The notes under the pieces: generated by a model | Databases searched by the model: none | Seen by the model: the letters and a program-made list of their open reading frames with translations, nothing else | Told to the model about the DNA's origin: nothing | Shown: positions 1 through 64,000 of the stretch, piece after piece | Numbering within the stretch: the stretch's first letter is position 1 | Layout of the letters: the number at the start of each line of letters is the position of its first letter | Source: Terracidiphilus sp. | Lineage (GTDB): Bacteria; Acidobacteriota; Terriglobia; Terriglobales; Acidobacteriaceae | Reading direction: 5' to 3' | NCBI GenBank assembly: GCA_035549115.1 | Contig: DASZRQ010000143.1 | Span: 16,641 to 80,640, forward strand | Length of the DNA: 64,000 nucleotides | Program-made: the position numbers and the translations under genes

Positions 1-317
1 GAATCCAGGCTGGCGGCGACGCGAAAGACATGGCGAACTGCGTCCTGGTCCATGTGCCGGTAGATGTGCGGCGCCAGCAGGGCCGGGTCAAGCCCGAACT
101 GGCGATGCAAAAAGCCTGCGAGGTCCGCCTCCGGAGAGTCGAGCGCGGCCAGCATCTCCACGCGGTTGCAGGTGGAGAGAATCATGCACTCGGCCACGCC
201 GGGCACGGCGGCCAGGGCGCGCGTCGTCTCCGGCAGCTCCTCGCGAGAGATGGCGACCTTCTCGCGCAGCTCGATGGGCGCGGTCCGGTGGTTGATGCCG
301 ATGAGAGCGAGCGTCAT
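1..317 (-). CDS. hemA: Glutamyl-tRNA reductase, 5' part only (runs off window start)
   Basis: Not in the ORF track. Reverse complement from ATG at 317 reads MTLALIGINHRTAPIELREK...ILSTCNRVE...RHVFRVAASLDS, with the HemA GxNHxTAP and STCNR motifs. ATG overlaps the ccsA stop (ATGA). Confidence 0.95.
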   Translation of the reverse strand, partial: MTLALIGINHRTAPIELREKVAISREELPETTRALAAVPGVAECMILSTCNRVEMLAALDSPEADLAGFLHRQFGLDPALLAPHIYRHMDQDAVRHVFRVAASLD

Positions 318-1141
318 GGGGCACCGAACCTGTGCACGTGGCTCACGAGGTTGGCCGCCCACACGCCGAGCATCACGGCCAGAACCGCGCCGGAGAGGTA
401 CGCCGCCCGGCGGCCACGCAATCCTGCCGAGTGGCGCAGCAGGATCAACAGAACATACAGACCCCACATGGCGAAGGAAGCCAGCACCTTGGGATCGAGA
501 AAATAAGCGGCCCCTAGAGAAGTCTCCTGCACCAGCACGGCGCCGAGAACCAAACCTACGGTCATGCACGGGAAGCCGAACAGCAGCATGGCATGCGAAA
601 GCCGTTCCAGCGTATCGAGCGGCGGCAGCCAGTCCAGCGTGCGCTGTCCGGCCTGCCCTGTCTTGGCCTTCAGGCGGCGCTCCTGCACCAGATAAAGAAC
701 CGAAGCCAGCAGGCTGAACCCCAGCGCAGCATACGCCGCCAGCAGCGCCGCAATATGCGCAATCAGCCAGCTCGTCCGCACCCCCTCTGACGGGAAGGTA
801 TAGCCCTTGACACCCAGCGCCGGCACGAAGACCAGGAAAAATGTAACGGGTAAGGCGAAGATTCCAAGAGAGATGGCGTCATAGAGCCACCACGCCAGGT
901 AGTAGAGGCCCACAATCAGGAAACCCAGCAGCGATTCGGCTTCGCGCGCCCCCACGGGCAGCCAGCGGTGCGCCAGAACCAGCATCTCCACGCAGGAGAC
1001 AAAATGCAGAATGAAGGCCAGACCCCCGAGATGAACACAGGCGCTGCGCCACCGGGCTGAGGAAAACAGCACGGCGGGGAAGATCGCGATACTGGCTGCC
1101 GCGTAGAGGAAGGCGGCGACTCGGAGCCAAAGCAGATACAT
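314..1141 (-). CDS. ccsA: Cytochrome c biogenesis/assembly membrane protein (CcsA/CcmC family)
   Basis: Multiple TM helices, conserved His (WLIAHI), DPKVLASFAMWGLY motif; ccsA-hemA adjacency is a known arrangement. Confidence 0.85.
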   Translation of the reverse strand: MYLLWLRVAAFLYAAASIAIFPAVLFSSARWRSACVHLGGLAFILHFVSCVEMLVLAHRWLPVGAREAESLLGFLIVGLYYLAWWLYDAISLGIFALPVTFFLVFVPALGVKGYTFPSEGVRTSWLIAHIAALLAAYAALGFSLLASVLYLVQERRLKAKTGQAGQRTLDWLPPLDTLERLSHAMLLFGFPCMTVGLVLGAVLVQETSLGAAYFLDPKVLASFAMWGLYVLLILLRHSAGLRGRRAAYLSGAVLAVMLGVWAANLVSHVHRFGAP

Positions 1142-1319
1142 ACCGAACTCAACCTTAAGGCCTTAATGCTCAGTATACTGTGACGCAAATCACCCCGCCG
1201 GTACATCCGCACCATGGATGAGGCTGGCAATAAAGGGAGTTATGGCCCGTGATTCCCACCGCGTGTCCGCTCGTGGACGTGCCGCGGTCCGTGCGCGGGA
1301 ACGGTAATCTGTACATACG

Positions 1320-4037
1320 ATGCAACCGGCAGAGACCCAACCCACGGCGGCTGAAATCCCTTCCCCGTCCGCTGACGGGCAGGAGCTGCAGACCGCACGC
1401 GGTGCCGCGGCAAAAACCCCGGAAAAGCCCGCCGAGCTGACGCCCTTCATGCGCCAGTGGACCGCCGCCAAGCAGGAGAACCCCGACGCTCTGCTCTTCT
1501 TCCGCATGGGCGACTTCTACGAGCTCTTCTACGATGATGCCGTCGTCGCCAGCCGCGAGCTGCAGCTCACGCTCACCGCGCGCGACCGCGAGCGCCAGGT
1601 GCCCATGTGCGGTGTGCCCTACCACTCGGTCGAGAGCTACCTCACGCGCCTGTTGCGGCGCGGCTTCCGCATCGCCATCTGCGACCAGATGGAGGACCCC
1701 AGGCTCACCAAAAAGATCGTCCGGCGCGAAGTCACCCGCGTGCTCTCGCCCGGCACCGCCCTCGACGCCGGTCTCGATCAGGCGCAGAACAACTTTCTTG
1801 CCGCGTACTTTGAACCCGTCCGTGAAAAACGAGCCGAGCCTCTGGCTGCCATCGCCCTGCTCGACGTTTCGACCGGCGAGTTCCGCACCGCGGAGTTCGC
1901 CGGAGTCGCGGCGCGTCAGCAGGCAATCGAAGAGCTGCTCCTTGCCAGCCCGAGCGAAGTGCTTCTCGCCGCCGGCGCGGAAATCCCCGCGCAGCTTGAG
2001 CGCATTGCCGCGCGCACCCGCGTTGAGGACTGGGTCTGGACCCGCGATTTTGCTGTGCCGCTGGTCGAGCGGCAACTCAAAGTCCGCACCCTGGAGGGCT
2101 TCGGCCTCGTCGGTCACGACGCTGCCGCCATCGCCGCCGGTGCGGTGCTGCACTACGTGCGCACCACGCAGAAAAACGAGGCCCTGCACATCGACTCGCT
2201 CCGCTTTCAGGAGCACTCCACCGCCCTCGAGCTCGATCAGGTCACGGTGCGCAACCTCGAGCTCGTTGAGCCGCTGTTTCAGGGGCAGGACACGCGCGCC
2301 ACTCTCTTCCACACCCTCGACCAGTGCCAGACCCTGATGGGCAAGCGCCTGCTGCGCGCCACTATCCTGCGTCCGCTCGTCGACGCTGCCGCCATCGAAG
2401 CCCGCTACGAGGCCGTGGCCGAGGCCCACGCAGATCTGCTCAAGCGTGAAGAAGTGCGCCGGGCCTTCAACGGCATCCTCGACCTCGAACGCCTGCTCGC
2501 AAAGCTCAGCCTCGACTCCGCCGGTCCGCGCGATGTGCGCGCCATGGCGGCGAGTCTGGCGCGGCTGCCGGAGTTGAAGACCGCACTCGCGGCGATGGCT
2601 GCTCCTTTGTGGCGCACGCTCACTGGCCGGCTCGATCCCCTCGAGGACATCACCGCGCGCATTGCGGCCACGCTGGTCGCCGAGCCGCCGCTGACCATGG
2701 CCGATGGCGGCGCGATTGCCGAAGGCATCGACGCAGAGCTTGACGAGCTGCGCACCATCTCCACCACCGGCCGCCAGCAGATCGCAGCCATCGAGGAGCG
2801 CGAGCGCCAGCGCACCGGCATCGGTTCGCTCAAGGTGCGCTACAACTCAGTCTTCGGCTACTACATCGAGATCACCAAGGCCAATCTCGCTCTCGCGCCT
2901 GCCGACTACGAGCGCAAACAAACTCTCGTCAACGCCGAGCGTTTCACCACGCCCGAGCTCAAAGAGTATGAGCGCAAGATACTCACCGCGCACGATCGCT
3001 CCATCGAAATCGAGAAGCGCATCTTCGCTGAGCTGCGCCGGTTCGTGCTCGATGCCGCGGGCCGCATTCGCCGCTCGTCTGCGGCAGTGGCCGAGGCCGA
3101 CCTGCTCGCCGGCTTCGCGCATCTCGCGGCCGCGCGCCATTACGTGCGGCCCTCGCTCGATGCCGCACCCGTGCTGGAAGCCGCCGCCGCGCGTCACCCC
3201 GTCATCGAGCAGTGGATGGAGGAGACCCGCGAAGGCCGCTTCATCGCTAACGATCTCTATCTCGACGCCGGCGAAGAAGGTCCCGGCCTGCTGCTCATCA
3301 CCGGCCCCAATATGGGCGGCAAAAGTACCTACCTGCGCCAGGCGGCAATGCTGATTCTCATGGCGCAGATGGGATCGTTCGTGCCCGCTGATCGCATGCG
3401 CTTCGGCCTCGTTGACCGCATCTACACGCGCATCGGCGCCAGTGATAATGTCGCGCGCGGCCGCTCCACTTTTATGGTCGAGATGACCGAGACGGCCACG
3501 ATTCTCAACACCGCCACCCGGCGCTCGCTCATTCTCCTCGACGAGATGGGCCGCGGCACCGCCACCTTCGACGGCCTCTCGCTTGCCTGGGCCACAGTTG
3601 AATACCTCCACGCCGAAACCGGCGCGCGCACCCTCTTCGCCACCCACTACCACGAACTGACGATGCTTGCCGAAAAACTGAAGCGCGTGCGCAACCTCCG
3701 CGTAGGTGTCAAGGAAGCCGCCAGCGGCATCGTCTTTCTCCACTCCATTGAGCCCGGCGCGGCCAGCAAGAGCTATGGCATCGAGGTCGCGAAACTCGCC
3801 GGCCTGCCCGCCGCGGTCATCGAGCGCGCGCGTCACGTCCTCCGCCAGCACGAGAAACAGGAGCGGAAGAGCGTGCAGGTGGAGACACAGCCGGAGCCGA
3901 TGCAGCTCACGATCTTCACGCCGCTCTCACAGCGCATCGTGGACCGTATCGAAGCCGTCGACGTGAACGCACTCACGCCGCTGCAGGCCCTGAACCTGCT
4001 CGAAGAGCTGCAGCAGGAACTGAAGGAGAAGGCATGA
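1320..4037 (+). CDS. mutS: DNA mismatch repair protein MutS
   Basis: FFRMGDFYELF mismatch-binding motif, Walker A ITGPNMGGKSTYLRQ, STFMVEM, DEMGRGT, FATHYHEL. Confidence 0.99.
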   Translation: MQPAETQPTAAEIPSPSADGQELQTARGAAAKTPEKPAELTPFMRQWTAAKQENPDALLFFRMGDFYELFYDDAVVASRELQLTLTARDRERQVPMCGVPYHSVESYLTRLLRRGFRIAICDQMEDPRLTKKIVRREVTRVLSPGTALDAGLDQAQNNFLAAYFEPVREKRAEPLAAIALLDVSTGEFRTAEFAGVAARQQAIEELLLASPSEVLLAAGAEIPAQLERIAARTRVEDWVWTRDFAVPLVERQLKVRTLEGFGLVGHDAAAIAAGAVLHYVRTTQKNEALHIDSLRFQEHSTALELDQVTVRNLELVEPLFQGQDTRATLFHTLDQCQTLMGKRLLRATILRPLVDAAAIEARYEAVAEAHADLLKREEVRRAFNGILDLERLLAKLSLDSAGPRDVRAMAASLARLPELKTALAAMAAPLWRTLTGRLDPLEDITARIAATLVAEPPLTMADGGAIAEGIDAELDELRTISTTGRQQIAAIEERERQRTGIGSLKVRYNSVFGYYIEITKANLALAPADYERKQTLVNAERFTTPELKEYERKILTAHDRSIEIEKRIFAELRRFVLDAAGRIRRSSAAVAEADLLAGFAHLAAARHYVRPSLDAAPVLEAAAARHPVIEQWMEETREGRFIANDLYLDAGEEGPGLLLITGPNMGGKSTYLRQAAMLILMAQMGSFVPADRMRFGLVDRIYTRIGASDNVARGRSTFMVEMTETATILNTATRRSLILLDEMGRGTATFDGLSLAWATVEYLHAETGARTLFATHYHELTMLAEKLKRVRNLRVGVKEAASGIVFLHSIEPGAASKSYGIEVAKLAGLPAAVIERARHVLRQHEKQERKSVQVETQPEPMQLTIFTPLSQRIVDRIEAVDVNALTPLQALNLLEELQQELKEKA

Positions 4038-5170
4038 CGGCAAAGCTGCGCGAGGCCGCTGGAACGCTGATCGTAGCGGGGCTGGGCGGCACGGAGCTGA
4101 CCGGGCTGGAACGCGCATGGCTGCGTCTGATTCGCCCCGGCGGCATCATCCTCTTCAAGCGCAACATCGTGGACGCAGCCCAGACCCGCGCTCTGCTCGA
4201 TGAAGCAGCGAGCCTGAGCGCTCCGTATCTCGTGCTCTGCGTCGATGTCGAAGGCGGCACGGTGAATCGCCTGCGCGATGCGCTGGCGCCCATTCCCTCC
4301 GCGCAGGCCGTTGGCGCGGCGATGCGCACCAGGAAGAAGCCTGCTCTTGCGCGCGAACATGGCGCGCTGATTGCGCGCGCGGTCAAGGCCTTCGGCTTCA
4401 ACACCACGCTCGCGCCGGTAGTCGATCTTGGCCTGCCTGAAGCGGCGGAGGTGCTGGGCTCGCGCACTGCCGGAACTGCGGCGAGCGAAGCGATCGCTTA
4501 TGCGGCGGAGTTCCTCGCTGGCCTTGCGGCGCACGGTGTAGCCGGATGCGGCAAGCATTTTCCCGGCCTCGGCGGCGCAAAGGGCGACACGCACTTCGTC
4601 ACGCCGGCCATCGGCCGCACCGCGCGGCAAATCTGGAGCGACGACCTCGCGCCCTATCGCTCTCTGCACGCGGCCATGCCCATGGTGATGACCAACCACG
4701 CGGCGTATCCGGCGACTCCGGGCGGCGAGAAACCAGCGAGCTCTTCCGCGTACTGGATCGCGGCCATGCTGCGCAGGCGCATCGGCTATCGCGGCATCAT
4801 CCTCTCAGACGATCTCGAAATGGGCGGCATTCTCAAGTTCATGTCCGTCGAAGAAGCTGCGGTCGCCGCGATCCGTGCGGGCTCGGACCTGATCGAAATT
4901 TGCCACAGCGCGGAGCTGATCCTGCGTTCCTACGAGTCCTTGCTGCGCGAGACTGAGCGCTCGGCGGCTTTTCGCGCGTTGCTCCTCGAGCGCGCACACA
5001 GTGTCGAGCGCAAGCGCAGGAGTCTCTATGCTGCTGGCATCCCGCGCCCGCTCACCGCAAAGCAGTTCGAGACGCTGCGAACCGCCATCGTGCGCTTCAC
5101 TGAAATGGTTGCAGCCACGGCCGCCGACGCTGTCGCTCCGCGCGCGGCCTCTCCCGCGGAGACCTCATGA
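4034..5170 (+). CDS. nagZ: Beta-N-acetylhexosaminidase (GH3, NagZ-type)
   Basis: DVEGGTVNRL, KHFPGLGGAKGDTH (NagZ KHxPGxGxxxxDxH motif), SDDLEMG; ATGA overlap with mutS. Confidence 0.9.
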   Translation: MTAKLREAAGTLIVAGLGGTELTGLERAWLRLIRPGGIILFKRNIVDAAQTRALLDEAASLSAPYLVLCVDVEGGTVNRLRDALAPIPSAQAVGAAMRTRKKPALAREHGALIARAVKAFGFNTTLAPVVDLGLPEAAEVLGSRTAGTAASEAIAYAAEFLAGLAAHGVAGCGKHFPGLGGAKGDTHFVTPAIGRTARQIWSDDLAPYRSLHAAMPMVMTNHAAYPATPGGEKPASSSAYWIAAMLRRRIGYRGIILSDDLEMGGILKFMSVEEAAVAAIRAGSDLIEICHSAELILRSYESLLRETERSAAFRALLLERAHSVERKRRSLYAAGIPRPLTAKQFETLRTAIVRFTEMVAATAADAVAPRAASPAETS

Positions 5171-6339
5171 AGACCCGCTCTATGCTCGTGGCCGGCATGA
5201 TGAGCGGCACCTCCGCTGACGGCGTCGATGTCGCGCTGGTATGCATTGCGCCAGGCCGCCTGCGCCCGCGGCTCTCGCTGGAGGCACACGAGGCGTTTCC
5301 CTATCCGGCGGCTCTGCGGCGCAGCGTGCTTGCCGCGATGAACGCGGCATCCATCTCAACGGCAGAGTTAGCCCGGCTCAACTGGCGGCTCGGACTCGCA
5401 TACGCAGACGCCGTCACCGCAACCCTCAAGCGCCATGGCGCGACCATCGATCTCGTCGGCTGCCACGGCCAGACCCTCTATCACCAGGCGCATGCAGAGT
5501 CGTACAACGGACGGAAATTTGCCTGCACCTGGCAACTCGGCGAGGCCGCCGTCATCGCCGCTGTCGCAGGCGTACCCGTGGTCTCGAACTTTCGCCCCGC
5601 GGATATGGCAGCCGACGGACAGGGCGCGCCGCTCGTCCCCCTGCTCGATTACGTGTTGTTTGCCGATGCAAAGCGCGGGCGCGTGCTGCAGAACATCGGC
5701 GGCATCGCGAATCTCACGGCAATTCCCGCCGCCGCTCGTGCCGGCGATGTGATCGCGTTCGACAACGGCCCCGGCAACATGATCATCGACGCTCTGATGC
5801 AGACGCTGTACAACCGGCCATACGACCGCAACGGCGTCATCGCGGCGCAGGGTGCGGTGCTCGCTCCGGTTCTGCGCGCCAGCCTGCGGCATGCATTCTT
5901 CCGGCAGAAGCCGCCGCGCACGACGGGGCGCGAGCAGTTCGGCCGCGAGTTCGCTGCGGAGTTCCTGGCTGCATGCCGTCAGCACAGCATGCGGCCTGAA
6001 GATGCGATTGCCACAGCGACGGCGCTCACGGCCGAATCCATCGCCGCCAGCTACGCGCGCTTCGTGCATCCGCGCATGCGGGGCCACACCGTGGACTACA
6101 TCGTCTCCGGCGGCGGCGCGCGCAATGCCACGCTGATGGCCATGCTCGCGCAGCGCCTTGCGCCTCTGCGCTGCGAGCTTGCCGCCAGCGACGCTTTCGG
6201 TCTGCCTGCCGCCGCCAAGGAAGCCACTGCCTTCGCGCTGCTCGCATGGCAGACATGGCATCGGCTCCCCGGCAATGTGCTCGCGGCAACCGGCGCAAAG
6301 CGTCCCGTCATCCTCGGGCAGGTGGCCTATGCGCCGTAG
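5167..6339 (+). CDS. anmK: Anhydro-N-acetylmuramic acid kinase
   Basis: GMMSGTSADGVD, GCHGQT, DMAADGQGAPLVP, QNIGGIAN, FDNGPGNMIID, SGGGARN, AKEATAFA. Confidence 0.95.
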   Translation: MKTRSMLVAGMMSGTSADGVDVALVCIAPGRLRPRLSLEAHEAFPYPAALRRSVLAAMNAASISTAELARLNWRLGLAYADAVTATLKRHGATIDLVGCHGQTLYHQAHAESYNGRKFACTWQLGEAAVIAAVAGVPVVSNFRPADMAADGQGAPLVPLLDYVLFADAKRGRVLQNIGGIANLTAIPAAARAGDVIAFDNGPGNMIIDALMQTLYNRPYDRNGVIAAQGAVLAPVLRASLRHAFFRQKPPRTTGREQFGREFAAEFLAACRQHSMRPEDAIATATALTAESIAASYARFVHPRMRGHTVDYIVSGGGARNATLMAMLAQRLAPLRCELAASDAFGLPAAAKEATAFALLAWQTWHRLPGNVLAATGAKRPVILGQVAYAP

Positions 6340-7846
6340 CTTTCTGCTGGCGCTTGTGGCGCTGCTTCTTGCGGGCTGCCACTCCGTGCCGCGCAATCCG
6401 AATACGGTTGTCTTCCTGATCGAGTCCAGCCCCACGAACCTCGATCCCCGCGTCGGCACGGACGGCATCTCGGAGCACATCGACGAGCTGATGTTCGATG
6501 GCCTCGTTGCGCGCGATGCCAATTTCCGCTTCACGCCGGCTCTGGCCGCAAGCTGGAATCAGCCCGATCCTCTCACCTACATCTTTCATCTGCGTCCGGG
6601 CATTCGCTTTCACAATGGCCGCCTCCTCACCGCGCAGGATGTGGTCTGGACCATCGACTCGATGCGCGATGGCACGGTCATCACGCCCAAGTCCGCCACC
6701 TATGCTTCGGTCGCAAGCGTGGTGGCTCGCGATCCGCTGACCGTGGTCTTCCATCTGAAGAAGCCCGATAATTTCCTGCTGACCAATCTCTCCACGGGCG
6801 CAATCGGCATCGTGCCCGCGGACAGCGGCCGCGACTTCTGGCGTCATCCGGTGGGCACGGGGCCCTTCGAATTTGTAAGCCAGCAGATCGATCAGGACGT
6901 GATCCTCGTGCGTAACCCCCAGAGCTGGAGCGTCGCGCCCAGCATCGCGCGCGTGCGCTTTGTCGTGGTGCCCGACGCAATCACGGAGGCGCTCGAGCTC
7001 GAGAAGGGCTCTGCGGACGTGGAGATCAACTCGCTGCCCATGGATGCGCTGCCGCAGCTCGCGCAGCGTCCCAATCTTGCGGTCGATGCCGTTCCCGGAA
7101 CGCAGATTCAGTACCTCGCCTTCAACGCGCGCGACCCCATCCTGCGCGATGCGCGCGTGCGTCAGGCAATCGCATATGCCATCGACCGGCCCACCATCAT
7201 CCGCACGCTGCTGGGCGGCCATGCCCAGCCTGCGTTGAGCCTGCTGCCCACCACGCACTGGGCCTGGACCGGCGACGTGCAGCGCTACGACTATGATCCT
7301 GCCCGCGCCATCCGGCTCCTCGAAGAGGCCGGCTGCCACGCCGGGGCCGACGGCATCCGCCTGCGCCTGACCATGAAAACCAGCACGGACGAGGACACGC
7401 GCCTGCTGGCGGTGGTGCTGCAGCAGCAGCTTGCGAAAGTGGGCATTGCACTCGCACTGCGCAGCAACGAGTTCGCTACCTTCTATGCAGACGTGACCCG
7501 CGGAGCCTTCCAGATGTATTCGCTGCGCTGGATCGGAGGCAACGAGCAGCCGGACATCTTCAGCTACGCCTTTTCGACCGCGCGCTTTTCTCCCAAAGGC
7601 GCCAACCGCGGGCACTACTCGAATCCGCGTCTGGATGCCCTGCTGGACGATGCCGAGGCAAGTCCCGATATGGCCCGGCGGCGTGCTGATTATGTCGAAG
7701 TGCAGCAGATTCTGGCGCGTGACCTGCCCGCCCTGAACCTCTGGTATAAGGATACGGTCGTCGTCCATAGCCGAAGGCTTGCGGACGTCCATCCCTCTCC
7801 TTCGGGGAGCTTTACTTTCTTGGAAACCGCCAAAATCCTTCCCTGA
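6329..7846 (+). CDS. ABC transporter substrate-binding lipoprotein, family 5 (peptide/nickel)
   Basis: Lipobox LAGC after ATG 6329 (start re-picked from track ORF 6158); PVGTGPF, FNARDPILRDARVRQAIAYAID, NRGHYSNP. Confidence 0.9.
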   Translation: MRRSFLLALVALLLAGCHSVPRNPNTVVFLIESSPTNLDPRVGTDGISEHIDELMFDGLVARDANFRFTPALAASWNQPDPLTYIFHLRPGIRFHNGRLLTAQDVVWTIDSMRDGTVITPKSATYASVASVVARDPLTVVFHLKKPDNFLLTNLSTGAIGIVPADSGRDFWRHPVGTGPFEFVSQQIDQDVILVRNPQSWSVAPSIARVRFVVVPDAITEALELEKGSADVEINSLPMDALPQLAQRPNLAVDAVPGTQIQYLAFNARDPILRDARVRQAIAYAIDRPTIIRTLLGGHAQPALSLLPTTHWAWTGDVQRYDYDPARAIRLLEEAGCHAGADGIRLRLTMKTSTDEDTRLLAVVLQQQLAKVGIALALRSNEFATFYADVTRGAFQMYSLRWIGGNEQPDIFSYAFSTARFSPKGANRGHYSNPRLDALLDDAEASPDMARRRADYVEVQQILARDLPALNLWYKDTVVVHSRRLADVHPSPSGSFTFLETAKILP

Positions 7847-7934
7847 GCCGCTTCAACCTTTTGCCGTTTTGCCTCGTCTACCCAAATGACTCGGGAAAAA
7901 TCCGGCAAAACCGCATTCCTCGAAACCCTTTTAT

Positions 7935-9035
7935 ATGCAACGCACGAATCCAATTCGCAACTTCTCCTTCGCGCTGGCGCTGGTTTTCTTTGGCGTGGCG
8001 CTTTCTGCAGTGGCACAGGCTCCGTCCCGCTTTGTCGGCACGGTCGCCGCAATCAACGGCGACGAACTGACCGTCAAAACCGATGCGGGCGCCATGCAAC
8101 AGGTTATCGTTCCGTCGACCGCGGTGATGAAGCGCGTGGAACCCGGCCAGAAAGACCTGAGCGCCGCTGTCACCATTACGCTGGCCGATCTGAATACCGG
8201 CGACCGCGTGCTGGTGCGGCTCGATCCCAGCGCGCCCGCGGATGCCCCGCAGGCTGCGCAGATCATCACCATCAAGCAGGCCGACGTTGCCAGAAAGCAG
8301 CAGGAAGAACGCGAGGCCTGGCAGCGCACCGGCGTTGGCGGCCTGGTCAAGAGCGTGGACGCTTCGGCGGGCAGCATCGTCCTCACCACCGGCGCTGGGC
8401 CAACGGCGAAGACAGTCACCGTGCATGTCGATTCTTCGGCCATCCTCAAGCGGTACGCGCCGGGCTCCATCCGCTTCGATCTTGCACAGCCTGCGCCCAT
8501 CTCCGCGATTCAACCCGGCGATCAGTTGCGCGCGCGCGGAGCAAAGAACGCCGATGGAAGCCAGCTCGATGCCGTCGAAGTTGTCTCAGGCAGCTTTCGT
8601 AATCTCTCGGGCACCATTGTTGCCCTCGACTCGGCCAGCTCCAGCTTTACGATGAAGGACCTGCTGAGCAAGAAGCAGGTGACGGTGCGGGTCACTCCGG
8701 ATGCGCAGATGCATACGCTCCCGGAGATGATGGCGCGCATGCTTGCCGCGCGGCTCAAGGCGCCGGCCGCCGCTGAGCCTGCGGCCGCTGAACATATGCA
8801 CCGGCAAGGCGGCGACTTGCAACAGATGCTCAATCGCACTCCGGCCATCCAGTTTGCCGATCTCAAGAAGGGCGAGGCGGTCATGGTCGTGGCAACCGCC
8901 AGCCCGGACAACCTGACTGCGGTCACACTGCTGGCCGGCGTGGAGCCATTGCTTGAAGCGCCTGAAGCCAGCCGCGACCTGCTTTCCAACTGGAGCATGG
9001 GCTCCGGCGGTGCGGGCGAAGCAGAATCGCAGTAA
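7935..9035 (+). CDS. Secreted hypothetical protein with three DUF5666-like OB-fold repeats
   Basis: Signal peptide; three units of the type GTVAAINGDELTV...LNTGDRV / GLVKSVDASAGSIVL...IQPGDQL / GTIVALDSASSSFTM...LKKGEAV. Confidence 0.7.
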   Translation: MQRTNPIRNFSFALALVFFGVALSAVAQAPSRFVGTVAAINGDELTVKTDAGAMQQVIVPSTAVMKRVEPGQKDLSAAVTITLADLNTGDRVLVRLDPSAPADAPQAAQIITIKQADVARKQQEEREAWQRTGVGGLVKSVDASAGSIVLTTGAGPTAKTVTVHVDSSAILKRYAPGSIRFDLAQPAPISAIQPGDQLRARGAKNADGSQLDAVEVVSGSFRNLSGTIVALDSASSSFTMKDLLSKKQVTVRVTPDAQMHTLPEMMARMLAARLKAPAAAEPAAAEHMHRQGGDLQQMLNRTPAIQFADLKKGEAVMVVATASPDNLTAVTLLAGVEPLLEAPEASRDLLSNWSMGSGGAGEAESQ

Positions 9036-9063
9036 ATCATCTACCCATTGCGCACAACAGATT

Positions 9064-12000
9064 ATGAGAGGACACGTGTATCCACGATTGCATTGCTGGC
9101 TCCATTGTTTGATCGCCTTGACTTTGGTGATCGCGTCCACTGCGGCACGGGCGCAGTCTTCCCCATCCACGGCAACGGCTGAGCTCCATGGCCACGTCAC
9201 TGACCAGACCGGCGCGCTCATCCCCGGCGCGGAGGTGACAGTGACAAACGCCGCCGGAGCTGCTGCGGCCTCGGCAAAAGCCGACGCCAGCGGAGCATTT
9301 ACCGTGCGCGGCCTCGCTCCCGGCGGTTATATCGTCCACGTCGCATTCGCCGGCTTTGCGCCCTTCGATTCGCAACTGATTCAGGTGGCGCCGGGACAGG
9401 CCAAGCGCGTCGATGTCTCGATGGCGGTTGAAGCCGCGCAGCAGAACGTCGTCGTCACGGAGGATTCGCCGACTGTGAGCGTCGATGCGGGTAGCAACGC
9501 CAACTCCGTCGTCATCAAGGGCAAGGACCTTGACGCGCTCTCCGACGATCCCGACGAGCTCTCGAACGAGTTGCAGGCGCTGGCCGGGCCCTCCGCCGGT
9601 CCCAACGGCGGCCAGATTTACATCGACGGCTTTACTGGCGGCCAGCTTCCGCCCAAGTCCGCCATCCGCGAAATTCGCATCAACCAGAATCCCTTCTCCG
9701 CGGAGTTCGACAAGCTCGGCTACGGGCGCATCGAGATTCTCACCAAGCCGGGCACGGACAAGCTGCATGGCCAGTTCTTCGCCATGGGCAACGACAAGTC
9801 GTTCAACACCGGCAATCCCTTCACCGCCGATATCCCCGACTATGACAGCTACCAGTTCAACGGATCGCTGAGCGGATCGCTCTCCAAATGGGCCTCCTTC
9901 TTCGTGAGCGCACAGCAGCGCAACACCTCGGACGCCTATGTCTATACGGCGCGGCTCTCGGATACGGATGTGGAGAAAGGCGGCGTCTACAGCCCGCGCG
10001 TGCGTACCAATATTGCGCCGCGTCTCGATCTGCAGCTCGGCCAGCGCAATACCCTCACGCTGCGCTATCAGATGTGGCGCGACGGCGAGAGCGGCGTGCT
10101 GGGAGGCACCACCTCCCTGCCCTCGCAGGCCACCGGGTCCACGTCCTATGAGCACACCGTGCAGGCGAGCGATGCCTTCGTCATCAACGATCACATCGTG
10201 AACGAGACTCGCTTCCAATACATCCGCAACAGCGCGAACGATACTTCGGTCAGCTCCGCGCCACAGGTGTCCGTGCCCGGCTATTTTTCCAGCGGCGGCT
10301 CCAACAGCCAGTTTTCGAGCGATCATGAGGATCACTTCGAGCTGTGGAATGAAACCACAATGAGCGCCGGCGCGCATGCCATCAAATTCGGCACGCGCCT
10401 GCGCGATCTGCGTGTGGCCAACTCCACCAGCGCGAATTTCAATGGCTCTTTCAGCTTCACTTCGATCACAGCCTACAACGCAATGCTCGCGGCTCTCGCT
10501 GACGGCGAGACCTTCGCCGAGATCGCCGCGTCACCGGAGTGCACCTCGCCCGGAACAGCCGACCCCAGCGATCCCTGCGCACTGCCCAACCGCCTCACTT
10601 ACACCACTGGCCCGCTGGGCGCAAAAGCCAACGTCTTCGATGCGGCCCTGTTCTTCCAGGATGACTGGAAGGTGAGCCGGTTGCTCACGCTCTCCGGCGG
10701 CATCCGCTGGGAGTCGCAGAATCACGTCAGCGACCACAACGACTGGGCCCCGCGTGTTGCCTTCGCTTATGCGCTCGACGGCCACAAAAAAGGTACGCAG
10801 ACCAAAACCGTGTGGCGCGGCGGCTACGGCATCTTCTATGACCGCTTCTCGACAGAGAATCTGCTCTCCATCGCCCGTCAGAATGGCTCGGCAGATGCGC
10901 AGAATCAGACCGTCATCTCCAATCCCACATGCTTCGATGCAAACAGCCTGAGCAACATCGATCTTTCTTCATGTGGCACGCCCTCGTCCACTTCCACAAC
11001 CATCGTCCAGGTCTCACCCAGCTATCGTTCGCCTTATGCACAGCAGATCGGTACCAGCATCGAGCGCCAGGTGACCAAGACCATCACCAGCACGGTCACT
11101 TATCTGCGCTCCTTCGGCGTGCATCAGCTTGTCACGCGCGACGCCAACGCCTACCTGCCGGGCACGTACCAGTTTGGCAGCGACACGCTCACCGGCATCC
11201 GGCCCGATCCCTCGCTGGGACTCGTGAACCAGTTCTATCCCGAAGCGGTCTTCAAGCAGAACCAGGTCATCGTCAATCTGAATGCGCGCATCAGTCCCCG
11301 GCTCGGCATCTTCGGCTTCTATAACTGGACCCAGGCCAAATCCGACGGCGGCGCAGGCGGCGAGGTCTCGAACTCCTACAACCTGAGCCAGGATTATGGC
11401 CGCGCCTCCTTCGCCTCCACCAACATGGTTTTCCTCATGGCCAACTACACGGCTCCTTACGGCATCCGCGTCAACCCGTTTCTCATCGCGCAGTCCGGCA
11501 AGCCCTACAACATCACGACCAACAACGATCTGACCGGGGATAACTTCTTCAACAACCGCCCCGCTCTGGCAGATAGCTCTCTGTGCGATGGAGAGTCCAC
11601 ACAGTATGTGCCTACGCAGTTCGGGTGCCTTGATACAACTCCCGCCGATAATGCCACACCGATTGGCATCAATCTCGGTAACGGGCCTGCGGCGGTTGCG
11701 CTCAATCTGCGGCTGAGCCGCTCCTTCGGCATCGGCCCAAAGACGGAATCTGCCGCGCAGGGCGGATTCGGCGGCGGTCCGCATGGCGGCGGAGGTGGAC
11801 GCGGTGGCGGCGGCCACGGAGGTGGGTTAGGTCCCGGCGGACTAAACGGCGGTGGCGGTCCACCGCGCGGCATGTTCGGCGACCAGGGCCCCAGCCGCAA
11901 ATACAGCCTCACCTTCAGCGCGCAGGCTCTCAATCTCTTCAACAATATCGACTACGGCACGCCTTCTGGAGTTTTGGTGCCTACACCGGACGCGGATACT

Positions 12001-12120
12001 GGTGCGATAACGCCAGGCGATCGCTTCGGACACTCCTACAGCCTTGCCAAAGGGATATTTTCCTCGCCCACCAGCTCGGCCGCTCGTCGTATCTACTTCC
12101 AGGCCGAGTTCTCGTTCTAA
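9064..12120 (+). CDS. Outer-membrane beta-barrel protein with N-terminal carboxypeptidase-regulatory-like domain (TonB-dependent receptor-like)
   Basis: Signal peptide, LHGHVTDQTGALIPGAEVTV domain, FSAEFDKLGYGRIEI plug-like motif, alternating beta-strands, C-terminal Phe (QAEFSF). Start ATG 9064 or GTG 9076. Confidence 0.85.
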   Translation: MRGHVYPRLHCWLHCLIALTLVIASTAARAQSSPSTATAELHGHVTDQTGALIPGAEVTVTNAAGAAAASAKADASGAFTVRGLAPGGYIVHVAFAGFAPFDSQLIQVAPGQAKRVDVSMAVEAAQQNVVVTEDSPTVSVDAGSNANSVVIKGKDLDALSDDPDELSNELQALAGPSAGPNGGQIYIDGFTGGQLPPKSAIREIRINQNPFSAEFDKLGYGRIEILTKPGTDKLHGQFFAMGNDKSFNTGNPFTADIPDYDSYQFNGSLSGSLSKWASFFVSAQQRNTSDAYVYTARLSDTDVEKGGVYSPRVRTNIAPRLDLQLGQRNTLTLRYQMWRDGESGVLGGTTSLPSQATGSTSYEHTVQASDAFVINDHIVNETRFQYIRNSANDTSVSSAPQVSVPGYFSSGGSNSQFSSDHEDHFELWNETTMSAGAHAIKFGTRLRDLRVANSTSANFNGSFSFTSITAYNAMLAALADGETFAEIAASPECTSPGTADPSDPCALPNRLTYTTGPLGAKANVFDAALFFQDDWKVSRLLTLSGGIRWESQNHVSDHNDWAPRVAFAYALDGHKKGTQTKTVWRGGYGIFYDRFSTENLLSIARQNGSADAQNQTVISNPTCFDANSLSNIDLSSCGTPSSTSTTIVQVSPSYRSPYAQQIGTSIERQVTKTITSTVTYLRSFGVHQLVTRDANAYLPGTYQFGSDTLTGIRPDPSLGLVNQFYPEAVFKQNQVIVNLNARISPRLGIFGFYNWTQAKSDGGAGGEVSNSYNLSQDYGRASFASTNMVFLMANYTAPYGIRVNPFLIAQSGKPYNITTNNDLTGDNFFNNRPALADSSLCDGESTQYVPTQFGCLDTTPADNATPIGINLGNGPAAVALNLRLSRSFGIGPKTESAAQGGFGGGPHGGGGGRGGGGHGGGLGPGGLNGGGGPPRGMFGDQGPSRKYSLTFSAQALNLFNNIDYGTPSGVLVPTPDADTGAITPGDRFGHSYSLAKGIFSSPTSSAARRIYFQAEFSF

Positions 12121-12135
12121 TCACGCTGCATACAC

Positions 12136-12168
12136 AAGGGCCGAGGCATTTCGCCTCGGCCCTTTCTC
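12136..12168 (+). terminator. Intrinsic terminator between convergent genes
   Basis: 12-bp perfect stem AAGGGCCGAGGC (12136-12147) / GCCTCGGCCCTT (12153-12164) followed by T residues. Confidence 0.8.
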
Positions 12169-12178
12169 ATTGCACGCA

Positions 12179-14797
12179 TTACCGCCCGGCGCGGATGGTT
12201 GTCGCCGGTGTGGTTGAAAATGCATCCGTCAGCGAGATCGCGTGCATCTGCGCTTTCAGCATCTCCAGAGATGCGCTAGTAGTCGCCGTAATCTCCACTG
12301 TTTCGCCTGGCAAAATGTTGAAGTAGTTATCCGAGAGCTGCACATCGAGCGCGCCGAAGGAGAGAGACACACTGCGCGCCAGCACAGGCGATGAAACCCG
12401 CAGGGTGTACTTTCCGCCGGAACCGCTCGTCTCCACGGTCAGGTGTGCCGGCTTCAGCCGTATATTCTTCGTCGGCGCGAGATAAATCAGGTTCCGCGAG
12501 AGCTCCGTGTTCCCTGCCGTCAGGTCCGCGGCGACAAAAACCCGCGACGTATCAGCGCCGCCGGCCTGCGCCAGCTTTGCGAGCGGCCAGTCGAGATACA
12601 CTTTGCTCGCCAGCGGATCGACGTTGATATCGTGCTTCTCTTCAAGCAGCACTTTGCCGTCAAAGTCTATCAACCGCACGCGCAGCGTCGCAGTCTGCGC
12701 CGCCGTCTTGTCGGAGACAACGTACACACGCACAGCCCCGTTCTCAATGTGCGGCGAAACCAGAACCGGCGCATAGAACCGTCGCGCGTAGTACTGCAGC
12801 GCCTTCCAGCGCCCATAGTAGTCAATCGACGACCATGACGCCACCGGCCAGCAGTCGTTCAACTGCCAGAAGATCGAGCCCATCGTATCCGGCCGCGAGC
12901 GCCGGAAGTGCTCCGCGCCAATCTTGATCCCCTCGGCCTGCAGCACCTGGCTCACATAAAGAAAACTCGCGAAATCCTTCGGCTCAGGATAGTCCTTGAG
13001 CAGATAGTCATGGATGATCGCGTTGCCTTCGTTGTTCTTCTGGTGCGCCAGCATCACCGGCGTAAAGATGCTGGTGCGGTCCTCCGGCTGCGTAAAGGCC
13101 TCGATCGTCCGCATCTCCGGGAAAGACTGAAAGCCATACTCGGTCACAAAGCGCGCATTGTGCGTTTCGTAAGTCGAGAACGGCACGCGCCCGTGCCATA
13201 CATCCCAGATGTGCGCATCGCCGCTCTGATATGCCGGACTCAGCTCTTCGTAGTCCGCGCTCGGCGAGCTCGGCCAGTACGGAATCTCCGGCTCCAGCCG
13301 CGCCACCACCCTATTCAGAATGCCGCTGAACTCCGTTAGGTAGTCCTGCCACATTTTGAAGCGCACATCTGCGGGCAGCGTGGTGCGCGGTCCCCAGCCC
13401 ATGGCCATCTCCGTCTCGTTATTGCCGCACCACAGCACAATGCTCGGATGATTCCTCAGCCGCCTCACCTGGTCGTCGGCCTCGGCCTCGATCGTCTGCT
13501 TGAATGCGTAAGTGCCCGGCTGCCAGTCGTTGCCAAACATGAAGTCCTGCCATACCATGATGCCCAGCTCGTCGGCAATCTCGTAGAACTCGTCGCTCTC
13601 GTAGTAGCCGCCGCCCCAGTGGCGAATCATGTTCATGTTCGCATCGCGCGCCGACTCGAGAATGCGTCTGTAGTCCGCCTCCGTCACCCGATTCGGAAAG
13701 CTGTCGAAGGGAATCACGTCCGCGCCCTTGGCAAAGACAGGAATGCCGTTGACGATGAACTGAAAGCTGCGTCCCCACTGGTCGAGATGCCGGTCGAGCA
13801 CGATGGAGCGCAGGCCCGTCTTCGTTGCGCGCGCATCCACCGTCTGGCAGCCAATCGTCGCCTTCGCCGTAAAGGCATACAGCGGCTGATCGCCGTAGCC
13901 CGCCGGATACCACAGCTTTGGCTGGCGAATCTCAATCGGAATATCGACGACGTTGCTGCCCGGATGCAGCAGTACCGCGCGCGTCGCGTTTGTCTCTGCG
14001 CCGCCAGTGCCATAGGTCACCGCAATCTGTGCCGTCGTATTCGTTGAGGCCTGCACTTCGACCTCGGCATCCACGTGCGCCACTTCATTGCTCACGTCGC
14101 GCTGCCGGATGGCAAAGTCGGCGATGCGCATCTTGTCCCATGCTTCGAGCCGCACCGGCTTCCAGATGCCGCTCGTCACACAGCGCGGACCCCAGTCCCA
14201 GCCGTACTCATACGCAGGCTTGCGAATGTAGGTCTTTGCATCCACCTTCGTCCGCTGCCACCACGGGTCCGCCGCGGCCACTTGCTGCGCGGCCTGGATC
14301 GGCGAAGGAAACACGATGCGCAGTTGATTCGCGCCTGCATGCAGATGGCTCTTTGCCGGCACGCGCCAGATGCGGAAGGCATCGTCCGGCCGCAGCACCT
14401 CTGTCCCGTTCAGGTAGACAGTCGCCGCTGAATCGACGCCATCGAAAACGAGATCGACGTTGCTGCGCGTCAGCAGGGCCGCCGTCACGTTGAACGTGAT
14501 GCGATACTCCCAGCTCGCATCCTCAATCCATTGCAGCTTCGCTTCGTTGTCGCGATAGAACGGATCGGGAATCTTCTTGTTCGCCAGCAGGTCGAGATGC
14601 ACATCGCCGGGCACGGTTGCCGGCAGCCATCCGGCTTCGGCCGTCTGCCCCGCGGCAATCTGGCGGAACTGCCAGCCATGATCGAGCGCCAGCACGGCGT
14701 TCTGCGCGCGGGGTGTCTGCGCAGCAGAGGAAGAAACGATGGCAACGAAAGAAAGCAGGACAAGGCAGGCAAGAACAGCGCGCGCAACTCGACGCAT
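12179..14797 (-). CDS. Secreted beta-mannosidase (GH2)
   Basis: Signal peptide from ATG 14797 with GAGGAG SD; YEYGWDWGP, NMIRHWGGGYYE, HPSIVLWCGNNE (acid/base), FVTEYGFQSFP (nucleophile), QLNDCWP. Confidence 0.92.
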   Translation of the reverse strand: MRRVARAVLACLVLLSFVAIVSSSAAQTPRAQNAVLALDHGWQFRQIAAGQTAEAGWLPATVPGDVHLDLLANKKIPDPFYRDNEAKLQWIEDASWEYRITFNVTAALLTRSNVDLVFDGVDSAATVYLNGTEVLRPDDAFRIWRVPAKSHLHAGANQLRIVFPSPIQAAQQVAAADPWWQRTKVDAKTYIRKPAYEYGWDWGPRCVTSGIWKPVRLEAWDKMRIADFAIRQRDVSNEVAHVDAEVEVQASTNTTAQIAVTYGTGGAETNATRAVLLHPGSNVVDIPIEIRQPKLWYPAGYGDQPLYAFTAKATIGCQTVDARATKTGLRSIVLDRHLDQWGRSFQFIVNGIPVFAKGADVIPFDSFPNRVTEADYRRILESARDANMNMIRHWGGGYYESDEFYEIADELGIMVWQDFMFGNDWQPGTYAFKQTIEAEADDQVRRLRNHPSIVLWCGNNETEMAMGWGPRTTLPADVRFKMWQDYLTEFSGILNRVVARLEPEIPYWPSSPSADYEELSPAYQSGDAHIWDVWHGRVPFSTYETHNARFVTEYGFQSFPEMRTIEAFTQPEDRTSIFTPVMLAHQKNNEGNAIIHDYLLKDYPEPKDFASFLYVSQVLQAEGIKIGAEHFRRSRPDTMGSIFWQLNDCWPVASWSSIDYYGRWKALQYYARRFYAPVLVSPHIENGAVRVYVVSDKTAAQTATLRVRLIDFDGKVLLEEKHDINVDPLASKVYLDWPLAKLAQAGGADTSRVFVAADLTAGNTELSRNLIYLAPTKNIRLKPAHLTVETSGSGGKYTLRVSSPVLARSVSLSFGALDVQLSDNYFNILPGETVEITATTSASLEMLKAQMHAISLTDAFSTTPATTIRAGR

Positions 14798-14858
14798 GCG
14801 GGCTCCTCGAAGGGCGGCAAACTTCGAGGACCAGCCTACCATGCACCCTGCACAGTCT

Positions 14859-15335
14859 TCAGTTTGCCTCCTTTGAGGCAAAGCGCCGCTTCAGCAGCGT
14901 ATCAACGGCAAAAAATCCCGGCCCGAGAATCAGAATCAGCAGCGCGGCAAACCAGTAGGTATAGGGCGTCGCATTGTAGAAGTCTTCCGGGTTCGAAAGA
15001 ATGTGCGAGAAGTTCACGCGATCGTCCGGCACGCTCAGGTAGGCCACCGTCATGTTCACAAACAGTACCAGCGAGGTGAACCGCGATGCGATGCCAAGCA
15101 GAAACAGGATGCCGCCAAAGAGTTCGACGCTTGCGCACATCAGCGCCGTCATATGAGGCATGGGCAGATTCAGAGACGTGAAATATTCGGTCACGCGGCC
15201 CAGATGCGTCAGCTTGCCCCAGCCGTCCTGCGCAAACTGCCAGCCCCAGTAGAGGCGAATGGCAAGCAGCAGCGGGCTCTGCAGCCGTGCCAGCAGCGCG
15301 GAGACGCGCGCATAGAGGCTCACAATCGTGTGCAT
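14859..15335 (-). CDS. DoxX family membrane protein (BufD/HvfX-like)
   Basis: LAIRLYWGWQFAQDGWGKL, SVELFGGILFLLGIASR, LILGPGFFAVD; last gene of the DUF692 operon. Confidence 0.9.
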   Translation of the reverse strand: MHTIVSLYARVSALLARLQSPLLLAIRLYWGWQFAQDGWGKLTHLGRVTEYFTSLNLPMPHMTALMCASVELFGGILFLLGIASRFTSLVLFVNMTVAYLSVPDDRVNFSHILSNPEDFYNATPYTYWFAALLILILGPGFFAVDTLLKRRFASKEAN

Positions 15336-15362
15336 GACGTTCCTTTCTTAAGGAAGAGATTG

Positions 15363-16274
15363 TTAATCGGCGATCAGCGGCTCAAGCTCGGGTGCGCAGA
15401 TCCATCCAAGCTCGGCCCAGCGCGCGAACCATGTCTGGATATGCTTCGGCCGCTGCTCCTGAGCCATGCGCGATGTGGCAAAGCCCGCCTCGAGCGCCTC
15501 GGCAAGCGGCAGTCCATCGCCGATCGCCGTCAGCGTCAGGAACTCCTCGCGCAGCAGCCGCAGATAGTAGACCGAGTCCTCCACGCGGTGCGCGGCAAGC
15601 CATGTGGCCCTCCGCCGCAGCTTGGGCAGTTTCGCCGGCGGCGTATCCGGGTCGTCGTCGGGAATGCTCGCCTCCGTCGTCTGCTTCTTCTCGCGCTTGT
15701 GCAGCTTCAGCACAAGATCGTCCGCGGGATACTCGAGCGGAATCAGCCGCAGGTGCGGCTGCAGGGCCAGCCGCGATCCGGCATCGAGCGTCGCAATCTG
15801 CTCCAGCGTCAGCGGCGGGCGTTCCGCGTTATCGAACGCCTCGATAAACGCCCACTCGATGCGTGCCACATCCACGGCCAGCCGGTGACGCCTTCCGGTG
15901 AACTCCGCATGCTGCGCGAGCCACGCCGGGAGGTGCGAGCCGAGATTGCGCAACGTGAACGAGCGGCTGGGGTGCGCCGTGAGGTACGCGACAGACAGCG
16001 CATGGAACACCCGCGCGCCGGCGACCGAACGAAGCGCGGGAAAATCCTCTGCCAGGGCATGCAGCACCCGGAACCAGTACTGCCGGTTATAGAGCTCCAG
16101 CCGCTCGAAAGCAGTGAGCCTGCTGTTAGGCGCAATGAACGACTCCGCCACCGAACGCATTGCCCGTCCGTCGTTGCTGACGGTCTGCATCTCCTCGTCT
16201 TCCGTCAGCGGCTGCATCACCGCGGCGGCCATGGTGCGCTGCAGCTCGGCCAGGGTCATGGCAGGCGCGGTCAT
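15363..16274 (-). CDS. DUF2063 MNIO partner protein (BufC/HvfC-like)
   Basis: RLELYNRQYWFRVLHALAEDFPALR...YLTAHPSRSFTLRNLG...DVARIEWA; ATGA-coupled to the DUF692 gene. Confidence 0.88.
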   Translation of the reverse strand: MTAPAMTLAELQRTMAAAVMQPLTEDEEMQTVSNDGRAMRSVAESFIAPNSRLTAFERLELYNRQYWFRVLHALAEDFPALRSVAGARVFHALSVAYLTAHPSRSFTLRNLGSHLPAWLAQHAEFTGRRHRLAVDVARIEWAFIEAFDNAERPPLTLEQIATLDAGSRLALQPHLRLIPLEYPADDLVLKLHKREKKQTTEASIPDDDPDTPPAKLPKLRRRATWLAAHRVEDSVYYLRLLREEFLTLTAIGDGLPLAEALEAGFATSRMAQEQRPKHIQTWFARWAELGWICAPELEPLIAD

Positions 16275-17131
16275 TGCGCAGCCTCCGCAAGCTGTCCAGC
16301 ATGCTTGTGCAGGTAGCGCTCGGCCTTCTTCGCTTCCGCATGCACCTCGTCGAAGCTAGGAATGTGATCGTCCCACTCCAGCAGCGTCGGCGTAGCTCCG
16401 CAGCGCTCGATGGCGCGCGCATAAAGCTGCCACACCGGGTCGATCACCGGATGATCGTGCGTATCGAGAATGTACTTTTCATACCGCGAGTGCCCGGCGA
16501 TGTGAATCTGCGCCACGCGGTGCGCCGGAATCGCGTTGACGTACTCTATCGGCTCGAACTCGTGATTCACCGACGAGACATAGATGTTGTTCACATCCAG
16601 CAGAATCCCGCAGTCGGCCCGCTCCACCACTTCGTTCAGGAACTCCCACTCCGTCATCTGCGAATCGGTGAACTCCGCATACGAGCTCACGTTCTCCACC
16701 GCCACGGGAATCTCCAGGAAGTCCTGCACCATGCGCACGCGCTCGGCGGTGCGCTCCACGGCCTCCCAGGTATAGGGCAGCGGCAGCAGGTCATGGGTAT
16801 AGGTTCCATCCACGCTGCCCCAGCACAGGTGGTCGCTCAGCCACGGTGTGCCCGTGCGGCGCACAAGCTGCTTCAGCCGGCGCAGGTGCTCGGGGTCCGG
16901 CGCGGTCGCCGAGCCAAAGTACATCGACACCCCATGCTGCACCACGCGGTAGCGTTCGAGAATCTGGTCGAGCACCGCCAGCGGGCGTCCCGCATCGACC
17001 ATGAAATTCTCGGAGATGATCTCGAACCAGTCGACTACCGGCTTGCGCGAAAAGATGTGCTGGTAATGCGGAATGCGCAGACCGATGCCGATGCCGTGAT
17101 CCTGATGCGCGTTGAATCGATTGCCGGGCAT
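16271..17131 (-). CDS. DUF692 multinuclear non-heme iron oxidative enzyme (MNIO; BufB/HvfB-like)
   Basis: GIGLRIPH, WFEIISENF, HGVSMYFGS, WLSDHLCW, DLLPLP, VENVSSY, LLDVNNIYVS, QIHIAGH, DTHD, LLEWD. Confidence 0.96.
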   Translation of the reverse strand: MPGNRFNAHQDHGIGIGLRIPHYQHIFSRKPVVDWFEIISENFMVDAGRPLAVLDQILERYRVVQHGVSMYFGSATAPDPEHLRRLKQLVRRTGTPWLSDHLCWGSVDGTYTHDLLPLPYTWEAVERTAERVRMVQDFLEIPVAVENVSSYAEFTDSQMTEWEFLNEVVERADCGILLDVNNIYVSSVNHEFEPIEYVNAIPAHRVAQIHIAGHSRYEKYILDTHDHPVIDPVWQLYARAIERCGATPTLLEWDDHIPSFDEVHAEAKKAERYLHKHAGQLAEAAQ

Positions 17132-17165
17132 AGAGGAAACCAGGGGCGATTGAATCGGGAGGAGG

Positions 17166-17205
17166 AGAGGAGGGCCAGCTTACGCAGCAGCGCTGGCCCT
17201 CCCCT
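17166..17205 (-). promoter_or_regulatory. Intercistronic stem-loop between precursor and MNIO genes
   Basis: GAGGGCCAGC (17170-17179) / GCTGGCCCTC (17192-17201) perfect 10 bp, extendable to 14 bp with one G-U pair in the minus-strand RNA. Confidence 0.7.
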
Positions 17206-17220
17206 GGAACCAGATTGGAG

Positions 17221-17520
17221 TTAGGCGAACTTCGGCATGTGAGAGCCGTCGGTGGCGCAGCCGCCCTTGCCCTTGCAGCTATTCTTGCCCTTGCAGCCGT
17301 TGTCGCTGGACTTGCAGCCGCCCTGGCCCTTGCAATCGTTCTTGCCCTTGCAGGAGTGCTTGGCGGGTTTGTCGGCGCCGGTGTAGCGCAGGCCGGCCTT
17401 GGCCACCTTGGCCGAGGTGCCTTGCGCCGTCGTCGCCGGCGTTGCAGCAGCCGCAACAGTTCCGCCCATCAAACCGGAGAGAGCAGCGGTGAGCAACATC
17501 GCGTTCAGTTGGTTCTTCAT
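17221..17520 (-). CDS. Secreted Cys-rich RiPP precursor, bufferin-like (99 aa)
   Basis: ATG 17520 with GAGGT SD; Sec-type signal MKNQLNAMLLTAALSGLMGGTVAAAA; core CKGKNDCKGQGGCKSSDNGCKGKNSCKGKGGC; directly upstream of DUF692-DUF2063-DoxX. Confidence 0.9.
   Translation of the reverse strand: MKNQLNAMLLTAALSGLMGGTVAAAATPATTAQGTSAKVAKAGLRYTGADKPAKHSCKGKNDCKGQGGCKSSDNGCKGKNSCKGKGGCATDGSHMPKFA
17257..17352 (-). repeat. Two 39-nt coding repeats with 57-nt period in the precursor core
   Basis: 17257-17295 vs 17314-17352 are identical at 34 of 39 positions by hand comparison; both encode CKGKNxCKGxGGC. Confidence 0.95.
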
Positions 17521-17620
17521 GATTGACCTCGCTTGGGGGGTTGGGGCGGAGAAGGTCCGCCGGTTGCGACGACACAGGTGGCTCAGGCGCCTGCCTGCGG
17601 CTAATTGGCACGCACCCTTT

Positions 17621-17647
17621 GATTGGGCGCATGCGCGAAAGGTTACA
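17621..17647 (-). promoter_or_regulatory. Candidate ECF-sigma promoter of the precursor operon
   Basis: Minus strand TGTAACC-N16-AATC about 100 nt upstream of the precursor ATG. GTAACC matches the -35 of SigF/ECF16-type promoters; the -10 is non-canonical. Confidence 0.4.
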
Positions 17648-17775
17648 GACAGAGTGTGGCATGGGTCCATATTTTTTTATAGCCGGATTCCTGTTGTGCC
17701 AATGCGGACTGCGGCCATGTCAAACCGGTTGCGCCGTGCTCGGGTACATTACCCTGTAGGCTGCCGCACGTCAGA

Positions 17776-18243
17776 ATGGACGTCCCGATGGAGGTTCTTA
17801 GTTTGGACTCGAAGAAATGGACCACGGTGAGTTGGGCCAGCATGCTCATCGCGCTTGCACAGAATCTCTGTACGGCCGTTCTGACCATCAGCGGCATCCG
17901 TGTCGCCATCGGCCTTTCCGCGCTGGCGGCTGCCGGCGGCACCTATGCACCGGCGCGCGGCTTTCATCAGGATGCCATCCGCATTCCTATGCTGATCATC
18001 GCCGCTGCGGGCGCGATCATCAATCTCGCCGTGCTCTTCTGGATCTGGCATCTGCGCTCGAGGCCCTCGGCGCAGTGGCGCAAGCGCGAGTTGAGCGCGA
18101 AGGAAAAGCGCTCCGAGCGGCTTCAGGTGGTGCTCGCCATCGTCACGCTGATTCTCGTCGGCCTTGAGACCTGGACGCATCCCATGGTGCATCGCAAGCC
18201 TCCTGTGCCGCTCCATGCGGTCACGCACTCCAGCGCGACTTAG
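17776..18243 (+). CDS. Hypothetical 3-TM membrane protein
   Basis: Three hydrophobic segments, a Cys in the first (QNLCTAV), several His; GC3-rich codon usage; converges on the anti-sigma gene. Confidence 0.75.
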   Translation: MDVPMEVLSLDSKKWTTVSWASMLIALAQNLCTAVLTISGIRVAIGLSALAAAGGTYAPARGFHQDAIRIPMLIIAAAGAIINLAVLFWIWHLRSRPSAQWRKRELSAKEKRSERLQVVLAIVTLILVGLETWTHPMVHRKPPVPLHAVTHSSAT

Positions 18244-18515
18244 CCCGCGCCGTCCTCGCGAGCACTGCCGGGGCCGCTTCCCTCTTCGATCTCTTTGTCG
18301 ATGCGTGCATGCAGCCGCTCGCTGTATCCGGCGGGCAGTTCGAAGACGCGCTCGTCTGCGACCAGGATTACCACGTTGCGCGTCGAGTCCAGCACCGCCG
18401 AGCAGATTTCGCAGGTCTCCAGGTGCTTGTCGATTTCGGCGCGCAGCACCGGGTCCACCTCGCCCTCGATATAGGCCGAGATGTACTCCCACACGTGTTT
18501 GCAGTCGATCCTCAT
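18240..18515 (-). CDS. Zinc-binding anti-sigma factor (zf-HC2/ZAS)
   Basis: CKHVWEYISAYIEGE...HLETCEIC (HxxxCxxC); ATGA-coupled to the upstream ECF sigma gene. Confidence 0.92.
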   Translation of the reverse strand: MRIDCKHVWEYISAYIEGEVDPVLRAEIDKHLETCEICSAVLDSTRNVVILVADERVFELPAGYSERLHARIDKEIEEGSGPGSAREDGAG

Positions 18516-19141
18516 GCGCGCCCTCCGAACCAGCCTTTGCGCTTGGGCGCAAACGCTTTCAGTTGCGGAGCCAGCTCCCGTTGCAGCATCGCGCGAGCAC
18601 GGTGCAGCCGCACCTTGACAGCCCCTTCGCTGATGCCCAGGGCGCCCGCCGTCTCGCGGATATCCAACTCTTCGATGTCTCTGAGAAGAACAATGTTACG
18701 GTAAATCTCCGGCAGCTTCTCGATCGCCTGCCGCAGCAGAGCCGCAAGCTCCTTCTGCTCCAGCGCCGCCGAGGGCACCTCGCGCCAGCTCATCAGGATC
18801 GCGGGCGTGTAGTCTCCGGTCTGCTCGTCGGTCTCCGCGTCCAGAGAGTCTTCGCGCCGCGAGGCCGTCTTGCGCAACCGTCCCAGCCCTTCGTTGCGTG
18901 CGATGGAGAGTACCCAGGTCCGGAACTGCGCATCGCCGCGAAAGAGATGCAGGTTGCGATAGACCTTGATGACCGTTTCCTGCGCCGCATCCTCCGCCTC
19001 AGTTTCGTTGCGCAAAATCGAGTAGAGGAGCAGATAGATCGGCCGCTCGCAGGGAGCAATCAATGGATGAAAGAGATGCTTCTCCCCCGCAAGGATTCTG
19101 CGGATACAGTCGGCTTCGTATTGGGGAGAGGGATTCGTCAT
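18512..19141 (-). CDS. ECF RNA polymerase sigma factor
   Basis: EAEDAAQETVIKVYRNLHLFRGDAQFRTWVLSIARN (region 2); LPEIYRNIVLLRDIEELDIRETAGALGISEGAVKVRLHRAR (region 4). Start re-picked at ATG 19141. Confidence 0.95.
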   Translation of the reverse strand: MTNPSPQYEADCIRRILAGEKHLFHPLIAPCERPIYLLLYSILRNETEAEDAAQETVIKVYRNLHLFRGDAQFRTWVLSIARNEGLGRLRKTASRREDSLDAETDEQTGDYTPAILMSWREVPSAALEQKELAALLRQAIEKLPEIYRNIVLLRDIEELDIRETAGALGISEGAVKVRLHRARAMLQRELAPQLKAFAPKRKGWFGGRA

Positions 19142-19327
19142 CGATGGCGCGCGCTGCCTCGCTGGACTGCGGCAATGCCCTTCGCCACTATAACTTGCCA
19201 TGCGGCGCTTTACGGTAACTTGGCCAGTCTCAGAAAAACCCGCTCCGGCAAAACTTTGCCCGGCGTCATGGATTCCTTATATCGAAAATGTCCAATGGGC
19301 TGTACAATCACATCCACGAGGAAACCC

Positions 19328-19657
19328 ATGGCGGGAGATATTCAACTTACTTGCAGCGATTGCGGGCAGGACTTCACCTTCACGGCTGCCGATCAGGCGT
19401 TCTTCCAGGAACGCGGTTATTCGACTCCGAAACGCTGCAAGCCATGCCGTATGGCAAAGAAAGCCGATCAGGGGGGCTCCGGTTATCGTTCTGCTCCTGC
19501 GCAAGGGACGCCTGTGATCTGCTCCAACTGCGGACAGCCGACAACGGTTCCATTTGAACCGCGCGGCGACCGCCCGGTATATTGCCGCGACTGCTACCAG
19601 GCACGCAAAGGCAGCGGTGGTGGCGGCGGCCGGGCGCGCGGCGGCGGGCACTACTAA
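19328..19657 (+). CDS. Double zinc-ribbon protein (zf-trcl-like plus CxxC-x17-CxxC) with Gly/Arg-rich tail
   Basis: GAGG SD before ATG 19328; CSDC...F.FT..DQAFF..RGY..PKRCKPC and CSNC-x17-CRDC; only the last 109 aa of track ORF 18164-19657. Confidence 0.88.
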   Translation: MAGDIQLTCSDCGQDFTFTAADQAFFQERGYSTPKRCKPCRMAKKADQGGSGYRSAPAQGTPVICSNCGQPTTVPFEPRGDRPVYCRDCYQARKGSGGGGGRARGGGHY

Positions 19658-19961
19658 AATCTGGCCAAAAGCTAGGCGGCCAGACCGCTTACAGGATATT
19701 GCCGCGCACGAATTGAAACGTTGTATTTCTTTCGTCACCCTCAATCCTGCGTCTGCGTTCTTGACTGTTCGCCGGCCCGCCAATCGCACGCGAAATCGAT
19801 TGAGTTCGGACCTTCAGAGCCTGCTTTTCATCGGCGTGCGCAGTTCTGCTGTTCACCGCTGCGCGAAATCCTCCATGGACACGGCGCGCGGTGAAAGCTA
19901 AACTTGCGTTCACAGACCTCATCCCCGCACCAGGCTCGCTCCGGAACGATTCATATACCTT

Positions 19962-21095
19962 ATGGCCGCTCAACTGACCTTTGCGCGCTTTGCCTGGAAG
20001 AACCTGTGGCGTCGCCGGTTGCGTACCCTGCTCACCCTTGGCGGCATCGGCATGGGCATCGGCGCATTCGTCGGCCTGGTAGGCTTCTCCCGCTCCTTTG
20101 CCCGCGAGTGGCTGCGCATGTACCAGAGCGGCGGCACGGACATTGCCGTCGTCCAGCAGACCTTCCTCAACACCTCGGTCGATGAAGCCGCCGGAGATAC
20201 GCTCCGCAAGCTGCCCACCGTCGCCCGAGCCACGCCCATGATCCTGAACCTGATGGATCTGACGCCGGAGGTGAATGCGCTGGCCTATGGCTGGAAGGCG
20301 GATTCCTTCGAGTTCGACGGCCTGAAGATCGTTGCCGGCCGCAAATTCGAGGATGGCAAACCCGAGGCGCTCCTTGGCGAGTTGATCGCCAGCAGCCTGC
20401 ACAAGCAGCCCGGCGACACCATCGAAATCCAGGGCGAGAAGTTCACCGTCTGCGGCATCTACCACGGCGGCTCGGCGCTTGAGGCCGGTGCGGTCATCCT
20501 GCCCATCGACCAGATGCAGAAGCTCGGCAGCCTGCAGGGCAAAGTCACCGCATTTCACGTGCGCCTCAAACCCCCGCCCCCCGGAGAATCTCCGGAGCAC
20601 TTTCTGGCCCGAGCCCAGCACGAGATCGAAACCGCTCTGCCCGGCCTGCGCGCCGTGCCTGCCGCGGAGCGCGCCAGCAATAATCAGCTCGTCGTCATGG
20701 CGCAGGCCGTGGCCTGGGGCACATCGTCCATCGCGCTGCTCATCGGCATCCTCGGCATCGCCAACACCATGGCCATGTCTGTCTTCGAGCGCACCCGTGA
20801 AATCGGCATTCTGCGCGCGCTGGGCTGGGGCCAGTGGCGCGTCATCTGTCTCATTCAGGCTGAGGCCGCGGTGCTCGGCCTTGCTGGCGGCATGGTCGGC
20901 CTCGCCGCCGGCTGGGCAGCTCTGCGCGTGCTTGCCCGCCTGCCGCAGACAGAAACCATTGTCTCCGCTTCCTTCTCGTGGATGCTGCCCATCGAGGCCC
21001 TGGCTATCGCCGTGCTCGCCGGTCTCGCCGCTGGCGCTCTGCCCGCATGGCGCGGGGCGCATCTCTCCCCGGTGGAGGCGCTGCGCCATGACTGA
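19962..21095 (+). CDS. ABC transporter permease, MacB/FtsX (LolC/E-like) family
   Basis: FAWKNLWRRRLRTLLTLGGI, periplasmic domain, NTMAMSVFERTREIGILRALG, SPVEALRHD. Confidence 0.92.
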   Translation: MAAQLTFARFAWKNLWRRRLRTLLTLGGIGMGIGAFVGLVGFSRSFAREWLRMYQSGGTDIAVVQQTFLNTSVDEAAGDTLRKLPTVARATPMILNLMDLTPEVNALAYGWKADSFEFDGLKIVAGRKFEDGKPEALLGELIASSLHKQPGDTIEIQGEKFTVCGIYHGGSALEAGAVILPIDQMQKLGSLQGKVTAFHVRLKPPPPGESPEHFLARAQHEIETALPGLRAVPAAERASNNQLVVMAQAVAWGTSSIALLIGILGIANTMAMSVFERTREIGILRALGWGQWRVICLIQAEAAVLGLAGGMVGLAAGWAALRVLARLPQTETIVSASFSWMLPIEALAIAVLAGLAAGALPAWRGAHLSPVEALRHD

Positions 21096-21750
21096 GCCGA
21101 TCCTCGAAGTCCGTGGCCTCCGGCGCAGCTACGAAGGCGGACGCATCCAGGCGCTGCGCGGCGTCGATCTCTCCATCGCCGCCGGAGAATACATCGCCAT
21201 CAGCGGCCCCAGCGGCAGCGGCAAATCCACGCTGCTGCAGCTTCTCGGCGGCCTCGACAGCCCCAGCGAGGGCGAGATTCTGCTGCACGGCAAGCCCCTC
21301 GGCAAGGCCATTGGCCTCGATACCTATCGCGCGCAGCATGTCGGCTTCATCTTTCAGGCATTTCACCTCATGCCCACACTCACCGCGCTTGAAAACGTGC
21401 AGGTGCCCATGCTCGGCTGCACCTTCAACGGCTTCAACCGCCTCAAGCGCGCCGAGGAGCTGCTCGGCGTCATGGGCATCGACTACTGCGTGCGCCAGTA
21501 TCCCAATCAGTTGTCCGCTGGAGAACGCCAGCGCGTCGCCATCGCCCGCGCTCTCGCCAACAACCCCGAGATTCTTCTCGCCGACGAGCCCACTGGCAAC
21601 CTCGACAGCGAAAACACCGCGCGCATCATGGACGTGCTCCACAAGCTGCACACCGAGCGCGGCATGACCATGATCATCGTGACCCACGAGAACGAGATCG
21701 CCCAGGCCGCTCCCCGCCACATCCGCATGCGCGACGGGAGAATCGCATGA
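21088..21750 (+). CDS. ABC transporter ATP-binding protein (LolD/MacB-like)
   Basis: GPSGSGKS, LSAGERQR, LLADEPTGNLD, VTHE; ATG 21088 overlaps the permease end. Confidence 0.95.
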   Translation: MTEPILEVRGLRRSYEGGRIQALRGVDLSIAAGEYIAISGPSGSGKSTLLQLLGGLDSPSEGEILLHGKPLGKAIGLDTYRAQHVGFIFQAFHLMPTLTALENVQVPMLGCTFNGFNRLKRAEELLGVMGIDYCVRQYPNQLSAGERQRVAIARALANNPEILLADEPTGNLDSENTARIMDVLHKLHTERGMTMIIVTHENEIAQAAPRHIRMRDGRIA

Positions 21751-22514
21751 GAGGCCTCGCCGTCCTTGCGGCCCTCGCTCTGCTCGTTCCCTGCGCTGTA
21801 CACGCCGTCGAAACGCATACCCCGCTCGACATGGCGCGCGAGCGCGTCAAGACCGCCGATTACCGTGTCACCGGCCGCCTTGTGCATGTGGAAGCCGGCG
21901 GCGCGCGCATCAGCTACGGCGTCGCCCTCAAGGCCCACTGGTTTGGCAGCGAACTGCGCGTCCTGCTCGAAATCACCTCGCCAGCCGCCGCCCGTGAGCG
22001 CATACTGCTGACCATGCACCCTGAGGGGCACGACTCCATCGAAATCGCCAAACCCGGCGCAGGCGCGGCGTCTCTTCCCTTCGCGCGCTGGAGCGACGGC
22101 ATTCTCGGCGGCGACTTCAGCTACGAGGATTTTCTGGAGCCGCAGTTTTTCTGGCCCGTCCAGTCTCTCCTCCGCGAGGAGAAGCGCGGCGCGCGCGACT
22201 GCGACGTCGTCAAAAGCACGCCCGGTGCCGCGGACCGCACCCACTACGCTGAAGAAATCACCTGGCTCGATCGCACCATCGGCTTCCCCATTTACGCGGA
22301 AAAGACGCTGAAGGGTTCCGGCGCCGTCAGGCAGTTCACTTACTACGGCCTGCGCCACGACGGCGGCGTCTGGTCTGCGAACCAGATTGAAGCAGCGGCG
22401 AAGGGCAAGGCAGGCTCGACGCTGCTCATCATCGAGCGTGGCAGCGCTCAGGCGCACCTGACGGCGAAGGACTTCAGCCCGGATGCGCTCACGCACTTCA
22501 ACGGAGGTCAATGA
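21747..22514 (+). CDS. Outer-membrane lipoprotein-sorting protein (LolA-like)
   Basis: Signal peptide; ILGGDFSYEDF, E.RGARDCDVVKSTP, TWLDRTIGFP, KDFSP; ATGA-coupled to the ATPase. Confidence 0.7.
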   Translation: MRGLAVLAALALLVPCAVHAVETHTPLDMARERVKTADYRVTGRLVHVEAGGARISYGVALKAHWFGSELRVLLEITSPAAARERILLTMHPEGHDSIEIAKPGAGAASLPFARWSDGILGGDFSYEDFLEPQFFWPVQSLLREEKRGARDCDVVKSTPGAADRTHYAEEITWLDRTIGFPIYAEKTLKGSGAVRQFTYYGLRHDGGVWSANQIEAAAKGKAGSTLLIIERGSAQAHLTAKDFSPDALTHFNGGQ

Positions 22515-22518
22515 GCCC

Positions 22519-23544
22519 ATGAACCTGATCGATGGATTGGCATGTGGAGCCGCCGCGGGCATACCGGTTGCCGGCATGGTCTACCAGTCGCTCGGCGCAC
22601 GGCGTGACCGCCGCCGTTTTACGGCCGAAGGCCGCTGGGTCGAGATCGGCAAAGGGGAGAAGCTCTTCGTCATCGAGAAAGGTTCGGGCGGGCCCACCGT
22701 GCTCTTCGAGGCGGGCATCGCCGCCACCAACCTCAACTGGTTCCAGATTCAGCAGAGCGTCGCGCAGTTCACCGGCACTGCCTCGTATGACCGTGCCGGA
22801 CTCGGCTGGAGCAGCCCCTGCCGCCGCGCGCGCACGCCGGGCAACATCGCCCGCGAGCTGCACACCATGCTTGAACGCGCCGCCATCCGCCCGCCCTACG
22901 TTCTCGTCGGCCACTCCTTCGGCGGCCTCGTCATGCGCCGCTTCGCGCTGCTTTATCCGGACGAGATCCAGAGCATCGTGCTGGTCGACCCCATGCGCTG
23001 CGACGAGTGGCCCCCGCTCAATCCCGGCAAGCAGGCCCAGGTCAATCGCGGCAAGCGTCTCTCCAGCTATGCCATCCCCATTGCCAGCGTCGGCATCGCC
23101 CGCCTGGCCGTCACTTCGCTCTTCGGCCGCTCCGGCCGCACCAGCCGCTGGCTCACCCAGGTGGGCGGCAACGGCGCACGCCATGTCATGGGCCGCGTCA
23201 CTCAGGAAGTTGGCAAGATGCCGCACGAGGTCTGGCCCGTGGTCGCGGCGCACTGGTCGCGTCCGGCCTTCTATGCGGGCATGCGCAGCCATGTTGCCGC
23301 CGTGCCGGACACGGTGCGCGAGATGCACCAGACCGAGCCGATTCACGGCATCCCTGTGCTGGTGCTCACGCCGGACAAATCCACGCCGCTCTCGGCCCAG
23401 TGCCTCGCGCGCATCGGCGATACTGTCACCCAGGTCATCGTGCCGCGCAGCGCGCACTGGGTGCATCTCGATCAGCCGGAGATGGTCATCGACTCCATCC
23501 GCCAGATGGTCGAGATGCCGCGCGCACAGGCCGCCACCGCTTAA
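22519..23544 (+). CDS. Alpha/beta hydrolase with N-terminal membrane anchor
   Basis: PTVLFEAG, SYDRAGLGWS, VLVGHSFGG (GxSxG), SAHWVHLDQP. Confidence 0.9.
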   Translation: MNLIDGLACGAAAGIPVAGMVYQSLGARRDRRRFTAEGRWVEIGKGEKLFVIEKGSGGPTVLFEAGIAATNLNWFQIQQSVAQFTGTASYDRAGLGWSSPCRRARTPGNIARELHTMLERAAIRPPYVLVGHSFGGLVMRRFALLYPDEIQSIVLVDPMRCDEWPPLNPGKQAQVNRGKRLSSYAIPIASVGIARLAVTSLFGRSGRTSRWLTQVGGNGARHVMGRVTQEVGKMPHEVWPVVAAHWSRPAFYAGMRSHVAAVPDTVREMHQTEPIHGIPVLVLTPDKSTPLSAQCLARIGDTVTQVIVPRSAHWVHLDQPEMVIDSIRQMVEMPRAQAATA

Positions 23545-23547
23545 CGT

Positions 23548-24975
23548 TTAGGGCTTTTCTCCGGGGCCAAACTGTGTCCACGGCCCGGCCTTCATGTCGC
23601 GCAGCACCGGCTTCAGGTAGTCGTACTGCGGATGCGCCGCCAGAAACGGCTTCACCAGGAAATCTTCGCCGCAGGGATGGCCCGCCCGCGCGATCATCTC
23701 CAGATGCTCGGCAAGCACGGAGTCCGTCACCTTGCCGGTCACCGCGCCCTCAGGCGCATACGGCCCCTCATCCCACTCCGGCACGCCCCGCGGATCGCGG
23801 TCCACGTGCCCGCAGAGCGACCGCGAGTCGGCATTCACCTTCCCCGTATAGCTGTCCGTGTGATCGGCCAGAAACATCTCCGCCATCGACACGTCGATAT
23901 GCCCCTTCGACGAGGCCATCTTGTCTTCCCACGTCACGCGCCGCGCGTTCGGTGAACTGGCCAGGTTCGTCGGATCGAAGCCATCCGTCTCGTTCTTGAT
24001 CAGCGCCCGGTCCCGCGCAAAATTCGAGCTGATAAAGTAGCCGTCCTTTGAGCGCCACACCGGCGTGTTCTTCAGGCCCAGCTCCAGGTACGCAATCTCG
24101 CCTGTCCTGCGGTCGCCGATCAGCCAGTCGTTCGCGTAGCCGCCGTTGTTGCCTTCCTTCATCAGGGCAATGTACTCGTCAATCGTGCTCGCATACTGCA
24201 TGGCCTTGCGTGAGCGCACAAACTCGGGAATGCCGTTCGGATTCCACCCCTCGAACTGCGTGATCGTCGTCTCCGTGATCATCAGGCCGGCATCGTTCAT
24301 GCCAAAGTCGTCCTCGCTGGTAATCACGCCCGGCTCGCCGTCCATCACCATGCGGTGCCCGTGCTCCGGCTTGATGTCGAAGATGATCGTCCAGCGCTCG
24401 CCGTCGGCATAGCCTGACCAGTTGCTGTGGCCCATCACAATGCGCCCGTCTTTGGTATAGCTGCCCGTCGCAATAAACGCCGAGCAGCGCCCCTCCGGCC
24501 GAATCGCCGGCGCATTGGCGGCGTGCTCATGCTTGTCGAGCCATGGCACGTAATACTCCGGCAGCTCGATGTCGCCGTTCAGCGCCACAATGTCCCACAC
24601 ATCCAGCTTTACGCCCCGCGACTGTACCCCCTTTGCAATGCCCGCGAGCTCCTGCTGATACTCGGTTTCGATATGTGGCCAGAACATCGTGCGCCCTGCC
24701 TCGCGATAGAACTTCCAGTCGCGGTGCGTCGAGTGCAGCGTCTCGATCTTCGCCACGCGGATCATGTCCGCGATCTCCGGCGCCAGCAGGCGTCCGTGCT
24801 GGTAGCCGATCTCGGCGGGCGAGCCCTCCAGGTGCACATAGGTCCAGCCGCCCCGCTCAAAGCGGTAGGCTGGTCCTTCGCTGGTGACTGTTTTGGGGGC
24901 TTTGGCGCAGGCTGGCAGCGCGCCGGCGGCGAGCAGAAAGCAGGCCAGAAGTGCACGGGAACGTGCAGACACCAT
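23548..24975 (-). CDS. Secreted Ntn-hydrolase, peptidase C45/phospholipase-B-like
   Basis: Signal peptide; LEGSPAEIGYQHG, autocleavage-type GRCSAFIAT, GHSNW, GMNDAGLMITET, NNGGYANDWLIGD. Start 24975 or 25005. Confidence 0.8.
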   Translation of the reverse strand: MVSARSRALLACFLLAAGALPACAKAPKTVTSEGPAYRFERGGWTYVHLEGSPAEIGYQHGRLLAPEIADMIRVAKIETLHSTHRDWKFYREAGRTMFWPHIETEYQQELAGIAKGVQSRGVKLDVWDIVALNGDIELPEYYVPWLDKHEHAANAPAIRPEGRCSAFIATGSYTKDGRIVMGHSNWSGYADGERWTIIFDIKPEHGHRMVMDGEPGVITSEDDFGMNDAGLMITETTITQFEGWNPNGIPEFVRSRKAMQYASTIDEYIALMKEGNNGGYANDWLIGDRRTGEIAYLELGLKNTPVWRSKDGYFISSNFARDRALIKNETDGFDPTNLASSPNARRVTWEDKMASSKGHIDVSMAEMFLADHTDSYTGKVNADSRSLCGHVDRDPRGVPEWDEGPYAPEGAVTGKVTDSVLAEHLEMIARAGHPCGEDFLVKPFLAAHPQYDYLKPVLRDMKAGPWTQFGPGEKP

Positions 24976-25052
24976 CAGAAAAATCCTCCGGATTTCCCTG
25001 AACATATCACGCTGCGGCTCCTTGCGGGAGCCGTCCCTGCGTGATCGGCGCG

Positions 25053-26990
25053 TCAGCGCTTCTTCTTGGCCTTGCCTGCTGGTTTCTTCGCCGCGGGCTT
25101 TGCCGGTTTGGCTGCCTTCTTGGCCGGCTTCGGCACTGGCTTCTTCTTCGCAGGCGGCTTGGGTGCTGGCTTGGCCTTCGGCGCGGGTTTCGCCGGAGCC
25201 TTTGCCGCCGCCTTTTTCGCTGCCGGCTTGGCAGGTGCGGCCTTCTTCACCGGCGCCGCCTTTTTCGCAGCCGGCTTCACCGGCGTCTTCACTGCGGGCT
25301 TGGGTTCCGGCTTGGCAGGAGCTTTCGCCGCGGGAGCCGCCTTCTTCGGTTCCTTGGCTGCCGGGGTTGTGGCTGCAGGGGCCGCGGCCGGCGGAGCTGC
25401 TTTCGCCGCGGCCTTCGGCGCGGGAGCAGCAGTCTTCGCGGGAGCCTTGGACGCAGCTTCCTTCTTGCCGCGTTTGGCCGGGGCAGGCGCTTCTTCCTCG
25501 TCTTCGCCCTCGTCCGCCTCTTCCTCGTCGGCGCCCTCATCGTCCAGACCATCCTTGGGCAGTCCGAGGTCCATCTCTTCGTCGTCGCCGCCCATGTCGT
25601 CCAGGTCGGCATCGCCCGCGTCCTCCGGCTCATCCTCGTCGTCGAACGAGCGCTCCTTGATCTTCTCCACGCTCCGCTTGGCCCGCGAGCGCTTGATGGT
25701 GATCTGCGGAGGCGGCGCGGGCGGCGAGAACGGCTCCAGAAACGCCTTCATCTCTTCCGGCGTCGTCAGTTTGCCGTCGATCAACTGCAAAAAGAGCTGG
25801 TGCAGCAGATCGTTATAGGTGGGCAGCTCCGGCGTAATCCGCATCTCCTGCATCAGGGCATGCGGAATCTTCTGCTTCGCCTCCGGCCACACCTTCAGGA
25901 ACTGCTCATAGCGGTCCTTCACGGTCGCCGCATTGCTGGTAAAGCCCAGCCACAGAACCGCTTCCGGATCATAGCTGGTGAAGAGCTTGAAGCTGGCCGA
26001 AGGCACCTGATTCTCCTTCGCCAGCAGCACCTTCTGGAAGCTCGACGCAATCGCATCCAGGCTGTTCCACTCCTCCACAAACCCCGGACGCACCAGCGCC
26101 TTCTTGAGCGCGGTCAGGTCCTTGGGCGCCAGCTTCGCTGTCAACAGTTGCATCTGCGCCGCGGACATGTCCGGATGCACGCCCTGCATTAGCAGCTCGA
26201 CGGCAAGATCGTGCAAAGCCTTGAGCTTGTTCTCGTCCGCCTTGGCTGAGGTCCATGCCGGGAACATCACCTTCATCCAGCCATCGGCCTCCAGCGCGCG
26301 CAGCACCTTCAGGCCGTCGTCCTCATGGCCAATCTGCTCCAGCTCGTAGCTGCGCTCATGCGCGGAGAGAGCCGAAATCACGCCCTCCTCGCGGGCATTG
26401 TCATACCGCGTCTGCGTGCGCGGATCGAGGTCCCAGCCCAGGCGCGCCTTGTAGCGGGTCGCGCGAATCAGCAGCGCCGGCTCTTCCAGAAATCCGTAGT
26501 TCGAAACCAGCCGCAGGGTGCGCGCCTCAATATCGGCCGCGCCGTTCAGCGGGTCCATCAGCAGCCCATACGATCCCTCGTTGAGCGAGATGGCCATTGC
26601 GTTCGCGGTAAAGTCGCGGCGGCGCAGGTCCTCCTGAATCGAAGCGGGATGGTAGACCGGCTTACCCGGCTTGGGATACTCGGTACGGTGCGTGCTGACC
26701 AGGTCCACCCGGACCGTGCCCGGAAAGCAGAGATACAGCGTGTGCGAAGCCTCGTCCTCACCCCAGACCTTGCCTCCGGCGCGCTCCACCGGCTTCTTGA
26801 GTTTGAGCGCGTTGCCATGGACGGCAACTTCGAGGTCGCGGACAGCATGGCCGCTGGTCAGGTCGCGGACGGCATCGCCGGTGAGAAACAGGATGATTCC
26901 GGCATCGCGGGCCACGTCGCGGAGCTGGCGCAGGGCATGTTGCTGGTCGGCAGACAGCCGGTTCTCAAGAAGGTAAATGTAGTCGGGCAT
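25053..26990 (-). CDS. CCA/poly(A)-polymerase-like nucleotidyltransferase with acidic segment and Lys/Ala/Pro-rich C-terminal tail
   Basis: TGDAVRD...RDLEV, EDLRRRDFTANAMA, LMDPLNG..DI, FLEEPALLIRATRY; start re-picked at ATG 26990. Confidence 0.85.
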   Translation of the reverse strand: MPDYIYLLENRLSADQQHALRQLRDVARDAGIILFLTGDAVRDLTSGHAVRDLEVAVHGNALKLKKPVERAGGKVWGEDEASHTLYLCFPGTVRVDLVSTHRTEYPKPGKPVYHPASIQEDLRRRDFTANAMAISLNEGSYGLLMDPLNGAADIEARTLRLVSNYGFLEEPALLIRATRYKARLGWDLDPRTQTRYDNAREEGVISALSAHERSYELEQIGHEDDGLKVLRALEADGWMKVMFPAWTSAKADENKLKALHDLAVELLMQGVHPDMSAAQMQLLTAKLAPKDLTALKKALVRPGFVEEWNSLDAIASSFQKVLLAKENQVPSASFKLFTSYDPEAVLWLGFTSNAATVKDRYEQFLKVWPEAKQKIPHALMQEMRITPELPTYNDLLHQLFLQLIDGKLTTPEEMKAFLEPFSPPAPPPQITIKRSRAKRSVEKIKERSFDDEDEPEDAGDADLDDMGGDDEEMDLGLPKDGLDDEGADEEEADEGEDEEEAPAPAKRGKKEAASKAPAKTAAPAPKAAAKAAPPAAAPAATTPAAKEPKKAAPAAKAPAKPEPKPAVKTPVKPAAKKAAPVKKAAPAKPAAKKAAAKAPAKPAPKAKPAPKPPAKKKPVPKPAKKAAKPAKPAAKKPAGKAKKKR

Positions 26991-27178
26991 CGGTCCCCTG
27001 CTCCCATCGTCCTCTAACCGCCCCAAGTCGCTGATGTGCTTACGCTTAGGCTGCTTGCAGGCAGAGGTTGCAAACCAGTACCTTAACATAATTTCAATAG
27101 GTTGGCTAGAGCGGACTGCACCGGAAATGCTGCTTTTGCCCTCGCGTCCGCCGCCCCGCCGTGCGACAATCCCAACCA

Positions 27179-27679
27179 ATGGCCTCTTCGCGTAAACCCG
27201 TGATTGTGCGGAAGTTCAGCCGCGACTGGGTGGCTGGCTATGCCGGGGCTGCCATTGACCCGAAGGCAACGGCCCTTGAAATCCTCGATCCCGGCGGCAA
27301 GGTCGTCGCCATCCCCTGGGATGCCATTAAGTGGATGTGTTATGTGCGGGATATCCCCGCCGGCGAACAGAACAATCCAGAACGCCTTCTGCAAAAACGT
27401 TTTACCGTGCGCCCCCGCGCCGCCGGCCTCTGGCTGCGCATGACCCTCGCCGACGGCGACGAACTGGAAGGCCTCGCCGCCAACGACCGCTCCCTCATCG
27501 ACGGCGCTGGCCTCCTGCTCACCCCGCCCGACACCCGCTCCAATACCCAGCGCATCTATGTGCCCCGGCAGGCCATCCAGATCCTTGAGGTCGTCAGCCT
27601 CATCGGCGCTGCCGCCCGCAAGCGCGCCGCATCCACGCCTCAGCCAGAACTCTTCCCCCAGGAGCAGGAACCCGAGTAG
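27179..27679 (+). CDS. Conserved hypothetical cytoplasmic protein (DUF6982-like, from memory)
   Basis: ATG 27179 after TGnGACAAT; GC3-rich; PRAAGLWLRMTLADGDELEG, PPDTRSNTQRIYVP; directly upstream of lpxD. Confidence 0.7.
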   Translation: MASSRKPVIVRKFSRDWVAGYAGAAIDPKATALEILDPGGKVVAIPWDAIKWMCYVRDIPAGEQNNPERLLQKRFTVRPRAAGLWLRMTLADGDELEGLAANDRSLIDGAGLLLTPPDTRSNTQRIYVPRQAIQILEVVSLIGAAARKRAASTPQPELFPQEQEPE

Positions 27680-27702
27680 CCGGGTCCGGTACAATGCCTT
27701 CG

Positions 27703-28740
27703 ATGAAACTTGGCGAGCTGGCAAGCCGGTTAGGCGCGGAGCTGCGCGGCGACGCGGAGCTGGAAATTACTGGTGTCAAAGGGATTGAGGAAGCCGGACC
27801 CACCGAGATCACCTTCGTCGCCAACCCCAGATACTGCGGCCTGGCCAGAACCACCCATGCCGCGGCGGTCGTCGTCGAGCCCGAGTTCCCTGAACTCTCC
27901 GCCGCCACCCTGCGCATCAAGAACCCCTACCACGCCTTCTCCCGCGCCCTCGGCATCTTCTACCAGCCGCCGGCCTATCCCCCCGGCATTCACTCCACTG
28001 CAGTCATCGATCCCACCGCGGAGATCGGCACAGGGGCGCACATCGGCGCTTACGTCGTCGTCGGTCCCGGAGTCAAGCTCGGCCCGCATGCCACCCTGCT
28101 GCCTCATGTCGTTCTCTACCCCGGCATGCAGGCTGGCAGCCATCTCTTCGCCCATGCCCATGCCGTCGTCCGCGAGGACTGCATCCTGGGCGACCACGTC
28201 ACCCTGGAAAACGGCGCCATCGTCGGCGCGGATGGCTTCGGCTTCTCCAAGGACGAGCACGGCCACTGGACCAAGATTCCCCAGTCCGGTCCGGTGCGCC
28301 TCGGCGACCGCGTCGACGTGCAGGCCAATGCCTGCGTGGACCGCGCCACCATCGGAGCCACGGAGATCGGCGCGGGCACCAAGATCGACAACCTCGTTCA
28401 GGTCGGCCACGGCTCCAGGGTCGGCGAGAACACGCTGCTCTGCGCCCAGACCGGCCTCGCAGGCTCATCGGTGGTCGGCAACAACGTCATCCTTGCCGGG
28501 CAAACAGGCATCGCCGGCCACTGTACCGTGGGCGATGGCGTCATACTCACCGCGCAATCCGCCGTGAGCCACGACGTGCCGCCCGGCAAGATGATCTCCG
28601 GCTCGCCCGGCTTCGACAACCGCATCTGGCTGCGCGCCGTCGCGCTCTTCCAGCGCCTGCCGGAGCTCGCCCGTCGTCTCGACCGCGTCGAAAAAGCCGT
28701 CGCCAAAACCGCCACAACCGAAGATGGAGAGCGCGCATGA
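27703..28740 (+). CDS. lpxD: UDP-3-O-(3-hydroxyacyl)glucosamine N-acyltransferase
   Basis: ITFVANPRY, hexapeptide repeats, IVGADGFGF, KIPQSG, KIDNLVQVGH, QTGLAGS. Confidence 0.97.
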   Translation: MKLGELASRLGAELRGDAELEITGVKGIEEAGPTEITFVANPRYCGLARTTHAAAVVVEPEFPELSAATLRIKNPYHAFSRALGIFYQPPAYPPGIHSTAVIDPTAEIGTGAHIGAYVVVGPGVKLGPHATLLPHVVLYPGMQAGSHLFAHAHAVVREDCILGDHVTLENGAIVGADGFGFSKDEHGHWTKIPQSGPVRLGDRVDVQANACVDRATIGATEIGAGTKIDNLVQVGHGSRVGENTLLCAQTGLAGSSVVGNNVILAGQTGIAGHCTVGDGVILTAQSAVSHDVPPGKMISGSPGFDNRIWLRAVALFQRLPELARRLDRVEKAVAKTATTEDGERA

Positions 28741-29102
28741 TCCGCCGTTCCGTTGCTGTTGTTTCCCTCGCCGCGCTCGCCTTCCTTGCCGCTGGCTGCC
28801 GCTCCTATCGCATCGATGCCACCGTCGAAAACCGCAGCGGAGCGCCCGTCGATCTGCTCGAAGTCGACTACCCCAGCGCCAGCTTCGGTGAGGACCGCCT
28901 TGCCGATGGCGCCGACTACCACTACCGCTTTGAAGTACGCGACAGCGGCCCGGTCAAGGTGCAGTACACCGAGCACGCCACCCACATCCAGCGTCAGGCT
29001 ACCGGCCCCGAACTTCAGGAAAAACAAGTCGGCCAGTTGGAAATCGTCCTCCTGCCCGGCGGCGTCATCCAGTTCCATCCCCAGCTCAGCGGACCGTCCT
29101 AG
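28737..29102 (+). CDS. Hypothetical lipoprotein
   Basis: Lipobox LAAGC; ATGA overlap with lpxD. Confidence 0.75.
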   Translation: MIRRSVAVVSLAALAFLAAGCRSYRIDATVENRSGAPVDLLEVDYPSASFGEDRLADGADYHYRFEVRDSGPVKVQYTEHATHIQRQATGPELQEKQVGQLEIVLLPGGVIQFHPQLSGPS

Positions 29103-29232
29103 ATTTACCCCATCCGGACAAGAAATCTCCTCTCTGCGCTATTCCTCCGCCCAATCTCTCCGATAAGGCCATCAGGAGTGTGTTGTGCGCGGGGGAAGTT
29201 CGCCGACTGCCAGATTGTGCCGGCCTCCGTGG

Positions 29233-31041
29233 ATGCGAAGGTGCTGCGCATGCGTGCGTCTTGGCGCATGCTTTGGTCTCATCGCGCTCTCCATCATCTT
29301 CGTCGATACGTTGATCCGCAGCGAAAAGGGCGTGAACCTCATCTGGTTCGCGAACGCGATGCTGCTCTCCTATCTGCTGCTCGCACCCCGCTGGCGCTGG
29401 TCGGCCTATGTCGTCACGGCCTTCCTCGCGCTCGTCGTGGGCAGCGCCCTCGTTCATGAGGCATGGCGTCTCAACCTGCTTTACAACATCCTCGACATTG
29501 CCGAGGCTCTCGGCGCGGCTCTGCTGCTGCGCCGCCGCTCCATGCGACTTCCCCACTTCACCAGGCCGCGTTACCTGCTCCAGTTCATCGCCGCCGCCGT
29601 GCTGCTCATGCCCCTCCTGTCCGGGGCTGTGTGCGCCCTGATCGGCGCGCTCTGGCTCAGGCTTCCGCCGGCGCATGTGTTCCTTTACTGGTTCGTCTCA
29701 GACAGCCTGGGCATGGCCGTCATTACGCCGACCTTCGTCGCCATCCTGCGCGCGCGCCTCCGCGGCAAAATGCACTGGCGTCGCGACAGTGCTTATCTCC
29801 TTCTTCTCGGAGCCGTCACTGCCGGAGCCTTCCTCAAGGACGGCGTGCTGCTCATCTTTCTCGTCTACCCGCTGCTTGTGGTCGCCGTGCTGCGCATGGA
29901 TCGCGGCTGGGGCGCAGTCTGCGCCGCGCTGGTCGCGGTCGAGGCCTGCGCCTTCACCGTAAGCGGCATGGGGCCTTTCGCTCTCTCGCCCAACCCCAGC
30001 ATCATGCTCCAGGTCTTCATCGCCGCGGCGGTCATGATGGTCTATGCCACCTCGGCCATCACCGACGATCTGCGCGCCACCCACCGCCGCCTGAAAGAGA
30101 TCGCCGCGCTGCATGAGCTGGTCACCGAGAACTCCCGTGACGTAATCATCCTCGCCGACTTCAACGGCAAGCGGAACTACGTCTCCGCGGCTGCGGCGGA
30201 GTGGGGCGGCTGGGATCGAGAAGACCTGCTCGGCCATCACGGCATGGACATCATTCACCCGGCCGACAAGGCAAAGGCCGAGGCCCTGATTCAGGAAGTG
30301 CGCGCTGGCGGCAGCGGCGGCCTGCTCGAGTGCCGCGTGCAGAAAAAGGATGGCGAATACATCTGGGTCGAAGCCAACATTCGCCCCGTGCGTGATCCCG
30401 TCACCGGCGTCGTCACCGGCGTGCTCAACATGGTGCGCGATGTCGCCAAGCGCAAGGCTGCCGAGCAGGAGCTGCGCAACGCCTATCGTGCGCTGGAAGC
30501 GCTCGCCGTAACCGACGGCCTGACCCACCTGGCCAATCGCCGCCACTTCGACCAGTGCCTCATGAACGAATGGCGTCGTTGCCTGCGCGAGCAGTTGCCT
30601 CTCTCGCTCCTGCTCATCGACGTGGATCTCTTCAAGCTCTACAACGACACCTACGGCCACCTGCGCGGGGATAGTTGCCTCAAGGAGGTGGCGAGTGCAA
30701 CGCAGGAAGCCGTCACCCGTCCCAACGACCTGGTAGCCCGCTTCGGCGGCGAGGAGTTCGCCGTGCTCCTGCCCAACACATCGAATGAAGGCGCATTGCA
30801 GGTGGCTGAGCACGTCTGCGCTTCCATCCGCGGCCGGAGCATCGTGCACAGCGGCAATCCGCCGGGCTATGTCACCGTCTCGGTCGGCTGCGCCACCATG
30901 GTGCCTGCGCCGGCGCGTCACTCCGCGGCGCTCATTCAGAAAGCCGACGACGCCCTCTACGCCGCCAAGCGCGCCGGGCGCAACCGTGTTGCCAATGCGC
31001 GCCCTGTCCCTGACGACGCGCGGCTCTTTCAGGCAAGTTGA
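29233..31041 (+). CDS. Diguanylate cyclase (MASE1-PAS-GGDEF)
   Basis: TM MASE1 region (IWFANAMLLSYLL, YWFVSDSLG), PAS (IIHPAD, YIWVE), DGLTHLANRR, RPND I-site and RFGGEEF. Start uncertain. Confidence 0.92.
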   Translation: MRRCCACVRLGACFGLIALSIIFVDTLIRSEKGVNLIWFANAMLLSYLLLAPRWRWSAYVVTAFLALVVGSALVHEAWRLNLLYNILDIAEALGAALLLRRRSMRLPHFTRPRYLLQFIAAAVLLMPLLSGAVCALIGALWLRLPPAHVFLYWFVSDSLGMAVITPTFVAILRARLRGKMHWRRDSAYLLLLGAVTAGAFLKDGVLLIFLVYPLLVVAVLRMDRGWGAVCAALVAVEACAFTVSGMGPFALSPNPSIMLQVFIAAAVMMVYATSAITDDLRATHRRLKEIAALHELVTENSRDVIILADFNGKRNYVSAAAAEWGGWDREDLLGHHGMDIIHPADKAKAEALIQEVRAGGSGGLLECRVQKKDGEYIWVEANIRPVRDPVTGVVTGVLNMVRDVAKRKAAEQELRNAYRALEALAVTDGLTHLANRRHFDQCLMNEWRRCLREQLPLSLLLIDVDLFKLYNDTYGHLRGDSCLKEVASATQEAVTRPNDLVARFGGEEFAVLLPNTSNEGALQVAEHVCASIRGRSIVHSGNPPGYVTVSVGCATMVPAPARHSAALIQKADDALYAAKRAGRNRVANARPVPDDARLFQAS

Positions 31042-31067
31042 GAAGGAGATGAATCGGGGAAGTGCGC

Positions 31068-31098
31068 GGCGCGGGCTTGCCCCGCGCCTTTCTGCTTT
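31068..31098 (+). terminator. Intrinsic terminator
   Basis: GGCGCGGG-cttgc-CCCGCGCC stem followed by TTTCTGCTTT, downstream of the GGDEF gene. Confidence 0.75.
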
Positions 31099-32056
31099 AG
31101 CGCACCATGCTCTGGAAGAGCGTGGACTTGAGCAGGGTGTTGAACTCCGAGTCAGACGTGGCAAAGTGCACGCTGAGCAGGCCGGAGCTCGACGAGATAT
31201 CCGTCGCCGCCAGCGCTGCCTTCTCCGAGTCGGAGCCGCTCATCTTGCGGTACAGCACCGCCGCGTTCAGCAGCGACGAAACCGTGGCCGCGGCAAACGA
31301 GTCGCCGGTGGAGATCGTCAGGTCGAAGCGCACGCCGTGCTGAAAGTTCATCGTGTACCACGAGGCCACCAGCCGCTTGCGCACTGAGTCGTAGTCGGCC
31401 ACCGAGCCCGCTTCGCCCAGAATCTGCCGCATCATCGTCTGCGTGCCCTTCTGGTCGAGAATGCTCCACAGCGGCTCCGAGTCCACCGTGTTCATGGCAT
31501 CCATCATGGGCCCGTTGGTCAAAAAGCCCTGCGCCAGCCCATCCCGCACATCCAGCGCCTGCTTCACGGCCGCTGAGCTGCCAAACACCATCGTCGAGGG
31601 ATCGACAAAAGTCAGCACCATGCCGGTGCGGCCCATGGGATAGATGCGGTTGCTGCGCAGCAGCTTGGGCCGGATGTGCTGCTTGCGGAAGCTGGCCATC
31701 AGGCCGTCGATATCGAACTGTCCCTGGGCAATGCCCACGGTCTCAAGCTGATCCTGCGAGCCGGGAACGCGGTACAGCGCAAACGCCAGGCTGTCCACGT
31801 CGTGATTGTCGTTGATGCCGGACTTGCGCAGCGCATCGTCGAACTGCTTCAGGTCGGGCGGCATCACCCGGTCGCGCAGTTGCATCGCCGCGTCCGAGTT
31901 CTGCATGGCCCGGTAGTCCACCACCACAAGCTGCTGCACATCGTGCGGAATGGCCGCGCGAGCATCGCCGGACAACTGCGCCGCCTGCACCGGCAGCGCC
32001 ATGCCGATCACGCCGGCAAAGGCCGAAAGCCGAAGAATCATGCGTACCAAGAGCAT
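31097..32056 (-). CDS. Secreted hypothetical protein
   Basis: Signal peptide ending PVQA; typical codon usage; no motif recognised. Start 32056 or 32041. Confidence 0.75.
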   Translation of the reverse strand: MLLVRMILRLSAFAGVIGMALPVQAAQLSGDARAAIPHDVQQLVVVDYRAMQNSDAAMQLRDRVMPPDLKQFDDALRKSGINDNHDVDSLAFALYRVPGSQDQLETVGIAQGQFDIDGLMASFRKQHIRPKLLRSNRIYPMGRTGMVLTFVDPSTMVFGSSAAVKQALDVRDGLAQGFLTNGPMMDAMNTVDSEPLWSILDQKGTQTMMRQILGEAGSVADYDSVRKRLVASWYTMNFQHGVRFDLTISTGDSFAAATVSSLLNAAVLYRKMSGSDSEKAALAATDISSSSGLLSVHFATSDSEFNTLLKSTLFQSMVR

Positions 32057-32203
32057 CCTCCGGGAATGCGCCGCGCAGTCTGCTCCCGCATGCATTGGTA
32101 AAGGACGGGGGAGAAACCACAATGGAAGCAGACACATTCCTGCATTGATATTGTACGTCGCCGGAAATTTATCCGGAACATGCTGCCTGTCGGGGAGACG
32201 TTA

Positions 32204-33127
32204 CTATTCTCCGGGCCAGGCAAGCGGGGCCTTCAGCCGGTCTTCAAGAATCTTCGCGACCGGGTCGAACCCAGTTAATTGACGCATCCACTCGCTCTCG
32301 CGCTCGCAGGCCGCCTCCGGCACCAGGCCGATGATCTCGCCCGCCACCGGAGCCACCTTGTGCCGCAGCGCCAGCCGCGAGATGGTGCTGTACACCTGCG
32401 ACACCGGCGTAACCTCGAAATCGGTGATGTTCATCGTGAGCTGCGCCCGCTCATGCGCCACCACTCCCAGCGCCTTTACGCCCTTCAGCCCGCCGGAGGC
32501 CGCGCGAATCTCCCGCGCGATGGCGCGCACCACCGCCACATCCGCCGTATCGAAGTAGATGTTGTACGCCACCAGAAACTTGCGCGCGCCCACGGCGCAG
32601 GCCCCGGCTGTCGGATGCAGCGCCGGCCCGCCCAGGTCCGGCCGCCGCGCCGCTTCCTTGCGCACCGCGTCGCGCAGTCCCTCGAACTGCCCGCGCCGCA
32701 CGTCTTCCAGGTTCACCCGGTCCGGCCGCGCCGCCGCCGCCTCGTAGAAATACACCGGCACGCCGTGCCGCTGCCAGATCTCCGCGCCCGCCTGCCGCGC
32801 CAGCATCACGCAGTGCTCCAGCTTCATGCCGGAGATGGGCACAAACGGAATCACATCCGCCGCGCCGATCCTCGGATGCACGCCCTCTTGCCGTGTCAGG
32901 TCGATCAGCTCCGCGGCCTTGCCCGCGCCGCGCACTGCCGACTCCACCACGGCGGCGGGAGGTCCTGCCACCGTTACCACCGAGCGGTTATGGTCCGCGT
33001 CCATCGACCAGTCCAGCAGGCGCACGCCTTCCACGCGCATCGCGGCCACAATGGCCTCGACCCGCTTGGCGTCTTTTCCCTCCGAAAAGTTCGGAACGCA
33101 CTCGACGATCTGGGTCTTGCCGGTCAT
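32204..33127 (-). CDS. ftcD: Glutamate formiminotransferase (stand-alone, no cyclodeaminase domain)
   Basis: IVECVPNFSEG, DADHNRSVVT, GVHPRIGAADVIPFVP, VPVYFYE, GARKFLVAYN. Confidence 0.93.
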   Translation of the reverse strand: MTGKTQIVECVPNFSEGKDAKRVEAIVAAMRVEGVRLLDWSMDADHNRSVVTVAGPPAAVVESAVRGAGKAAELIDLTRQEGVHPRIGAADVIPFVPISGMKLEHCVMLARQAGAEIWQRHGVPVYFYEAAAARPDRVNLEDVRRGQFEGLRDAVRKEAARRPDLGGPALHPTAGACAVGARKFLVAYNIYFDTADVAVVRAIAREIRAASGGLKGVKALGVVAHERAQLTMNITDFEVTPVSQVYSTISRLALRHKVAPVAGEIIGLVPEAACERESEWMRQLTGFDPVAKILEDRLKAPLAWPGE

Positions 33128-33867
33128 TTCCAGAAGGTGTATCCCGCCTGAATCTGAATGCTGGCGTTCACGCCGGGATTGCGGTCGCCCAATGAGGCCG
33201 AGGAGATGTGCACCGCATTCACGCCGAGATCGATGGACCGGCCCTGCCGCAGAAAGTAGTGGATGCCGAAACCGCCCTGCGGCGCAAAGTTCCACACCGA
33301 GGTTCCGCCCGGCGTTCCCTGCTGCACCAGCACATCCGGCGGAAACTTGTGCGTGGTGTAGATGAGCCCGCCCGCGGCCTGAAACCACGGCTGAATGTGG
33401 CGCGACCTGGTCAGGAAGTTCCAGCGGAAGATGACCGGCGTCAGGCTCAGGCCGGTAAAGGTGCCGCCGCCCACAGGCGCGGTGTACACATCGCCGCCGT
33501 ACTCAAACGTCTGGATATGCGGCGCGGGCGTATAAGCCTGCCAGAAAGGAATGATGTTGCCGCCAAACTCAAACTGCCCGCTGAACAGGCCTGCGCGCAC
33601 CACCGGCGTAATCACCTTGCCGAGTTGCGCTCCCGCGAAGAAGAACTTGAAATCCGAGCGGTCGCCCACGCCCGTGCCCCAGTTGGCAAACGGGCCATAC
33701 TCCCAACTACGATGATTGCGCACCTGAGCGACGGGATTCTCCGTCATGTCGCCCTTCATCGCCATCATCGCCGATGCGCTGCTGTCCCCGCTCTGGGCGG
33801 GCTCCTGCGCCGCTGCGGCCATGCAGCCTGCCAGCAAAATCACACAAAGCTTTACGCTCAATCTCAC
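33124..33867 (-). CDS. Acyloxyacyl hydrolase / PagL-like lipid A deacylase (OM beta-barrel)
   Basis: Signal peptide from GTG 33867; PWFQAAGG, WNFAPQGGFG, HISSASLGDRNPGVN, C-terminal YTFWK. Confidence 0.8.
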   Translation of the reverse strand: MRLSVKLCVILLAGCMAAAAQEPAQSGDSSASAMMAMKGDMTENPVAQVRNHRSWEYGPFANWGTGVGDRSDFKFFFAGAQLGKVITPVVRAGLFSGQFEFGGNIIPFWQAYTPAPHIQTFEYGGDVYTAPVGGGTFTGLSLTPVIFRWNFLTRSRHIQPWFQAAGGLIYTTHKFPPDVLVQQGTPGGTSVWNFAPQGGFGIHYFLRQGRSIDLGVNAVHISSASLGDRNPGVNASIQIQAGYTFWK

Positions 33868-33885
33868 CTTTTTCCTTCTCCCCTT

Positions 33886-33915
33886 CAAAAAGCAGGCCGC
33901 CACATCCGGGCGGCC
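33886..33915 (-). terminator. Intrinsic terminator after yebC
   Basis: GGCCGCC (33895-33901) / GGCGGCC (33909-33915) stem followed on the minus strand by TGCTTTTT. Confidence 0.65.
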
Positions 33916-33941
33916 TTGCGGTTCTCGTTGATGAAATCGGT

Positions 33942-34688
<747 letters not shown>

Positions 34689-34739
34689 GGAAACCTCAGT
34701 AAACGAAAAATGCGGGCCGCTGGCGCAGCCGACCTTGTG

Positions 34740-34748
34740 AGTATAGCA
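34740..34748 (-). promoter_or_regulatory. Extended -10 promoter element of yebC
   Basis: Minus strand TGCTATACT (TGn-TANNNT) about 50 nt upstream of the ATG. Confidence 0.6.
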
Positions 34749-34959
34749 CCGGCCAAGGACCGCCTTCACCGGCAGTGTGATGCCCGCGGGCGCTCCAGCC
34801 GCCAAAATCCGCCCGTCTCCGAAGATGTTGAAGTACTGGCACTTGAATCATCCATCAGCCGCGCGGCGCAGACAGAGGCAGAGAGAGATTGATTGCCGGG
34901 GCGCCCATCCTGCAACGGCTGCAATCGAGCCCCGTGCTGGAATCCCGGCCAATTTCAGA

Positions 34960-34976
34960 GTAGGATTAAATCCTAC
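34960..34976. promoter_or_regulatory. Palindromic operator of the TA operon
   Basis: Perfect GTAGGATT-A-AATCCTAC, containing a -10-like TAGGAT, 22 nt before the antitoxin ATG. Confidence 0.75.
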
Positions 34977-34998
34977 AAAGTATCCACGGAGGAAACCC

Positions 34999-35274
34999 AT
35001 GCGCTCCACCCAGCAACTCAGCATCACGCTGCCCAGGGAGATGGCCGAGCAGGTGCGCGCCAGGGTGGCCGCCGGCGAATACACCACCGAAAGTGAGGTC
35101 ATCCGCGATGGCCTGCGCGTCCTGATGGCCCGCGACCGCGCTGTGGAGAGCTGGCTGCGCGAAAAGGTCGCGCCCGCCTACGACACGCTCAAAAGCAATC
35201 CCTCCCGCGTGCTGAAAGCCCGCCAGATACGCGAGAAGCTCGCGGCAGAGCAGACTGCCGCCGCGAAGCGCTGA
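34999..35274 (+). CDS. Type II antitoxin, ParD-like ribbon-helix-helix
   Basis: LSITLPREMAEQVRARVAAGEYTTESEVIRDGLR; GGAGG SD; TGATG coupling to the toxin. Confidence 0.92.
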   Translation: MRSTQQLSITLPREMAEQVRARVAAGEYTTESEVIRDGLRVLMARDRAVESWLREKVAPAYDTLKSNPSRVLKARQIREKLAAEQTAAAKR

Positions 35275-35603
35275 TGCTCTATCCAGTTGTATTCTCGCCC
35301 GAGGCCGGGGAGCAACTGGTTGAGCTCTATCGCTACATCGCAGAGCACGCATCCGCTGAAATCGCCGCAAGCTACACCGAGGCCATCGTTGCCCACTGCG
35401 AGCGTATGCAGCGTTTTCCGCAGCGCGGCATCCTCCGCGACGATATTCGTCCGGGCCTCCGCATCACCCACTTTCGCAGGCGAACTGTCATCGCATTTGT
35501 GGTGGAAGAAACCCGCGTGGTGATTCTCGGAGTCTTTCATGGCGGGCGCAACTATGAGGGAGTCCTGCTCCTGGAGAAAGACGAAAAGCAGGACCCCGTT
35601 TAG
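35274..35603 (+). CDS. Type II toxin, RelE/ParE family
   Basis: VVFSPEAGEQLVELYRYI...FPQRGILRDDIRPGLR...VVILGVFHGGRNY. Confidence 0.92.
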   Translation: MLYPVVFSPEAGEQLVELYRYIAEHASAEIAASYTEAIVAHCERMQRFPQRGILRDDIRPGLRITHFRRRTVIAFVVEETRVVILGVFHGGRNYEGVLLLEKDEKQDPV

Positions 35604-35639
35604 CGCTCACAGCGGATTGCCCGCTGCTTTCAAATCCAC

Positions 35640-36764
35640 TTACCCCACCAGCGCCATCGCCGGAATCTCTTCCTTGCGCACCGTTAGCCGCTCGATCAGG
35701 TCGTACCGCACCTCGTAGCCGCGCCCCGGCGTGTCCTGAATCGTGATCTCGCCCTTGGCCGACACCGTCACCTCCGGCTCGATGATGTCTTCCTTCCAGT
35801 ACCGCGCGGAGGCCGACACATCGCCCGGCAGCGAGAAGTTCTCCAGCGTCGAGAGCGCGATATTGTGCGCCCGCCCGATGCCCGACTCAAGCATCCCGCC
35901 GCACCACACCGGAATGCCCCGCTCCTGCGCCGCGTTGTGCACCGCGATCGCCTCAGAGAAGCCGCTCACCCGGCCCAGCTTGATGTTGATGATCCGGCAC
36001 GACTCCATCTCGATCGCCGCCAGCGCGTCGCGCCGGTTGCGGATCGACTCGTCCAGGCAGATTGCCGTGTTCAGCCGTTTCTGCAGCATCGAGTGGTAGT
36101 AGAAGTCGTCGTGCCACAGCGGCTGCTCGATCATCAGCAGGTCGAAGTCGTCAAAGCTCACAAGATGGTCCGCATCGCGCAGCTTGTACGCCGAGTTCGC
36201 GTCGCAGCTCAGCAGAATCTCCGGCCAGCGGGTCCGCACCGCTTCAAACACCTCCACATCCCAGCCCGGCTTGCACTTCAGCTTGATCCGCTGATATCCC
36301 GCCGCCACCTCGCGCTCGATCACCTCCATCAGCTCCGGAATCGACTTCTGGATGCCGATCGATACGCCGCAGGGAATCGTCTCGTGCACGCCGCCCAGCA
36401 GTTGCGCCAGTGGAATCCCCTCGCGCTGCGCCTCGAGATCCCAGATCGCGTTTTCCAGCGCCGCCTTGGCCATCGGGTTGCCGCGCACCTTGCGGAAGAT
36501 CCGCGGGCACTCCCCGCCATGCTCCGGCGCTTCGGCCGCCAGCATCGGCCCCAGCTCGTTCGCCAGCACCTGCCAGGCCGTGTCCGTCGACTCGCCTGAG
36601 AAGTACGGACGCTCGCCCGCCGTGCACTCGCCCCAGCCCGTCAGCCCTTCGGAGCGGACCTCGGCAAGCAGTATGCGGCGATCCGTCGTCACGCCGAAGC
36701 TGGTTTCAAAGGGACGTACAAGGGGGAGACGCAGTTCGCGAAGAATGATTCCGTCGATTCTCAT
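35640..36764 (-). CDS. menC: o-succinylbenzoate synthase / N-succinylamino acid racemase (enolase superfamily)
   Basis: RIKLKCKPG, DANSAY, MIEQPL, CLDESI, NIKLGRVSG, WCGGMLESGIGRA, PGDVSASARY. Confidence 0.9.
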   Translation of the reverse strand: MRIDGIILRELRLPLVRPFETSFGVTTDRRILLAEVRSEGLTGWGECTAGERPYFSGESTDTAWQVLANELGPMLAAEAPEHGGECPRIFRKVRGNPMAKAALENAIWDLEAQREGIPLAQLLGGVHETIPCGVSIGIQKSIPELMEVIEREVAAGYQRIKLKCKPGWDVEVFEAVRTRWPEILLSCDANSAYKLRDADHLVSFDDFDLLMIEQPLWHDDFYYHSMLQKRLNTAICLDESIRNRRDALAAIEMESCRIINIKLGRVSGFSEAIAVHNAAQERGIPVWCGGMLESGIGRAHNIALSTLENFSLPGDVSASARYWKEDIIEPEVTVSAKGEITIQDTPGRGYEVRYDLIERLTVRKEEIPAMALVG

Positions 36765-36849
36765 AAAGTGTGAGTTCCTTGGCTCATCGTGAATGAATTG
36801 GAAGCTGTTTCATGCAAGTTCAAAAACCCTGATGCCTGATGATTCCTCT

Positions 36850-37644
36850 TCAATCCATCTCCGTCTGGGTCGGGGACCCCAATTCGAAGACTCCATTCCC
36901 TTCCTCGTCGCGGACGAACCCGAGAACGGCTAATCCCTGGCCAAATGCCTGCTGAAATCGGTTGCGGTTCTCCTGCTGGACCCGTGCGGCTCGCTCCCGA
37001 TCGCGGTCAGAGGCCTTCCATTGGTAGATGGCGGCCGGAACCCGGATGCGCTCCTCGATTGCGTAGTTGGCAGGAGCGCCGCCTGCCAGCGGCCCGTTCA
37101 CCCGCGGCGAATCCAGATGCCACTCCGCCACAAGCCGGTCCGTCGGCAGCCCTCCCTGCAATCGAGAAGAGGATACACCATAAAAATCCACGCAATACCG
37201 CCGAACCACGGCCCCCAGCTTGTGGATATTCAGATGCGCGTTCCGGATCTCCAGCGGATCGAAGGTCCACTCCATCAGCCGGATGCCCCGCGCCAGCGCC
37301 TCACGCCGTTGTTCCAGCTTGAGTTGCGCGCCAAGCCCCCGGTTCCTATACTCCTCCCGCACCGCCAGCATGTGCGAGTGCAGATAGGGCCGGGCAATTC
37401 CCTTCTCCGTTTTCACGCCAGGCAAAGACATGGCGAATCCCACCAGCGATCCGGCATCACCCTCCGGTGCGGCCCCCGGCAGCGCCGTGTCGAACGCGCC
37501 GATCACCTGCCCGCCCACCTTCTGCATCACCAGAAAGGCCTTCCGCGGAATCACGTCGCTCGCGTCGTAGCCCCACGTTGCAATCTGCATCTGCACGCAG
37601 GCCTCGAGCTCGTCATGCCCCTGGCAGCTCCGGATCACGATCAT
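36850..37644 (-). CDS. GNAT acyltransferase, putative D-amino acid N-succinyltransferase
   Basis: YLHSHMLAV, WTFDPLEIRNAHLNIHKLG, FYG...LQGGLPTDRLVAEW; ATG 37644 overlaps the mazG stop. Confidence 0.85.
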   Translation of the reverse strand: MIVIRSCQGHDELEACVQMQIATWGYDASDVIPRKAFLVMQKVGGQVIGAFDTALPGAAPEGDAGSLVGFAMSLPGVKTEKGIARPYLHSHMLAVREEYRNRGLGAQLKLEQRREALARGIRLMEWTFDPLEIRNAHLNIHKLGAVVRRYCVDFYGVSSSRLQGGLPTDRLVAEWHLDSPRVNGPLAGGAPANYAIEERIRVPAAIYQWKASDRDRERAARVQQENRNRFQQAFGQGLAVLGFVRDEEGNGVFELGSPTQTEMD

Positions 37645-38567
37645 CGCGCCGCCTCGGCTGCCAGCTTCCGCTTCGCCTGTGCCCACAGCGCCTCCAGCTC
37701 TTCCGGCTTCAGTTCCTCCAGCGGCTTCTCCGATGCCTGCTCCATCTCCCGGAACCGCGTGCGGAACCGCAGATTGCATCCGCGCAGCGCCATCTCCGCG
37801 TCCACGCCCAGATGCCGCCCCAGATTCACCACCGTAAACAGCAGGTCGCCCAGCTCCGCCTCCACTGCCGCCTTCCGCGCTGTGTCTTCGGGATTCTTCT
37901 CCGCCGCGGCGGCCTCGGCTTCCAGCTCCGCCGTCTCTTCGGCCAGCTTGGGCAGCAGGTCCCGCCACACCGGCCAGTCGAACCCCGCCTTCGCTGCCTT
38001 CCCGCCCAGCTTGGACGCCTCCGCCAGCGCAGGCATCGCCCGTTGCACCCCGTCCAGCCTTGAAGCATCGGCCTCCAGCTTCGCGGCCTTCTCCAGGCGC
38101 TTGATCTCATCCCAATTCTGCAGCACTTTAGCCGCAGAACCTTCAACGTCCGCATCAACAAGTGCGGCATTCCCCGCCGCCCGCGAGGCCTCTTCGCCAA
38201 ACACATGCGGATGCCGCCGGATCAGCTTCCGGTTCAGGTGGTCCAGCACGTCGGCAATCGTGAACTGGCCCTCGTTGGCCGCCATTTCGGCGTAGAACAG
38301 CACCTGCAGCAGCAGGTCGCCCAGTTCCTCGGCCAGGTGCGGAAGGTCCCGCCGCTCGATGGCGTCGAAGACCTCGTAGGCTTCTTCCAGGGTGTACTTG
38401 CGGATGGTGTCGAAGGTCTGCTCGCGATCCCATGGGCATCCGCCCGGCGCCCGCAGCCGCGCCATGATCGCCGCCGACTCCTCAAACAGCTCCCCGGCCC
38501 GCGCCGGGTCCGTGGCGAGCGGCGTAGAAGGAGGCTCTGGACTGTCTGCGTTGCGTGCGGAGTCCAT
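37641..38567 (-). CDS. mazG: Nucleoside triphosphate pyrophosphohydrolase MazG
   Basis: LRAPGGCPWDREQT, LEEAYEV, EELGDLLLQV, KLIRRHPHVF, GFDWP, EAELGDLLF; start re-picked at ATG 38567. Confidence 0.96.
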   Translation of the reverse strand: MDSARNADSPEPPSTPLATDPARAGELFEESAAIMARLRAPGGCPWDREQTFDTIRKYTLEEAYEVFDAIERRDLPHLAEELGDLLLQVLFYAEMAANEGQFTIADVLDHLNRKLIRRHPHVFGEEASRAAGNAALVDADVEGSAAKVLQNWDEIKRLEKAAKLEADASRLDGVQRAMPALAEASKLGGKAAKAGFDWPVWRDLLPKLAEETAELEAEAAAAEKNPEDTARKAAVEAELGDLLFTVVNLGRHLGVDAEMALRGCNLRFRTRFREMEQASEKPLEELKPEELEALWAQAKRKLAAEAAR

Positions 38568-38669
38568 CGAAGCTATTGTAAAGCCGCGCGGTCTTCCCGA
38601 GGCCCGCATCGCGCGAAGAGCATCCCGGCCCAGCCCTGCGTCTGGTTCAGACGTATACTCAAACCGCAC

Positions 38670-39545
38670 ATGCTTCGCATCTTAGCCACACCCATCGCGG
38701 CACTCGCCGGCCTCGCCTTCGGCAGCTTCCTCAACGTCTGCCTCAGCCGCTGGCCGCAGGGCGAAAGCATCGTCTCGCCCCGCTCGCACTGCCGCGCCTG
38801 CAACCGCACTCTCGCCTGGTGGGAAAACATTCCCGTCCTGAGCTGGCTCGCCTTGCGCGCCCGCTGCCGCACCTGCGGGACTGCGATCAGTGTTCGCTAC
38901 CCACTCGTCGAAGTGACTGTCGGGTTGCTGTGGAGCATCGTGGGATGGCGGCTTTCAGGAGTATTTCTGACCGAAAGACAGTTCACGCCATTTATGGTGG
39001 GGCCGCCATATTACGGCTTCATACCGGCACTCAGCACTGCGGCATTTTTATGGCTCATGGTGGCAATAGCAGTGCTCGATGCGGAGCATCTTTGGATTGC
39101 AGACGCGCTAACATTTCCCGGAATTGCCTTGGGGGTTGCACTCCTACTTTTCGCTGACTCGCTCGTGCACGTTCCATTACGAGAGTTTTGGCTATCGCTG
39201 GCAGAGCGGCTTAGCAGTATCCTCCTCGCCGCCGCTCTCATCCTCGCCATCCGCGGCCTCTACTGGCTCATCCGCCGCCGCGAGGGGCTCGGCCTCGGCG
39301 ACGCCAAGCTCATGGCCCTGCTCGCCGCATGGCTCGGCCTGCCCGGCGCTCTGCTGTCGTTTGTTCTCGGTGTGGTTCTCGGCGCGGCGGTCGCGCTCGC
39401 CATCCTCGCCCGCAATCAGGGCCGCGAGGACGCAGGCCAGCTCAAGCTTCCGCTGGGTACATTCCTCTGCATCGGGGGCATCGTCAGCAGCCTGTGGGGC
39501 CCGCAGATTCTCGCAGCCTATCTGCGTTACTCCGGCCTCAACTGA
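38670..39545 (+). CDS. Prepilin peptidase (A24A)
   Basis: FGSFLNVC, PRSHCRAC, ENIPVLSW, CRTC, RYPLVE, catalytic VLDAEH and GLGDAKL, KLPLGTFL. Confidence 0.93.
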   Translation: MLRILATPIAALAGLAFGSFLNVCLSRWPQGESIVSPRSHCRACNRTLAWWENIPVLSWLALRARCRTCGTAISVRYPLVEVTVGLLWSIVGWRLSGVFLTERQFTPFMVGPPYYGFIPALSTAAFLWLMVAIAVLDAEHLWIADALTFPGIALGVALLLFADSLVHVPLREFWLSLAERLSSILLAAALILAIRGLYWLIRRREGLGLGDAKLMALLAAWLGLPGALLSFVLGVVLGAAVALAILARNQGREDAGQLKLPLGTFLCIGGIVSSLWGPQILAAYLRYSGLN

Positions 39546-39546
39546 G

Positions 39547-40308
39547 TCACGGCTGTTGCGCGCCGGCGCTTGCCGCGTCCGCCTTGGCGTTGGCAATCTC
39601 CGGCTCAGCCAGATACTTCTTGGCCTCTTTGCTGTGCTTGGAGTCCGGGTCGTACTCCATCACCTTCAGGTAGTGCGTGCGGGCCGCGGCGTACTTGCCC
39701 GTATGCCGCTCGGACTCGGCCAGTCCCCAGTACACGTCGGGATTCTCCGGGTCCAGCACCAGCGCCGACTCGTACCGCGACAGCGCCGCCGCCCAGTTCT
39801 TCTGGTCCAGGTAGTAGCTGCCTACGCTCTCGTCTTCCTTGGCCGTCTCCACGTGCGGAGCAATCTCCGCGCCATCGTCATCGTCCTTGCCGTGCCTGCG
39901 TCCCTTTCCGTTGTCTGGCGGCGGCTTCAGCAGTTGGTCCAGTCCCGCCGTGCTCGAGCTCGATGAGCCCGTATCCGGAACCACCGGCCCATCGTCCGGG
40001 CTGCGCACCGGGTCCACATCCGGGCTCGCCAGAGAAACATTGGAGTAATCCGGCGCGGCATTCGCAGGCGCGGGAGCAGCCGATGTGCCTCCCGTGGGAA
40101 GCACCGGCACGGAATTGGGATCATCGGGAAACGGGTTCGACTCCTGCTGCGCCGGCTTCTGCGCGGGCCGGCTCGGCTGCTGCGGTTGCTGTTGCGCGCG
40201 GAGCGGCCCGGCCAGCAGCGCCATGCCTGCCAGCATCAGCAGGCACGCACTGTGCCGCCGCGCCGCTCCGCCGATTCCCTTCCGCGCTTTCAACAGAACC
40301 TCATCCAC
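39547..40308 (-). CDS. Exported tetratricopeptide-repeat protein
   Basis: Signal-like segment, Pro/Gln-rich linker, C-terminal TPRs (VGSYYLDQKNWAAALSRYESALVLDPEN). Confidence 0.8.
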   Translation of the reverse strand: MDEVLLKARKGIGGAARRHSACLLMLAGMALLAGPLRAQQQPQQPSRPAQKPAQQESNPFPDDPNSVPVLPTGGTSAAPAPANAAPDYSNVSLASPDVDPVRSPDDGPVVPDTGSSSSSTAGLDQLLKPPPDNGKGRRHGKDDDDGAEIAPHVETAKEDESVGSYYLDQKNWAAALSRYESALVLDPENPDVYWGLAESERHTGKYAAARTHYLKVMEYDPDSKHSKEAKKYLAEPEIANAKADAASAGAQQP

Positions 40309-40369
40309 TCCTCAATGGTAGGATGCGATGCATACCGCACTCAAGTCCGCCCGGAGTCTGCACCCATTT

Positions 40370-40816
40370 ATGCCGCTCATCATCCGTTCCTCCGCCATCC
40401 ACGCCGCCGGCTGCTACACCACAACTCCCATCCGCAAAGGCGCTTTGGTGGCCGAATACACCGGGCCGCGGCTGACCAAATCCGAGGCCGACACCGCCTA
40501 CGAGGAGCAGCCCATCACCTACCTGTTTGGACTGGGAAGCGGCCGAACGGTCATCGACGGCCACTGCATGGCCATGTTCATCAACCATAGCTGCGACGCC
40601 AACTGTGAGACCGAGGAGATCAAGGGCCGCGTCTGGATTCGCGCCGTCCGCTCCATCGCCGCGGGCGAGGAGATCACCTACGACTACTGCCTCTACGACG
40701 GGGGCGACGACGAGGCCAACTGCAACTGTGGCGCGCACAAGTGCCGCGGCACCATGTACTCCCGCGACGAAGTGAAAAAGCGTAAGACCTCGCGGGCAAA
40801 AGCCGGGAAGAAATAG
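40370..40816 (+). CDS. SET-domain protein-lysine methyltransferase with post-SET motif
   Basis: SSAIHAAGCY, FINHSCDANC, IAAGEEITYDY, post-SET CNCGAHKCRG; TGGTAGGAT extended -10 at 40316-40324 favours start 40370. Confidence 0.92.
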   Translation: MPLIIRSSAIHAAGCYTTTPIRKGALVAEYTGPRLTKSEADTAYEEQPITYLFGLGSGRTVIDGHCMAMFINHSCDANCETEEIKGRVWIRAVRSIAAGEEITYDYCLYDGGDDEANCNCGAHKCRGTMYSRDEVKKRKTSRAKAGKK

Positions 40817-40933
40817 CGCCGCCGGCCGTTTTCCACTTCCGGAAACTCCCGCCGGAAACTTCAACCTTGGAACGATACAATCGCCCTTAGGCTGCCGCAA
40901 CGCGGCGAGCCCTTCTAAGGAGCGGGTGCACGT

Positions 40934-42850
40934 ATGGAATATCAGGTTCTGGCCAGAAAATATCGTCCGCAGCGCTTTGCCGATGTGGCCGGCCAGGATC
41001 ATGTGACGCGCACGCTGATGAACGCCCTGGAGCAGAACCGCGTCGCCCACGGCTACATCTTCTCCGGCCATCGCGGCATCGGTAAAACAACCATCGCCCG
41101 CATCCTCGCCCAGGCCCTCAACTGCCGCACCGCCGTCGGCTCGCCCGAGCGGCCCACTGCCGAGCCCTGCGGCGTCTGCGACTCCTGCATCGAGGTGCGC
41201 GCCGGCTCCGCCGTCGACGTGATCGAGATCGATGCCGCCACCAACCGCGGCATCGACGAGATTCGCGAGCTGCGCGACGCCGCACGTTACGCGCCCGCCC
41301 GCGACCGCTACAAGATCTACATCCTCGACGAGGCGCACCAGATCACCGAGGCGGCCTTCAACGCGCTCCTCAAGACCCTCGAAGAGCCGCCGCCGCACGT
41401 CATCTTCATGATGGCGACCACCGAGCCCGAGAACATCCCGCAGACCATCCGCTCGCGCTGCCAGCACTTCAGCTTTCACGCCGTCAAGTTCGACGACATC
41501 CTCGCCCAGCTCCGCATGATCGCCGCGGCTGAGAACGTCGAAGCCGAGGATGCCGCGCTCGCCCTGTTGGCCGAGGCGGGCGACGGCTCCATGCGCGACG
41601 CGCTCTCCATCATGGACCAGGCCATCGCTTCAGCGCCGGTTGAGCAGGGCAAGCCGGTCCTCGCCGCCGCGCAGATTCGCGACCTGATGGGCTCTGTCCC
41701 CAACGCCGTCTTTGAGCGCCTGTTCGAGGCCGTCGCCCAGGGCCAGAGCGCCGCGCTCATGGAGCAGCTCAACGTGCTGCTCAACGCCGGGCACAGCCCC
41801 TCGTCGCTCGCCCGCCAGATGGTCCGCTACCTGCGCAACACCCTCATGGCCAGGCTGGGCGGCGAGCAGACCGAGCTGCTGCAAATCTCCGCCGACGAGC
41901 GCGCCCGCGCGGCGCGCACCGCCCTGCTCTTCAGCGAGGAAGACCTGACCCGCAATCTGCAGATTGTGCTGCGCACCTTCGACGATCTCAACTTCCGCCA
42001 AGAGCAGCGCTTCCATCTCGAGCTTGGCCTGCTCAAGCTCGTCCACGCCCAGCGCCTGCTTCCCCTGGAAGAATTCCTCAGCGGCATGGCCAGCGGTGCG
42101 GGCGTGCGTCCCGCCGCGTCGGCTCCGGCCTCGCGTCCTCCGGCAAGCGCGCCCCGCGCAGCGCAGTCCACACCAGCTCAGCCGCCGTCCGGTTCTCCCT
42201 TCGGAGGCTCAGACTGGGGTTCATCGCCCTCGATGAAGCAGAGCGCCGCGGCTTCCGAGCCCCGCTCCGAACTCAGGTCCGAGCTCAGATCCGAGTCCAG
42301 GTCCGAGGCCGCCGCCGAAATCAAGGCCGTGGCCGGCAATGTGATGCCTTTTCCCGTGGCCGCCAGTCAGCCCTCCGCCGGCTTTGCCGAGACCATCACC
42401 GAAGGCGCGCTGGCCAAGGCTCCTGAAGAAGCGATGGCCGCTCCGCCCGCTTCGTCCAGTGAAGCGCCGGATGCCGATGCGCTCCGCAGCGCCGTCTGCG
42501 CCGCGCTCGCTGGCGCGGGCCATGACTCCGCCGCGCGTCTCCTCGGCTCCGCGGCATGGGTCTCCGAGGGAGCCACGCTGCGCATCGAGGTTCCCGGCAT
42601 CGGCAAGAAGATGCTCACCCTCACCGTCAACGCCGCCGCGGAAAAGATCATCCGCCAGGAGTTGCAGAAGCTCAACGCTCCGGCACGGTTCATGGTGGTT
42701 CCCGGCGAGGGCGTGACAGGCCCGGCACAGGCGGCTCCGGTCCTCTCCGGCAGCGTGCAGCAGGCAGCGCTCGACAATCCATTAGTCCAGCGCGCCAAGG
42801 AAATCTTCAATGCCGATGTGCGCAGCGTGCTCGATCTGCGCGGCAAATAG
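40934..42850 (+). CDS. dnaX: DNA polymerase III subunit gamma/tau
   Basis: YQVLARKYRPQRF, GHRGIGKTT, PCGVCDSC, DVIEIDAA, ILDEAHQ, FNALLKTLEEPP, TIRSRC, GSMRDALS. Confidence 0.98.
   Translation: MEYQVLARKYRPQRFADVAGQDHVTRTLMNALEQNRVAHGYIFSGHRGIGKTTIARILAQALNCRTAVGSPERPTAEPCGVCDSCIEVRAGSAVDVIEIDAATNRGIDEIRELRDAARYAPARDRYKIYILDEAHQITEAAFNALLKTLEEPPPHVIFMMATTEPENIPQTIRSRCQHFSFHAVKFDDILAQLRMIAAAENVEAEDAALALLAEAGDGSMRDALSIMDQAIASAPVEQGKPVLAAAQIRDLMGSVPNAVFERLFEAVAQGQSAALMEQLNVLLNAGHSPSSLARQMVRYLRNTLMARLGGEQTELLQISADERARAARTALLFSEEDLTRNLQIVLRTFDDLNFRQEQRFHLELGLLKLVHAQRLLPLEEFLSGMASGAGVRPAASAPASRPPASAPRAAQSTPAQPPSGSPFGGSDWGSSPSMKQSAAASEPRSELRSELRSESRSEAAAEIKAVAGNVMPFPVAASQPSAGFAETITEGALAKAPEEAMAAPPASSSEAPDADALRSAVCAALAGAGHDSAARLLGSAAWVSEGATLRIEVPGIGKKMLTLTVNAAAEKIIRQELQKLNAPARFMVVPGEGVTGPAQAAPVLSGSVQQAALDNPLVQRAKEIFNADVRSVLDLRGK
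42263..42310 (+). repeat. Four imperfect 12-nt tandem repeats in the dnaX linker
   Basis: cgctccgaactc/aggtccgagctc/agatccgagtcc/aggtccgaggcc encoding RSEL RSEL RSES RSEA. Confidence 0.8.
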
Positions 42851-42895
42851 GCCGCCGCTGAGGGACAGACAAAGAGAGACGCTGAAGGATAAACG

Positions 42896-43222
42896 ATGAT
42901 CAATCCCCTCAAGATTCCCGAGATGCTCGCCCAGGCCAACCAGATGCAGGAGCAGATGCAGCAAAAGCTTGCGGAGACCATCGTCGAGGGCTCCGCGGGA
43001 GGCGGTGCGGTCACGGTCAGCATGAACGGCAAAAAACAGCTCCTCAAGCTGCATATCGACCCCACAGCCGCGCTGAGCCTCACCGGCGGACAGCCGGATG
43101 TGGAGATGCTCGAGGATCTGATCGTCTCCGCGGTGAACGATGCGGGGCGCAAGGCCGAGGAAGCGATCCAGTCGAGCGTGCAGGGCATGCTGGGCGGGCT
43201 CAAGCTGCCGGGAATGAGCTAA
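42896..43222 (+). CDS. ybaB: YbaB/EbfC nucleoid-associated protein
   Basis: GSAGGGAVTVSMNGKKQL, DVEMLEDLIVSAVNDA; between dnaX and recR. Confidence 0.95.
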   Translation: MINPLKIPEMLAQANQMQEQMQQKLAETIVEGSAGGGAVTVSMNGKKQLLKLHIDPTAALSLTGGQPDVEMLEDLIVSAVNDAGRKAEEAIQSSVQGMLGGLKLPGMS

Positions 43223-43236
43223 GGGAGGCGCACGCA

Positions 43237-43836
43237 GTGGCACGCTATGCCGAGCCGATGGCGAGGCTGATCGAGGAACTGAAGAAGCTGCCCGGCGTGG
43301 GCACCAAGACCGCGCAGCGCTACGCCTTTCACATTTTGCGCGGAGCCGATGAAGACGCCGCCGCCCTGGCCGAGGCCGTGCGCGAGCTCAAAACCAGCCT
43401 CCGTCTCTGCTCCGTCTGCAACAACGTGACCGATATCGACCCGTGCGTCTACTGCTCCAGCCCCGCGCGGAATCAGCGGCAGGTCTGCGTGGTGGAAGAG
43501 CCGACCAACATCGACGCCGTCGAGCGCACCCGCGGCTACAACGGCGTTTACCACGTGCTGCACGGCACGCTCTCACCGCTCCATGGCGTGGGGCCGGACC
43601 AGCTCCGCACCAGTTCGCTGGTAACCCGCGTGGAGCACGGCGATGTGGATGAAGTGATTGTCGCCACCAGCCCGACGCTGGAAGGCGAGGCAACGGCGAC
43701 ATGGCTGGCTGGAGCGTTGCGGCGTTTCCCGGTGCGCATCACGCGCATCGCCACAGGTGTTCCCGCGGGCAGCGACATCGAGTACGCCGACGAGGTGACC
43801 ATGGCCCGCGCCATGGAAGGCCGCCGCGAACTCTAG
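43237..43836 (+). CDS. recR: Recombination mediator RecR
   Basis: LPGVGTKTAQR, CSVCNNVTDIDPCVYC, YHVLHG, ATSPTLEGEAT, IATGVPAGSDIEYAD; GTG start. Confidence 0.98.
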   Translation: MARYAEPMARLIEELKKLPGVGTKTAQRYAFHILRGADEDAAALAEAVRELKTSLRLCSVCNNVTDIDPCVYCSSPARNQRQVCVVEEPTNIDAVERTRGYNGVYHVLHGTLSPLHGVGPDQLRTSSLVTRVEHGDVDEVIVATSPTLEGEATATWLAGALRRFPVRITRIATGVPAGSDIEYADEVTMARAMEGRREL

Positions 43837-43840
43837 CGCA

Positions 43841-44212
43841 TCAGCCGCGTAGGCGGGCCAGCAGATCCTGCGGATGCACCGGCTTGGCGAGGATATCGAA
43901 CTCGTGCCCCTGCGCCCGCGCCTTCTCCAGCAGATCGGCGGTGGCAGCCTGGCCGGAAAATAGCAGCACTTTGACGGTGGGCAGCAGCGCCCGAATCTGA
44001 ATCGCGGCGTCAATGCCGTTCAGGTCGGCCATGATCACATCCGTGATCAGCATGTCCGGCACAAATGCGGCCGCCAGCTCCACGGCCTTTTCGCCGGAGT
44101 AGACCGCCTGCGCCTCAAAGCCGCTCTGGTTCAGAATCATTGCGAGCGTATCGGCGATGACGCGTTCATCGTCGACGACGAGAACCTTGGGTTTGACACG
44201 ATTTTCGTGCAT
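43841..44212 (-). CDS. Single-domain response regulator
   Basis: VLVVDDE, LITDVIM (phospho-Asp), LLFSG, ILAKP. Confidence 0.92.
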   Translation of the reverse strand: MHENRVKPKVLVVDDERVIADTLAMILNQSGFEAQAVYSGEKAVELAAAFVPDMLITDVIMADLNGIDAAIQIRALLPTVKVLLFSGQAATADLLEKARAQGHEFDILAKPVHPQDLLARLRG

Positions 44213-44582
44213 ACTCTCCTAGGATGCTGCCGGTCACTTATCTTCGTGCAGGGTTATACCGCAACGCGTGCGGCCTGAGGGCCCGTGAGCGGAGATGCGT
44301 GCACGTACCCGCCACGCCTTTCATCATACGCTGTACCGGCAGCGCCCATCGCATAACCTGCGGCGATTCCGGCCCCTTGCAAAGCTGCTCTGACCCCGCA
44401 CATTAACACACGCGCGCGTCCGCACCAACCATCGCTGGATTGAGAGAATCAACACAGGCATCGCGGAACCAGTTCGCTCTGTGGCCGTGCTTCGATTCAT
44501 CCCTCTGCAATCCCGCACTCATAGACTAGCAACAGTACCTGCCCGCTCGCCCTGCGAGCAGACCCGAACCGGAGAACACTGC

Positions 44583-45962
44583 ATGCAGGAAGCCGCAGTC
44601 CAGTCCCCCACTGTCGCGCAGACCGGCGCCATCATCCGCGCCGAGCGGATCGAGAAGTTCTACGCGCAGCCCAGCGAGAACCGCATTCAGGTCATCGCGG
44701 CCACCGACCTGAGCATTGTGCCGGGCGAAATCGTCGCGCTGCTCGGGCCCTCCGGCTCCGGCAAATCCACCATGCTGCGCATGCTCACCGGGCTTTCGCG
44801 CCCTTCCGCGGGGCGAGTCTACTGGCACGAAAAACCCATCACGGAAGCCGCAATCAACGTCTCCATCGTCTTCCAGAGCTTCGCCCTGTTTCCCTGGCTC
44901 ACGGTGCTCGAAAACGTGGAAGCGCCCCTGAAGGCCCGTGGCGTGGCGCCCGCCGAGCGCCACGAGCGCAGCATGAAGATGCTCGATACGGTCGGTCTGG
45001 ACGGCTTTGAGGCCGCCTATCCCAAGGAACTCTCCGGCGGCATGCGCCAGCGTGTGGGTTTTGCGCGCGCGCTCGTGGTCGAGCCGGAGGTGCTGTTCAT
45101 GGACGAGCCTTTTTCCGCCCTCGATGTGCTGACCGCCGAAAACCTCCGCAGCGAGCTGCTGGAGCTGTGGGCCAACAAGACCATGCCCACCAAATCGGTC
45201 TTCATCGTCACCCACAACATCGAAGAAGCCGTTCTCCTGGCCGACCGCATCATCGTGCTGGGCCGCAACCCAGGCCACATCCGCACCGATTTCCGCGTGC
45301 AGCTCGCCCAGCCCCGCGACCGCAAGTCCGAGCCGTTTACCCAGCTCGTGGACTACATCTACAAGGTGCTCACGCGGCCCGACGTGGCCCCGGCCGAAGC
45401 TCCCGATCAGCAGACCGGGCGCAGGCCCCGCGACCAGCGTCAGATGCGTTACCAGATGCTGCCCCATGCGCGCCCCGGCGGCATCGCCGGCCTGCTCGAG
45501 CTGCTGCTGGACAAGGGTGGCCGCGACGACATCTACCGTCTCGCCGACGATCTGGCCTTCGAGATCGACGACCTGCTGCCCATTGTCGATGCCGCCCAGT
45601 TGCTCGGCTTCCTCAAGGTCGAGGAAGGCGACGCGGCGATCACCGAAGCCGGAAGCGAGTACGCAAACGGCGAGATTCTGCGGCAGAAAGAGCTGTTCCG
45701 CGATGCGGCGCTTGAGAATGTGCTGCTGCTGCGCCAGATTCGCCGCGCCCTGGAGTCCAAGAGCGACCACACCGTCTCCGAAGAGTTCTTCCTCGACATG
45801 CTCGACGAGCAGTTCAGCGAAGAGGAGAGCCAGCGGCAGGTGGAAACCGCCGTCACCTGGGGCCGCTACGCGGAGCTGTTCGACTTCGATGCCGGGCGGC
45901 GGCGTTTCGTGATGCCGGACGCACTCGAGGAAGAGATTGGCGCAATCGAGGATGCCGAGTGA
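44583..45962 (+). CDS. NitT/TauT-type ABC ATPase with C-terminal AAA-associated extension
   Basis: GPSGSGKS, FQSFALFPW, LSGGMRQR, MDEPFSALD, VTHN; extra C-terminal domain ending TWGRYAELFDFD. Confidence 0.92.
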   Translation: MQEAAVQSPTVAQTGAIIRAERIEKFYAQPSENRIQVIAATDLSIVPGEIVALLGPSGSGKSTMLRMLTGLSRPSAGRVYWHEKPITEAAINVSIVFQSFALFPWLTVLENVEAPLKARGVAPAERHERSMKMLDTVGLDGFEAAYPKELSGGMRQRVGFARALVVEPEVLFMDEPFSALDVLTAENLRSELLELWANKTMPTKSVFIVTHNIEEAVLLADRIIVLGRNPGHIRTDFRVQLAQPRDRKSEPFTQLVDYIYKVLTRPDVAPAEAPDQQTGRRPRDQRQMRYQMLPHARPGGIAGLLELLLDKGGRDDIYRLADDLAFEIDDLLPIVDAAQLLGFLKVEEGDAAITEAGSEYANGEILRQKELFRDAALENVLLLRQIRRALESKSDHTVSEEFFLDMLDEQFSEEESQRQVETAVTWGRYAELFDFDAGRRRFVMPDALEEEIGAIEDAE

Positions 45963-47701
45963 AGATTCATCCCTTTGCGCGCACCCTGGTTACGGCACGC
46001 ACCTGGCCCGTGGTCATTGACGCGGGTGTGGCCGCGTGCGGCCTGGCGGTGTTCTTCTCGGTCGTGAGCACCGGCACTTACTGGCTGGGCAAGCCGGTTC
46101 CTGTCGTGCCCATCTCGCACTCTCTGAGCGCGCTGCCGGGCTATGCCTTCTTCTCCATCGTGCGCATCGGCATCGCCTATCTCCTGAGCCTTGCCTTCGC
46201 CATCGTCTATGGCTATACCGCCGCGTACAACCCGCGCGTCGAGGCCTGGATGATCGCCGTGCTCGACATTCTTCAGTCCATCCCGGTCCTCAGCTTTCTG
46301 CCGCCCGTGGTTCTCGCCATGGTGGCGCTCATTCCCGGCCATCAGCTCGGCATCGAGCTCGGCGTGGTCCTGCTCATCTTCACCGGCCAGGTCTGGAACC
46401 TCGCCTTCAGCTTCTACTCGTCGCTCAAAAGCATTCCACGCGAGATGCTCGAAGCCTCGCGCATCTACCGCTACTCGGCCTGGCAGCGGTTCTGGCAGCT
46501 TGAGATGCCCTACTCGGCCATCGGCCTCGTCTGGAACTCCATCGTCTCCGTCGCCGGCGGCTGGTTTGCGCTCATGGCCTGCGAGATGTTCACCATGGGC
46601 ACGCGCAACTTCCAGCTCCCCGGCCTTGGCAGCTATCTGCAAACCGCCGCGGACTCTGGCGACATGCGCGCGCTGATCGCCGGCTTCGCCGTAGTCATCC
46701 TCATCGTCATCGCCACCGACCAGCTCCTCTGGCGGCCGCTCATCGCCTGGAGCGACAAGTTCAAATTCGAGCAGGTGGAATCGGCCGACCGGGTCAGCTC
46801 GCCCGTGCTTGAGCTGCTGCGCCGCTCGCGGCTCTTCAGCACCCTGCCGGGCCGCCTCTGGGAGCGCATCGAGGAGCCGCTGTATGAGCGCTTCGCCCGC
46901 AAGGAGAGCCGCCACGCCGTGCAGCCTCTCGATGAGAACCCCGCGCGCGGCGGAGCCTCGCCTGTTCTGTGGACGCTGGGGACGCTCGCCCTCACCATCG
47001 TCGGCTGGGGCGCATTCCAGGCCGCGCTCATGCTGCGCACCGTCACCTGGCCGGAGCTGCGGCTGCTGCTGGAAGGCGCGGGGGCAACCTTCCTCCGGGT
47101 CAACACGGCCCTGCTCATCTCCGCTCTGTGGACGGTGCCGGTCGGCGTCATGATCGGCTTCAGCCCAAGGCTTGCGCTGTTTGTCCAGCCGGTTGCGCAG
47201 ATTCTGGCCTCCGTTCCGGCCACCGCCTTCTTTCCCATTCTGCTCATCGGACTGGTCAAGCTCGGCGGCGGCCTCGGCATCGGCTCCATCGCGCTCATGC
47301 TGCTGGGCACCCAGTGGTACATCCTGTTCAACGTCATTGCCGGAGCCATGGCCATCCCCTCGGACCTGCGCGAAGTGGCCTCGCTCTACCGCTTCACCCG
47401 CTGGCAGCGCTGGACCCGCCTCATCCTGCCCGGCATCTTCCCGTACCTCATCACCGGCATGGTGACGGCCAGCGGCGGCGCATGGAACGCCTCGGTCTTT
47501 GCGGAATACTCCCATGTTCCGGGCGGCACATTGCAGACCATCGGCCTCGGCGCGCAGATCAGTGCGGCCACGGACAGCGGCCGATTCCCCATCCTGCTGC
47601 TGGCCACCATCCTCATCTCTCTCATGGTGGTTACCATGAATCGGTTAGTGTGGCGAAAGCTCTATCGCCTGGCCGAAACCCGGTATAAACTCGAAGGCTA
47701 A
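45959..47701 (+). CDS. ABC permease with two fused TM domains
   Basis: Two BPD_transp_1-type halves (LDILQSIPVLSF...; QILASVPATAFFP...GAMAIPSDLRE); GTG start overlapping the ATPase stop. Confidence 0.9.
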   Translation: MKIHPFARTLVTARTWPVVIDAGVAACGLAVFFSVVSTGTYWLGKPVPVVPISHSLSALPGYAFFSIVRIGIAYLLSLAFAIVYGYTAAYNPRVEAWMIAVLDILQSIPVLSFLPPVVLAMVALIPGHQLGIELGVVLLIFTGQVWNLAFSFYSSLKSIPREMLEASRIYRYSAWQRFWQLEMPYSAIGLVWNSIVSVAGGWFALMACEMFTMGTRNFQLPGLGSYLQTAADSGDMRALIAGFAVVILIVIATDQLLWRPLIAWSDKFKFEQVESADRVSSPVLELLRRSRLFSTLPGRLWERIEEPLYERFARKESRHAVQPLDENPARGGASPVLWTLGTLALTIVGWGAFQAALMLRTVTWPELRLLLEGAGATFLRVNTALLISALWTVPVGVMIGFSPRLALFVQPVAQILASVPATAFFPILLIGLVKLGGGLGIGSIALMLLGTQWYILFNVIAGAMAIPSDLREVASLYRFTRWQRWTRLILPGIFPYLITGMVTASGGAWNASVFAEYSHVPGGTLQTIGLGAQISAATDSGRFPILLLATILISLMVVTMNRLVWRKLYRLAETRYKLEG

Positions 47702-47739
47702 CGAAGTGGGCTCAAGCCCTTCGGCTGGAGAGAGAACGA

Positions 47740-48798
47740 ATGATTCGCGTAGGGCTGATCGGCTTTGGCCTTGCCGGGCGTGTCTTTCATGCGCCCCTGC
47801 TTTCCTCGGTGGATGGATTCGAGCTGGCGGCGGTAGTGGAACGCACCACGGACAATGCCGCGGCTCTCTACCCCGGCATCACGACCTATCGCAGCATCGA
47901 CGAGCTCCTCGCCGACAGCAGCATCAAACTGGTCGTCGTGGCCACGCCGAACGCGACCCATTTCGACATCGCCTTGCGCGCCCTTGAGGCCGCGAAAAAC
48001 GTCGTGGTCGACAAACCGGCCGCTGTCTCCCCGGCGGAGATTGCCCAGCTTGTCGAGCTGGCCGGTGGCGTGGGCCTGCAACTGATCCCATTTCACAACC
48101 GCCGCTGGGACGGCGACTTCAGAACCCTGCAGATGCTCCTGCAGGAGAAGCAGCTTGGCTCGCTGGTGCACTATGAGTCGACCTTCGATCGCTGGCGTCC
48201 CGGCCTCTCTTCCCGCGCATGGAAGGAAGAGACCGAACAGGGCGGGCTCCTGCTGGACATCGGCACCCACCTCGTCGATCAGGCGCTGGTTCTTTTTGGA
48301 CCGCCCGAATCCGTCAGCGCAGAAGTGCGCCGCGAGCGCGACGGCGAAGGCGCCAACGACTCCTTCACCATCCGCCTGCACTACTTCACGGAGTTTTCCG
48401 TAACGCTGAGCGCCAACTGCCTCTCGTCGCTGGCACGGCCCCGCTTTCACCTGCGCGGCACCAAGGGAAACTACTGGAAGTGGGGCCTCGATCCACAGGA
48501 AGAGGCGCTGGGCAAAATCGCCCGCATTGAGGATGCCAACTGGGGCAAGGACCCGGCCGAGCGCTGGGGCACGCTGCACACGGATGCGGACGGCCTGCTG
48601 ACGGAGCAGCCCATTGAAACGGCCGCCGGCGACTACCGCATCTTCTACGAGGGCGTCCGCGATGCGCTGCTGGGCAAAGCGGAGGCTCCGGTAAACGGCC
48701 TGGATGCCTGGCGGGTTGCGCGCGTGCTCGAGTGCGCGGCGGAAAGCGCCAGAACCCATCGCTCTATCGATTGTGACTGGAGCGGCGCGCCGGAGTAG
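47740..48798 (+). CDS. Gfo/Idh/MocA family oxidoreductase
   Basis: VGLIGFGLAGRVFHAP, VATPNATH, VVVDKP, FHNRRWDGDF, GLLLDIGTHLVDQ. Confidence 0.93.
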   Translation: MIRVGLIGFGLAGRVFHAPLLSSVDGFELAAVVERTTDNAAALYPGITTYRSIDELLADSSIKLVVVATPNATHFDIALRALEAAKNVVVDKPAAVSPAEIAQLVELAGGVGLQLIPFHNRRWDGDFRTLQMLLQEKQLGSLVHYESTFDRWRPGLSSRAWKEETEQGGLLLDIGTHLVDQALVLFGPPESVSAEVRRERDGEGANDSFTIRLHYFTEFSVTLSANCLSSLARPRFHLRGTKGNYWKWGLDPQEEALGKIARIEDANWGKDPAERWGTLHTDADGLLTEQPIETAAGDYRIFYEGVRDALLGKAEAPVNGLDAWRVARVLECAAESARTHRSIDCDWSGAPE

Positions 48799-48803
48799 CG
48801 GCC

Positions 48804-50273
48804 TTACGCTGTGTCTGTGCCTTTTTTCCCGCCCAGCGGAACCCAGAAACGCATCGCCGTTCCCTGCCCCGGCGTGCTGAAAGCCTCGATGCCGCCCCCG
48901 TGCGCAATCATGATGGCGCGGGCAATCGCCAGCCCCATGCCGGTTCCCTTGCCTTTGCTGCCACTCTTTTTGCCCCGATAAAACTTCTCGAAGATCAGCG
49001 GCAGATCGGCCGAATCGATGCCGGGGCCGTCATCGGCCACCTCGAACTCGAGCCTTTCCGCCACGCGCCGGCTGCGCAGCACGATGCGGCTGCCCGCAGG
49101 GGTATACCGCGCCGCATTCTCCAGCAGATGACGCAGCACGCGTCCCAGAAGCTGCGGATCGAAGAGCACCGGCGCATCCGGCTCCTCCGTGGACAGCACT
49201 ACCTGATGCCGGGCCAGTGCGGCCCGCGACTTTTCCGCCGCCTGCTGCAGCAGCGCGCGCGGAGACTGCGGCGTGGCATGCACCTGCACCACCTTCGCAT
49301 CGATCTCCGCCATCTCCACCGCCTCGCCAATCAGCGCATCGAGCCGGGTGCTCTCTTCATCCACCAGCGCGGCAAGATCGAGACGGGCCGCATCGTCCAG
49401 CCCTTCGCCCTGCATCAGCGTCGTGGCCGCGGCGCGGATCGAAGTCAGCGGCGTGCGCAGCTCGTGGGTCAGCGAGTCGATGAGCGCCGTGCGCAGCCGC
49501 TCGCTTTCGCGGGCCGCTTCCAGCCGTGTAGAGGCCTCGATCGCCATGGCGCGGGCCAGGGCGATAGCCGCCTGCGCGGCCACAGCCGTCGCCACCTCGC
49601 GTGAAAGCGCGTTCGGCTTCCATCCCAGCGCCCCAACCTGGCGCACGCCCAGCATCAGCGGCATGGCCGTCAACTCGCCGGGCACAATCTCCAGCGTTCC
49701 CTGGCTCGGGCCAATCGCATGCAGGCTCGCCTTCAGGCTGGCGGGCAGCTCCGGCGACGAAGCGAAGTAGCGATCGCCGTCGCGCACATAGAGCGCCACG
49801 CCCTCCAGTGCGAAGATGCGGTGAATCATCCCCGGAAGCTGCTGCACCAGGCCGGCGGCATCGTCGATGAGCATCATCTCCTGGCTGAGCGTGTAGAGCC
49901 GCTCCACGTCGGCCCGGCGCTGCTCGGCTTGCTGTGCCTGCCGCCGCGCCCGCTCCGCCACCCGGCCCGCCGCCAGTGAGCAGGCGACAAAGCAGAATAG
50001 CGCCACGCGCTCCGGAGCTCCAGCCAGATTGAAGGTATGCAGCGGCAGCAGGAAGAAGAAGTCAAATGCCAGCGTGCACAGCAGCGCGCAATAGAGCGAG
50101 AGCGCAATGCCCGCCTGGGTCGCCGTCCACACAACGAACACCAGAAACACCATGCCGGCAGTCGTCGATCCTGCGCCGAGCCAGACCAGAACAACCGTGG
50201 TCAAAACGGCCGCAAGCGTCGTTCCGGTCCACTGGAGCGCGCTGCGGGTATGAGCTGGCATGGATGCGAGCAT
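48804..50273 (-). CDS. kdpD: KdpD-like sensor kinase, C-terminal half only (DUF4118 TMs, GAF, HisKA, HATPase)
   Basis: Four N-terminal TM helices (FDFFFLLPLHTF), LTHELRTPLTSI, LLENAARY, DDGPGI, FEKFYRG, GMGLAIA. Start uncertain (50273 or 50261). Confidence 0.85.
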   Translation of the reverse strand: MLASMPAHTRSALQWTGTTLAAVLTTVVLVWLGAGSTTAGMVFLVFVVWTATQAGIALSLYCALLCTLAFDFFFLLPLHTFNLAGAPERVALFCFVACSLAAGRVAERARRQAQQAEQRRADVERLYTLSQEMMLIDDAAGLVQQLPGMIHRIFALEGVALYVRDGDRYFASSPELPASLKASLHAIGPSQGTLEIVPGELTAMPLMLGVRQVGALGWKPNALSREVATAVAAQAAIALARAMAIEASTRLEAARESERLRTALIDSLTHELRTPLTSIRAAATTLMQGEGLDDAARLDLAALVDEESTRLDALIGEAVEMAEIDAKVVQVHATPQSPRALLQQAAEKSRAALARHQVVLSTEEPDAPVLFDPQLLGRVLRHLLENAARYTPAGSRIVLRSRRVAERLEFEVADDGPGIDSADLPLIFEKFYRGKKSGSKGKGTGMGLAIARAIMIAHGGGIEAFSTPGQGTAMRFWVPLGGKKGTDTA

Positions 50274-50335
50274 CTCATCGGGAATGATACCGGCAATGGA
50301 CGATGATGTAATCTGCATCCGGGAAGTGAACGGCA

Positions 50336-51031
50336 ATGCCCGAACGTATTCTTGTCATCGACGACGAACCCCAGATTACCCGCGTCCTTCGCGCGGCCCT
50401 CACCGCGCAGGGCTTTGATGTACGCATCGCCAACGATCCCGAGGAGGGTTTGCGCGTCTTCAGCGAGTGGCAGCCGGATCTGGTTGTGACCGACCTGATG
50501 ATGCCGGAGATGACGGGCGTGGACATCTGCCGCGCTATTCGTACAGCCTCTTCAACGCCCATCATCGTGCTTTCCGTGCGCGATCACGAGCGATCAAAGG
50601 TGGAAGCGCTGGATGCGGGCGCTGATGACTACGTAACCAAGCCCTTCGGCATTCAGGAACTGCTGGCGCGTGTGCGCGCTCACCTGCGGCGTGCGCCGGA
50701 ACGCACCGCCACGGCAATCGAGGTCGGCGACTTCGTCGTCGACGTGGATGCCCATGCGATCACTGTGCAGGGCAAGCCGATCCATCTCACACCCAAGGAA
50801 TTCGACTTGCTGGTTCTGCTGGCGCGCAACGCCGGCAAGGTGATGACGCACCGCGCTCTGCTGACCGCGGTCTGGGGCGCGCACTCGGCCCATCAGCCGG
50901 AATACCTGCGCGTCTTTGTCGGCCAGCTCCGCAAGAAACTCGAAGGCGAAACCGGCCGCCAGTACATCCAGACCGAACCCTGGGTCGGCTACCGCTTTGT
51001 GCCCGAGGGCTGGACGGGCGAAGAGCAGTAA
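50336..51031 (+). CDS. kdpE: OmpR-family response regulator KdpE
   Basis: ILVIDDEPQI, DLMMPEMTG, ALDAGADDYVTKPF, LTPKEF, YLRVFVGQLRKK, QTEPWVGYRF. Confidence 0.93.
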   Translation: MPERILVIDDEPQITRVLRAALTAQGFDVRIANDPEEGLRVFSEWQPDLVVTDLMMPEMTGVDICRAIRTASSTPIIVLSVRDHERSKVEALDAGADDYVTKPFGIQELLARVRAHLRRAPERTATAIEVGDFVVDVDAHAITVQGKPIHLTPKEFDLLVLLARNAGKVMTHRALLTAVWGAHSAHQPEYLRVFVGQLRKKLEGETGRQYIQTEPWVGYRFVPEGWTGEEQ

Positions 51032-51050
51032 ACCCGCGCCGTCTGCCGTC

Positions 51051-51070
51051 TTTATCTTTTCTTTAGCTTT
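51051..51070 (+). promoter_or_regulatory. Candidate KdpE binding site
   Basis: TTTATC-TTTTC-TTTAGC: two TTTA half-sites 11 bp apart in a T-rich tract, like the E. coli kdpFABC site TTTATACTTTTTTTACA. Confidence 0.65.
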
Positions 51071-51154
51071 CCCTTTCCCCCTCCCAACGCAGCCGAAGGC
51101 AGAATCGATCTTGTTGCGCCGGGTCATGCCTGCGCGCGGATCGGGGTTTCCGCT

Positions 51155-51241
51155 ATGCAAGACCTCCTCATGCTCTTCTTCACGGCGCTGTTCTTCGGCC
51201 TGGCGTTTCTCTACGTCAAGGCGTGTCACAAGCTGAGGTAG
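51155..51241 (+). CDS. 28-aa hydrophobic peptide upstream of kdpF
   Basis: Not in the ORF track. MQDLLMLFFTALFFGLAFLYVKACHKLR; single TM, GC3-rich; its end supplies the GAGG SD of kdpF. Confidence 0.7.
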   Translation: MQDLLMLFFTALFFGLAFLYVKACHKLR

Positions 51242-51244
51242 CCC

Positions 51245-51334
51245 ATGGACTGGATTACGGCAGTTGCGCTCATTCTGGCAATCATCCTCATGATTCACCT
51301 CACCGTCTCCCTGCTCTTCCCGGAGAAATTCTGA
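51245..51334 (+). CDS. kdpF: K+-transporting ATPase subunit F
   Basis: Not in the ORF track. MDWITAVALILAIILMIHLTVSLLFPEKF with the KdpF LxxPEKF end; stop is 1 nt before the kdpA ATG. Confidence 0.92.
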   Translation: MDWITAVALILAIILMIHLTVSLLFPEKF

Positions 51335-51335
51335 A

Positions 51336-53063
51336 ATGACTGCGAACGGTTGGCTGCAGTTTGCGCTGTATTGCGTGGTTTTATTGCTTACGGTCCGCCC
51401 CGTTGGTCTCTATATGGCGCGCGTTCTGGAGGGTGAGCATACCTGGCTCGACCCGCTGGTGCGCCCGATTGAACGGCTGCTCTACAGGCTCTGCGGCATT
51501 TGCCCCGATCGGGAGATGAACTGGCGCGAGTATGCCTTCGCCATGCTGGGCTTCTCGGCCGTCAGCATGCTGCTCACCTATGTCCTTGAGCGCATGCAGG
51601 CCGTCATCAGGCTGTGGAACCCGCAGAGCCTTGCCGCCGTGGGACCGGACCTTGCCTGGAACACCGCCGCCAGCTTCACCACGAACACCAACTGGCAGTC
51701 CTATACGCCGGAAAGCACCATGAGCTACCTGACCCAGATGGCCGGGCTCGCCACGCACAACTTCTTCTCCGCGGCCGTCGGCATTGTTGCCGCAGTCGCC
51801 CTCGTGCGCGGCATCAAGCGGACCAGTTCCGCGACCATCGGCAACTTCTGGGTGGATACGACCCGCACCATCTTTTACATTCTGCTGCCAGGGTCGATTC
51901 TTTATGCACTGCTGCTGGTTGCGCAGGGCGTGCCGCAAAACCTGCATGCCTATACCGTTGCACACACGCTCGAAGGGCAGACACAGACCATCGGACAGGG
52001 ACCGGTCGCCTCGCAGGAAGCCATCAAGATGCTGGGCACCAACGGCGGCGGCTTCTTCAACGCCAACTCGGCCCATCCCTACGAGAATCCAACTCCCTTC
52101 ACCAACTTTATCCAGATTCTCTCCATCTTCATCATCCCTGCCGGACTCACCTACACGCTGGGCAAAATGACCGGCTCGCGCGGTCATGGCTGGGCCGTCT
52201 TTGCCGCCATGTTCGTTCTCTTCGCGGCGGGCTTCACTTCCATTTACTGGGCCGAGGCGCATCCCCATCCGCTCATCCACGGCGCGCAGCAAGCAGCCAC
52301 GCTCACCGCGCCCGGCGGCAACATGGAAGGCAAGGAGGTCCGCAACGGCATCGCCGAGTCCTCCCTCTTCGCCGCCATCACCACGGACGCAAGCTGCGGC
52401 GCGGTGAACAGCATGCACGACAGCTTCACGCCCCTCGGCGGCATGGTTCCCCTGCTCAACATCATGCTCGGCGAAGTCATCTTCGGCGGCGTCGGCTCCG
52501 GGCTCTACGGCATGCTCATCTTCGTGGTGCTCGCCGTCTTCATCGCGGGCCTCATGGTGGGCCGCACGCCGGAGTATCTGGGCAAGAAGATCGAAGCCTA
52601 CGACGTAAAGATGTCCATGCTCTACGTGCTCATCTTTCCGCTCATCATTCTCAGTCTCACCGCGGTCTTCGTTCTCTCGCCCAGCGTCGGCCTCTCCTCG
52701 CTCAACAATGCCGGACCCCATGGGCTTACCGAAATCCTCTACGCTTTCACCTCGGGAGCGGGCAACAACGGCTCGGCCTTCGCGGGCCTGAATGCCAATA
52801 CCTGGGGCTACAACGTCGTGCTGGGCTGGGATATGCTCATCGGCCGCTTCCTGATGATGATTCCCGTGCTGGCGCTGGCAGGCAATCTGGCGCAGAAAAA
52901 GAGCGTGCCGCCCTCGCCCGGCACATTCCCGGTGCATACGCCGCTCTTCACCGTATTGCTGATCGGCGTGGTGCTCATTCTCGGTGCGCTCACCTTCTTT
53001 CCCGCGCTGAGCCTGGGCCCCATCCTCGAACACCTGCTACTGAAGTCTGGCCAGCTTTTTTAA
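51336..53063 (+). CDS. kdpA: K+-transporting ATPase subunit A
   Basis: SFTTNTNWQSY, IKMLGTNGGGFFNANSAHPYENP, SCGAVNSMHDS, GGVGSG, NNGSAFAG. Confidence 0.99.
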   Translation: MTANGWLQFALYCVVLLLTVRPVGLYMARVLEGEHTWLDPLVRPIERLLYRLCGICPDREMNWREYAFAMLGFSAVSMLLTYVLERMQAVIRLWNPQSLAAVGPDLAWNTAASFTTNTNWQSYTPESTMSYLTQMAGLATHNFFSAAVGIVAAVALVRGIKRTSSATIGNFWVDTTRTIFYILLPGSILYALLLVAQGVPQNLHAYTVAHTLEGQTQTIGQGPVASQEAIKMLGTNGGGFFNANSAHPYENPTPFTNFIQILSIFIIPAGLTYTLGKMTGSRGHGWAVFAAMFVLFAAGFTSIYWAEAHPHPLIHGAQQAATLTAPGGNMEGKEVRNGIAESSLFAAITTDASCGAVNSMHDSFTPLGGMVPLLNIMLGEVIFGGVGSGLYGMLIFVVLAVFIAGLMVGRTPEYLGKKIEAYDVKMSMLYVLIFPLIILSLTAVFVLSPSVGLSSLNNAGPHGLTEILYAFTSGAGNNGSAFAGLNANTWGYNVVLGWDMLIGRFLMMIPVLALAGNLAQKKSVPPSPGTFPVHTPLFTVLLIGVVLILGALTFFPALSLGPILEHLLLKSGQLF

Positions 53064-53087
53064 CCCGCACAAGAGAGACGAACGGTT

Positions 53088-55121
53088 ATGGCGGAAAAGA
53101 CGAGTCTTTGGAATACGAAAATCATCGGCCAGGCGCTAGTGGATTCGGTGCGCAAGCTGGACCCGCGCTGGATGGTCAAGAACCCGGTAATGTTTGTGGT
53201 GGAAGTCGGCAGCCTGCTGACTTCGGCGCTGCTCTGCGACAACCTGCTTCATAACCGGCCCGGCTTTGCCTTCAACCTGCAGATCACCCTCTGGCTGTGG
53301 TTCACAGTGCTCTTCGCCAACTTCGCAGAGGCCATGGCCGAGGGCCGCGGCAAGGCCCAGGCCGACACGCTGCGCAAAGCCAAAGGCGAGACGATCGCCA
53401 GGCGCTACAAAGCCGACGGCAGCTTTGAAGAGGTTGCCAGCGGCCAGCTTCGCGCCGGCGATATGATCTTTGTCGAAGCCGGACACTACATCGCGGGCGA
53501 CGGAGAAGTGCTTGAAGGCGTGGCCTCCGTCGATGAGTCCGCCATCACCGGCGAGTCGGCCCCTGTAATCCGCGAAGCCGGAGGCGACCGCTCGGCCGTC
53601 ACCGGCGGCACAAAAGTCCTCTCCGACTGGATCAAGGTCAAAATCACCTCGAACCCCGGCGAGACATTCCTCGACCGCATGATCGCGCTCGTCGAAGGAG
53701 CCTCGCGCCAGAAGACGCCCAACGAGATCGCGCTGAGCATTCTGCTCTCCGGCCTCACCATCGTCTTCCTGCTCGCCGTCGTTACTCTGCAGCCCTTCGC
53801 CATCTACTCGCACGCGCCGCAAACCATCTTCGTGCTCGTCTCGCTGCTGGTGTGCCTCATCCCTACCACCATCGGCGGCCTGCTCTCAGCCATCGGCATC
53901 GCAGGCATGGACCGGCTCGTTCAGTACAACGTCCTTGCCATGAGCGGCCGCGCCGTGGAGGCAGCGGGCGACGTGAATACACTGCTGCTCGATAAGACCG
54001 GAACCATCACACTGGGCAACCGGCAGGCAACGGAGTTCCGTCCCGCGCCGGATGTAACCGCGGAGCGGCTTGCCGACGCCGCTCAGCTTGCCTCGCTCTC
54101 CGACGAAACCCCCGAGGGCCGCTCCATCGTGGTCCTCGCCAAGGAGCAGTACAACCTCCGCGGCCGCGACATCAACGGCATTCATGCCGAGTTCGTGCCC
54201 TTCACCGCCCAGACGCGCATGAGCGGCGTCGACCTGCCCGGCATCCGCATCCGCAAGGGCTCGGTGGACGCCATCACACGTTTCCTTGAGGATCAGGGCT
54301 CGTCTCTGCCGAAGAAGGTGCGCGATAACGTGGAAGAAATTGCGCATCTGGGCGGCACTCCGCTGGTGGTCGCGGAAAATGCCACTGCGCTCGGCGTCAT
54401 CTACCTCAAGGACATCGTGAAGGGCGGCCTGAAAGAACGCCTCGCGCGGCTGCGCGCCATGGGCATCCGCACCATCATGATTACCGGCGATAACCCGCTC
54501 ACCGCCGCCGTCATCGCCCGTGAGGCCGGTGTCGATGACTTTCTTGCCGAAGCAAAGCCGAAAGACAAGATGGACCTCATCAAGCGCGAGCAGGGCAAGG
54601 GTAAGCTTGTCGCCATGACCGGCGACGGCACCAACGATGCACCCGCCCTCGCCCAGGCCGACGTAGGCGTCGCCATGAACTCCGGCACCCAGGCTGCAAA
54701 AGAAGCCGGCAACATGGTCGATCTCGACTCCAACCCCACCAAGCTCATCGAGATCGTCGAGATCGGCAAGCAACTGCTGATGACCCGCGGCGCGCTGACG
54801 ACTTTTTCCATCGCCAACGATGTCGCCAAATACTTCGCCATCATTCCCGCCATGTTCGCCGGGGCTTTTCCGGTTTTGAACGCGCTGAACATCATGTACC
54901 TGCACTCACCGCAGTCGGCCATCCTGTCAGCCGTGGTCTTCAACGCCATCGTCATCGTGGCGCTGATTCCGCTGGCGCTCAAAGGCGTCAAGTACCAGCC
55001 CAGGGCAGCCGAGGCTCTGCTGCGGCAAAATCTGCTCATCTATGGCGTCGGCGGCGTGCTCGTGCCCTTCGCTGGAATCAAGGCTATCGACATGCTGCTG
55101 GTTGCACTGCACCTGGCATAA
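53088..55121 (+). CDS. kdpB: K+-transporting ATPase subunit B
   Basis: [61 protein letters not shown]. Confidence 0.99.
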
Positions 55122-55136
55122 AGCAAGGAGACTTCC

Positions 55137-55763
55137 ATGCACGCGGCAACAACTTCCACGCTTGCGCATCCGGCCGCAGCACAGGCAGCGGCGCCGAAGC
55201 ACTCCCTCTGGGGAACCGCCGTCCGCTTCACACTGGTCACCACGCTGCTGCTCGGCATCGGATACCCGCTGCTCATCACAGCCGCGGCCCAGTTTCTCTT
55301 TCCTCGCCAGGCTGACGGCAGCCTCATCCAGAAGAATGGCCAGATCATCGGCTCGGAGCTTCTCGCGCAGGGCTTTGCCTCGGATCGCTACTTCCATCCG
55401 CGTCCATCGGCCGCGGGCAACGGATACGACGCCACCTCATCGGGCGGATCGAATCTTGCGCAGTCCAGCAGCAAGCTGGTACAGCGGATGCAGGGCGATA
55501 TCGACAAGCTCGCCAGGGAAAACCCCGGCACGCCCGTGCCAATCGACCTGGTAACAACCTCTGGCTCGGGCCTCGACCCCGACATTACGCCGGATGCAGC
55601 CTACTTTCAGGCCCCACGCATTGCCAAAGCACGCGGGCTGAGCGAGGCCCAGGTACGCCAGTTGATCGCACAGCACATCACAGGACGTCAGTTCGGCATT
55701 CTCGGTGAACCGCGCGTCAACGTCCTTTTACTCAACCTCGACCTCGACAGCCAGACAAAATAG
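55137..55763 (+). CDS. kdpC: K+-transporting ATPase subunit C
   Basis: FPRQADGSLI, YFHPRPSA, SGGSNL, DLVTTSGSGLDPDI, GEPRVNVLLLNL. Confidence 0.98.
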   Translation: MHAATTSTLAHPAAAQAAAPKHSLWGTAVRFTLVTTLLLGIGYPLLITAAAQFLFPRQADGSLIQKNGQIIGSELLAQGFASDRYFHPRPSAAGNGYDATSSGGSNLAQSSSKLVQRMQGDIDKLARENPGTPVPIDLVTTSGSGLDPDITPDAAYFQAPRIAKARGLSEAQVRQLIAQHITGRQFGILGEPRVNVLLLNLDLDSQTK

Positions 55764-55914
55764 CTTGGCTTAGCCGCCGGCGAGGAGCACCCAATTCCTT
55801 TCCATTTTTCTTTCAGGAATGCAGTGATGACGCGCACATTGCCTTTGTTCGACAAGCCCCGCGCCCTTCGGCTAACCTGACGTTTCCGGACAAATTCTCC
55901 GGCAGGAAGCTGTT

Positions 55915-56667
55915 ATGCGTGCCTCACTCTTCATCACCTGCTACAACGACACGCTCTATCCCGAAACAGGCCGCGCCGTTGTCAAACTCCTCGAGCGCCT
56001 CGGCGTAACCCTCGACTTTCACCCCGAACAAACCTGCTGCGGCCAGATGCACGCCAATACCGGCTTCCGCGCCGAGGCTTATTCGCAGGCCAAGCGCTTC
56101 GTGCGGCTTTATCGGGATACCGAGATCGTCATCATCCCCTCGTCCTCCTGCGTTGCCATGATCCGCGACCAGTATCCGGTGCTGTTTGAGGAGCTGGGCA
56201 ACGAAGATCTGCGCCGCGACCTCCAAGCCCTGCTGCCGCGCATCTTCGAACTCAGCGAGTTTCTCATCGATAAACTCGGCGTAGAGGATGTCGGCGCGTA
56301 TTTTCCGCATCGGGTTACCTATCACGCAAGCTGCCATGGCCTGCGCGGCCTGCATGTCGGCGACAGGCCATTCCGGCTGCTCGGCAAGGTACGCGGCCTT
56401 GAGCTGGCTCCGCTCGAAAACCTCGATCGCTGCTGCGGCTTCGGCGGTACCTTCTCCATCAAGAACGCTGAAGTCTCCTCGGCCATGCTCGCCTCCAAGC
56501 TGCGCGACGTGCTCACCACCCGTGCCGAGTACTGCACGGCGCTCGACAACAGTTGCCTGATGCACCTGGGCGGCGCTCTGCACCGGCAGTTCGCAGGCAT
56601 GCGGACCATTCACCTGGCGCAGATTCTGGCCAGCACGGAAACAGAACCTGCCGAGGAGTTTCTGTGA
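55915..56667 (+). CDS. lutA: L-lactate utilization Fe-S protein A (CCG domains)
   Basis: LFITCYND, QTCCGQMHANTG, SSSCVAMI, YHASCH, CCGFGGTFS, DNSCLMH. Confidence 0.92.
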   Translation: MRASLFITCYNDTLYPETGRAVVKLLERLGVTLDFHPEQTCCGQMHANTGFRAEAYSQAKRFVRLYRDTEIVIIPSSSCVAMIRDQYPVLFEELGNEDLRRDLQALLPRIFELSEFLIDKLGVEDVGAYFPHRVTYHASCHGLRGLHVGDRPFRLLGKVRGLELAPLENLDRCCGFGGTFSIKNAEVSSAMLASKLRDVLTTRAEYCTALDNSCLMHLGGALHRQFAGMRTIHLAQILASTETEPAEEFL

Positions 56668-58112
56668 GCCACACAGAGCTTGATCCTCGCCTAGCGCCGC
56701 CCTTTCCGCAGGCGGCGCTTCCGGTCCTGCGCAATCCACAACTGCGCAAAAATGTGGCGCATGCCACGGACGTTATTCAAGGTAAGCGCGCAATGCTCGT
56801 CGCTGAGAAGTCCGATTGGCAGGAGCTGCGCTCCGCTGCGGCAGCCATCCGCGCACATGCGCTTGAAAATCTCGGCACGTACCTGACGCAGTTTGAGGAG
56901 CGCTGCACGGCGGCCGGCGGCACGGTTCACTGGGCAGCGGACGCAGCCGAGGCGCGGCGCATCATCCTCGATATTCTGCGCGCGGAGGGCGCCAGCGAAG
57001 TCATCAAGATCAAGACGATGACTTCAGCCGAGATTCAGTTGAACCCCGCGCTCGAGGCAAACGGCATTCATGCCTATGAGACGGATCTTGCCGAGCTCAT
57101 TCTGCAGCTCGGCAAGGATGAGCCCTCGCACATTGTCGCGCCGGCATTGCATGTCAACCGCAGCCAGGTGCGCGAAATCTTCGCGCGCTCCATGGGCCGC
57201 AGCGATCTCACCGACGATCCGCAGGCACTGACGGCTGCTGCGCGCAGCTACTTGCGGCAAAAGTTTTTGAGCGTGCCTACTGCCATCAGCGGCGCGAATT
57301 TTCTTATCGCTGAAACAGGCTCCGTCGCTGTGGTCGAGTCCGAGGGCAATGGGCGCATGTGTCTCACTCTGCCCCGCACAATGATCACTCTGGCAGGCAT
57401 CGAGAAAGTCCTGCCGCGTTTTACCGACCTCGAAGTTATGCTGCAGGTGCTTGCCCGGTCGGCCACCGGCGAGCGCATGAATCCGTACACATCGCTCTGG
57501 ACTGGCGTCACTCCCGGCGACGGGCCGCAGCGCTTTCATATCGTACTTCTCGACAATGGCCGGTCGGATATCCTCGCAAAAAAAGTTGAACGGCAGACCC
57601 TGCGCTGCATTCGCTGCGCCGCCTGCCAGAATACGTGCCCTGTCTACCGGCAGACTGGCGGCCATGCCTATGGCTCGGTCTACGGCGGGCCGATCGGCGC
57701 GATTCTTACCCCGCAGCTCATGCGCATGGAGCATGCGCAATCGTTGCCCTTTGCCTCATCGCTTTGCGGGGCATGCTATGAGGTCTGCCCCGTCAAAATC
57801 AACATCCCTGAGGTGCTGATCGAGCTGCGCACGCAGGTTGTGGATAGGGAGCGCGAACAGCCCGTGCGCGTCTTCGATGCGATGTATGTTGGCATGCGTG
57901 CCGCGAGTGGCATCTTTGCCGCCGCGCGCCGCTTTCGCTCCGCCCAAAGACTCGGGCGCATTGCCTTGCTGCCCTTCACCGGCAAAGACGGCTGGATTCG
58001 ATCGCTGCCCGGCCTTGGCGCGCGATGGACGGCAACCCGCGACTTGCGCGGCATGCCAGGGCAAAGTTTCCGCGAGTGGTGGGCGGAAAGAAAGGACAAT
58101 CAACAGCAATGA
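56664..58112 (+). CDS. lutB: L-lactate utilization iron-sulfur protein B
   Basis: GTG start overlapping the lutA stop; ETDLAELILQL, PSHIVAPALH, ESEGNGRMC, RSATGE, CIRCAACQNTCP, SSLCGACYEVCPVKINIP. Confidence 0.94.
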   Translation: MSHTELDPRLAPPFPQAALPVLRNPQLRKNVAHATDVIQGKRAMLVAEKSDWQELRSAAAAIRAHALENLGTYLTQFEERCTAAGGTVHWAADAAEARRIILDILRAEGASEVIKIKTMTSAEIQLNPALEANGIHAYETDLAELILQLGKDEPSHIVAPALHVNRSQVREIFARSMGRSDLTDDPQALTAAARSYLRQKFLSVPTAISGANFLIAETGSVAVVESEGNGRMCLTLPRTMITLAGIEKVLPRFTDLEVMLQVLARSATGERMNPYTSLWTGVTPGDGPQRFHIVLLDNGRSDILAKKVERQTLRCIRCAACQNTCPVYRQTGGHAYGSVYGGPIGAILTPQLMRMEHAQSLPFASSLCGACYEVCPVKINIPEVLIELRTQVVDREREQPVRVFDAMYVGMRAASGIFAAARRFRSAQRLGRIALLPFTGKDGWIRSLPGLGARWTATRDLRGMPGQSFREWWAERKDNQQQ

Positions 58113-58744
58113 CGCCCGCCGATTCTCGCAGCCTCATCCTCGACCGCATCAGCCATGCAACGCAGCGGCCTGGCGGCAATACATACGAACATCTGCCCCG
58201 TGCCTACACGCACAAAGGCGCTCTCGAACCCGGCGATTGTGTGCATTTGCTGATCGAACGCCTGCGTGAATACGATGCCGTTGTTGACACTTGCACAGTT
58301 GCCGAGTTGCCTGCCTGCATTGCAAAGATTCTTCAGGCAAACAGCAAGCACATTTTAGTGGTGCCGCCAGGACTCGATCCTGCATGGCTCGCTGCCGGAT
58401 ATGACTGGAAAATTGACCAGGATCTTTCACATGCGGCGATTGAGGCATGCGATGGAGTGGTCACGACTGCTTTTGCAGCAATCGCGGACTCGGGAACGAT
58501 TGTCCTGCATCACTCGGCTGCCGAAGGCCGGCGCGCGCTTTCGCTTCTGCCCGACTGGCACTTGTGCATTCTGCGCGCAAGCCAGGTGGTGGAAACTTTG
58601 CCGGAGTATTTTGCCCGTTGCACACAACCGCCCCGGCTGGCCACCTACATCTCAGGCCCCAGTGCAACAGCCGACATCGAGATGACGCGCATTAAAGGCG
58701 TGCACGGTCCACGCTTTCTGCACGTGCTCCTGGTCCGTGACTAA
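58109..58744 (+). CDS. lutC: L-lactate utilization protein C (LUD domain)
   Basis: AIADSGTIVL, GRRALSLLPDWH, ISGPSATADIEMTRIKGVHGP; ATGA overlap with lutB. Confidence 0.93.
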   Translation: MTPADSRSLILDRISHATQRPGGNTYEHLPRAYTHKGALEPGDCVHLLIERLREYDAVVDTCTVAELPACIAKILQANSKHILVVPPGLDPAWLAAGYDWKIDQDLSHAAIEACDGVVTTAFAAIADSGTIVLHHSAAEGRRALSLLPDWHLCILRASQVVETLPEYFARCTQPPRLATYISGPSATADIEMTRIKGVHGPRFLHVLLVRD

Positions 58745-58755
58745 ACGCCGCGCGC

Positions 58756-61700
58756 TCAGAGCACCTGCACGGTTCCCTTGCCCACCAGTTCCTCGACGCG
58801 CTCAATCCATCCGCGGTCGGCAGCAACGCTCAGTTGTTCGGGCTCGAGAATGACCTCGAACTCGCCTTTCTTTTGCAGGTGCAGCATCAACTTGCCCGGC
58901 CCCGGCGCGGCATCGGCAGCGCTCTTCAGCGCCCCGAACATCTCCTCGCTGGCGCGGTCGAGATTGATGCGAACACGCACACCGCCCGGCAGCTTGACCT
59001 GCACCTGTTCGAGGGCCTGAATCGAGCTGATCGCAAGCTTCGGCGCGGCATCCTCCTCGCCCATCAGCGTGCCGCGAAGAAGCACCGGCGCTTCAATCTT
59101 CAACTGCTCGGCAAGCCTCTCATAGTCGCGCGCGAAGCAGATCAGGTCAATCTTGCCGGTTACGTCTTCAAGCGCGCCCTGCGCGTAGAGTTTCTGGTCG
59201 CGTTTGCTCTTCTGCACGCGCACACCATGCAGAATGCCCGCCACCTGCAACTCGTCCGCGGGGTCCGCATCCCTGCTCCACCGCCGCTCCGGCGGCTTGC
59301 GCTCAAGTGCCTCTGCAACTGAAATCACACCGGGTAGATTGCGAATCTTCTCCGCATACTTGTCCAGCGGATGCCCGGAGACAAAGAACCCGAGCACTTC
59401 CTTCTCGTAGGCAAGGCGCACGCCTTCTTCCCAGTCAGGCACGTTGGGCAGATCGTCGCCGCCGTGGCCGTGCGCCGGCGCCTCATTGAACAATCCAAAG
59501 AGCCCGGCTTGTCCATGCTCGGCGTCGCGCTGCGCTTTCTGCGCGCGCTCCATCGCCTTGTCGATCACCTTCTCAAGCTGCCCGCGCTTGCCGAGAGAAT
59601 CCAGCGCGCCGGCCTTGATGAGCGACTCAATCACGCGCTTGTTGATCACGCGCAGATCAATCTTTTCGCAGAACTCCCAGAAGTTGCGGAAGCGGCCTCC
59701 GAGTTCGGTGCGCGCCTTCTGGATGGACTCGATCGCGTTGCCGCCCACGTTCTTGATGGCCGCAAGGCCGAACCAGATGGCGTCTCCGTGCGGCGTGAAT
59801 TGCGCGCCGCTCACCTGAGCATCGGGCGGGTCGACGCGGATGCCCATCTCCTTGCATTCCTGGATGTACTTGACAACATTTTCCGGTTTCGAGGTTTCCG
59901 AAGTGAGCAGCGCCGCCATGAACTCAACGGGATAATGCGTCTTGAGATAAGCCGTCTGATAGGAGACCAGACCGTAGGCAGCCGAGTGCGACTTGTTGAA
60001 GCCGTAGCCGGCAAACTTCTCCATCTGGTCGAAGATTTCGCCCGCCACAGCCTTGGGGTGGCCCAGCGCCACCGCGCCGGACATGAAGCGGTCGCGCTGC
60101 TTGGCCATCTCCTCGGGCTTCTTTTTGCCCATGGCGCGGCGCAGCAGATCAGCTTCGCCCAGCGAGTAGTTCGCAAGCACGTTCGCAATCTGCATCACCT
60201 GCTCCTGATACACGATGACACCGAGCGTCTCCTTCAGGATGCCTTCAAGCTCAGGCAGCATGTACTCGACTTTGCGCCGTCCCCACTTGCGCTCGATAAA
60301 GTCGTCCGTCATCCCGCCCTGGATCGGCCCCGGCCGGAACAGCGCCGTCAGCGCCGTCAGATCCTCCAGCTTCTCCGGCTTATAACGGCGCAGAATATCG
60401 CGCATGCCGTTCGACTCGAACTGAAACACGCCCGAGGTCAGCGCCGCATGAAACACCTTCTTATAGGTCTCTTCGTCGTCCAGCGGAATCGTCTCGATAT
60501 CCACCTTCACGCCGCGGTTCTGCTCGATCAGCTTGAGACAGTCGACAATCACCGTGAGCGTGGTGAGCCCGAGAAAATCCATCTTCAGCAGGCCCAGCTT
60601 CTCCACCGCCTTCATGTCGTAGGCGGTCACAATTTCGTCATTCTTCGTCCGCGCCACGGGAACCAGCTCCGTCAGCGGGCGCGGCGCAATCACCACTGCC
60701 GAAGCGTGCACGCCCTGCCCGCGCACCAGGCCCTCCAGCTTTTTGGCCGTATCGATCAGCTCACGCACCTGCGCTTCGCTGTCATACACCTTGCGCAGGT
60801 CCGGCACATCCTCAAGAGCCTTGTCGATGGTCATGCCGACTGTGGAAGGAATGAGCTTGGCAATCCGATCCACATCCCCATAAGGCATATCAAGCGCGCG
60901 CCCGCAGTCCTTGATCGATGCCTTGGCCGCCATGGTGTTGAAAGTGATGATCTGCGCCACCTGCTCGCGGCCATACTTGCGCGTCACGTAGTCGATCACT
61001 TCGCCACGCCGGTTCATGCAGAAGTCCACGTCGATATCCGGCATCGACACGCGTTCCGGATTCAGAAAGCGCTCGAAGAGCAACACGTTCTGGATCGGAT
61101 CGATATTCGTGATCTCCATCGAATACGCCACCAGCGACCCCGCGCCGGACCCGCGCCCCGGTCCGACAGGAATCTCATGATCGCGCGCGTACTTGATGAA
61201 GTCCCAGACAATCAGAAAGTAGCCCGAGTACTTCATCTGCTTGATCACATCGATCTCGTACTGCAGGCGCGCCTCATATTCGTGGATGGGCCGGCGCAAC
61301 TGCCCGCGGCTTTCAAGATGCCGCACCGAGGTTTCGAGACGCCGCCTGAAGCCTTCGCGGCAAATCTCCTCGAAGTAGCTGTCAATCGTGTGCCCCGGCG
61401 GCACGGCAAACTCAGGAAATGGATTCTCCACGCCCTTCAGCTTGAACTCGCACCGCTCCGCGATCTCCATCGTGCGCGCGGTCACGCCGGGCGAGTCCGG
61501 AAACAGACGGGCCATCTCCTCCGCGCTCTTCACAAAAAACTGGTCCGAGTCGAACTTGAAGCGGTCCGCGTCGTGCACCTTCGCGCCGGTCTGCACACAG
61601 AGCATCACATCGTGCGCGTGATGATCCTCGCCGCACAGGTAGTGTGAGTCATTGGTCAGCACAAGCGGAATGCTCAGCTCTGTCTCAAGCCGGAAAAGAT

Positions 61701-62262
61701 CGCTCTGAATCTTGTGTTCCTGCTCGAGCCCCTGATTCTGAATTTCAAGATAAAAATTGCCGCGGCCGAAGATGTCCTGATACTGCGAAGCCACATTCTT
61801 CGCCGCATCATAATGACCGGCCATCAGCTCTTCGCACAGCTCGCCGCTCAGGCAACCGGAAAACCCGATGAGTCCCTTTGCGTTTTCAGCCAGATACTTC
61901 TTGCTGACGCGCGGCTTGCGATAGAAGCCATGCAGCGAGGCCTCGGAGGTAAGCCGAATCAGATTGCGGTAGCCCTCTTCGTTCTCCGCCAGCACCAGCA
62001 GATGGTTGTACTGGTCGTTCGGGCTCTCGGCCCGGTGGTCCTCCGCCTTGCACACATACAGCTCGCAGCCCAGAATCGGCTTGATGCCCCGCTCCTTGGC
62101 CGCGTTGAAGAACCGCACCGCGCCGTAGATGTTGCCGTGGTCGGTCATCGCCACGGACTTCTGGCCCAGCGCCGCCACGCGGTCGATCAGTTTTTCAATG
62201 TCGCAGGCGCCATCGAGAAGGGAGTATTCCGTATGCAGATGCAGATGGGTAAATTCGGCCAT
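58756..62262 (-). CDS. dnaE: DNA polymerase III subunit alpha
   Basis: PHP HLHLHTEYSLLDG, PVGPGRGSGAGSL, FERFLNPERVSMPDIDVDF, LLKMDFLGL, YGFNKSH; start ATG 62262; no intein-sized insert. Confidence 0.99.
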   Translation of the reverse strand: MAEFTHLHLHTEYSLLDGACDIEKLIDRVAALGQKSVAMTDHGNIYGAVRFFNAAKERGIKPILGCELYVCKAEDHRAESPNDQYNHLLVLAENEEGYRNLIRLTSEASLHGFYRKPRVSKKYLAENAKGLIGFSGCLSGELCEELMAGHYDAAKNVASQYQDIFGRGNFYLEIQNQGLEQEHKIQSDLFRLETELSIPLVLTNDSHYLCGEDHHAHDVMLCVQTGAKVHDADRFKFDSDQFFVKSAEEMARLFPDSPGVTARTMEIAERCEFKLKGVENPFPEFAVPPGHTIDSYFEEICREGFRRRLETSVRHLESRGQLRRPIHEYEARLQYEIDVIKQMKYSGYFLIVWDFIKYARDHEIPVGPGRGSGAGSLVAYSMEITNIDPIQNVLLFERFLNPERVSMPDIDVDFCMNRRGEVIDYVTRKYGREQVAQIITFNTMAAKASIKDCGRALDMPYGDVDRIAKLIPSTVGMTIDKALEDVPDLRKVYDSEAQVRELIDTAKKLEGLVRGQGVHASAVVIAPRPLTELVPVARTKNDEIVTAYDMKAVEKLGLLKMDFLGLTTLTVIVDCLKLIEQNRGVKVDIETIPLDDEETYKKVFHAALTSGVFQFESNGMRDILRRYKPEKLEDLTALTALFRPGPIQGGMTDDFIERKWGRRKVEYMLPELEGILKETLGVIVYQEQVMQIANVLANYSLGEADLLRRAMGKKKPEEMAKQRDRFMSGAVALGHPKAVAGEIFDQMEKFAGYGFNKSHSAAYGLVSYQTAYLKTHYPVEFMAALLTSETSKPENVVKYIQECKEMGIRVDPPDAQVSGAQFTPHGDAIWFGLAAIKNVGGNAIESIQKARTELGGRFRNFWEFCEKIDLRVINKRVIESLIKAGALDSLGKRGQLEKVIDKAMERAQKAQRDAEHGQAGLFGLFNEAPAHGHGGDDLPNVPDWEEGVRLAYEKEVLGFFVSGHPLDKYAEKIRNLPGVISVAEALERKPPERRWSRDADPADELQVAGILHGVRVQKSKRDQKLYAQGALEDVTGKIDLICFARDYERLAEQLKIEAPVLLRGTLMGEEDAAPKLAISSIQALEQVQVKLPGGVRVRINLDRASEEMFGALKSAADAAPGPGKLMLHLQKKGEFEVILEPEQLSVAADRGWIERVEELVGKGTVQVL

Positions 62263-62668
62263 GGCTGCCTTCGATTCTAGCTGCCGTTGCACGAAAGAAT
62301 TCTGTCCTGCGTGCGGTTGAAAACCGGTACAAAACTGGCAGGCTCCCTCATGCTGTCAATCCCCTTGCCACAACTTTTCTTCTAACCTGCTGATTTCAGG
62401 CCGTAAAATCTCAGCCCCCGTTTGCATAGAATTTCGCTCCTCCGGCGCATGATGGAAATAGCAGCACACCGCTCCATCACTTTCAGAATCGGAGATCGAA
62501 CTCATGTCGAAGGCCCATCGCCGCGCGCAGCCTCTCATTCCGTCCTTGCGTGGCTGTGCATCTGGAGACAAAGGCGGCATACCCCCCTCCCCCCTCTCGA
62601 TTCGCCTCATCTTCGCTGCGCAGAAAGCAATCCGGGCTTGCGAACCGGTATACACTGGCGCCAAGCCT

Positions 62669-64000
<1,332 letters not shown>

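Follow-up and report, generated by a model that had tools for sequence, protein, structure and literature searches.

The four-gene cluster considered here raises the question of whether an acidobacterial MNIO locus makes a new kind of RiPP or one that is already known. The earlier note on this Terracidiphilus DNA (a 64,000-nucleotide stretch, hereafter the window) had described four co-directional minus-strand genes, for a precursor, an MNIO, a DUF2063 protein and a DoxX protein, and had taken the precursor to be atypical and a candidate for a new type. All four genes were located as described, and the precursor does carry six Cys residues and what, by eye, reads as a Sec-type signal.

The precursor and its relatives

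The bufA2-type precursor gene (17221-17520, minus strand) has a ribosome-binding site, GAGG, 7 nt upstream of its start and encodes 99 aa with a predicted Sec-type signal peptide and the core HSCKGKNDCKGQGGCKSSDNGCKGKNSCKGKGGC. Its Cys residues lie at positions 57, 63, 69, 76, 82 and 88 with the spacing C-x5-C-x5-C-x6-C-x5-C-x5-C. The Sec-type reading is by eye, from an N-terminal Lys (MKNQ), a hydrophobic stretch of about 20 aa and an AAA site; A12, A13, G16 and G20 of this region are conserved in 83 representative relatives, and AF2 placed a helix at residues 5-18 of a low-confidence, unusable model (pLDDT 56, 83 homologues as input). The precursor had no Pfam match at E <= 0.01, DUF2282 included, and tblastn against plasmids returned zero matches.

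The gene contains an internal tandem duplication of 2 x 57 nt (17257-17370, minus strand), the two units of which are 75% identical and encode the three-Cys cassettes CKGKNDCKGQGGC and CKGKNSCKGKGGC. The symmetrical duplication seen at first reading is therefore real, but it does not set this peptide apart: across 83 aligned single-domain relatives, chosen as representatives at 50% identity, the twin CKGxNxCKGxGGC cassette was invariant (83/83), with all six Cys and the flanking G, N and K positions fixed. Thus, the duplication is ancient and family-wide. Tandem forms with 12 Cys were also present among the homologues, and the Cys core was near-identical throughout the acidobacterial clade.

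The published Buf2, or Buf_6/12Cys, family is defined by six conserved Cys residues (PMC11626156, PMC12452194), so the count that had been called atypical is the rule there. Furthermore, the precursor was 63% identical overall, and at 38 of 41 positions in the Cys core, to WP_011521333.1 of Koribacter versatilis, an accession reached via proteins read from complete genomes and catalogued as Buf2 beside MNIO, DUF2063 and DoxX genes in a 2025 survey (PMC12452194, Table S2). By its sequence, the precursor is a member of the Buf2 family (Buf_6/12Cys, "Cys-Lys captophorin").

The proposed comparison with the BufA2 profile (NCBIfam NF050166) gave a match at E=6e-9 over profile positions 5-64 of 79, with a Cys spacing that needed no net indels, but its 36 bits fall below the equivalog cut-off of 60 bits. 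The model matched 117 of 117 homologues scanned; its best E-value was 1e-13 on the 83 single-domain relatives and 2e-21 on two-domain relatives, the latter expected to exceed the cut-off by scaling from a 59.2-bit match at 3.5e-16. A whole-genome search with NF050166 missed the Caulobacter control; it seems insensitive for so tiny a gene, and its negatives were not interpreted. In databases the homologues are named "low-complexity protein" or "hypothetical protein", and acidobacterial precursors keep such names because the NCBI model misses their single-domain clade. Clustered at 90% identity, relatives of the precursor form over 5,000 protein clusters; they come from at least 495 species genomes, and roughly a quarter of the genera within the Acidobacteriaceae have them.

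The earlier note had itself allowed that novelty would be lost if the precursor proved an ordinary member of a characterised BufA2 subfamily. Membership in Buf2 largely amounts to this, although the match reaches 36 rather than 60 bits and only the Caulobacter Buf2 has been studied biochemically. Together with the six-Cys definition of Buf2, the family-wide duplication and the catalogued Koribacter relative, this leaves the claim of novelty unsupported.

Maturation genes and operon layout

The MNIO (DUF692) maturase is encoded by bufB (16271-17131, minus strand). It scored 356 bits on NCBIfam NF050167 (MNIO_BufB), for which the cut-off is 310, and 365 bits on Pfam MbnB_TglH_ChrH, and it matched PDB entry 3BWW at E=3e-47. 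Residues H66, H101, E146, D179, N182, H210, D223, H225 and E252, kept in 76 or more of 80 loci (75 or more once D254-D255 are counted in), are candidate metal ligands, presumed counterparts of the iron ligands of MbnB. The LLEWDD stretch of BufB, with Asp-Asp at 254-255, aligns with LLERDF of 3BWW, a Lys-Cys-type enzyme. Cys-Lys-type MNIOs are reported to differ in this way, the catalytic Asp being followed at once by Asp rather than Phe (PMC13097082), and D255 was kept in 75 of 76 loci. This is the only MNIO in the genome.

The ATG of bufC (15363-16274, minus strand) overlaps the bufB stop codon as ATGA, a coupling that we read directly from the sequence, as the earlier reader had. Its product, a DUF2063 partner of PME1 type, matched Pfam DUF2063 at 58.8 bits (cut-off 27.2), scored 27 bits on the HvfC equivalog model (under its cut-off of 142) and had no match in PDB by sequence. 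The AF2 model of BufC (pLDDT 89.9) had its best structural match in TglI (8HCI_A / 8HI7_A, prob 1.00), the subunit with which the MNIO TglH pairs, and its C-terminal part showed weak RRE-type structural matches (TbiB1, ThcOx). The last gene, bufD (14859-15335, minus strand), encodes a DoxX-family membrane protein (Pfam DoxX, 69.9 bits; NCBIfam HvfX family, 59.9 bits, under the cut-off of 80).

The precursor adjoined MNIO and DUF2063 genes in 79-80 of 80 related loci, DoxX followed bufC in 77, and the full order recurred in 77-80 of the 80, so the four-gene arrangement is not due to chance. Gene content and order, and the BufB score (356 against 310), bear out the original call, an MNIO RiPP locus of bufferin type laid out as bufABCD. 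Between the precursor and MNIO genes lies a GC-rich 14-bp hairpin without a U-tract (17166-17205, minus strand; MFE -35.3 kcal/mol, z = -2.4), and a strong hairpin was found in the same intergenic region of 77 loci (median -27.4 kcal/mol, median z = -2.9). It is probably a partial terminator or a transcript stabiliser.

Comparison with known systems

Koribacter versatilis (WP_011521333-336) and Terriglobus saanensis (WP_041586049) have the same order of precursor, MNIO, DUF2063 and DoxX genes (PMC12452194 Table S2). Genes for an ECF sigma, an anti-sigma and a 4-TM protein lie close to these catalogued clusters as well, the sigma/anti-sigma pair being divergent from bufA in Koribacter and co-directional in Terracidiphilus. 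The catalogued acidobacterial Buf2 clusters are known from their genes alone. Bufferin 2 of Caulobacter vibrioides (buf2ABC; BufA2 = CCNA_03001; PMC11626156) likewise has an MNIO, a DUF2063 partner and a six-Cys precursor exported by Sec, the route predicted for the Terracidiphilus peptide, and shares with Terracidiphilus the same large MNIO sequence cluster, the Cys-Lys motif type and an ECF-type promoter with a GTAACC -35. In contrast to the Terracidiphilus operon, however, Caulobacter buf2 has no DoxX gene, and its control lies with SigF and NrsF, a six-TM anti-sigma, whose genes are at another place in the genome, whereas next to the Terracidiphilus operon are genes for a 4-TM protein and for a soluble anti-sigma of the ZAS type. 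In Caulobacter BufA2, the first and last Cys (Cys I and Cys VI) are given at core positions 24 and 50 (PMC11626156), a span of 27 residues compared to 32 in Terracidiphilus; thus, the studied Caulobacter peptide may differ in Cys spacing.

Bufferin 1 (Buf1, Caulobacter bufABCD) has the same four-gene architecture, DoxX included, with 5-thiooxazole chemistry and periplasmic copper buffering, but its precursor is a four-Cys DUF2282 protein; this type was rejected, as the Terracidiphilus precursor lacks any such Pfam match. The oxazolins, fontiphorins and gonophorins (HvfA, FonA; "Lys-Cys" captophorins) also use an MNIO with a DUF2063 partner, often with DoxX, to convert Cys to 5-thiooxazole in products that bind copper. 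Their precursors, however, carry EGKCG repeats with Lys before Cys, and in their MNIOs the catalytic Asp is followed by Phe (ERDF in 3BWW, EWDD in Terracidiphilus BufB). EGKCG is absent from the Terracidiphilus precursor, in which Lys comes after each Cys, and the HvfB, HvfC and HvfX models all scored under cut-off on the Terracidiphilus proteins; the EGKCG/oxazolin type was rejected on these grounds. In the methanobactin system (MbnABC) an MNIO-family enzyme likewise modifies Cys in a copper-binding RiPP, but its partner is MbnC rather than DUF2063 and its product, a chalkophore containing oxazolone-thioamides, loses its leader and is secreted. This type, too, was rejected, the Terracidiphilus MNIO scoring 41 bits on the MbnB model against a cut-off of 325.

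Candidate promoter and probable regulatory genes

A candidate ECF-type promoter, TGTAACC-N16-AATC (17621-17647, minus strand), precedes the precursor ATG by about 100 nt. The block TGTAACCTTT...ACTC was conserved across 39 aligned upstream regions, the AATC -10 at the Terracidiphilus locus departing from the clade consensus ACTC, and TGTAAC(C/T) also precedes bufA in Koribacter, A. capsulatum and Silvibacterium. Its -35 matches that of the Caulobacter SigF site, GTAACC-N16-CGAA (PMC3511200). The motif occurs once in the 3.66-Mb genome; its exact form was not found again upstream of the sigma gene, and autoregulation is thus not indicated.

Upstream of the operon are an ECF sigma factor gene (18512-19201, minus strand; Pfam Sigma70_r2 and r4_2), the probable regulator, and, ATGA-coupled to it, a gene for a 91-aa soluble zinc anti-sigma factor (18240-18515, minus strand; zf-HC2, HxxxCxxC). 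The anti-sigma matched Pfam zf-HC2 at 48.7 bits and the RsrA model at 33 bits, under cut-off for the latter, and its C5, H7, H31, C35 and C38 were conserved in 52 sequences. Tail-to-tail with the anti-sigma gene lies one for a predicted 4-TM protein of 155 aa (17776-18243, plus strand) that had no Pfam match. Of 80 loci, 51 had the sigma gene next to buf and 52 had kept the 4-TM protein; the trio was linked to buf in three gene arrangements. Among 151 genomes of the family, 22 had both bufA and the 4-TM gene, 16 bufA only, 12 the 4-TM gene only and 101 neither (Fisher p = 1.6e-8, uncorrected for phylogeny).

These data suggest that acidobacterial Buf2 operons may be run by a dedicated module of ECF sigma, RsrA-like soluble zinc anti-sigma and 4-TM protein acting via the TGTAACC-N16 promoter, a proposal to which we give even chances. 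The survey states that Buf2 clusters do not include genes for sigma or anti-sigma factors (PMC12452194), and the regulatory link is thus drawn from synteny and motif only. The linkage of the three genes and the conserved TGTAACC-N16 block are additions to the published bufferin picture, the likely regulator being mildly new. If the proposal is correct, such a module, undescribed for bufferins, would stand in for the Caulobacter SigF/NrsF pair and make the production of bufferin depend on a switch that senses thiols or metal in the cytoplasm, and it would contradict the survey's statement that Buf2 clusters are without sigma and anti-sigma genes.

Proposed mechanism and alternatives

Taken as a whole, the locus is very probably a Buf2-type bufABCD operon of a Terracidiphilus-like member of the Acidobacteriaceae, with a proposed thiooxazole product that would buffer periplasmic copper, probable control by an ECF sigma factor, and a conserved hairpin between the precursor and MNIO genes. 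The mechanism is modelled by homology on Caulobacter Buf1 and Buf2 and on fontiphorin, family chemistry and function being taken from PMC11626156 and PMC13097082. Transcription would probably begin at the conserved ECF-type promoter TGTAACC-N16-AATC, driven by the adjacent ECF sigma and restrained by the soluble zinc-finger (HxxxCxxC) anti-sigma, and the conserved hairpin after the precursor gene would probably raise the ratio of precursor to enzyme transcript. In the cytoplasm, BufB complexed with its DUF2063/RRE partner BufC would oxidise precursor Cys residues to 5-thiooxazoles, most likely the four central ones (C63, C69, C76 and C82), while the outer pair, C57 and C88, would form a disulfide. 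Directed by its Sec signal peptide, the small modified protein would then cross into the periplasm and there sequester excess copper, which we assume to be the relevant metal. DoxX would be an accessory protein, probably dispensable for modification.

The same machinery could instead yield another product or serve another role than Caulobacter Buf2, with all six or different Cys residues modified, or with another thiophilic metal or thiol/oxidative stress as the target. A redox role would suit the ZAS HxxxCxxC motif of the anti-sigma and its RsrA likeness at 33 bits, as well as the reported links of DoxX homologues to oxidative or sulphur stress (PMC12452194); the acidobacterial clade also sits under the BufA2 equivalog cut-off, and what is known of the Buf2 chemistry itself comes from mass and UV data only. 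However, every characterised MNIO-DUF2063 system installs 5-thiooxazoles and binds copper (PMC13097082), BufB lies above the bufferin maturase cut-off, and the core is near-identical clade-wide with a Cys spacing that fits the BufA2 profile without net indels. We therefore consider a departure of this kind improbable. Even less credible, and in our view very improbable indeed, is that the precursor, small and rich in Cys, Lys and Gly, is an unmodified periplasmic protein of metallothionein-like or low-complexity kind that adjoins an MNIO gene incidentally. Its relatives' database names would fit this, and the survey (PMC12452194) notes numerous Buf precursor genes with no MNIO gene near them, but here the precursor lies beside MNIO-DUF2063 in 79-80 of 80 loci, the genome's single MNIO sits at the precursor locus, and the Asp-Asp signature of BufB fits a Cys-Lys substrate.

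The preferred reading, a Buf2-type copper-buffering operon, makes this locus one more member of a very large RiPP family, catalogued already, whose products buffer copper in the periplasm. The locus matters chiefly for ecology, as about a quarter of the genera in a soil Acidobacteriota family carry the operon. Moreover, the ECF sigma, zinc anti-sigma and 4-TM protein, together with the conserved promoter, would make up a testable regulatory circuit unlike the SigF/NrsF paradigm of Caulobacter.

The buf operon and its precursor

The interval 14859-17520 contains four co-directional open reading frames, all on the minus strand. bufA (17221-17520) encodes a 99-residue precursor, read from an internal ATG at 17520 (MKNQLNAMLLTAALSGLMGGTVAAAATPATTAQGTSAKVAKAGLRYTGADKPAKHSCKGKNDCKGQGGCKSSDNGCKGKNSCKGKGGCATDGSHMPKFA), with a GAGG ribosome-binding site 7 nt 5' of this ATG. 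It is followed by bufB (16271-17131), whose MNIO product matched Pfam MbnB_TglH_ChrH with 365 bits and NCBIfam MNIO_BufB with 356 bits (curated cut-off, 310 bits); by bufC (15363-16274), with a DUF2063 domain (58.8 bits) and a start that overlaps the bufB stop as ATGA; and by bufD (14859-15335), encoding a DoxX protein (69.9 bits). ORF reading and profile matches agreed in every detail with the four genes described in the earlier note (precursor, DUF692, DUF2063 and DoxX, with ATGA coupling), and its call of a bufferin-type cluster is upheld.

The earlier note had further proposed that the six-Cys precursor was of a new, atypical type. This was not borne out, as six Cys are the published norm of the Buf2 family (PMC11626156, PMC12452194), whose founding member is Caulobacter BufA2 (PMC11626156). 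In a 2025 survey, 90% of Buf2 precursors had six conserved Cys and the remainder twelve, in duplicated domains (PMC12452194), and in 2026 the Mitchell laboratory named the same group "Cys-Lys" captophorins, with the common motifs HNDCK and NACKG (PMC13097082). Judged by its sequence, the window peptide fits this description. Its relatives comprised 5,405 clusters at 90% identity and 1,343 representatives at 50% identity; among the 150 representatives listed of these 1,343, 100 had six Cys and many others had 12-13. The NCBI BufA2 model was matched by 83 of 83 single-domain and 34 of 34 multi-domain relatives. The "symmetrical duplication" noted earlier is present, the two three-Cys cassettes being encoded by a 57-nt tandem duplication. 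However, all six Cys together with G59, N61, G67, N80, K83, G84, G86 and G87 were invariant in an alignment of the 83 single-domain representatives, so that the duplication is ancient and family-wide and not peculiar to this locus.

A direct link to the catalogued family came from homologues taken from complete Acidobacteriaceae genomes and looked up by exact sequence. One of these was WP_011521333.1 of Candidatus Koribacter versatilis, which is listed as Buf2 (Buf_6-12Cys) in Table S2 of PMC12452194, with the next three accessions being an MNIO, a DUF2063 protein and a DoxX protein. Over its full length the window peptide is 63% identical to this protein; in the core, which runs from the His preceding Cys I to the C-terminal MP, the two share 38 of 41 residues. 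Further homologues, WP_015897739.1 of Acidobacterium capsulatum and WP_129206357.1 of Silvibacterium dinghuense, are annotated as hypothetical or low-complexity proteins. We conclude that the locus adds a new member, so far uncharacterised, to the known and catalogued Buf2 kind.

The resemblance of the precursor to BufA2 held as a match to the NCBI equivalog model (NF050166), but with only 36 bits against a cut-off of 60. The best E-value among the 83 single-domain relatives was 1e-13, under the cut-off when scaled from a 59.2-bit match at E = 3.5e-16, whereas the best two-domain relative (2e-21) should pass 60 bits by the same scaling, its bit score being an estimate. From the alignment coordinates, the Cys region of the window peptide aligns to the profile without net insertions, which seems to place the shortfall in the leader and in the tail at the C-terminus. 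A difference in spacing from Caulobacter BufA2, the one studied peptide, is possible, judged from positions quoted in text: its Cys I and Cys VI lie at core positions 24 and 50, a 27-residue span (PMC11626156), compared to 32 in the window peptide. At its curated cut-off, NF050166 misses the whole single-domain acidobacterial clade, and the RefSeq names of the A. capsulatum, Koribacter and Silvibacterium homologues are hypothetical, lipoprotein or low-complexity protein. There appears to be an annotation gap for acidobacterial precursors.

The predicted modifying enzymes and their product

BufB matched the Histophilus somni MNIO 3BWW with E = 3e-47, and LLERDF of 3BWW aligned with LLEWDD of BufB. 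At the position following the catalytic Asp, MNIOs of the Lys-Cys (EGKCG) type have Phe and those of the Cys-Lys type have Asp, and this residue is modelled as touching the substrate Lys (PMC13097082). Of 76 related loci, 75 keep D254-D255 of BufB. Likewise conserved across these loci are the His, Glu, Asp and Asn residues at the presumed iron-ligand positions, which we take to correspond to the iron ligands of MbnB. The predicted structure of BufC (pLDDT 89.9) was matched best by the structure of TglI (probability 1.00), the subunit that partners the MNIO TglH, with weak matches to RRE proteins in the C-terminal part of BufC. The window copy is the single MNIO in this genome.

By analogy with characterised relatives (PMC11626156, PMC13097082), BufB and BufC would use O2 and a multi-iron site to turn Cys into 5-thiooxazoles, and the modified product would be exported by Sec and then buffer periplasmic copper. 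Each of the four central Cys of Caulobacter Buf2 loses 4 Da, and a disulfide joins Cys I to Cys VI (PMC11626156, PMC13097082); modification of Buf1 does not need DoxX (PMC11626156).

Distribution and candidate operon signals

A relative of the precursor is encoded in at least 495 species-level genomes, and nearly all of the best 80 are MAGs of Acidobacteriaceae or Terracidiphilus. Of 151 Acidobacteriaceae genomes sampled, 38 encoded such a relative, spread over 36 of 142 genera. Two genomes of this sample (G046 and G106) carry two precursor copies each, at separate loci, one G046 copy having an in-frame TAA. Across 80 related loci, the order bufA-bufB-bufC-bufD was kept in 77-80. Elsewhere in the window, a two-gene unit (7935-12120, plus strand) encodes a protein read from sequence alone as CusF/DUF5666-like, followed by a 1055-residue outer-membrane barrel (CarboxypepD_reg and OMP_b-brl_4); in 38 of the 80 loci, tblastn placed matches to this barrel, possibly paralogues, a few kb 3' of bufD.

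Between bufA and bufB lies a GC-rich 14-bp hairpin without a U-tract (17166-17205, minus strand). A strong hairpin occupies this position in 77 loci despite sequence divergence (median -27.4 kcal/mol; median z = -2.9 against mononucleotide shuffles) and, judged by comparison with RiPP operons elsewhere, probably yields more transcript of the precursor than of the enzymes.

Thirty-nine aligned regions 5' of bufA shared one strongly conserved block, TGTAACCTTT-N13-ACTC. In the window this candidate promoter reads TGTAACC-N16-AATC (17621-17647, minus strand), which occurs once in the 3.66-Mb genome, and TGTAAC(C/T)-N16-17-(C/G)TC is also found upstream of bufA in Koribacter, A. capsulatum and Silvibacterium. 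The candidate promoter shares its -35 element with the Caulobacter SigF site, GTAACC-N16-CGAA (PMC3511200); Caulobacter buf1 and buf2 are SigF-driven.

A sigma factor module adjoins the operon

Upstream of the operon, an ECF sigma factor gene (18512-19201, minus strand) is ATGA-coupled to a gene for a 91-residue zf-HC2 anti-sigma factor without a membrane segment (18240-18515, minus strand). The latter weakly resembles RsrA, and its conserved residues (C5, H7, H31-x3-C35-x2-C38) form the zinc anti-sigma motif. Tail-to-tail with it lies a gene for a predicted 4-TM protein of 155 residues with no family match (17776-18243, plus strand), which may act in the membrane as a sensor or an anchor for the soluble anti-sigma factor. 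Conserved features of the 4-TM protein are a Cys in TM1 and an F-H-x-D-x-x-R-x-P loop, and its C-terminus is rich in His; the stop of its gene overlaps that of the anti-sigma gene, tail-to-tail, in every arrangement examined.

The trio lies beside the buf operon in about 50 of the 80 loci. The sigma pair diverges from bufA in Koribacter and lies after bufD, in the same orientation, in A. capsulatum and Silvibacterium. The 4-TM gene remains tail-to-tail with the anti-sigma gene in all of these, and a linkage that persists through three rearrangements speaks for a functional connection. Furthermore, among the 151 genomes, 22 had both the 4-TM protein and bufA, 16 bufA only, 12 the 4-TM protein only and 101 neither, a co-occurrence far over chance (Fisher p = 1.6e-8, uncorrected for phylogeny). 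The association is not obligate. Divergent from the sigma gene is a gene for a small zinc-ribbon protein (19340-19657, plus strand; CxxC-x17-CxxC; TIGR04272, 65 bits), found less than 600 nt from sigma in 42 of 54 sigma-bearing loci with 74-94% identity (window and loci L002-L076). It stays with sigma even where sigma is displaced from the buf operon, and thus may share its regulatory unit.

Synteny and the motif together suggest that the trio, acting through the candidate promoter, may regulate buf. Sigma and anti-sigma genes were reported in Buf1 clusters and not in Buf2 (PMC12452194), and an acidobacterial Buf2 with such an arrangement seems undescribed so far. The one modestly novel aspect of this locus is its module of ECF sigma factor, zinc anti-sigma factor and 4-TM protein, with its candidate promoter.

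Follow-up and report, generated by a model that had tools for sequence, protein, structure and literature searches.

An acidobacterial cysteine-rich precursor as a probable bufferin of the Buf2 kind with an ancient internal repeat

The 64,000 nucleotides of Terracidiphilus DNA analysed here (the window) most probably encode, at positions 17257 to 17352, the Cys-rich core of a Sec-exported precursor of the Buf2 type (BUF_6/12Cys, 'Cys-Lys captophorin'), and the repeat that builds this core appears to be ancient. We place the probability of this reading at about 0.88, a value which covers the identity of the peptide and the age of its repeat and excludes the assignment of modified cysteines.

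The precursor and its repeated core

The following features make up the precursor gene:

17221..17520, minus strand: bufA-like precursor gene, 99 aa (P0001), start ATG at 17520
17443..17520, minus strand: probable Sec signal peptide, about residues 1-26, MKNQLNAMLLTAALSGLMGGTVAAAA, read from the sequence
17314..17352, minus strand: cassette 1, residues 57-69, CKGKNDCKGQGGC, from repeat search, translation and family logo
17296..17313, minus strand: linker, residues 70-75, KSSDNG, in which Lys70 makes Cys69 a Cys-Lys site
17257..17295, minus strand: cassette 2, residues 76-88, CKGKNSCKGKGGC, from repeat search, translation and family logo

The full translation of 17221-17520 on the minus strand reads MKNQLNAMLLTAALSGLMGGTVAAAATPATTAQGTSAKVAKAGLRYTGADKPAKHSCKGKNDCKGQGGCKSSDNGCKGKNSCKGKGGCATDGSHMPKFA, with Cys at positions 57, 63, 69, 76, 82 and 88. 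GAGG stands before the start ATG, and homologues begin at the same MKNQ. The n, h and c regions of the signal peptide and its cleavage site were judged by eye; M1, A12, A13, G16 and G20 of this region are nearly invariant among 81 representatives (45-68% identical to the precursor), and Sec signals are present on bufferin precursors (PMC11626156).

Translation and a repeat search bore out the layout described in the sequence-only reading, namely two 39-nt units joined by KSSDNG, identical at 34 of 39 nt, with starts 57 nt apart, and four copies of CKG in the core. The two cassettes agree in 11 of 13 residues, the direct repeat of 57 nt is 75% identical over its whole length, and TRF gives an 18-nt sub-period that corresponds to the hexad CKGxxx. 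Each cassette consists of a hexad A (CKGxNx), a hexad B (CKGxGG) and a closing Cys, and two cassettes joined by K[ST]xDNG yield the spacing C-x5-C-x5-C-x6-C-x5-C-x5-C. The same reading had sorted the cysteines into two contexts, four CKG and two GGC. This distinction stands on the upstream side of the Cys only: Cys69, one of the two GGC cysteines, has Lys next (GGCKS), so that five of the six Cys are Cys-Lys.

Homologues of the precursor fill more than 5,400 clusters at 90% identity, mostly from soil metagenomes, the named ones being Terracidiphilus or Acidobacteriota, and a 50%-identity library contains 1,343 relatives. From 182 six-Cys domains of the family we derived the logo H-x-C-K-G-x-N-x-C-K-G-x-G-G-C-K-[ST]-x-D-N-G-C-[KA]-G-K-N-S-C-K-G-K-G-G-C-A-T. 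In the 81 representatives all six Cys are invariant, and 14 core positions are (C57, G59, N61, C63, G67, C69, C76, N80, C82, K83, G84, G86, G87 and C88), which makes the two-cassette build a property of the family and the repeat more than a chance resemblance; D73 and G75 of the linker are nearly invariant. The CKG and GGC contexts, whose loss among orthologues would have spoken against the proposal, are conserved across the family in the 182 domains. Lys follows the equivalents of Cys57, Cys63, Cys69, Cys76 and Cys82 in 76-97% of the 182 domains (156 of them for Cys69), while Cys 6 is followed by Ala in 134 and by Lys in 24.

The gene was found in 31 of 301 genomes of the phylum. In this sample the own family carries single-domain genes, whereas most matches outside the own class are two-domain (12-Cys) proteins. 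Distribution within the own genus is patchy, with the precursor in one of three other genomes and absent from two. Beyond their six-Cys domains, many multi-domain relatives bear extra small Cys pairs, CGGK(D/N/G)GCG, or S-C-K-S-K repeats, either upstream of the core (L099, L100, L102, L103, L104, L106) or C-terminal to it (L090, L105), which are possibly further modification or metal sites.

A Pfam search of the precursor returned no match, DUF2282 included, and a PDB sequence search returned chance matches only (E about 0.4). AlphaFold2 on the 81-sequence alignment gave a model without secondary structure at pLDDT 55.3 and pTM 0.17, and this low confidence makes it uninformative on the pairing of the cysteines. 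On a peptide so rich in Gly, Lys and Cys, low pLDDT would be weak evidence for disorder.

A bufferin gene cluster and its neighbours

The precursor gene belongs to a published type of cluster, that of the bufferins or 'Cys-Lys captophorins', whose gene set (Leprevost et al., PMC11626156) is matched by its neighbours:

16271..17131, minus strand: bufB, MNIO (DUF692) bufferin maturase (NF050167, PF05114)
15363..16274, minus strand: bufC, DUF2063 partner protein (PF09836, E = 6.7e-16; weak HvfC match)
14859..15335, minus strand: DoxX-family membrane protein, bufD / HvfX-like (PF07681, E = 2.8e-19)
17166..17205, minus strand: GC-rich 14-bp hairpin in the bufA-bufB spacer (centroid stem)
18512..19201, minus strand: ECF sigma factor, cluster-linked in 55 of 80 related loci
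18240..18515, minus strand: zf-HC2 (ZAS-type) anti-sigma factor, 91 aa, linked in 52 of 80 related loci
17776..18243, plus strand: conserved 155-aa membrane ORF, divergent from bufA, linked in 52-55 of 80 loci

On the minus strand the genes follow each other as bufA-bufB-bufC-doxX, most probably as one operon. The neighbouring DUF692 enzyme had been taken for a bufferin-type MNIO, and the profile searches agree: bufB reaches 356 bits against NF050167 (MNIO_BufB; curated cut-off 310) over profile positions 1-262 of 262, and matches PF05114 at E = 2e-109. The start of bufC overlaps the stop of bufB by 4 nt, and the DoxX protein scores 59.9 bits against NF050144, under the 80-bit cut-off. We compared 80 species-level genome loci, all from Acidobacteriaceae and allies; bufA and bufB are adjacent in every one of them, bufC is present in 77 and doxX in 74. 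In the window's genome, such a precursor and an MNIO of this type each occur once.

The precursor stop and the bufB start are separated by 89 nt, within which the hairpin folds at -35.3 kcal/mol (z = -2.4), without a U-tract. It is possible that this hairpin serves as an attenuator or mRNA stabiliser that would leave more precursor than enzyme transcript. Upstream of bufA, a Pfam search placed the 155-aa membrane ORF in no significant family, the weak match being DUF2231 (E = 0.005). In some loci (L075) the group formed by the sigma factor, the anti-sigma factor and this ORF sits on the other side of the bufferin cluster.

The precursor itself matches the BufA2 profile NF050166 at 36 bits (E = 6e-9), below the 60-bit cut-off, and all 81 representatives match it at E <= 0.001. 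As controls, BufA2 of Caulobacter, taken from Table S1 of the preprint, scores 110.8 bits and two-domain relatives 64.6-76. The same search of the control genomes gave no match in Caulobacter, and a tblastn search of plasmids for annotated BufA2 examples gave none either, the latter probably because of low-complexity masking. With BLASTP, Cys57, Cys63, Cys69, Cys76 and Cys82 align without gaps with Cys12, Cys18, Cys24, Cys31 and Cys37 of the BufA2 core, and Cys88 aligns with Cys50 after a 7-aa gap. Survey tables already list one Buf_6-12Cys gene beside DUF692/DUF2063 in Koribacter, in Terriglobus and in another Acidobacteriaceae genome (PMC12452194), so acidobacterial members of the bufferins are on published record.

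Features of the enzyme fit this identity. MNIOs that act on Cys-Lys substrates have Asp where FonB has Phe250, beside the catalytic Asp (Gadgil et al. 2026, PMC13097082). Residues 252-255 of bufB read EWDD, as in 76 of 80 orthologues, whereas ERDF occupies the aligned position in 3BWW, an enzyme of the Lys-Cys type; with the correspondence to FonB numbering inferred from PMC13097082, EWDD would fit a Cys-Lys-directed enzyme. The Cys-Lys captophorins of that survey share with the present system several Cys-Lys motifs, a cluster of MNIO and PME1 (DUF2063), and DoxX. The survey concerns Pseudomonadota, and site-resolved chemistry exists for no member of the group; the survey catalogues its repeats as 5-mers and does not mention a 13-residue A-B-C cassette. 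Bufferin 1 (BufA1, DUF2282) has the same enzyme set and export route, with two thiooxazoles and one disulfide, but its four Cys lie in a folded beta/alpha domain with no internal repeat, and the precursor of the window lacks a DUF2282 match.

By analogy with characterised relatives, the BufB-BufC complex would oxidise cysteines to 5-thiooxazoles, with a loss of 4 Da each, Sec would export the peptide, and the periplasmic peptide would buffer excess copper; Buf2 gives protection against copper stress (PMC11626156). A core so rich in Cys, Lys and Gly could also belong to an unmodified, metallothionein-like metal binder of the periplasm, the MNIO having another substrate. We consider this very improbable, given the adjacency of precursor gene and bufB at all 80 loci, the single MNIO and single such precursor of the genome, and the homology to BufA2, a modified peptide.

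Age of the repeat and number of cassettes

The sequence-only reading had described the core as an internal duplication and suggested that cassette number could vary between strains. A duplication it is, but an ancient one. Drawing codons from local usage (TGC for 81% of Cys, AAG for 76% of Lys, GGC for 68% of Gly), the two cassette peptides alone predict 30.6±1.7 identical bases of 39, so that the observed 34 slightly exceed expectation (P(>=34) = 0.04). This small excess is what speaks for a recent tandem duplication or gene conversion in the lineage, with a copy number labile between strains. The relatives speak against it. Most of them carry this pair of cassettes, D/S and Q/K differences included: in the 80 loci, cassette 1 is CKGKNDCKGQGGC 55 times and cassette 2 is CKGKNSCKGKGGC 50 times, and within-gene identity of the cassettes averages 31.4/39 (range 26-37). 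Orthologous cassettes resemble each other more closely than paralogous ones do: cassette 2 of the window shares 35.8/39 with cassette 2 of its orthologues and 31.3/39 with their cassette 1. Two cassettes are present in every one of the 120 close homologues, 60 of which have a core identical to that of the window.

Comparison of orthologues, the codon-bias expectation and the fixed number in close homologues led us to reject a recent origin, which is highly unlikely. The 80 loci and the codon-bias expectation gave no sign of recent duplication or concerted evolution. The similarity at the DNA level rather reflects a conserved peptide written with GC-biased codons, and the two-cassette layout is a family-wide arrangement, most probably kept by purifying selection.

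Variation in cassette number was likewise not seen between strains among the 120 close homologues, and 79 of the 80 species-level loci have one six-Cys domain. It occurs deep in the family only: among 150 diverse representatives, 115 have two cassettes, 27 four, three have three, two have five, two have one and one has six. In its main lines this is the published pattern of six Cys in 90% of members and 12 Cys in the rest (PMC12452194), beyond which rare odd numbers of cassettes exist. In some domains two complete 19-residue repeats, KHxCKGxNxCKGxGGCAT, can be read (e.g. P0163), which identifies the three-Cys cassette as the evolutionary module. In contrast to this number, fixed among near relatives, the Cys of MmrA, a peptide of the EGKCG class, vary from five to eight between strains (PMC12538549).

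Candidate modification sites and the place of the acidobacterial clade

Buf2 of Caulobacter vibrioides (Leprevost et al. 2024, PMC11626156) is the closest guide to the chemistry of the peptide. The six Cys of both match one-to-one, with the first five spaced x5, x5, x6, x5, and both have central CK[GT] motifs and MNIO and DUF2063 partners, while the Sec-type signal of Buf2 has a probable counterpart here; proteins of the Buf2 family contain one or two six-Cys domains (PMC12452194), as they do here. The two also differ. Cys I of BufA2 stands in C[YW]G and here in CKG, while its Cys VI lies in a helix 13 residues downstream and here closes cassette 2 (GGC), the 7-aa segment FKAMTKK of BufA2 being absent. 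The acidobacterial clade hence departs from BufA2 exactly at the two Cys presumed to form the Buf2 disulfide. Confident models are reported for BufA1 and BufA2 (PMC11626156), whereas AlphaFold2 gives no fold for the present precursor. Furthermore, doxX is present here and missing from Caulobacter buf2, and the ECF sigma and ZAS anti-sigma genes are linked here whereas sigma genes are reported absent from Buf2 clusters. Canonical BufA2-type precursors also occur in the phylum (L108 and L109, in Acidobacteriota genomes G244 and G293); they carry HC[YW]G and five Cys at cassette spacing, and a helix further downstream holds the sixth.

The mass of Buf2 falls by 18 Da, corresponding to four times -4 Da and one S-S, and by 16 Da once the peptide is reduced; the modifications are reported on the four central Cys and not on the two outermost (PMC11626156). 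The sequence-only reading appears right in kind, with MNIO substrates in a metal-binding peptide, and its count of four modified and two unmodified cysteines equals these mass data, whereas its choice of the four CKG cysteines finds no support in the BufA2 alignment. One difficulty lies in the labels. Both PMC11626156 and the preprint name the unmodified residues 'Cys I (Cys24) and Cys VI (Cys50)', yet the 61-residue core of Table S1 has its Cys at 12, 18, 24, 31, 37 and 50, so that Cys12 is the first and Cys24 the third, and the two labels conflict. The point matters for mapping modification sites onto relatives. We read the unmodified pair as Cys12-Cys50, because the homologous KCYGV Cys of BufA1 is a disulfide partner and because of the wording 'central'.

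Mapped in this way, homology favours a disulfide Cys57-Cys88, and thiooxazoles would form at Cys63, Cys69, Cys76 and Cys82; Cys69, a GGC cysteine, would then be modified and Cys57, a CKG cysteine, would not. As a complete description of the present peptide, this Buf2 pattern is a serious candidate to which we give less than even odds.

In the alternative already proposed, the MNIO would convert Cys57, Cys63, Cys76 and Cys82, giving each cassette a metal site of two thiooxazoles, and Cys69 and Cys88 would be in a disulfide or free as thiols. Such an assignment keeps the symmetry of the tandem cassettes, follows the family-wide K at +1 and G at +2 of Cys 1, 2, 4 and 5 with GG before Cys 3 and 6, and has the 4 + 2 count of Buf2 (-16 Da and one S-S). 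Should the label 'Cys24' be correct, Cys50 would be paired with the third Cys of BufA2, the one aligned with Cys69, and the CKG-only assignment would be the homologous one. The sentence that carries this label, however, leaves Cys I and Cys VI unmodified and the 'central' ones modified, and the disulfide partner of BufA1 points the same way. Cys69 is moreover a Cys-Lys site in most of the family and aligns with DCKT of BufA2, and the Cys that BufB1 converts in SCAG of BufA1 has Ala after it (PMC11626156), so that GGCA might be a substrate too. On balance, we regard a restriction to CKG as unlikely.

A further alternative is processing in the manner of a repeat peptide, in which five cysteines (every Cys-Lys) or all six would be converted and no structural disulfide would form, as in the disordered EGKCG-repeat captophorins. 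Five or six conversions are conceivable because the surroundings of Cys57 (SCKGKN) and Cys76 (GCKGKN) are almost alike, because Cys69 is Cys-Lys like Cys24 of BufA2, and because BufB1 converts SCAG. The aromatic residue after Cys I and the Cys VI helix of BufA2 are both absent here, AlphaFold2 finds no fold, Lys does follow Cys 6 in a minority of domains, and fontiphorin, oxazolin and MmrA have all their repeat Cys converted (PMC13097082, PMC12538549). Against this stand Buf2, the sole measured six-Cys relative, which leaves two Cys unmodified, the prevalence of Ala after Cys 6, and the slight bearing of low pLDDT on disorder in such a peptide. We hold repeat-type processing to be about as likely as the Buf2 pattern, short of probable. 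Patterns other than these three appear improbable.

The EGKCG-repeat peptides oxazolin (HvfA), fontiphorin (FonA) and MmrA/bulbicupramide (PMC13097082, PMC12538549) also consist of short Cys repeats which an MNIO/DUF2063 pair turns into copper-binding 5-thiooxazoles. They share the cassette organisation, with two Cys per cassette against three here and all Cys modified. Their motif is Lys-Cys, whereas the present precursor has Cys-Lys and no EGKCG, and in their MNIO the catalytic Asp is followed by Phe (ERDF of 3BWW), where the present enzyme has EWDD.

Natural variants that have lost Cys are too few for a statistic and remain anecdotal. The second domain of L096 and the first domain of L110 and L111 lack both Cys 3 and Cys 4, which flank the linker, a hint that these two act as a pair; in P0166 and P0252 a single Cys, Cys 4 or Cys 6, is missing.

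These traits can be combined into a tentative picture, somewhat unlikely as a whole, of the Acidobacteriaceae clade as a distinct Buf2 sub-type under sigma control, in which the disulfide cysteines were drawn into the repeat and an unfolded peptide has five or six Cys converted. Cys I would have become CKG and Cys VI the closing GGC. The palindromic spacing 6, 6, 7, 6, 6 round an SDNG turn would let Cys63 with Cys82, and Cys69 with Cys76, build copper sites across strands, and the ZAS-type ECF sigma/anti-sigma pair would control the system. If true, this would place the clade between the folded bufferins and the EGKCG-repeat peptides.

Bufferins and captophorins are among the largest groups of RiPPs and guard bacteria against copper stress. 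What the present analysis adds to them is modest: a three-Cys cassette nested in the published six-Cys domain, which is a descriptive detail of a known system, a sub-type with altered disulfide cysteines, and a conserved linkage to ECF sigma and ZAS anti-sigma genes. Among six-Cys members, a single Caulobacter peptide provides all site-level data, and the acidobacterial clade offers a cleaner repeat with altered contexts at both presumed disulfide cysteines. The modification mass of this clade could therefore tell whether MNIOs choose their sites by the local Cys-Lys motif or by the global fold of the substrate.

What the first reader, a model, noticed from the sequence alone, without database searches (positions are those of the whole stretch)
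26400..26990. CCA-enzyme homologue with altered catalytic and nucleotide-selection motifs
Seen: motif A reads LTGDAVRD...RDLEV where class II nucleotidyltransferases have VGGxVRD...DxD. RRDFTANAM is intact, but the templating motif EDxxR reads EEPAL. Known: DxD binds the catalytic metals and EDxxR reads CTP/ATP in CCA-, CC- and A-adding enzymes. Inference: changes at three key positions suggest either a catalytically dead RNA-binding scaffold or an enzyme with a different nucleotide or substrate specificity.
Basis: partly seen in the sequence, partly recalled or inferred. Interest (0 to 1): 0.7.

Follow-up and report, generated by a model that had tools for sequence, protein, structure and literature searches.

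The report
Tailed CCA-enzyme paralogue with eroded active site
This acidobacterial gene is a second copy of the enzyme family that repairs tRNA ends; it carries a histone-like tail and, in this genus only, has lost residues known to be needed for adding nucleotides while staying strongly conserved, so it probably now works as an RNA-binding protein rather than as an enzyme.

Summary
The 645-aa product of window 25053-26990 (-) is a class II nucleotidyltransferase. It reads GD for GG, DLE for DxD and EEPAL for EDxxR, while RRD and motif C are intact.

It is not the organism's CCA enzyme. A canonical CCA enzyme with an HD domain lies on another contig, and all 35 tRNA genes found already encode CCA.

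The gene belongs to a paralogue family found beside the canonical enzyme across the Acidobacteriaceae. The family descends from the A-adding branch. It has a 425-aa head-neck-body-tail core, a proline linker and an Ala/Lys/Pro tail.

In 61 other genera the catalytic motifs are canonical and nearly invariant. Only this genus-level clade (125 sequences) carries G39D, D54E, E96D and R173L.

Within that clade dN/dS is 0.05-0.19, yet the first metal ligand drifts (D/E/G), the second is sometimes Q, and the templating positions vary.

Best reading (about 50%): a non-catalytic RNA/tRNA-binding derivative. Main rival (about 30%): a remodelled, still active enzyme without C/A templating. Strain-specific decay is excluded. 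It is a new variant of a known kind, of moderate interest.

The parts
25053..26990 (-). CDS of the tailed class II nucleotidyltransferase paralogue (645 aa, stop included)
   Evidence: ORF list and start mapping. The N-terminus MPDYIYLLENRL is conserved in all homologues.
26511..26990 (-). Head (catalytic) domain, residues 1-160
   Evidence: Pfam PF01743, residues 34-160. AF2 model with pLDDT 93.
26862..26885 (-). Motif A first half, LTGDAVRD (G39D; canonical GGxVRD)
   Evidence: D in 122/125 clade sequences; G in 61/61 other genera.
26826..26840 (-). Motif A metal ligands, RDLEV (D52, E54; canonical DxD)
   Evidence: E54 is fixed in the clade. D52 drifts to E (13 sequences) or G (2).
26703..26711 (-). 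BxA motif R94-V95-D96 upstream of the flexible loop (E96D in this clade)
   Evidence: Type II divergence analysis. The motif is defined in PMC2910056.
26595..26621 (-). Motif B, RRDFTANAM (ribose-recognition RRD), intact
   Evidence: R125 and D126 are invariant.
26526..26555 (-). Motif C, DPLNGAADIE, intact
   Evidence: D146, P147, N149, G150 and D153 are invariant.
26472..26486 (-). Motif D, EEPAL (templating R173 replaced by L; position 170 variable)
25716..26510 (-). Neck, body and tail domains (residues 161-425), all-helical
   Evidence: AF2 model. Foldseek aligns about 425 columns to the full-length T. maritima CCA enzyme and the A. aeolicus A-adding enzyme.
25476..25655 (-). Acidic block after the PPAPPPQ linker (32 D/E in 60 residues; net charge of residues 426-505 is -24)
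   Evidence: Present in this genus and its 61-65%-identical sister genera, and absent from most other genera.
25056..25475 (-). Histone-H1-like Ala/Lys/Pro tail (140 aa; A 52, K 41, P 31; net charge +40)
   Evidence: A basic tail is present in all orthologues.
27161..27679 (+). Divergently transcribed DUF6982 gene, a conserved neighbour
   Evidence: Pfam PF22478. Adjacent to the paralogue in 15 of 16 family genomes. The model shows tandem small beta-barrels.

Best explanation
The gene encodes a derivative of an A-adding-type class II tRNA nucleotidyltransferase. In this genus it has given up templated nucleotide addition. It is kept for a non-catalytic job, most likely binding tRNA or another structured RNA.

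Shown:
- The organism has a separate canonical CCA enzyme with an HD domain, and its tRNA genes encode CCA.
- The paralogue family is present beside the canonical enzyme throughout the Acidobacteriaceae, with canonical motifs.
- In this genus four active-site residues were replaced: G39D at the triphosphate-binding GG, D54E at a metal ligand, E96D in the BxA motif, and R173L at the base template.
- After that, the first metal ligand and the template positions became among the most variable of the formerly conserved sites.
- The rest of the protein stays under purifying selection, including the RRD motif, motif C and the conserved body/tail positions.

Inferred:
- The retained head-neck-body-tail scaffold still docks an acceptor/T-arm-like helix, as its relatives do.
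- The +40 Ala/Lys/Pro tail adds non-specific nucleic-acid affinity.
- The adjacent -24 acidic block tempers that affinity through an intramolecular contact.
- The cellular role (for example tRNA 3'-end binding or sequestration, or ribosome or nucleoid association) is not known.
For: Redundancy:
- The genome has two PolyA_pol genes.
- The other one reads GGCVRD, DYD, a full flexible loop, RRDFTING and EDQLR, and has an HD domain.
- 35 of 35 tRNA genes encode CCA.

The family has canonical motifs elsewhere:
- 61 other genera read GG / RDLD / RRRDFT / [ED][ED]PxR.

The change targets the active site:
- Only 8 sites are fixed differently between the 125 clade sequences and the 61 other genera. Four of them are G39D, D54E, E96D and R173L.
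- 73 of 87 highly conserved sites are retained.

Relaxation after the change:
- D52 is D in 107, E in 13 and G in 2 sequences.
- E54 is Q in 3 sequences.
- Position 170 is E, D, Q, N or A. Position 173 is L, F, I or V.
- These sites lie at the 93rd-99th percentile of within-clade entropy among formerly conserved sites.

Purifying selection:
- dN/dS is 0.05-0.19 in both head and body.

Fold:
- The AF2 model has pLDDT 93. Its full length aligns to the T. maritima CCA and A. aeolicus A-adding structures.

Literature:
- In vivo selection on a randomised EDxxR never yields replacements of the templating Asp or Arg (PMC11784652).
- The Arg was lost independently in two other lineages of the paralogue, L050 and P0129. 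The canonical enzymes never show this.
Against: - The four replacements look coordinated rather than random. D54E and E96D swap side-chain lengths, and G39D adds a carboxylate, so three or four acidic residues still surround the metal site.
- The RRD motif, motif C and R176 stay invariant. A pure fossil site would not be expected to keep them.
- D-x-E and E-x-D metal triads are active in other polymerase-beta-fold families (from general knowledge, not tested here).
- RNA binding by the core and tail is inferred from homology and composition only.
Confidence: 0.5

Rival explanations
1. Remodelled but active enzyme. The site keeps a metal centre (D/E52, E54, D96, plus the new D39) and the ribose-binding RRD. 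It has a hydrophobic base pocket without templating. It would therefore add nucleotides with a different or relaxed specificity, or carry out another reaction at an RNA 3' end.
For: - The four changes are each fixed in at least 92% of 125 sequences, and two form a length swap, D54E with E96D.
- RRD, motif C and R176 are invariant.
- The sister sequence P0123 shows a stepwise path, with GD and ExE acquired before the Arg was lost.
- The motif EQPxL arose three times: in L050, in P0129 and in a subclade of this clade.
Against: - The first metal ligand is Gly in two cluster representatives, and the second is Gln in three, in otherwise intact proteins.
- Position 170 takes five different residues. 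A new specificity should fix it.
- An Asp at the triphosphate-binding GG position is unfavourable for NTP binding (inference).
Confidence: 0.3
2. An ordinary A-adding or CCA-repair enzyme, as currently annotated ('CCA tRNA nucleotidyltransferase'), whose substitutions are tolerated.
For: - The best NCBIfam and PDB matches are A-adding and CCA-adding enzymes.
- The head/neck tree places the family next to the long A-adding-type enzymes of other Acidobacteriota.
- The flexible loop is present, with a motif A-to-B spacing like that of A-adding types.
Against: - The templating Arg is absent. Published selection never recovers Asp or Arg replacements, even for A-addition alone.
- Scores fall far below every equivalog cut-off, for example 104 bits against 1440.
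- The partner enzyme is a full CCA type, not a loop-deleted CC type.
- tRNA genes encode CCA.
Confidence: 0.08
3. A gene in decay: a pseudogene in the making with no selected function.
For: - Catalytic sites drift.
- Three of 31 genus genomes show frame changes in this gene.
Against: - dN/dS is 0.05-0.19.
- Intact 630-690-aa proteins were recovered in over 120 sequence clusters at 65-88% identity.
- The two frame changes inspected are single-T insertions in the same GGTGCT|TGC context. This points to systematic assembly error.
Confidence: 0.04
4. Chiefly a nucleoid or DNA-binding protein through its H1-like tail, with the nucleotidyltransferase core serving only as a folded carrier.
For: - The tail has 140 residues of Ala/Lys/Pro and a net charge of +40.
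- Such tails are rare in this genome: three ORFs in all.
Against: - The core is more conserved than the tail, and its RNA-enzyme motifs B and C are invariant.
- One of the other two tailed proteins in the genome is RsfS, a ribosome-binding factor. That points to RNA rather than DNA.
Confidence: 0.08

Closest known systems
A-adding tRNA nucleotidyltransferase of Aquifex aeolicus (PDB 4wby, 1vfg, 4wc2; NCBIfam NF041569)
   Same: - Best sequence match: E about 1e-29 over residues 18-230, and 104 bits to NF041569.
- Same motif A-to-B spacing with a flexible loop.
- Same head-neck-body-tail fold.
   Different: - Lacks the roughly 450-aa N-terminal extension.
- Has GD, DxE and EExxL instead of GG, DxD and EDxxR.
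- Carries an acidic block and an Ala/Lys/Pro tail.
- Its genomic partner is a full CCA enzyme, not a CC-adding enzyme.
Thermotoga maritima CCA-adding enzyme (PDB 3h37, 3h38, 5hc9)
   Same: - Top Foldseek match over about 425 columns.
- 102 bits by sequence.
   Different: Same motif differences as for the A. aeolicus enzyme, and the T. maritima enzyme has no low-complexity tail.
Canonical-motif orthologues of the same tailed paralogue in other Acidobacteriaceae genera
   Same: - 41-65% identity over the whole 440-aa core.
- Same PPPP linker and basic tail.
- Same divergent DUF6982 neighbour.
   Different: - They keep GG, DLD, E96 and the templating Arg.
- Most lack the acidic block.
Nucleotidyltransferase-fold pseudoenzymes: Utp22 (CCA-enzyme homologue in ribosome biogenesis, PMC3794860) and OASL (PMC4446440)
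   Same: A polymerase-beta-fold scaffold that has lost catalytic competence and is retained for RNA binding. For this protein that is a proposal, not a demonstration.
   Different: - Those are eukaryotic and derive from class I or OAS lineages.
- This one is bacterial, class II and recent (genus level), with active relatives still extant.
- Membership cannot be claimed without biochemistry.
Bacterial poly(A) polymerase PcnB
   Same: Same superfamily (PF01743).
   Different: - The PAP signature [LIV][LIV]G[RK][RK]Fx[LIV]h[HQL][LIV] is absent.
- Only 38 bits to TIGR01942, against a cut-off of 306.

Membership tests
Class II nucleotidyltransferase superfamily (PolyA_pol, PF01743) | Head domain matches the Pfam model above its gathering score | tested here: met
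   57.1 bits against a cut-off of 23, residues 34-160.
Class II nucleotidyltransferase superfamily (PolyA_pol, PF01743) | Elongated head-neck-body-tail fold | tested here: met
   AF2 pLDDT 93.3. Foldseek E 2e-19 to 3h38 over 425 columns.
Catalytically competent class II CCA-/A-adding enzymes | Motif A GGxVRD ... DxD | tested here: not met
   The protein reads GDAVRD ... DLE.
Catalytically competent class II CCA-/A-adding enzymes | Motif B RRD (ribose recognition) | tested here: met
   RRRDFT. R125 and D126 are invariant in 122 sequences.
Catalytically competent class II CCA-/A-adding enzymes | Motif D template [ED]DxxR with an irreplaceable Asp and Arg | tested here: not met
   The protein reads EEPAL. 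Position 173 is L, F, I or V in all 125 clade sequences. The requirement comes from PMC11784652.
Catalytically competent class II CCA-/A-adding enzymes | Score above the NCBIfam equivalog cut-off | tested here: not met
   Best hit is NF041569 at 104 bits against 1440. The CCA models score at most 69 bits against cut-offs of 290-624.
A-adding enzyme of a split CC + A system | Same genome holds a CC-adding enzyme with a deleted flexible loop | tested here: not met
   The partner enzyme has the full loop EVATFRSDGAYSDGRHPD and an HD domain. Loop-deleted partners occur only in other acidobacterial families.
A-adding enzyme / PAP | Downstream motif sRxxxExxxhh (versus ERxxxExxxhh in CC/CCA enzymes) | tested here: inconclusive
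   Neither pattern matches. The protein reads HERSYELEQIG, with R-x-x-E spacing.
Bacterial poly(A) polymerase (PcnB) | Signature [LIV][LIV]G[RK][RK]Fx[LIV]h[HQL][LIV] between motif A and the loop | tested here: not met
   The regular expression finds no match.
Pseudoenzyme (non-catalytic homologue kept by selection) | Essential catalytic residues missing or unconstrained while the protein is under purifying selection | tested here: met
Pseudoenzyme (non-catalytic homologue kept by selection) | Demonstrated lack of activity and a demonstrated non-catalytic function | not testable with these tools
   Needs biochemistry and genetics.

The most novel reading that the evidence does not exclude
The genus-specific site has four carboxylates (D39, D/E52, E54, D96), an intact ribose-binding RRD and a hydrophobic pocket in place of the C/A template. 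On this reading it is not dead. It has been rebuilt for a new function at RNA 3' ends, either a new reaction or reading the state of the tRNA CCA end without extending it. The acidic/basic bipolar tail would tether the protein to ribosomes or the nucleoid. The same kind of tail sits on RsfS in this genome.
Probability: 0.2. Interest if true: 0.75.

Novelty: new variant of a known kind. Interest (0 to 1): 0.5.

Why it matters
Class II tRNA nucleotidyltransferases are a textbook case of protein-templated nucleotide selection. Known natural variation covers CCA-, CC- and A-adding enzymes and poly(A) polymerases, and all of them keep GG, DxD and the D/R template.

This lineage offers two things. 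First, a whole bacterial family keeps a second, A-adding-derived paralogue fused to a histone-H1-like tail, and its role is unknown. Second, one genus gives a recent and well-sampled natural experiment. The catalytic and templating residues were replaced and then relaxed while the protein stayed under selection, and active relatives and intermediates are still available for comparison.

That makes the step from enzyme to RNA-binding pseudoenzyme, or to a new activity, directly testable with reversion mutants. It also warns that the current automatic name, 'CCA tRNA nucleotidyltransferase', is probably wrong for these proteins.

Tried and rejected
- **A-adding versus CCA motif.** The sRxxxExxxhh / ERxxxExxxhh discriminator gave no match in either form, so it is inconclusive.
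- **Active-site geometry.** Model coordinates are not exposed in the Python box. Distances between D39, D52, E54 and D96 could not be measured.
- **Required A-adder idea.** I considered that the paralogue might be the required A-adding partner of a CC-adding enzyme. I rejected this because the partner has a full flexible loop in this genus and in 15 other genera.
- **Acidic block timing.** I considered that the acidic block arose together with the catalytic changes. I rejected this because sister genera with canonical motifs already have it.
- **Frameshifted copies.** Three genus genomes have frame changes, which looked like real pseudogenes. The two inspected are T insertions in an identical sequence context, so they are likely assembly artefacts.
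- **allo-tRNAs.** A link to the unusual acidobacterial allo-tRNAs (PMC5389517) has nothing to support it.
- **DUF6982.** There was no significant PDB sequence match (best E 0.39) and no literature. Fold matches were only weak, to tandem Tudor and Sm-like barrels (E about 2e-3).
Full report
**1. Observation**

The minus-strand ORF 25053..27179 is open. The start that all homologues share is ATG 26990, giving MPDYIYLLENRL... and 645 residues.

| String | Window coordinates |
|---|---|
| LTGDAVRD | 26885-26862 |
| RDLEV | 26840-26826 |
| RRDFTANAM | 26621-26595 |
| EEPAL | 26486-26472 |

Pfam finds a PolyA_pol head domain at residues 34-160, with 57 bits against a cut-off of 23. NCBIfam's best model is the A-adding tRNA nucleotidyltransferase NF041569, at 104 bits against a cut-off of 1440. 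All CCA and PcnB models score lower.

The nearest solved relatives by sequence are the Aquifex aeolicus A-adding enzyme (4wby/1vfg/4wbz, E about 1e-29) and the Thermotoga maritima CCA enzyme (3h37). In those alignments GD lies under GG, DLE under DVD/DID, RRDFTANAM under RRDFTINAM, and EEPAL under EDPVR/DDPTR.

**2. It is a second nucleotidyltransferase, not the cca gene**

The assembly is 3.66 Mb and 99% complete. It has two PolyA_pol genes.

The other gene, on contig C211, reads GGCVRD, DYD, a full flexible loop (EVATFRSDGAYSDGRHPD), RRDFTING and EDQLR, and it carries an HD domain. That is the make-up of a complete CCA-adding and repair enzyme.

All 35 tRNA genes that ARAGORN finds in the assembly already end in CCA. 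Nucleotide addition is therefore needed only for repair in this organism.

**3. The family**

A search of 200 genomes of the phylum finds full-length (1-440) orthologues in all 16 genomes of the same taxonomic family, at 41-79% identity. One more lies in another family of the same class.

With the Pfam model, 61 of 61 genera of the family have PolyA_pol genes. Nearly all complete genomes have exactly two: a canonical enzyme of 450-520 aa and this longer paralogue. The same holds in 31 genomes of the window's own genus.

Source names on close homologues read Terracidiphilus sp.. The taxonomy copy resolves that name to Occallatibacter, Acidobacteriaceae.

All orthologues share:
- a core of about 425 aa;
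- a proline run;
- a basic Ala/Lys/Pro tail, with K+R at 19-34%.

An acidic block precedes the tail in this genus and in its 61-65%-identical sister genera, and in few others. In the window protein the acidic part has a net charge of -24 and the 140-aa tail a net charge of +40.

An AlphaFold model of the core is confident (pLDDT 93.3, pTM 0.86). It aligns over about 425 columns to the T. maritima CCA and A. aeolicus A-adding enzymes, including their tRNA complexes. The whole head-neck-body-tail architecture is therefore kept.

**4. Origin**

Other acidobacterial families carry two different enzymes:
- a long enzyme of 880-1060 aa, with canonical motifs and a motif A-to-B spacing of 87;
- a short enzyme of 470-550 aa, whose spacing is 14 residues shorter.

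That loop deletion is the published identity mark of CC-adding enzymes (PMC2910056). These families therefore have a split CC + A system.

In a head/neck tree the tailed paralogues form one group (support 0.95). They lie next to the long A-adding-type enzymes. The canonical HD enzymes and the short CC-type enzymes lie on the other side.

The paralogue is thus a descendant of the A-adding lineage. It lost the N-terminal extension and gained the tail. Its partner in this bacterial family is a full CCA enzyme in every genus examined, this one included. It is therefore not needed as an A-adder.

**5. The substitutions are specific to one genus-level clade**

In the representative genomes of 61 other genera the paralogue reads GG[AV][VI]RD, RDLD, RRRDFT, DPxNGxADIE and [ED][ED]PxR almost without exception.

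The four inspected genomes of the window's genus read GD or GS, D/E-x-E, and L in place of the templating Arg. So do 122 close homologues at 65% identity or more.

I compared 125 clade sequences with the 61 other genera:
- Only eight positions are fixed differently.
- Four of them are active-site residues: G39D, D54E, E96D (the acidic residue of the BxA motif in front of the flexible loop) and R173L.
- Of 87 positions conserved at 95% or more elsewhere, 73 are retained.

The E at the second EDxxR position is not special, because many canonical orthologues read EEPxR.

A tree built with the six sites masked shows the following:
- The clade is monophyletic.
- Its sister (P0123) has GD and ExE but keeps E96 and the Arg, so it is an intermediate.
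- The Arg was lost independently, each time giving EQPxL, in one sister genus (L050) and in one metagenomic lineage (P0129).
- One further lineage (P0130) reads DLN.

**6. Selection**

Pairwise dN/dS among the four genus genomes is 0.05-0.19 in both the head and the body. dS is high, so the values are approximate.

The states of the former catalytic positions within the clade are shown below.

| Position | States within the clade |
|---|---|
| 52 (first metal ligand) | D 107, E 13, G 2 |
| 54 (second metal ligand) | E 119, Q 3 |
| 39 | D 120, S 1, G 1 |
| 170 | E 96, D 16, Q 6, N 2, A 2 |
| 173 | L 112, F 5, I 4, V 1 |

Positions 52, 170 and 173 sit at the 95th, 99th and 93rd percentile of within-clade entropy among formerly conserved sites. 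RRD, motif C and R176 do not vary.

A Gly or Gln at a metal ligand, in otherwise intact and conserved proteins, argues that two-metal catalysis is not what selection maintains.

**7. Literature**

In a randomised-template selection on the human enzyme, replacements of the templating Asp and Arg were never recovered, even when only A-addition was selected (PMC11784652). With Leu at that position, ordinary A or CCA addition is unlikely.

Precedents for nucleotidyltransferase-fold proteins kept for RNA binding without catalysis are Utp22 (PMC3794860) and OASL (PMC4446440). I found no paper on this acidobacterial family. The search covers open-access text only.

**8. Reading**

| Reading | Confidence |
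|---|---|
| Non-catalytic RNA/tRNA-binding derivative | about 0.5 |
| Remodelled, still active site | about 0.3 |
| Ordinary A/CCA activity | 0.08 |
| Chiefly DNA binding through the tail | 0.08 |
| Decay | 0.04 |

The non-catalytic reading would bind RNA through the retained scaffold. The basic tail would add affinity, and the acidic block would modulate it.

The strongest argument for the remodelled-site rival is that the four changes look coordinated. D54E and E96D form a length swap, G39D adds a carboxylate, and RRD and motif C are untouched.

**9. Context and side observations**

A DUF6982 gene is transcribed divergently from the paralogue in 15 of 16 genomes of the family. Its model is a pair of small beta-barrels, with weak Tudor and Sm-like matches.

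In this genome only three ORFs carry an Ala/Lys/Pro tail of this kind:
- this protein;
- RsfS, the ribosome silencing factor;
- a small protein that is nothing but an acidic block plus such a tail.

Three genus genomes show frame changes in the paralogue. The two inspected are single-T insertions in the same GGTGCT|TGC context, which is probably a systematic assembly error.

Earlier first-reader notes in this scan describe the same gene's tail (e1-5271972) and the same family in two other genomes, one with ExE (e1-4193415, e1-4296283). This agrees with the variants I counted.

**10. Limits**

- There are no activity, binding or expression data.
- The clade sample is the 120 best hits out of more than 5,000.

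Noticed in passing
window 27161-27679 (+): A DUF6982 gene is transcribed divergently from the paralogue. It is adjacent in 15 of 16 genomes of the family. The AF2 model (pLDDT 79) is a tandem of small beta-barrels, with only weak Tudor and Sm/Hfq-like fold matches. The domain occurs in 73 of 201 genomes of the phylum and in none of 14 control genomes.
   Followed up: partly
genome contig C16 (+, from base 1381) and contig C33 (-, from base 28139), outside the window: Only two other ORFs in the assembly carry a similar Ala/Lys/Pro tail. One is RsfS, the ribosome silencing factor (Pfam 91 bits). The other is a protein of about 190 aa made only of an acidic block followed by such a tail, the same bipolar design as the paralogue's C-terminus.
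   Followed up: partly
L104 (G256:C5) and L105 (G274:C15), other genomes of the genus: The paralogue is frameshifted by a single extra T in the identical context GGTGCT|TGC, at two different places of the gene in two genomes. A third genome (G271) has two frame changes. This is probably a systematic long-read error, possibly at a methylation motif, but it is unproven.
   Followed up: partly
L088-L103 (other Acidobacteriota families): Many families of the phylum have a split system. It consists of a long (880-1060 aa) A-adding-type enzyme plus a short enzyme with a 14-residue shorter motif A-to-B spacing, which is the CC-adding-type loop deletion. The Acidobacteriaceae instead have a full CCA enzyme with an HD domain.
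   Followed up: partly
whole assembly G000: All 35 tRNA genes detected encode their 3' CCA. Only 35 were found in this 242-contig assembly.
   Followed up: yes
window 23548-25005 (-): The gene downstream of the paralogue encodes a secreted phospholipase-B-like protein (Pfam PF04916, 69 bits). It is conserved next to the paralogue in one genome of the genus (L004) and was not found in the other loci inspected.
   Followed up: no
L003 (G032), orthologue in the same genus: Motif B reads HHRDF instead of RRRDF in this genome, which is a further departure in a ribose/triphosphate-contacting motif. DUF6982 is not adjacent here.
   Followed up: no
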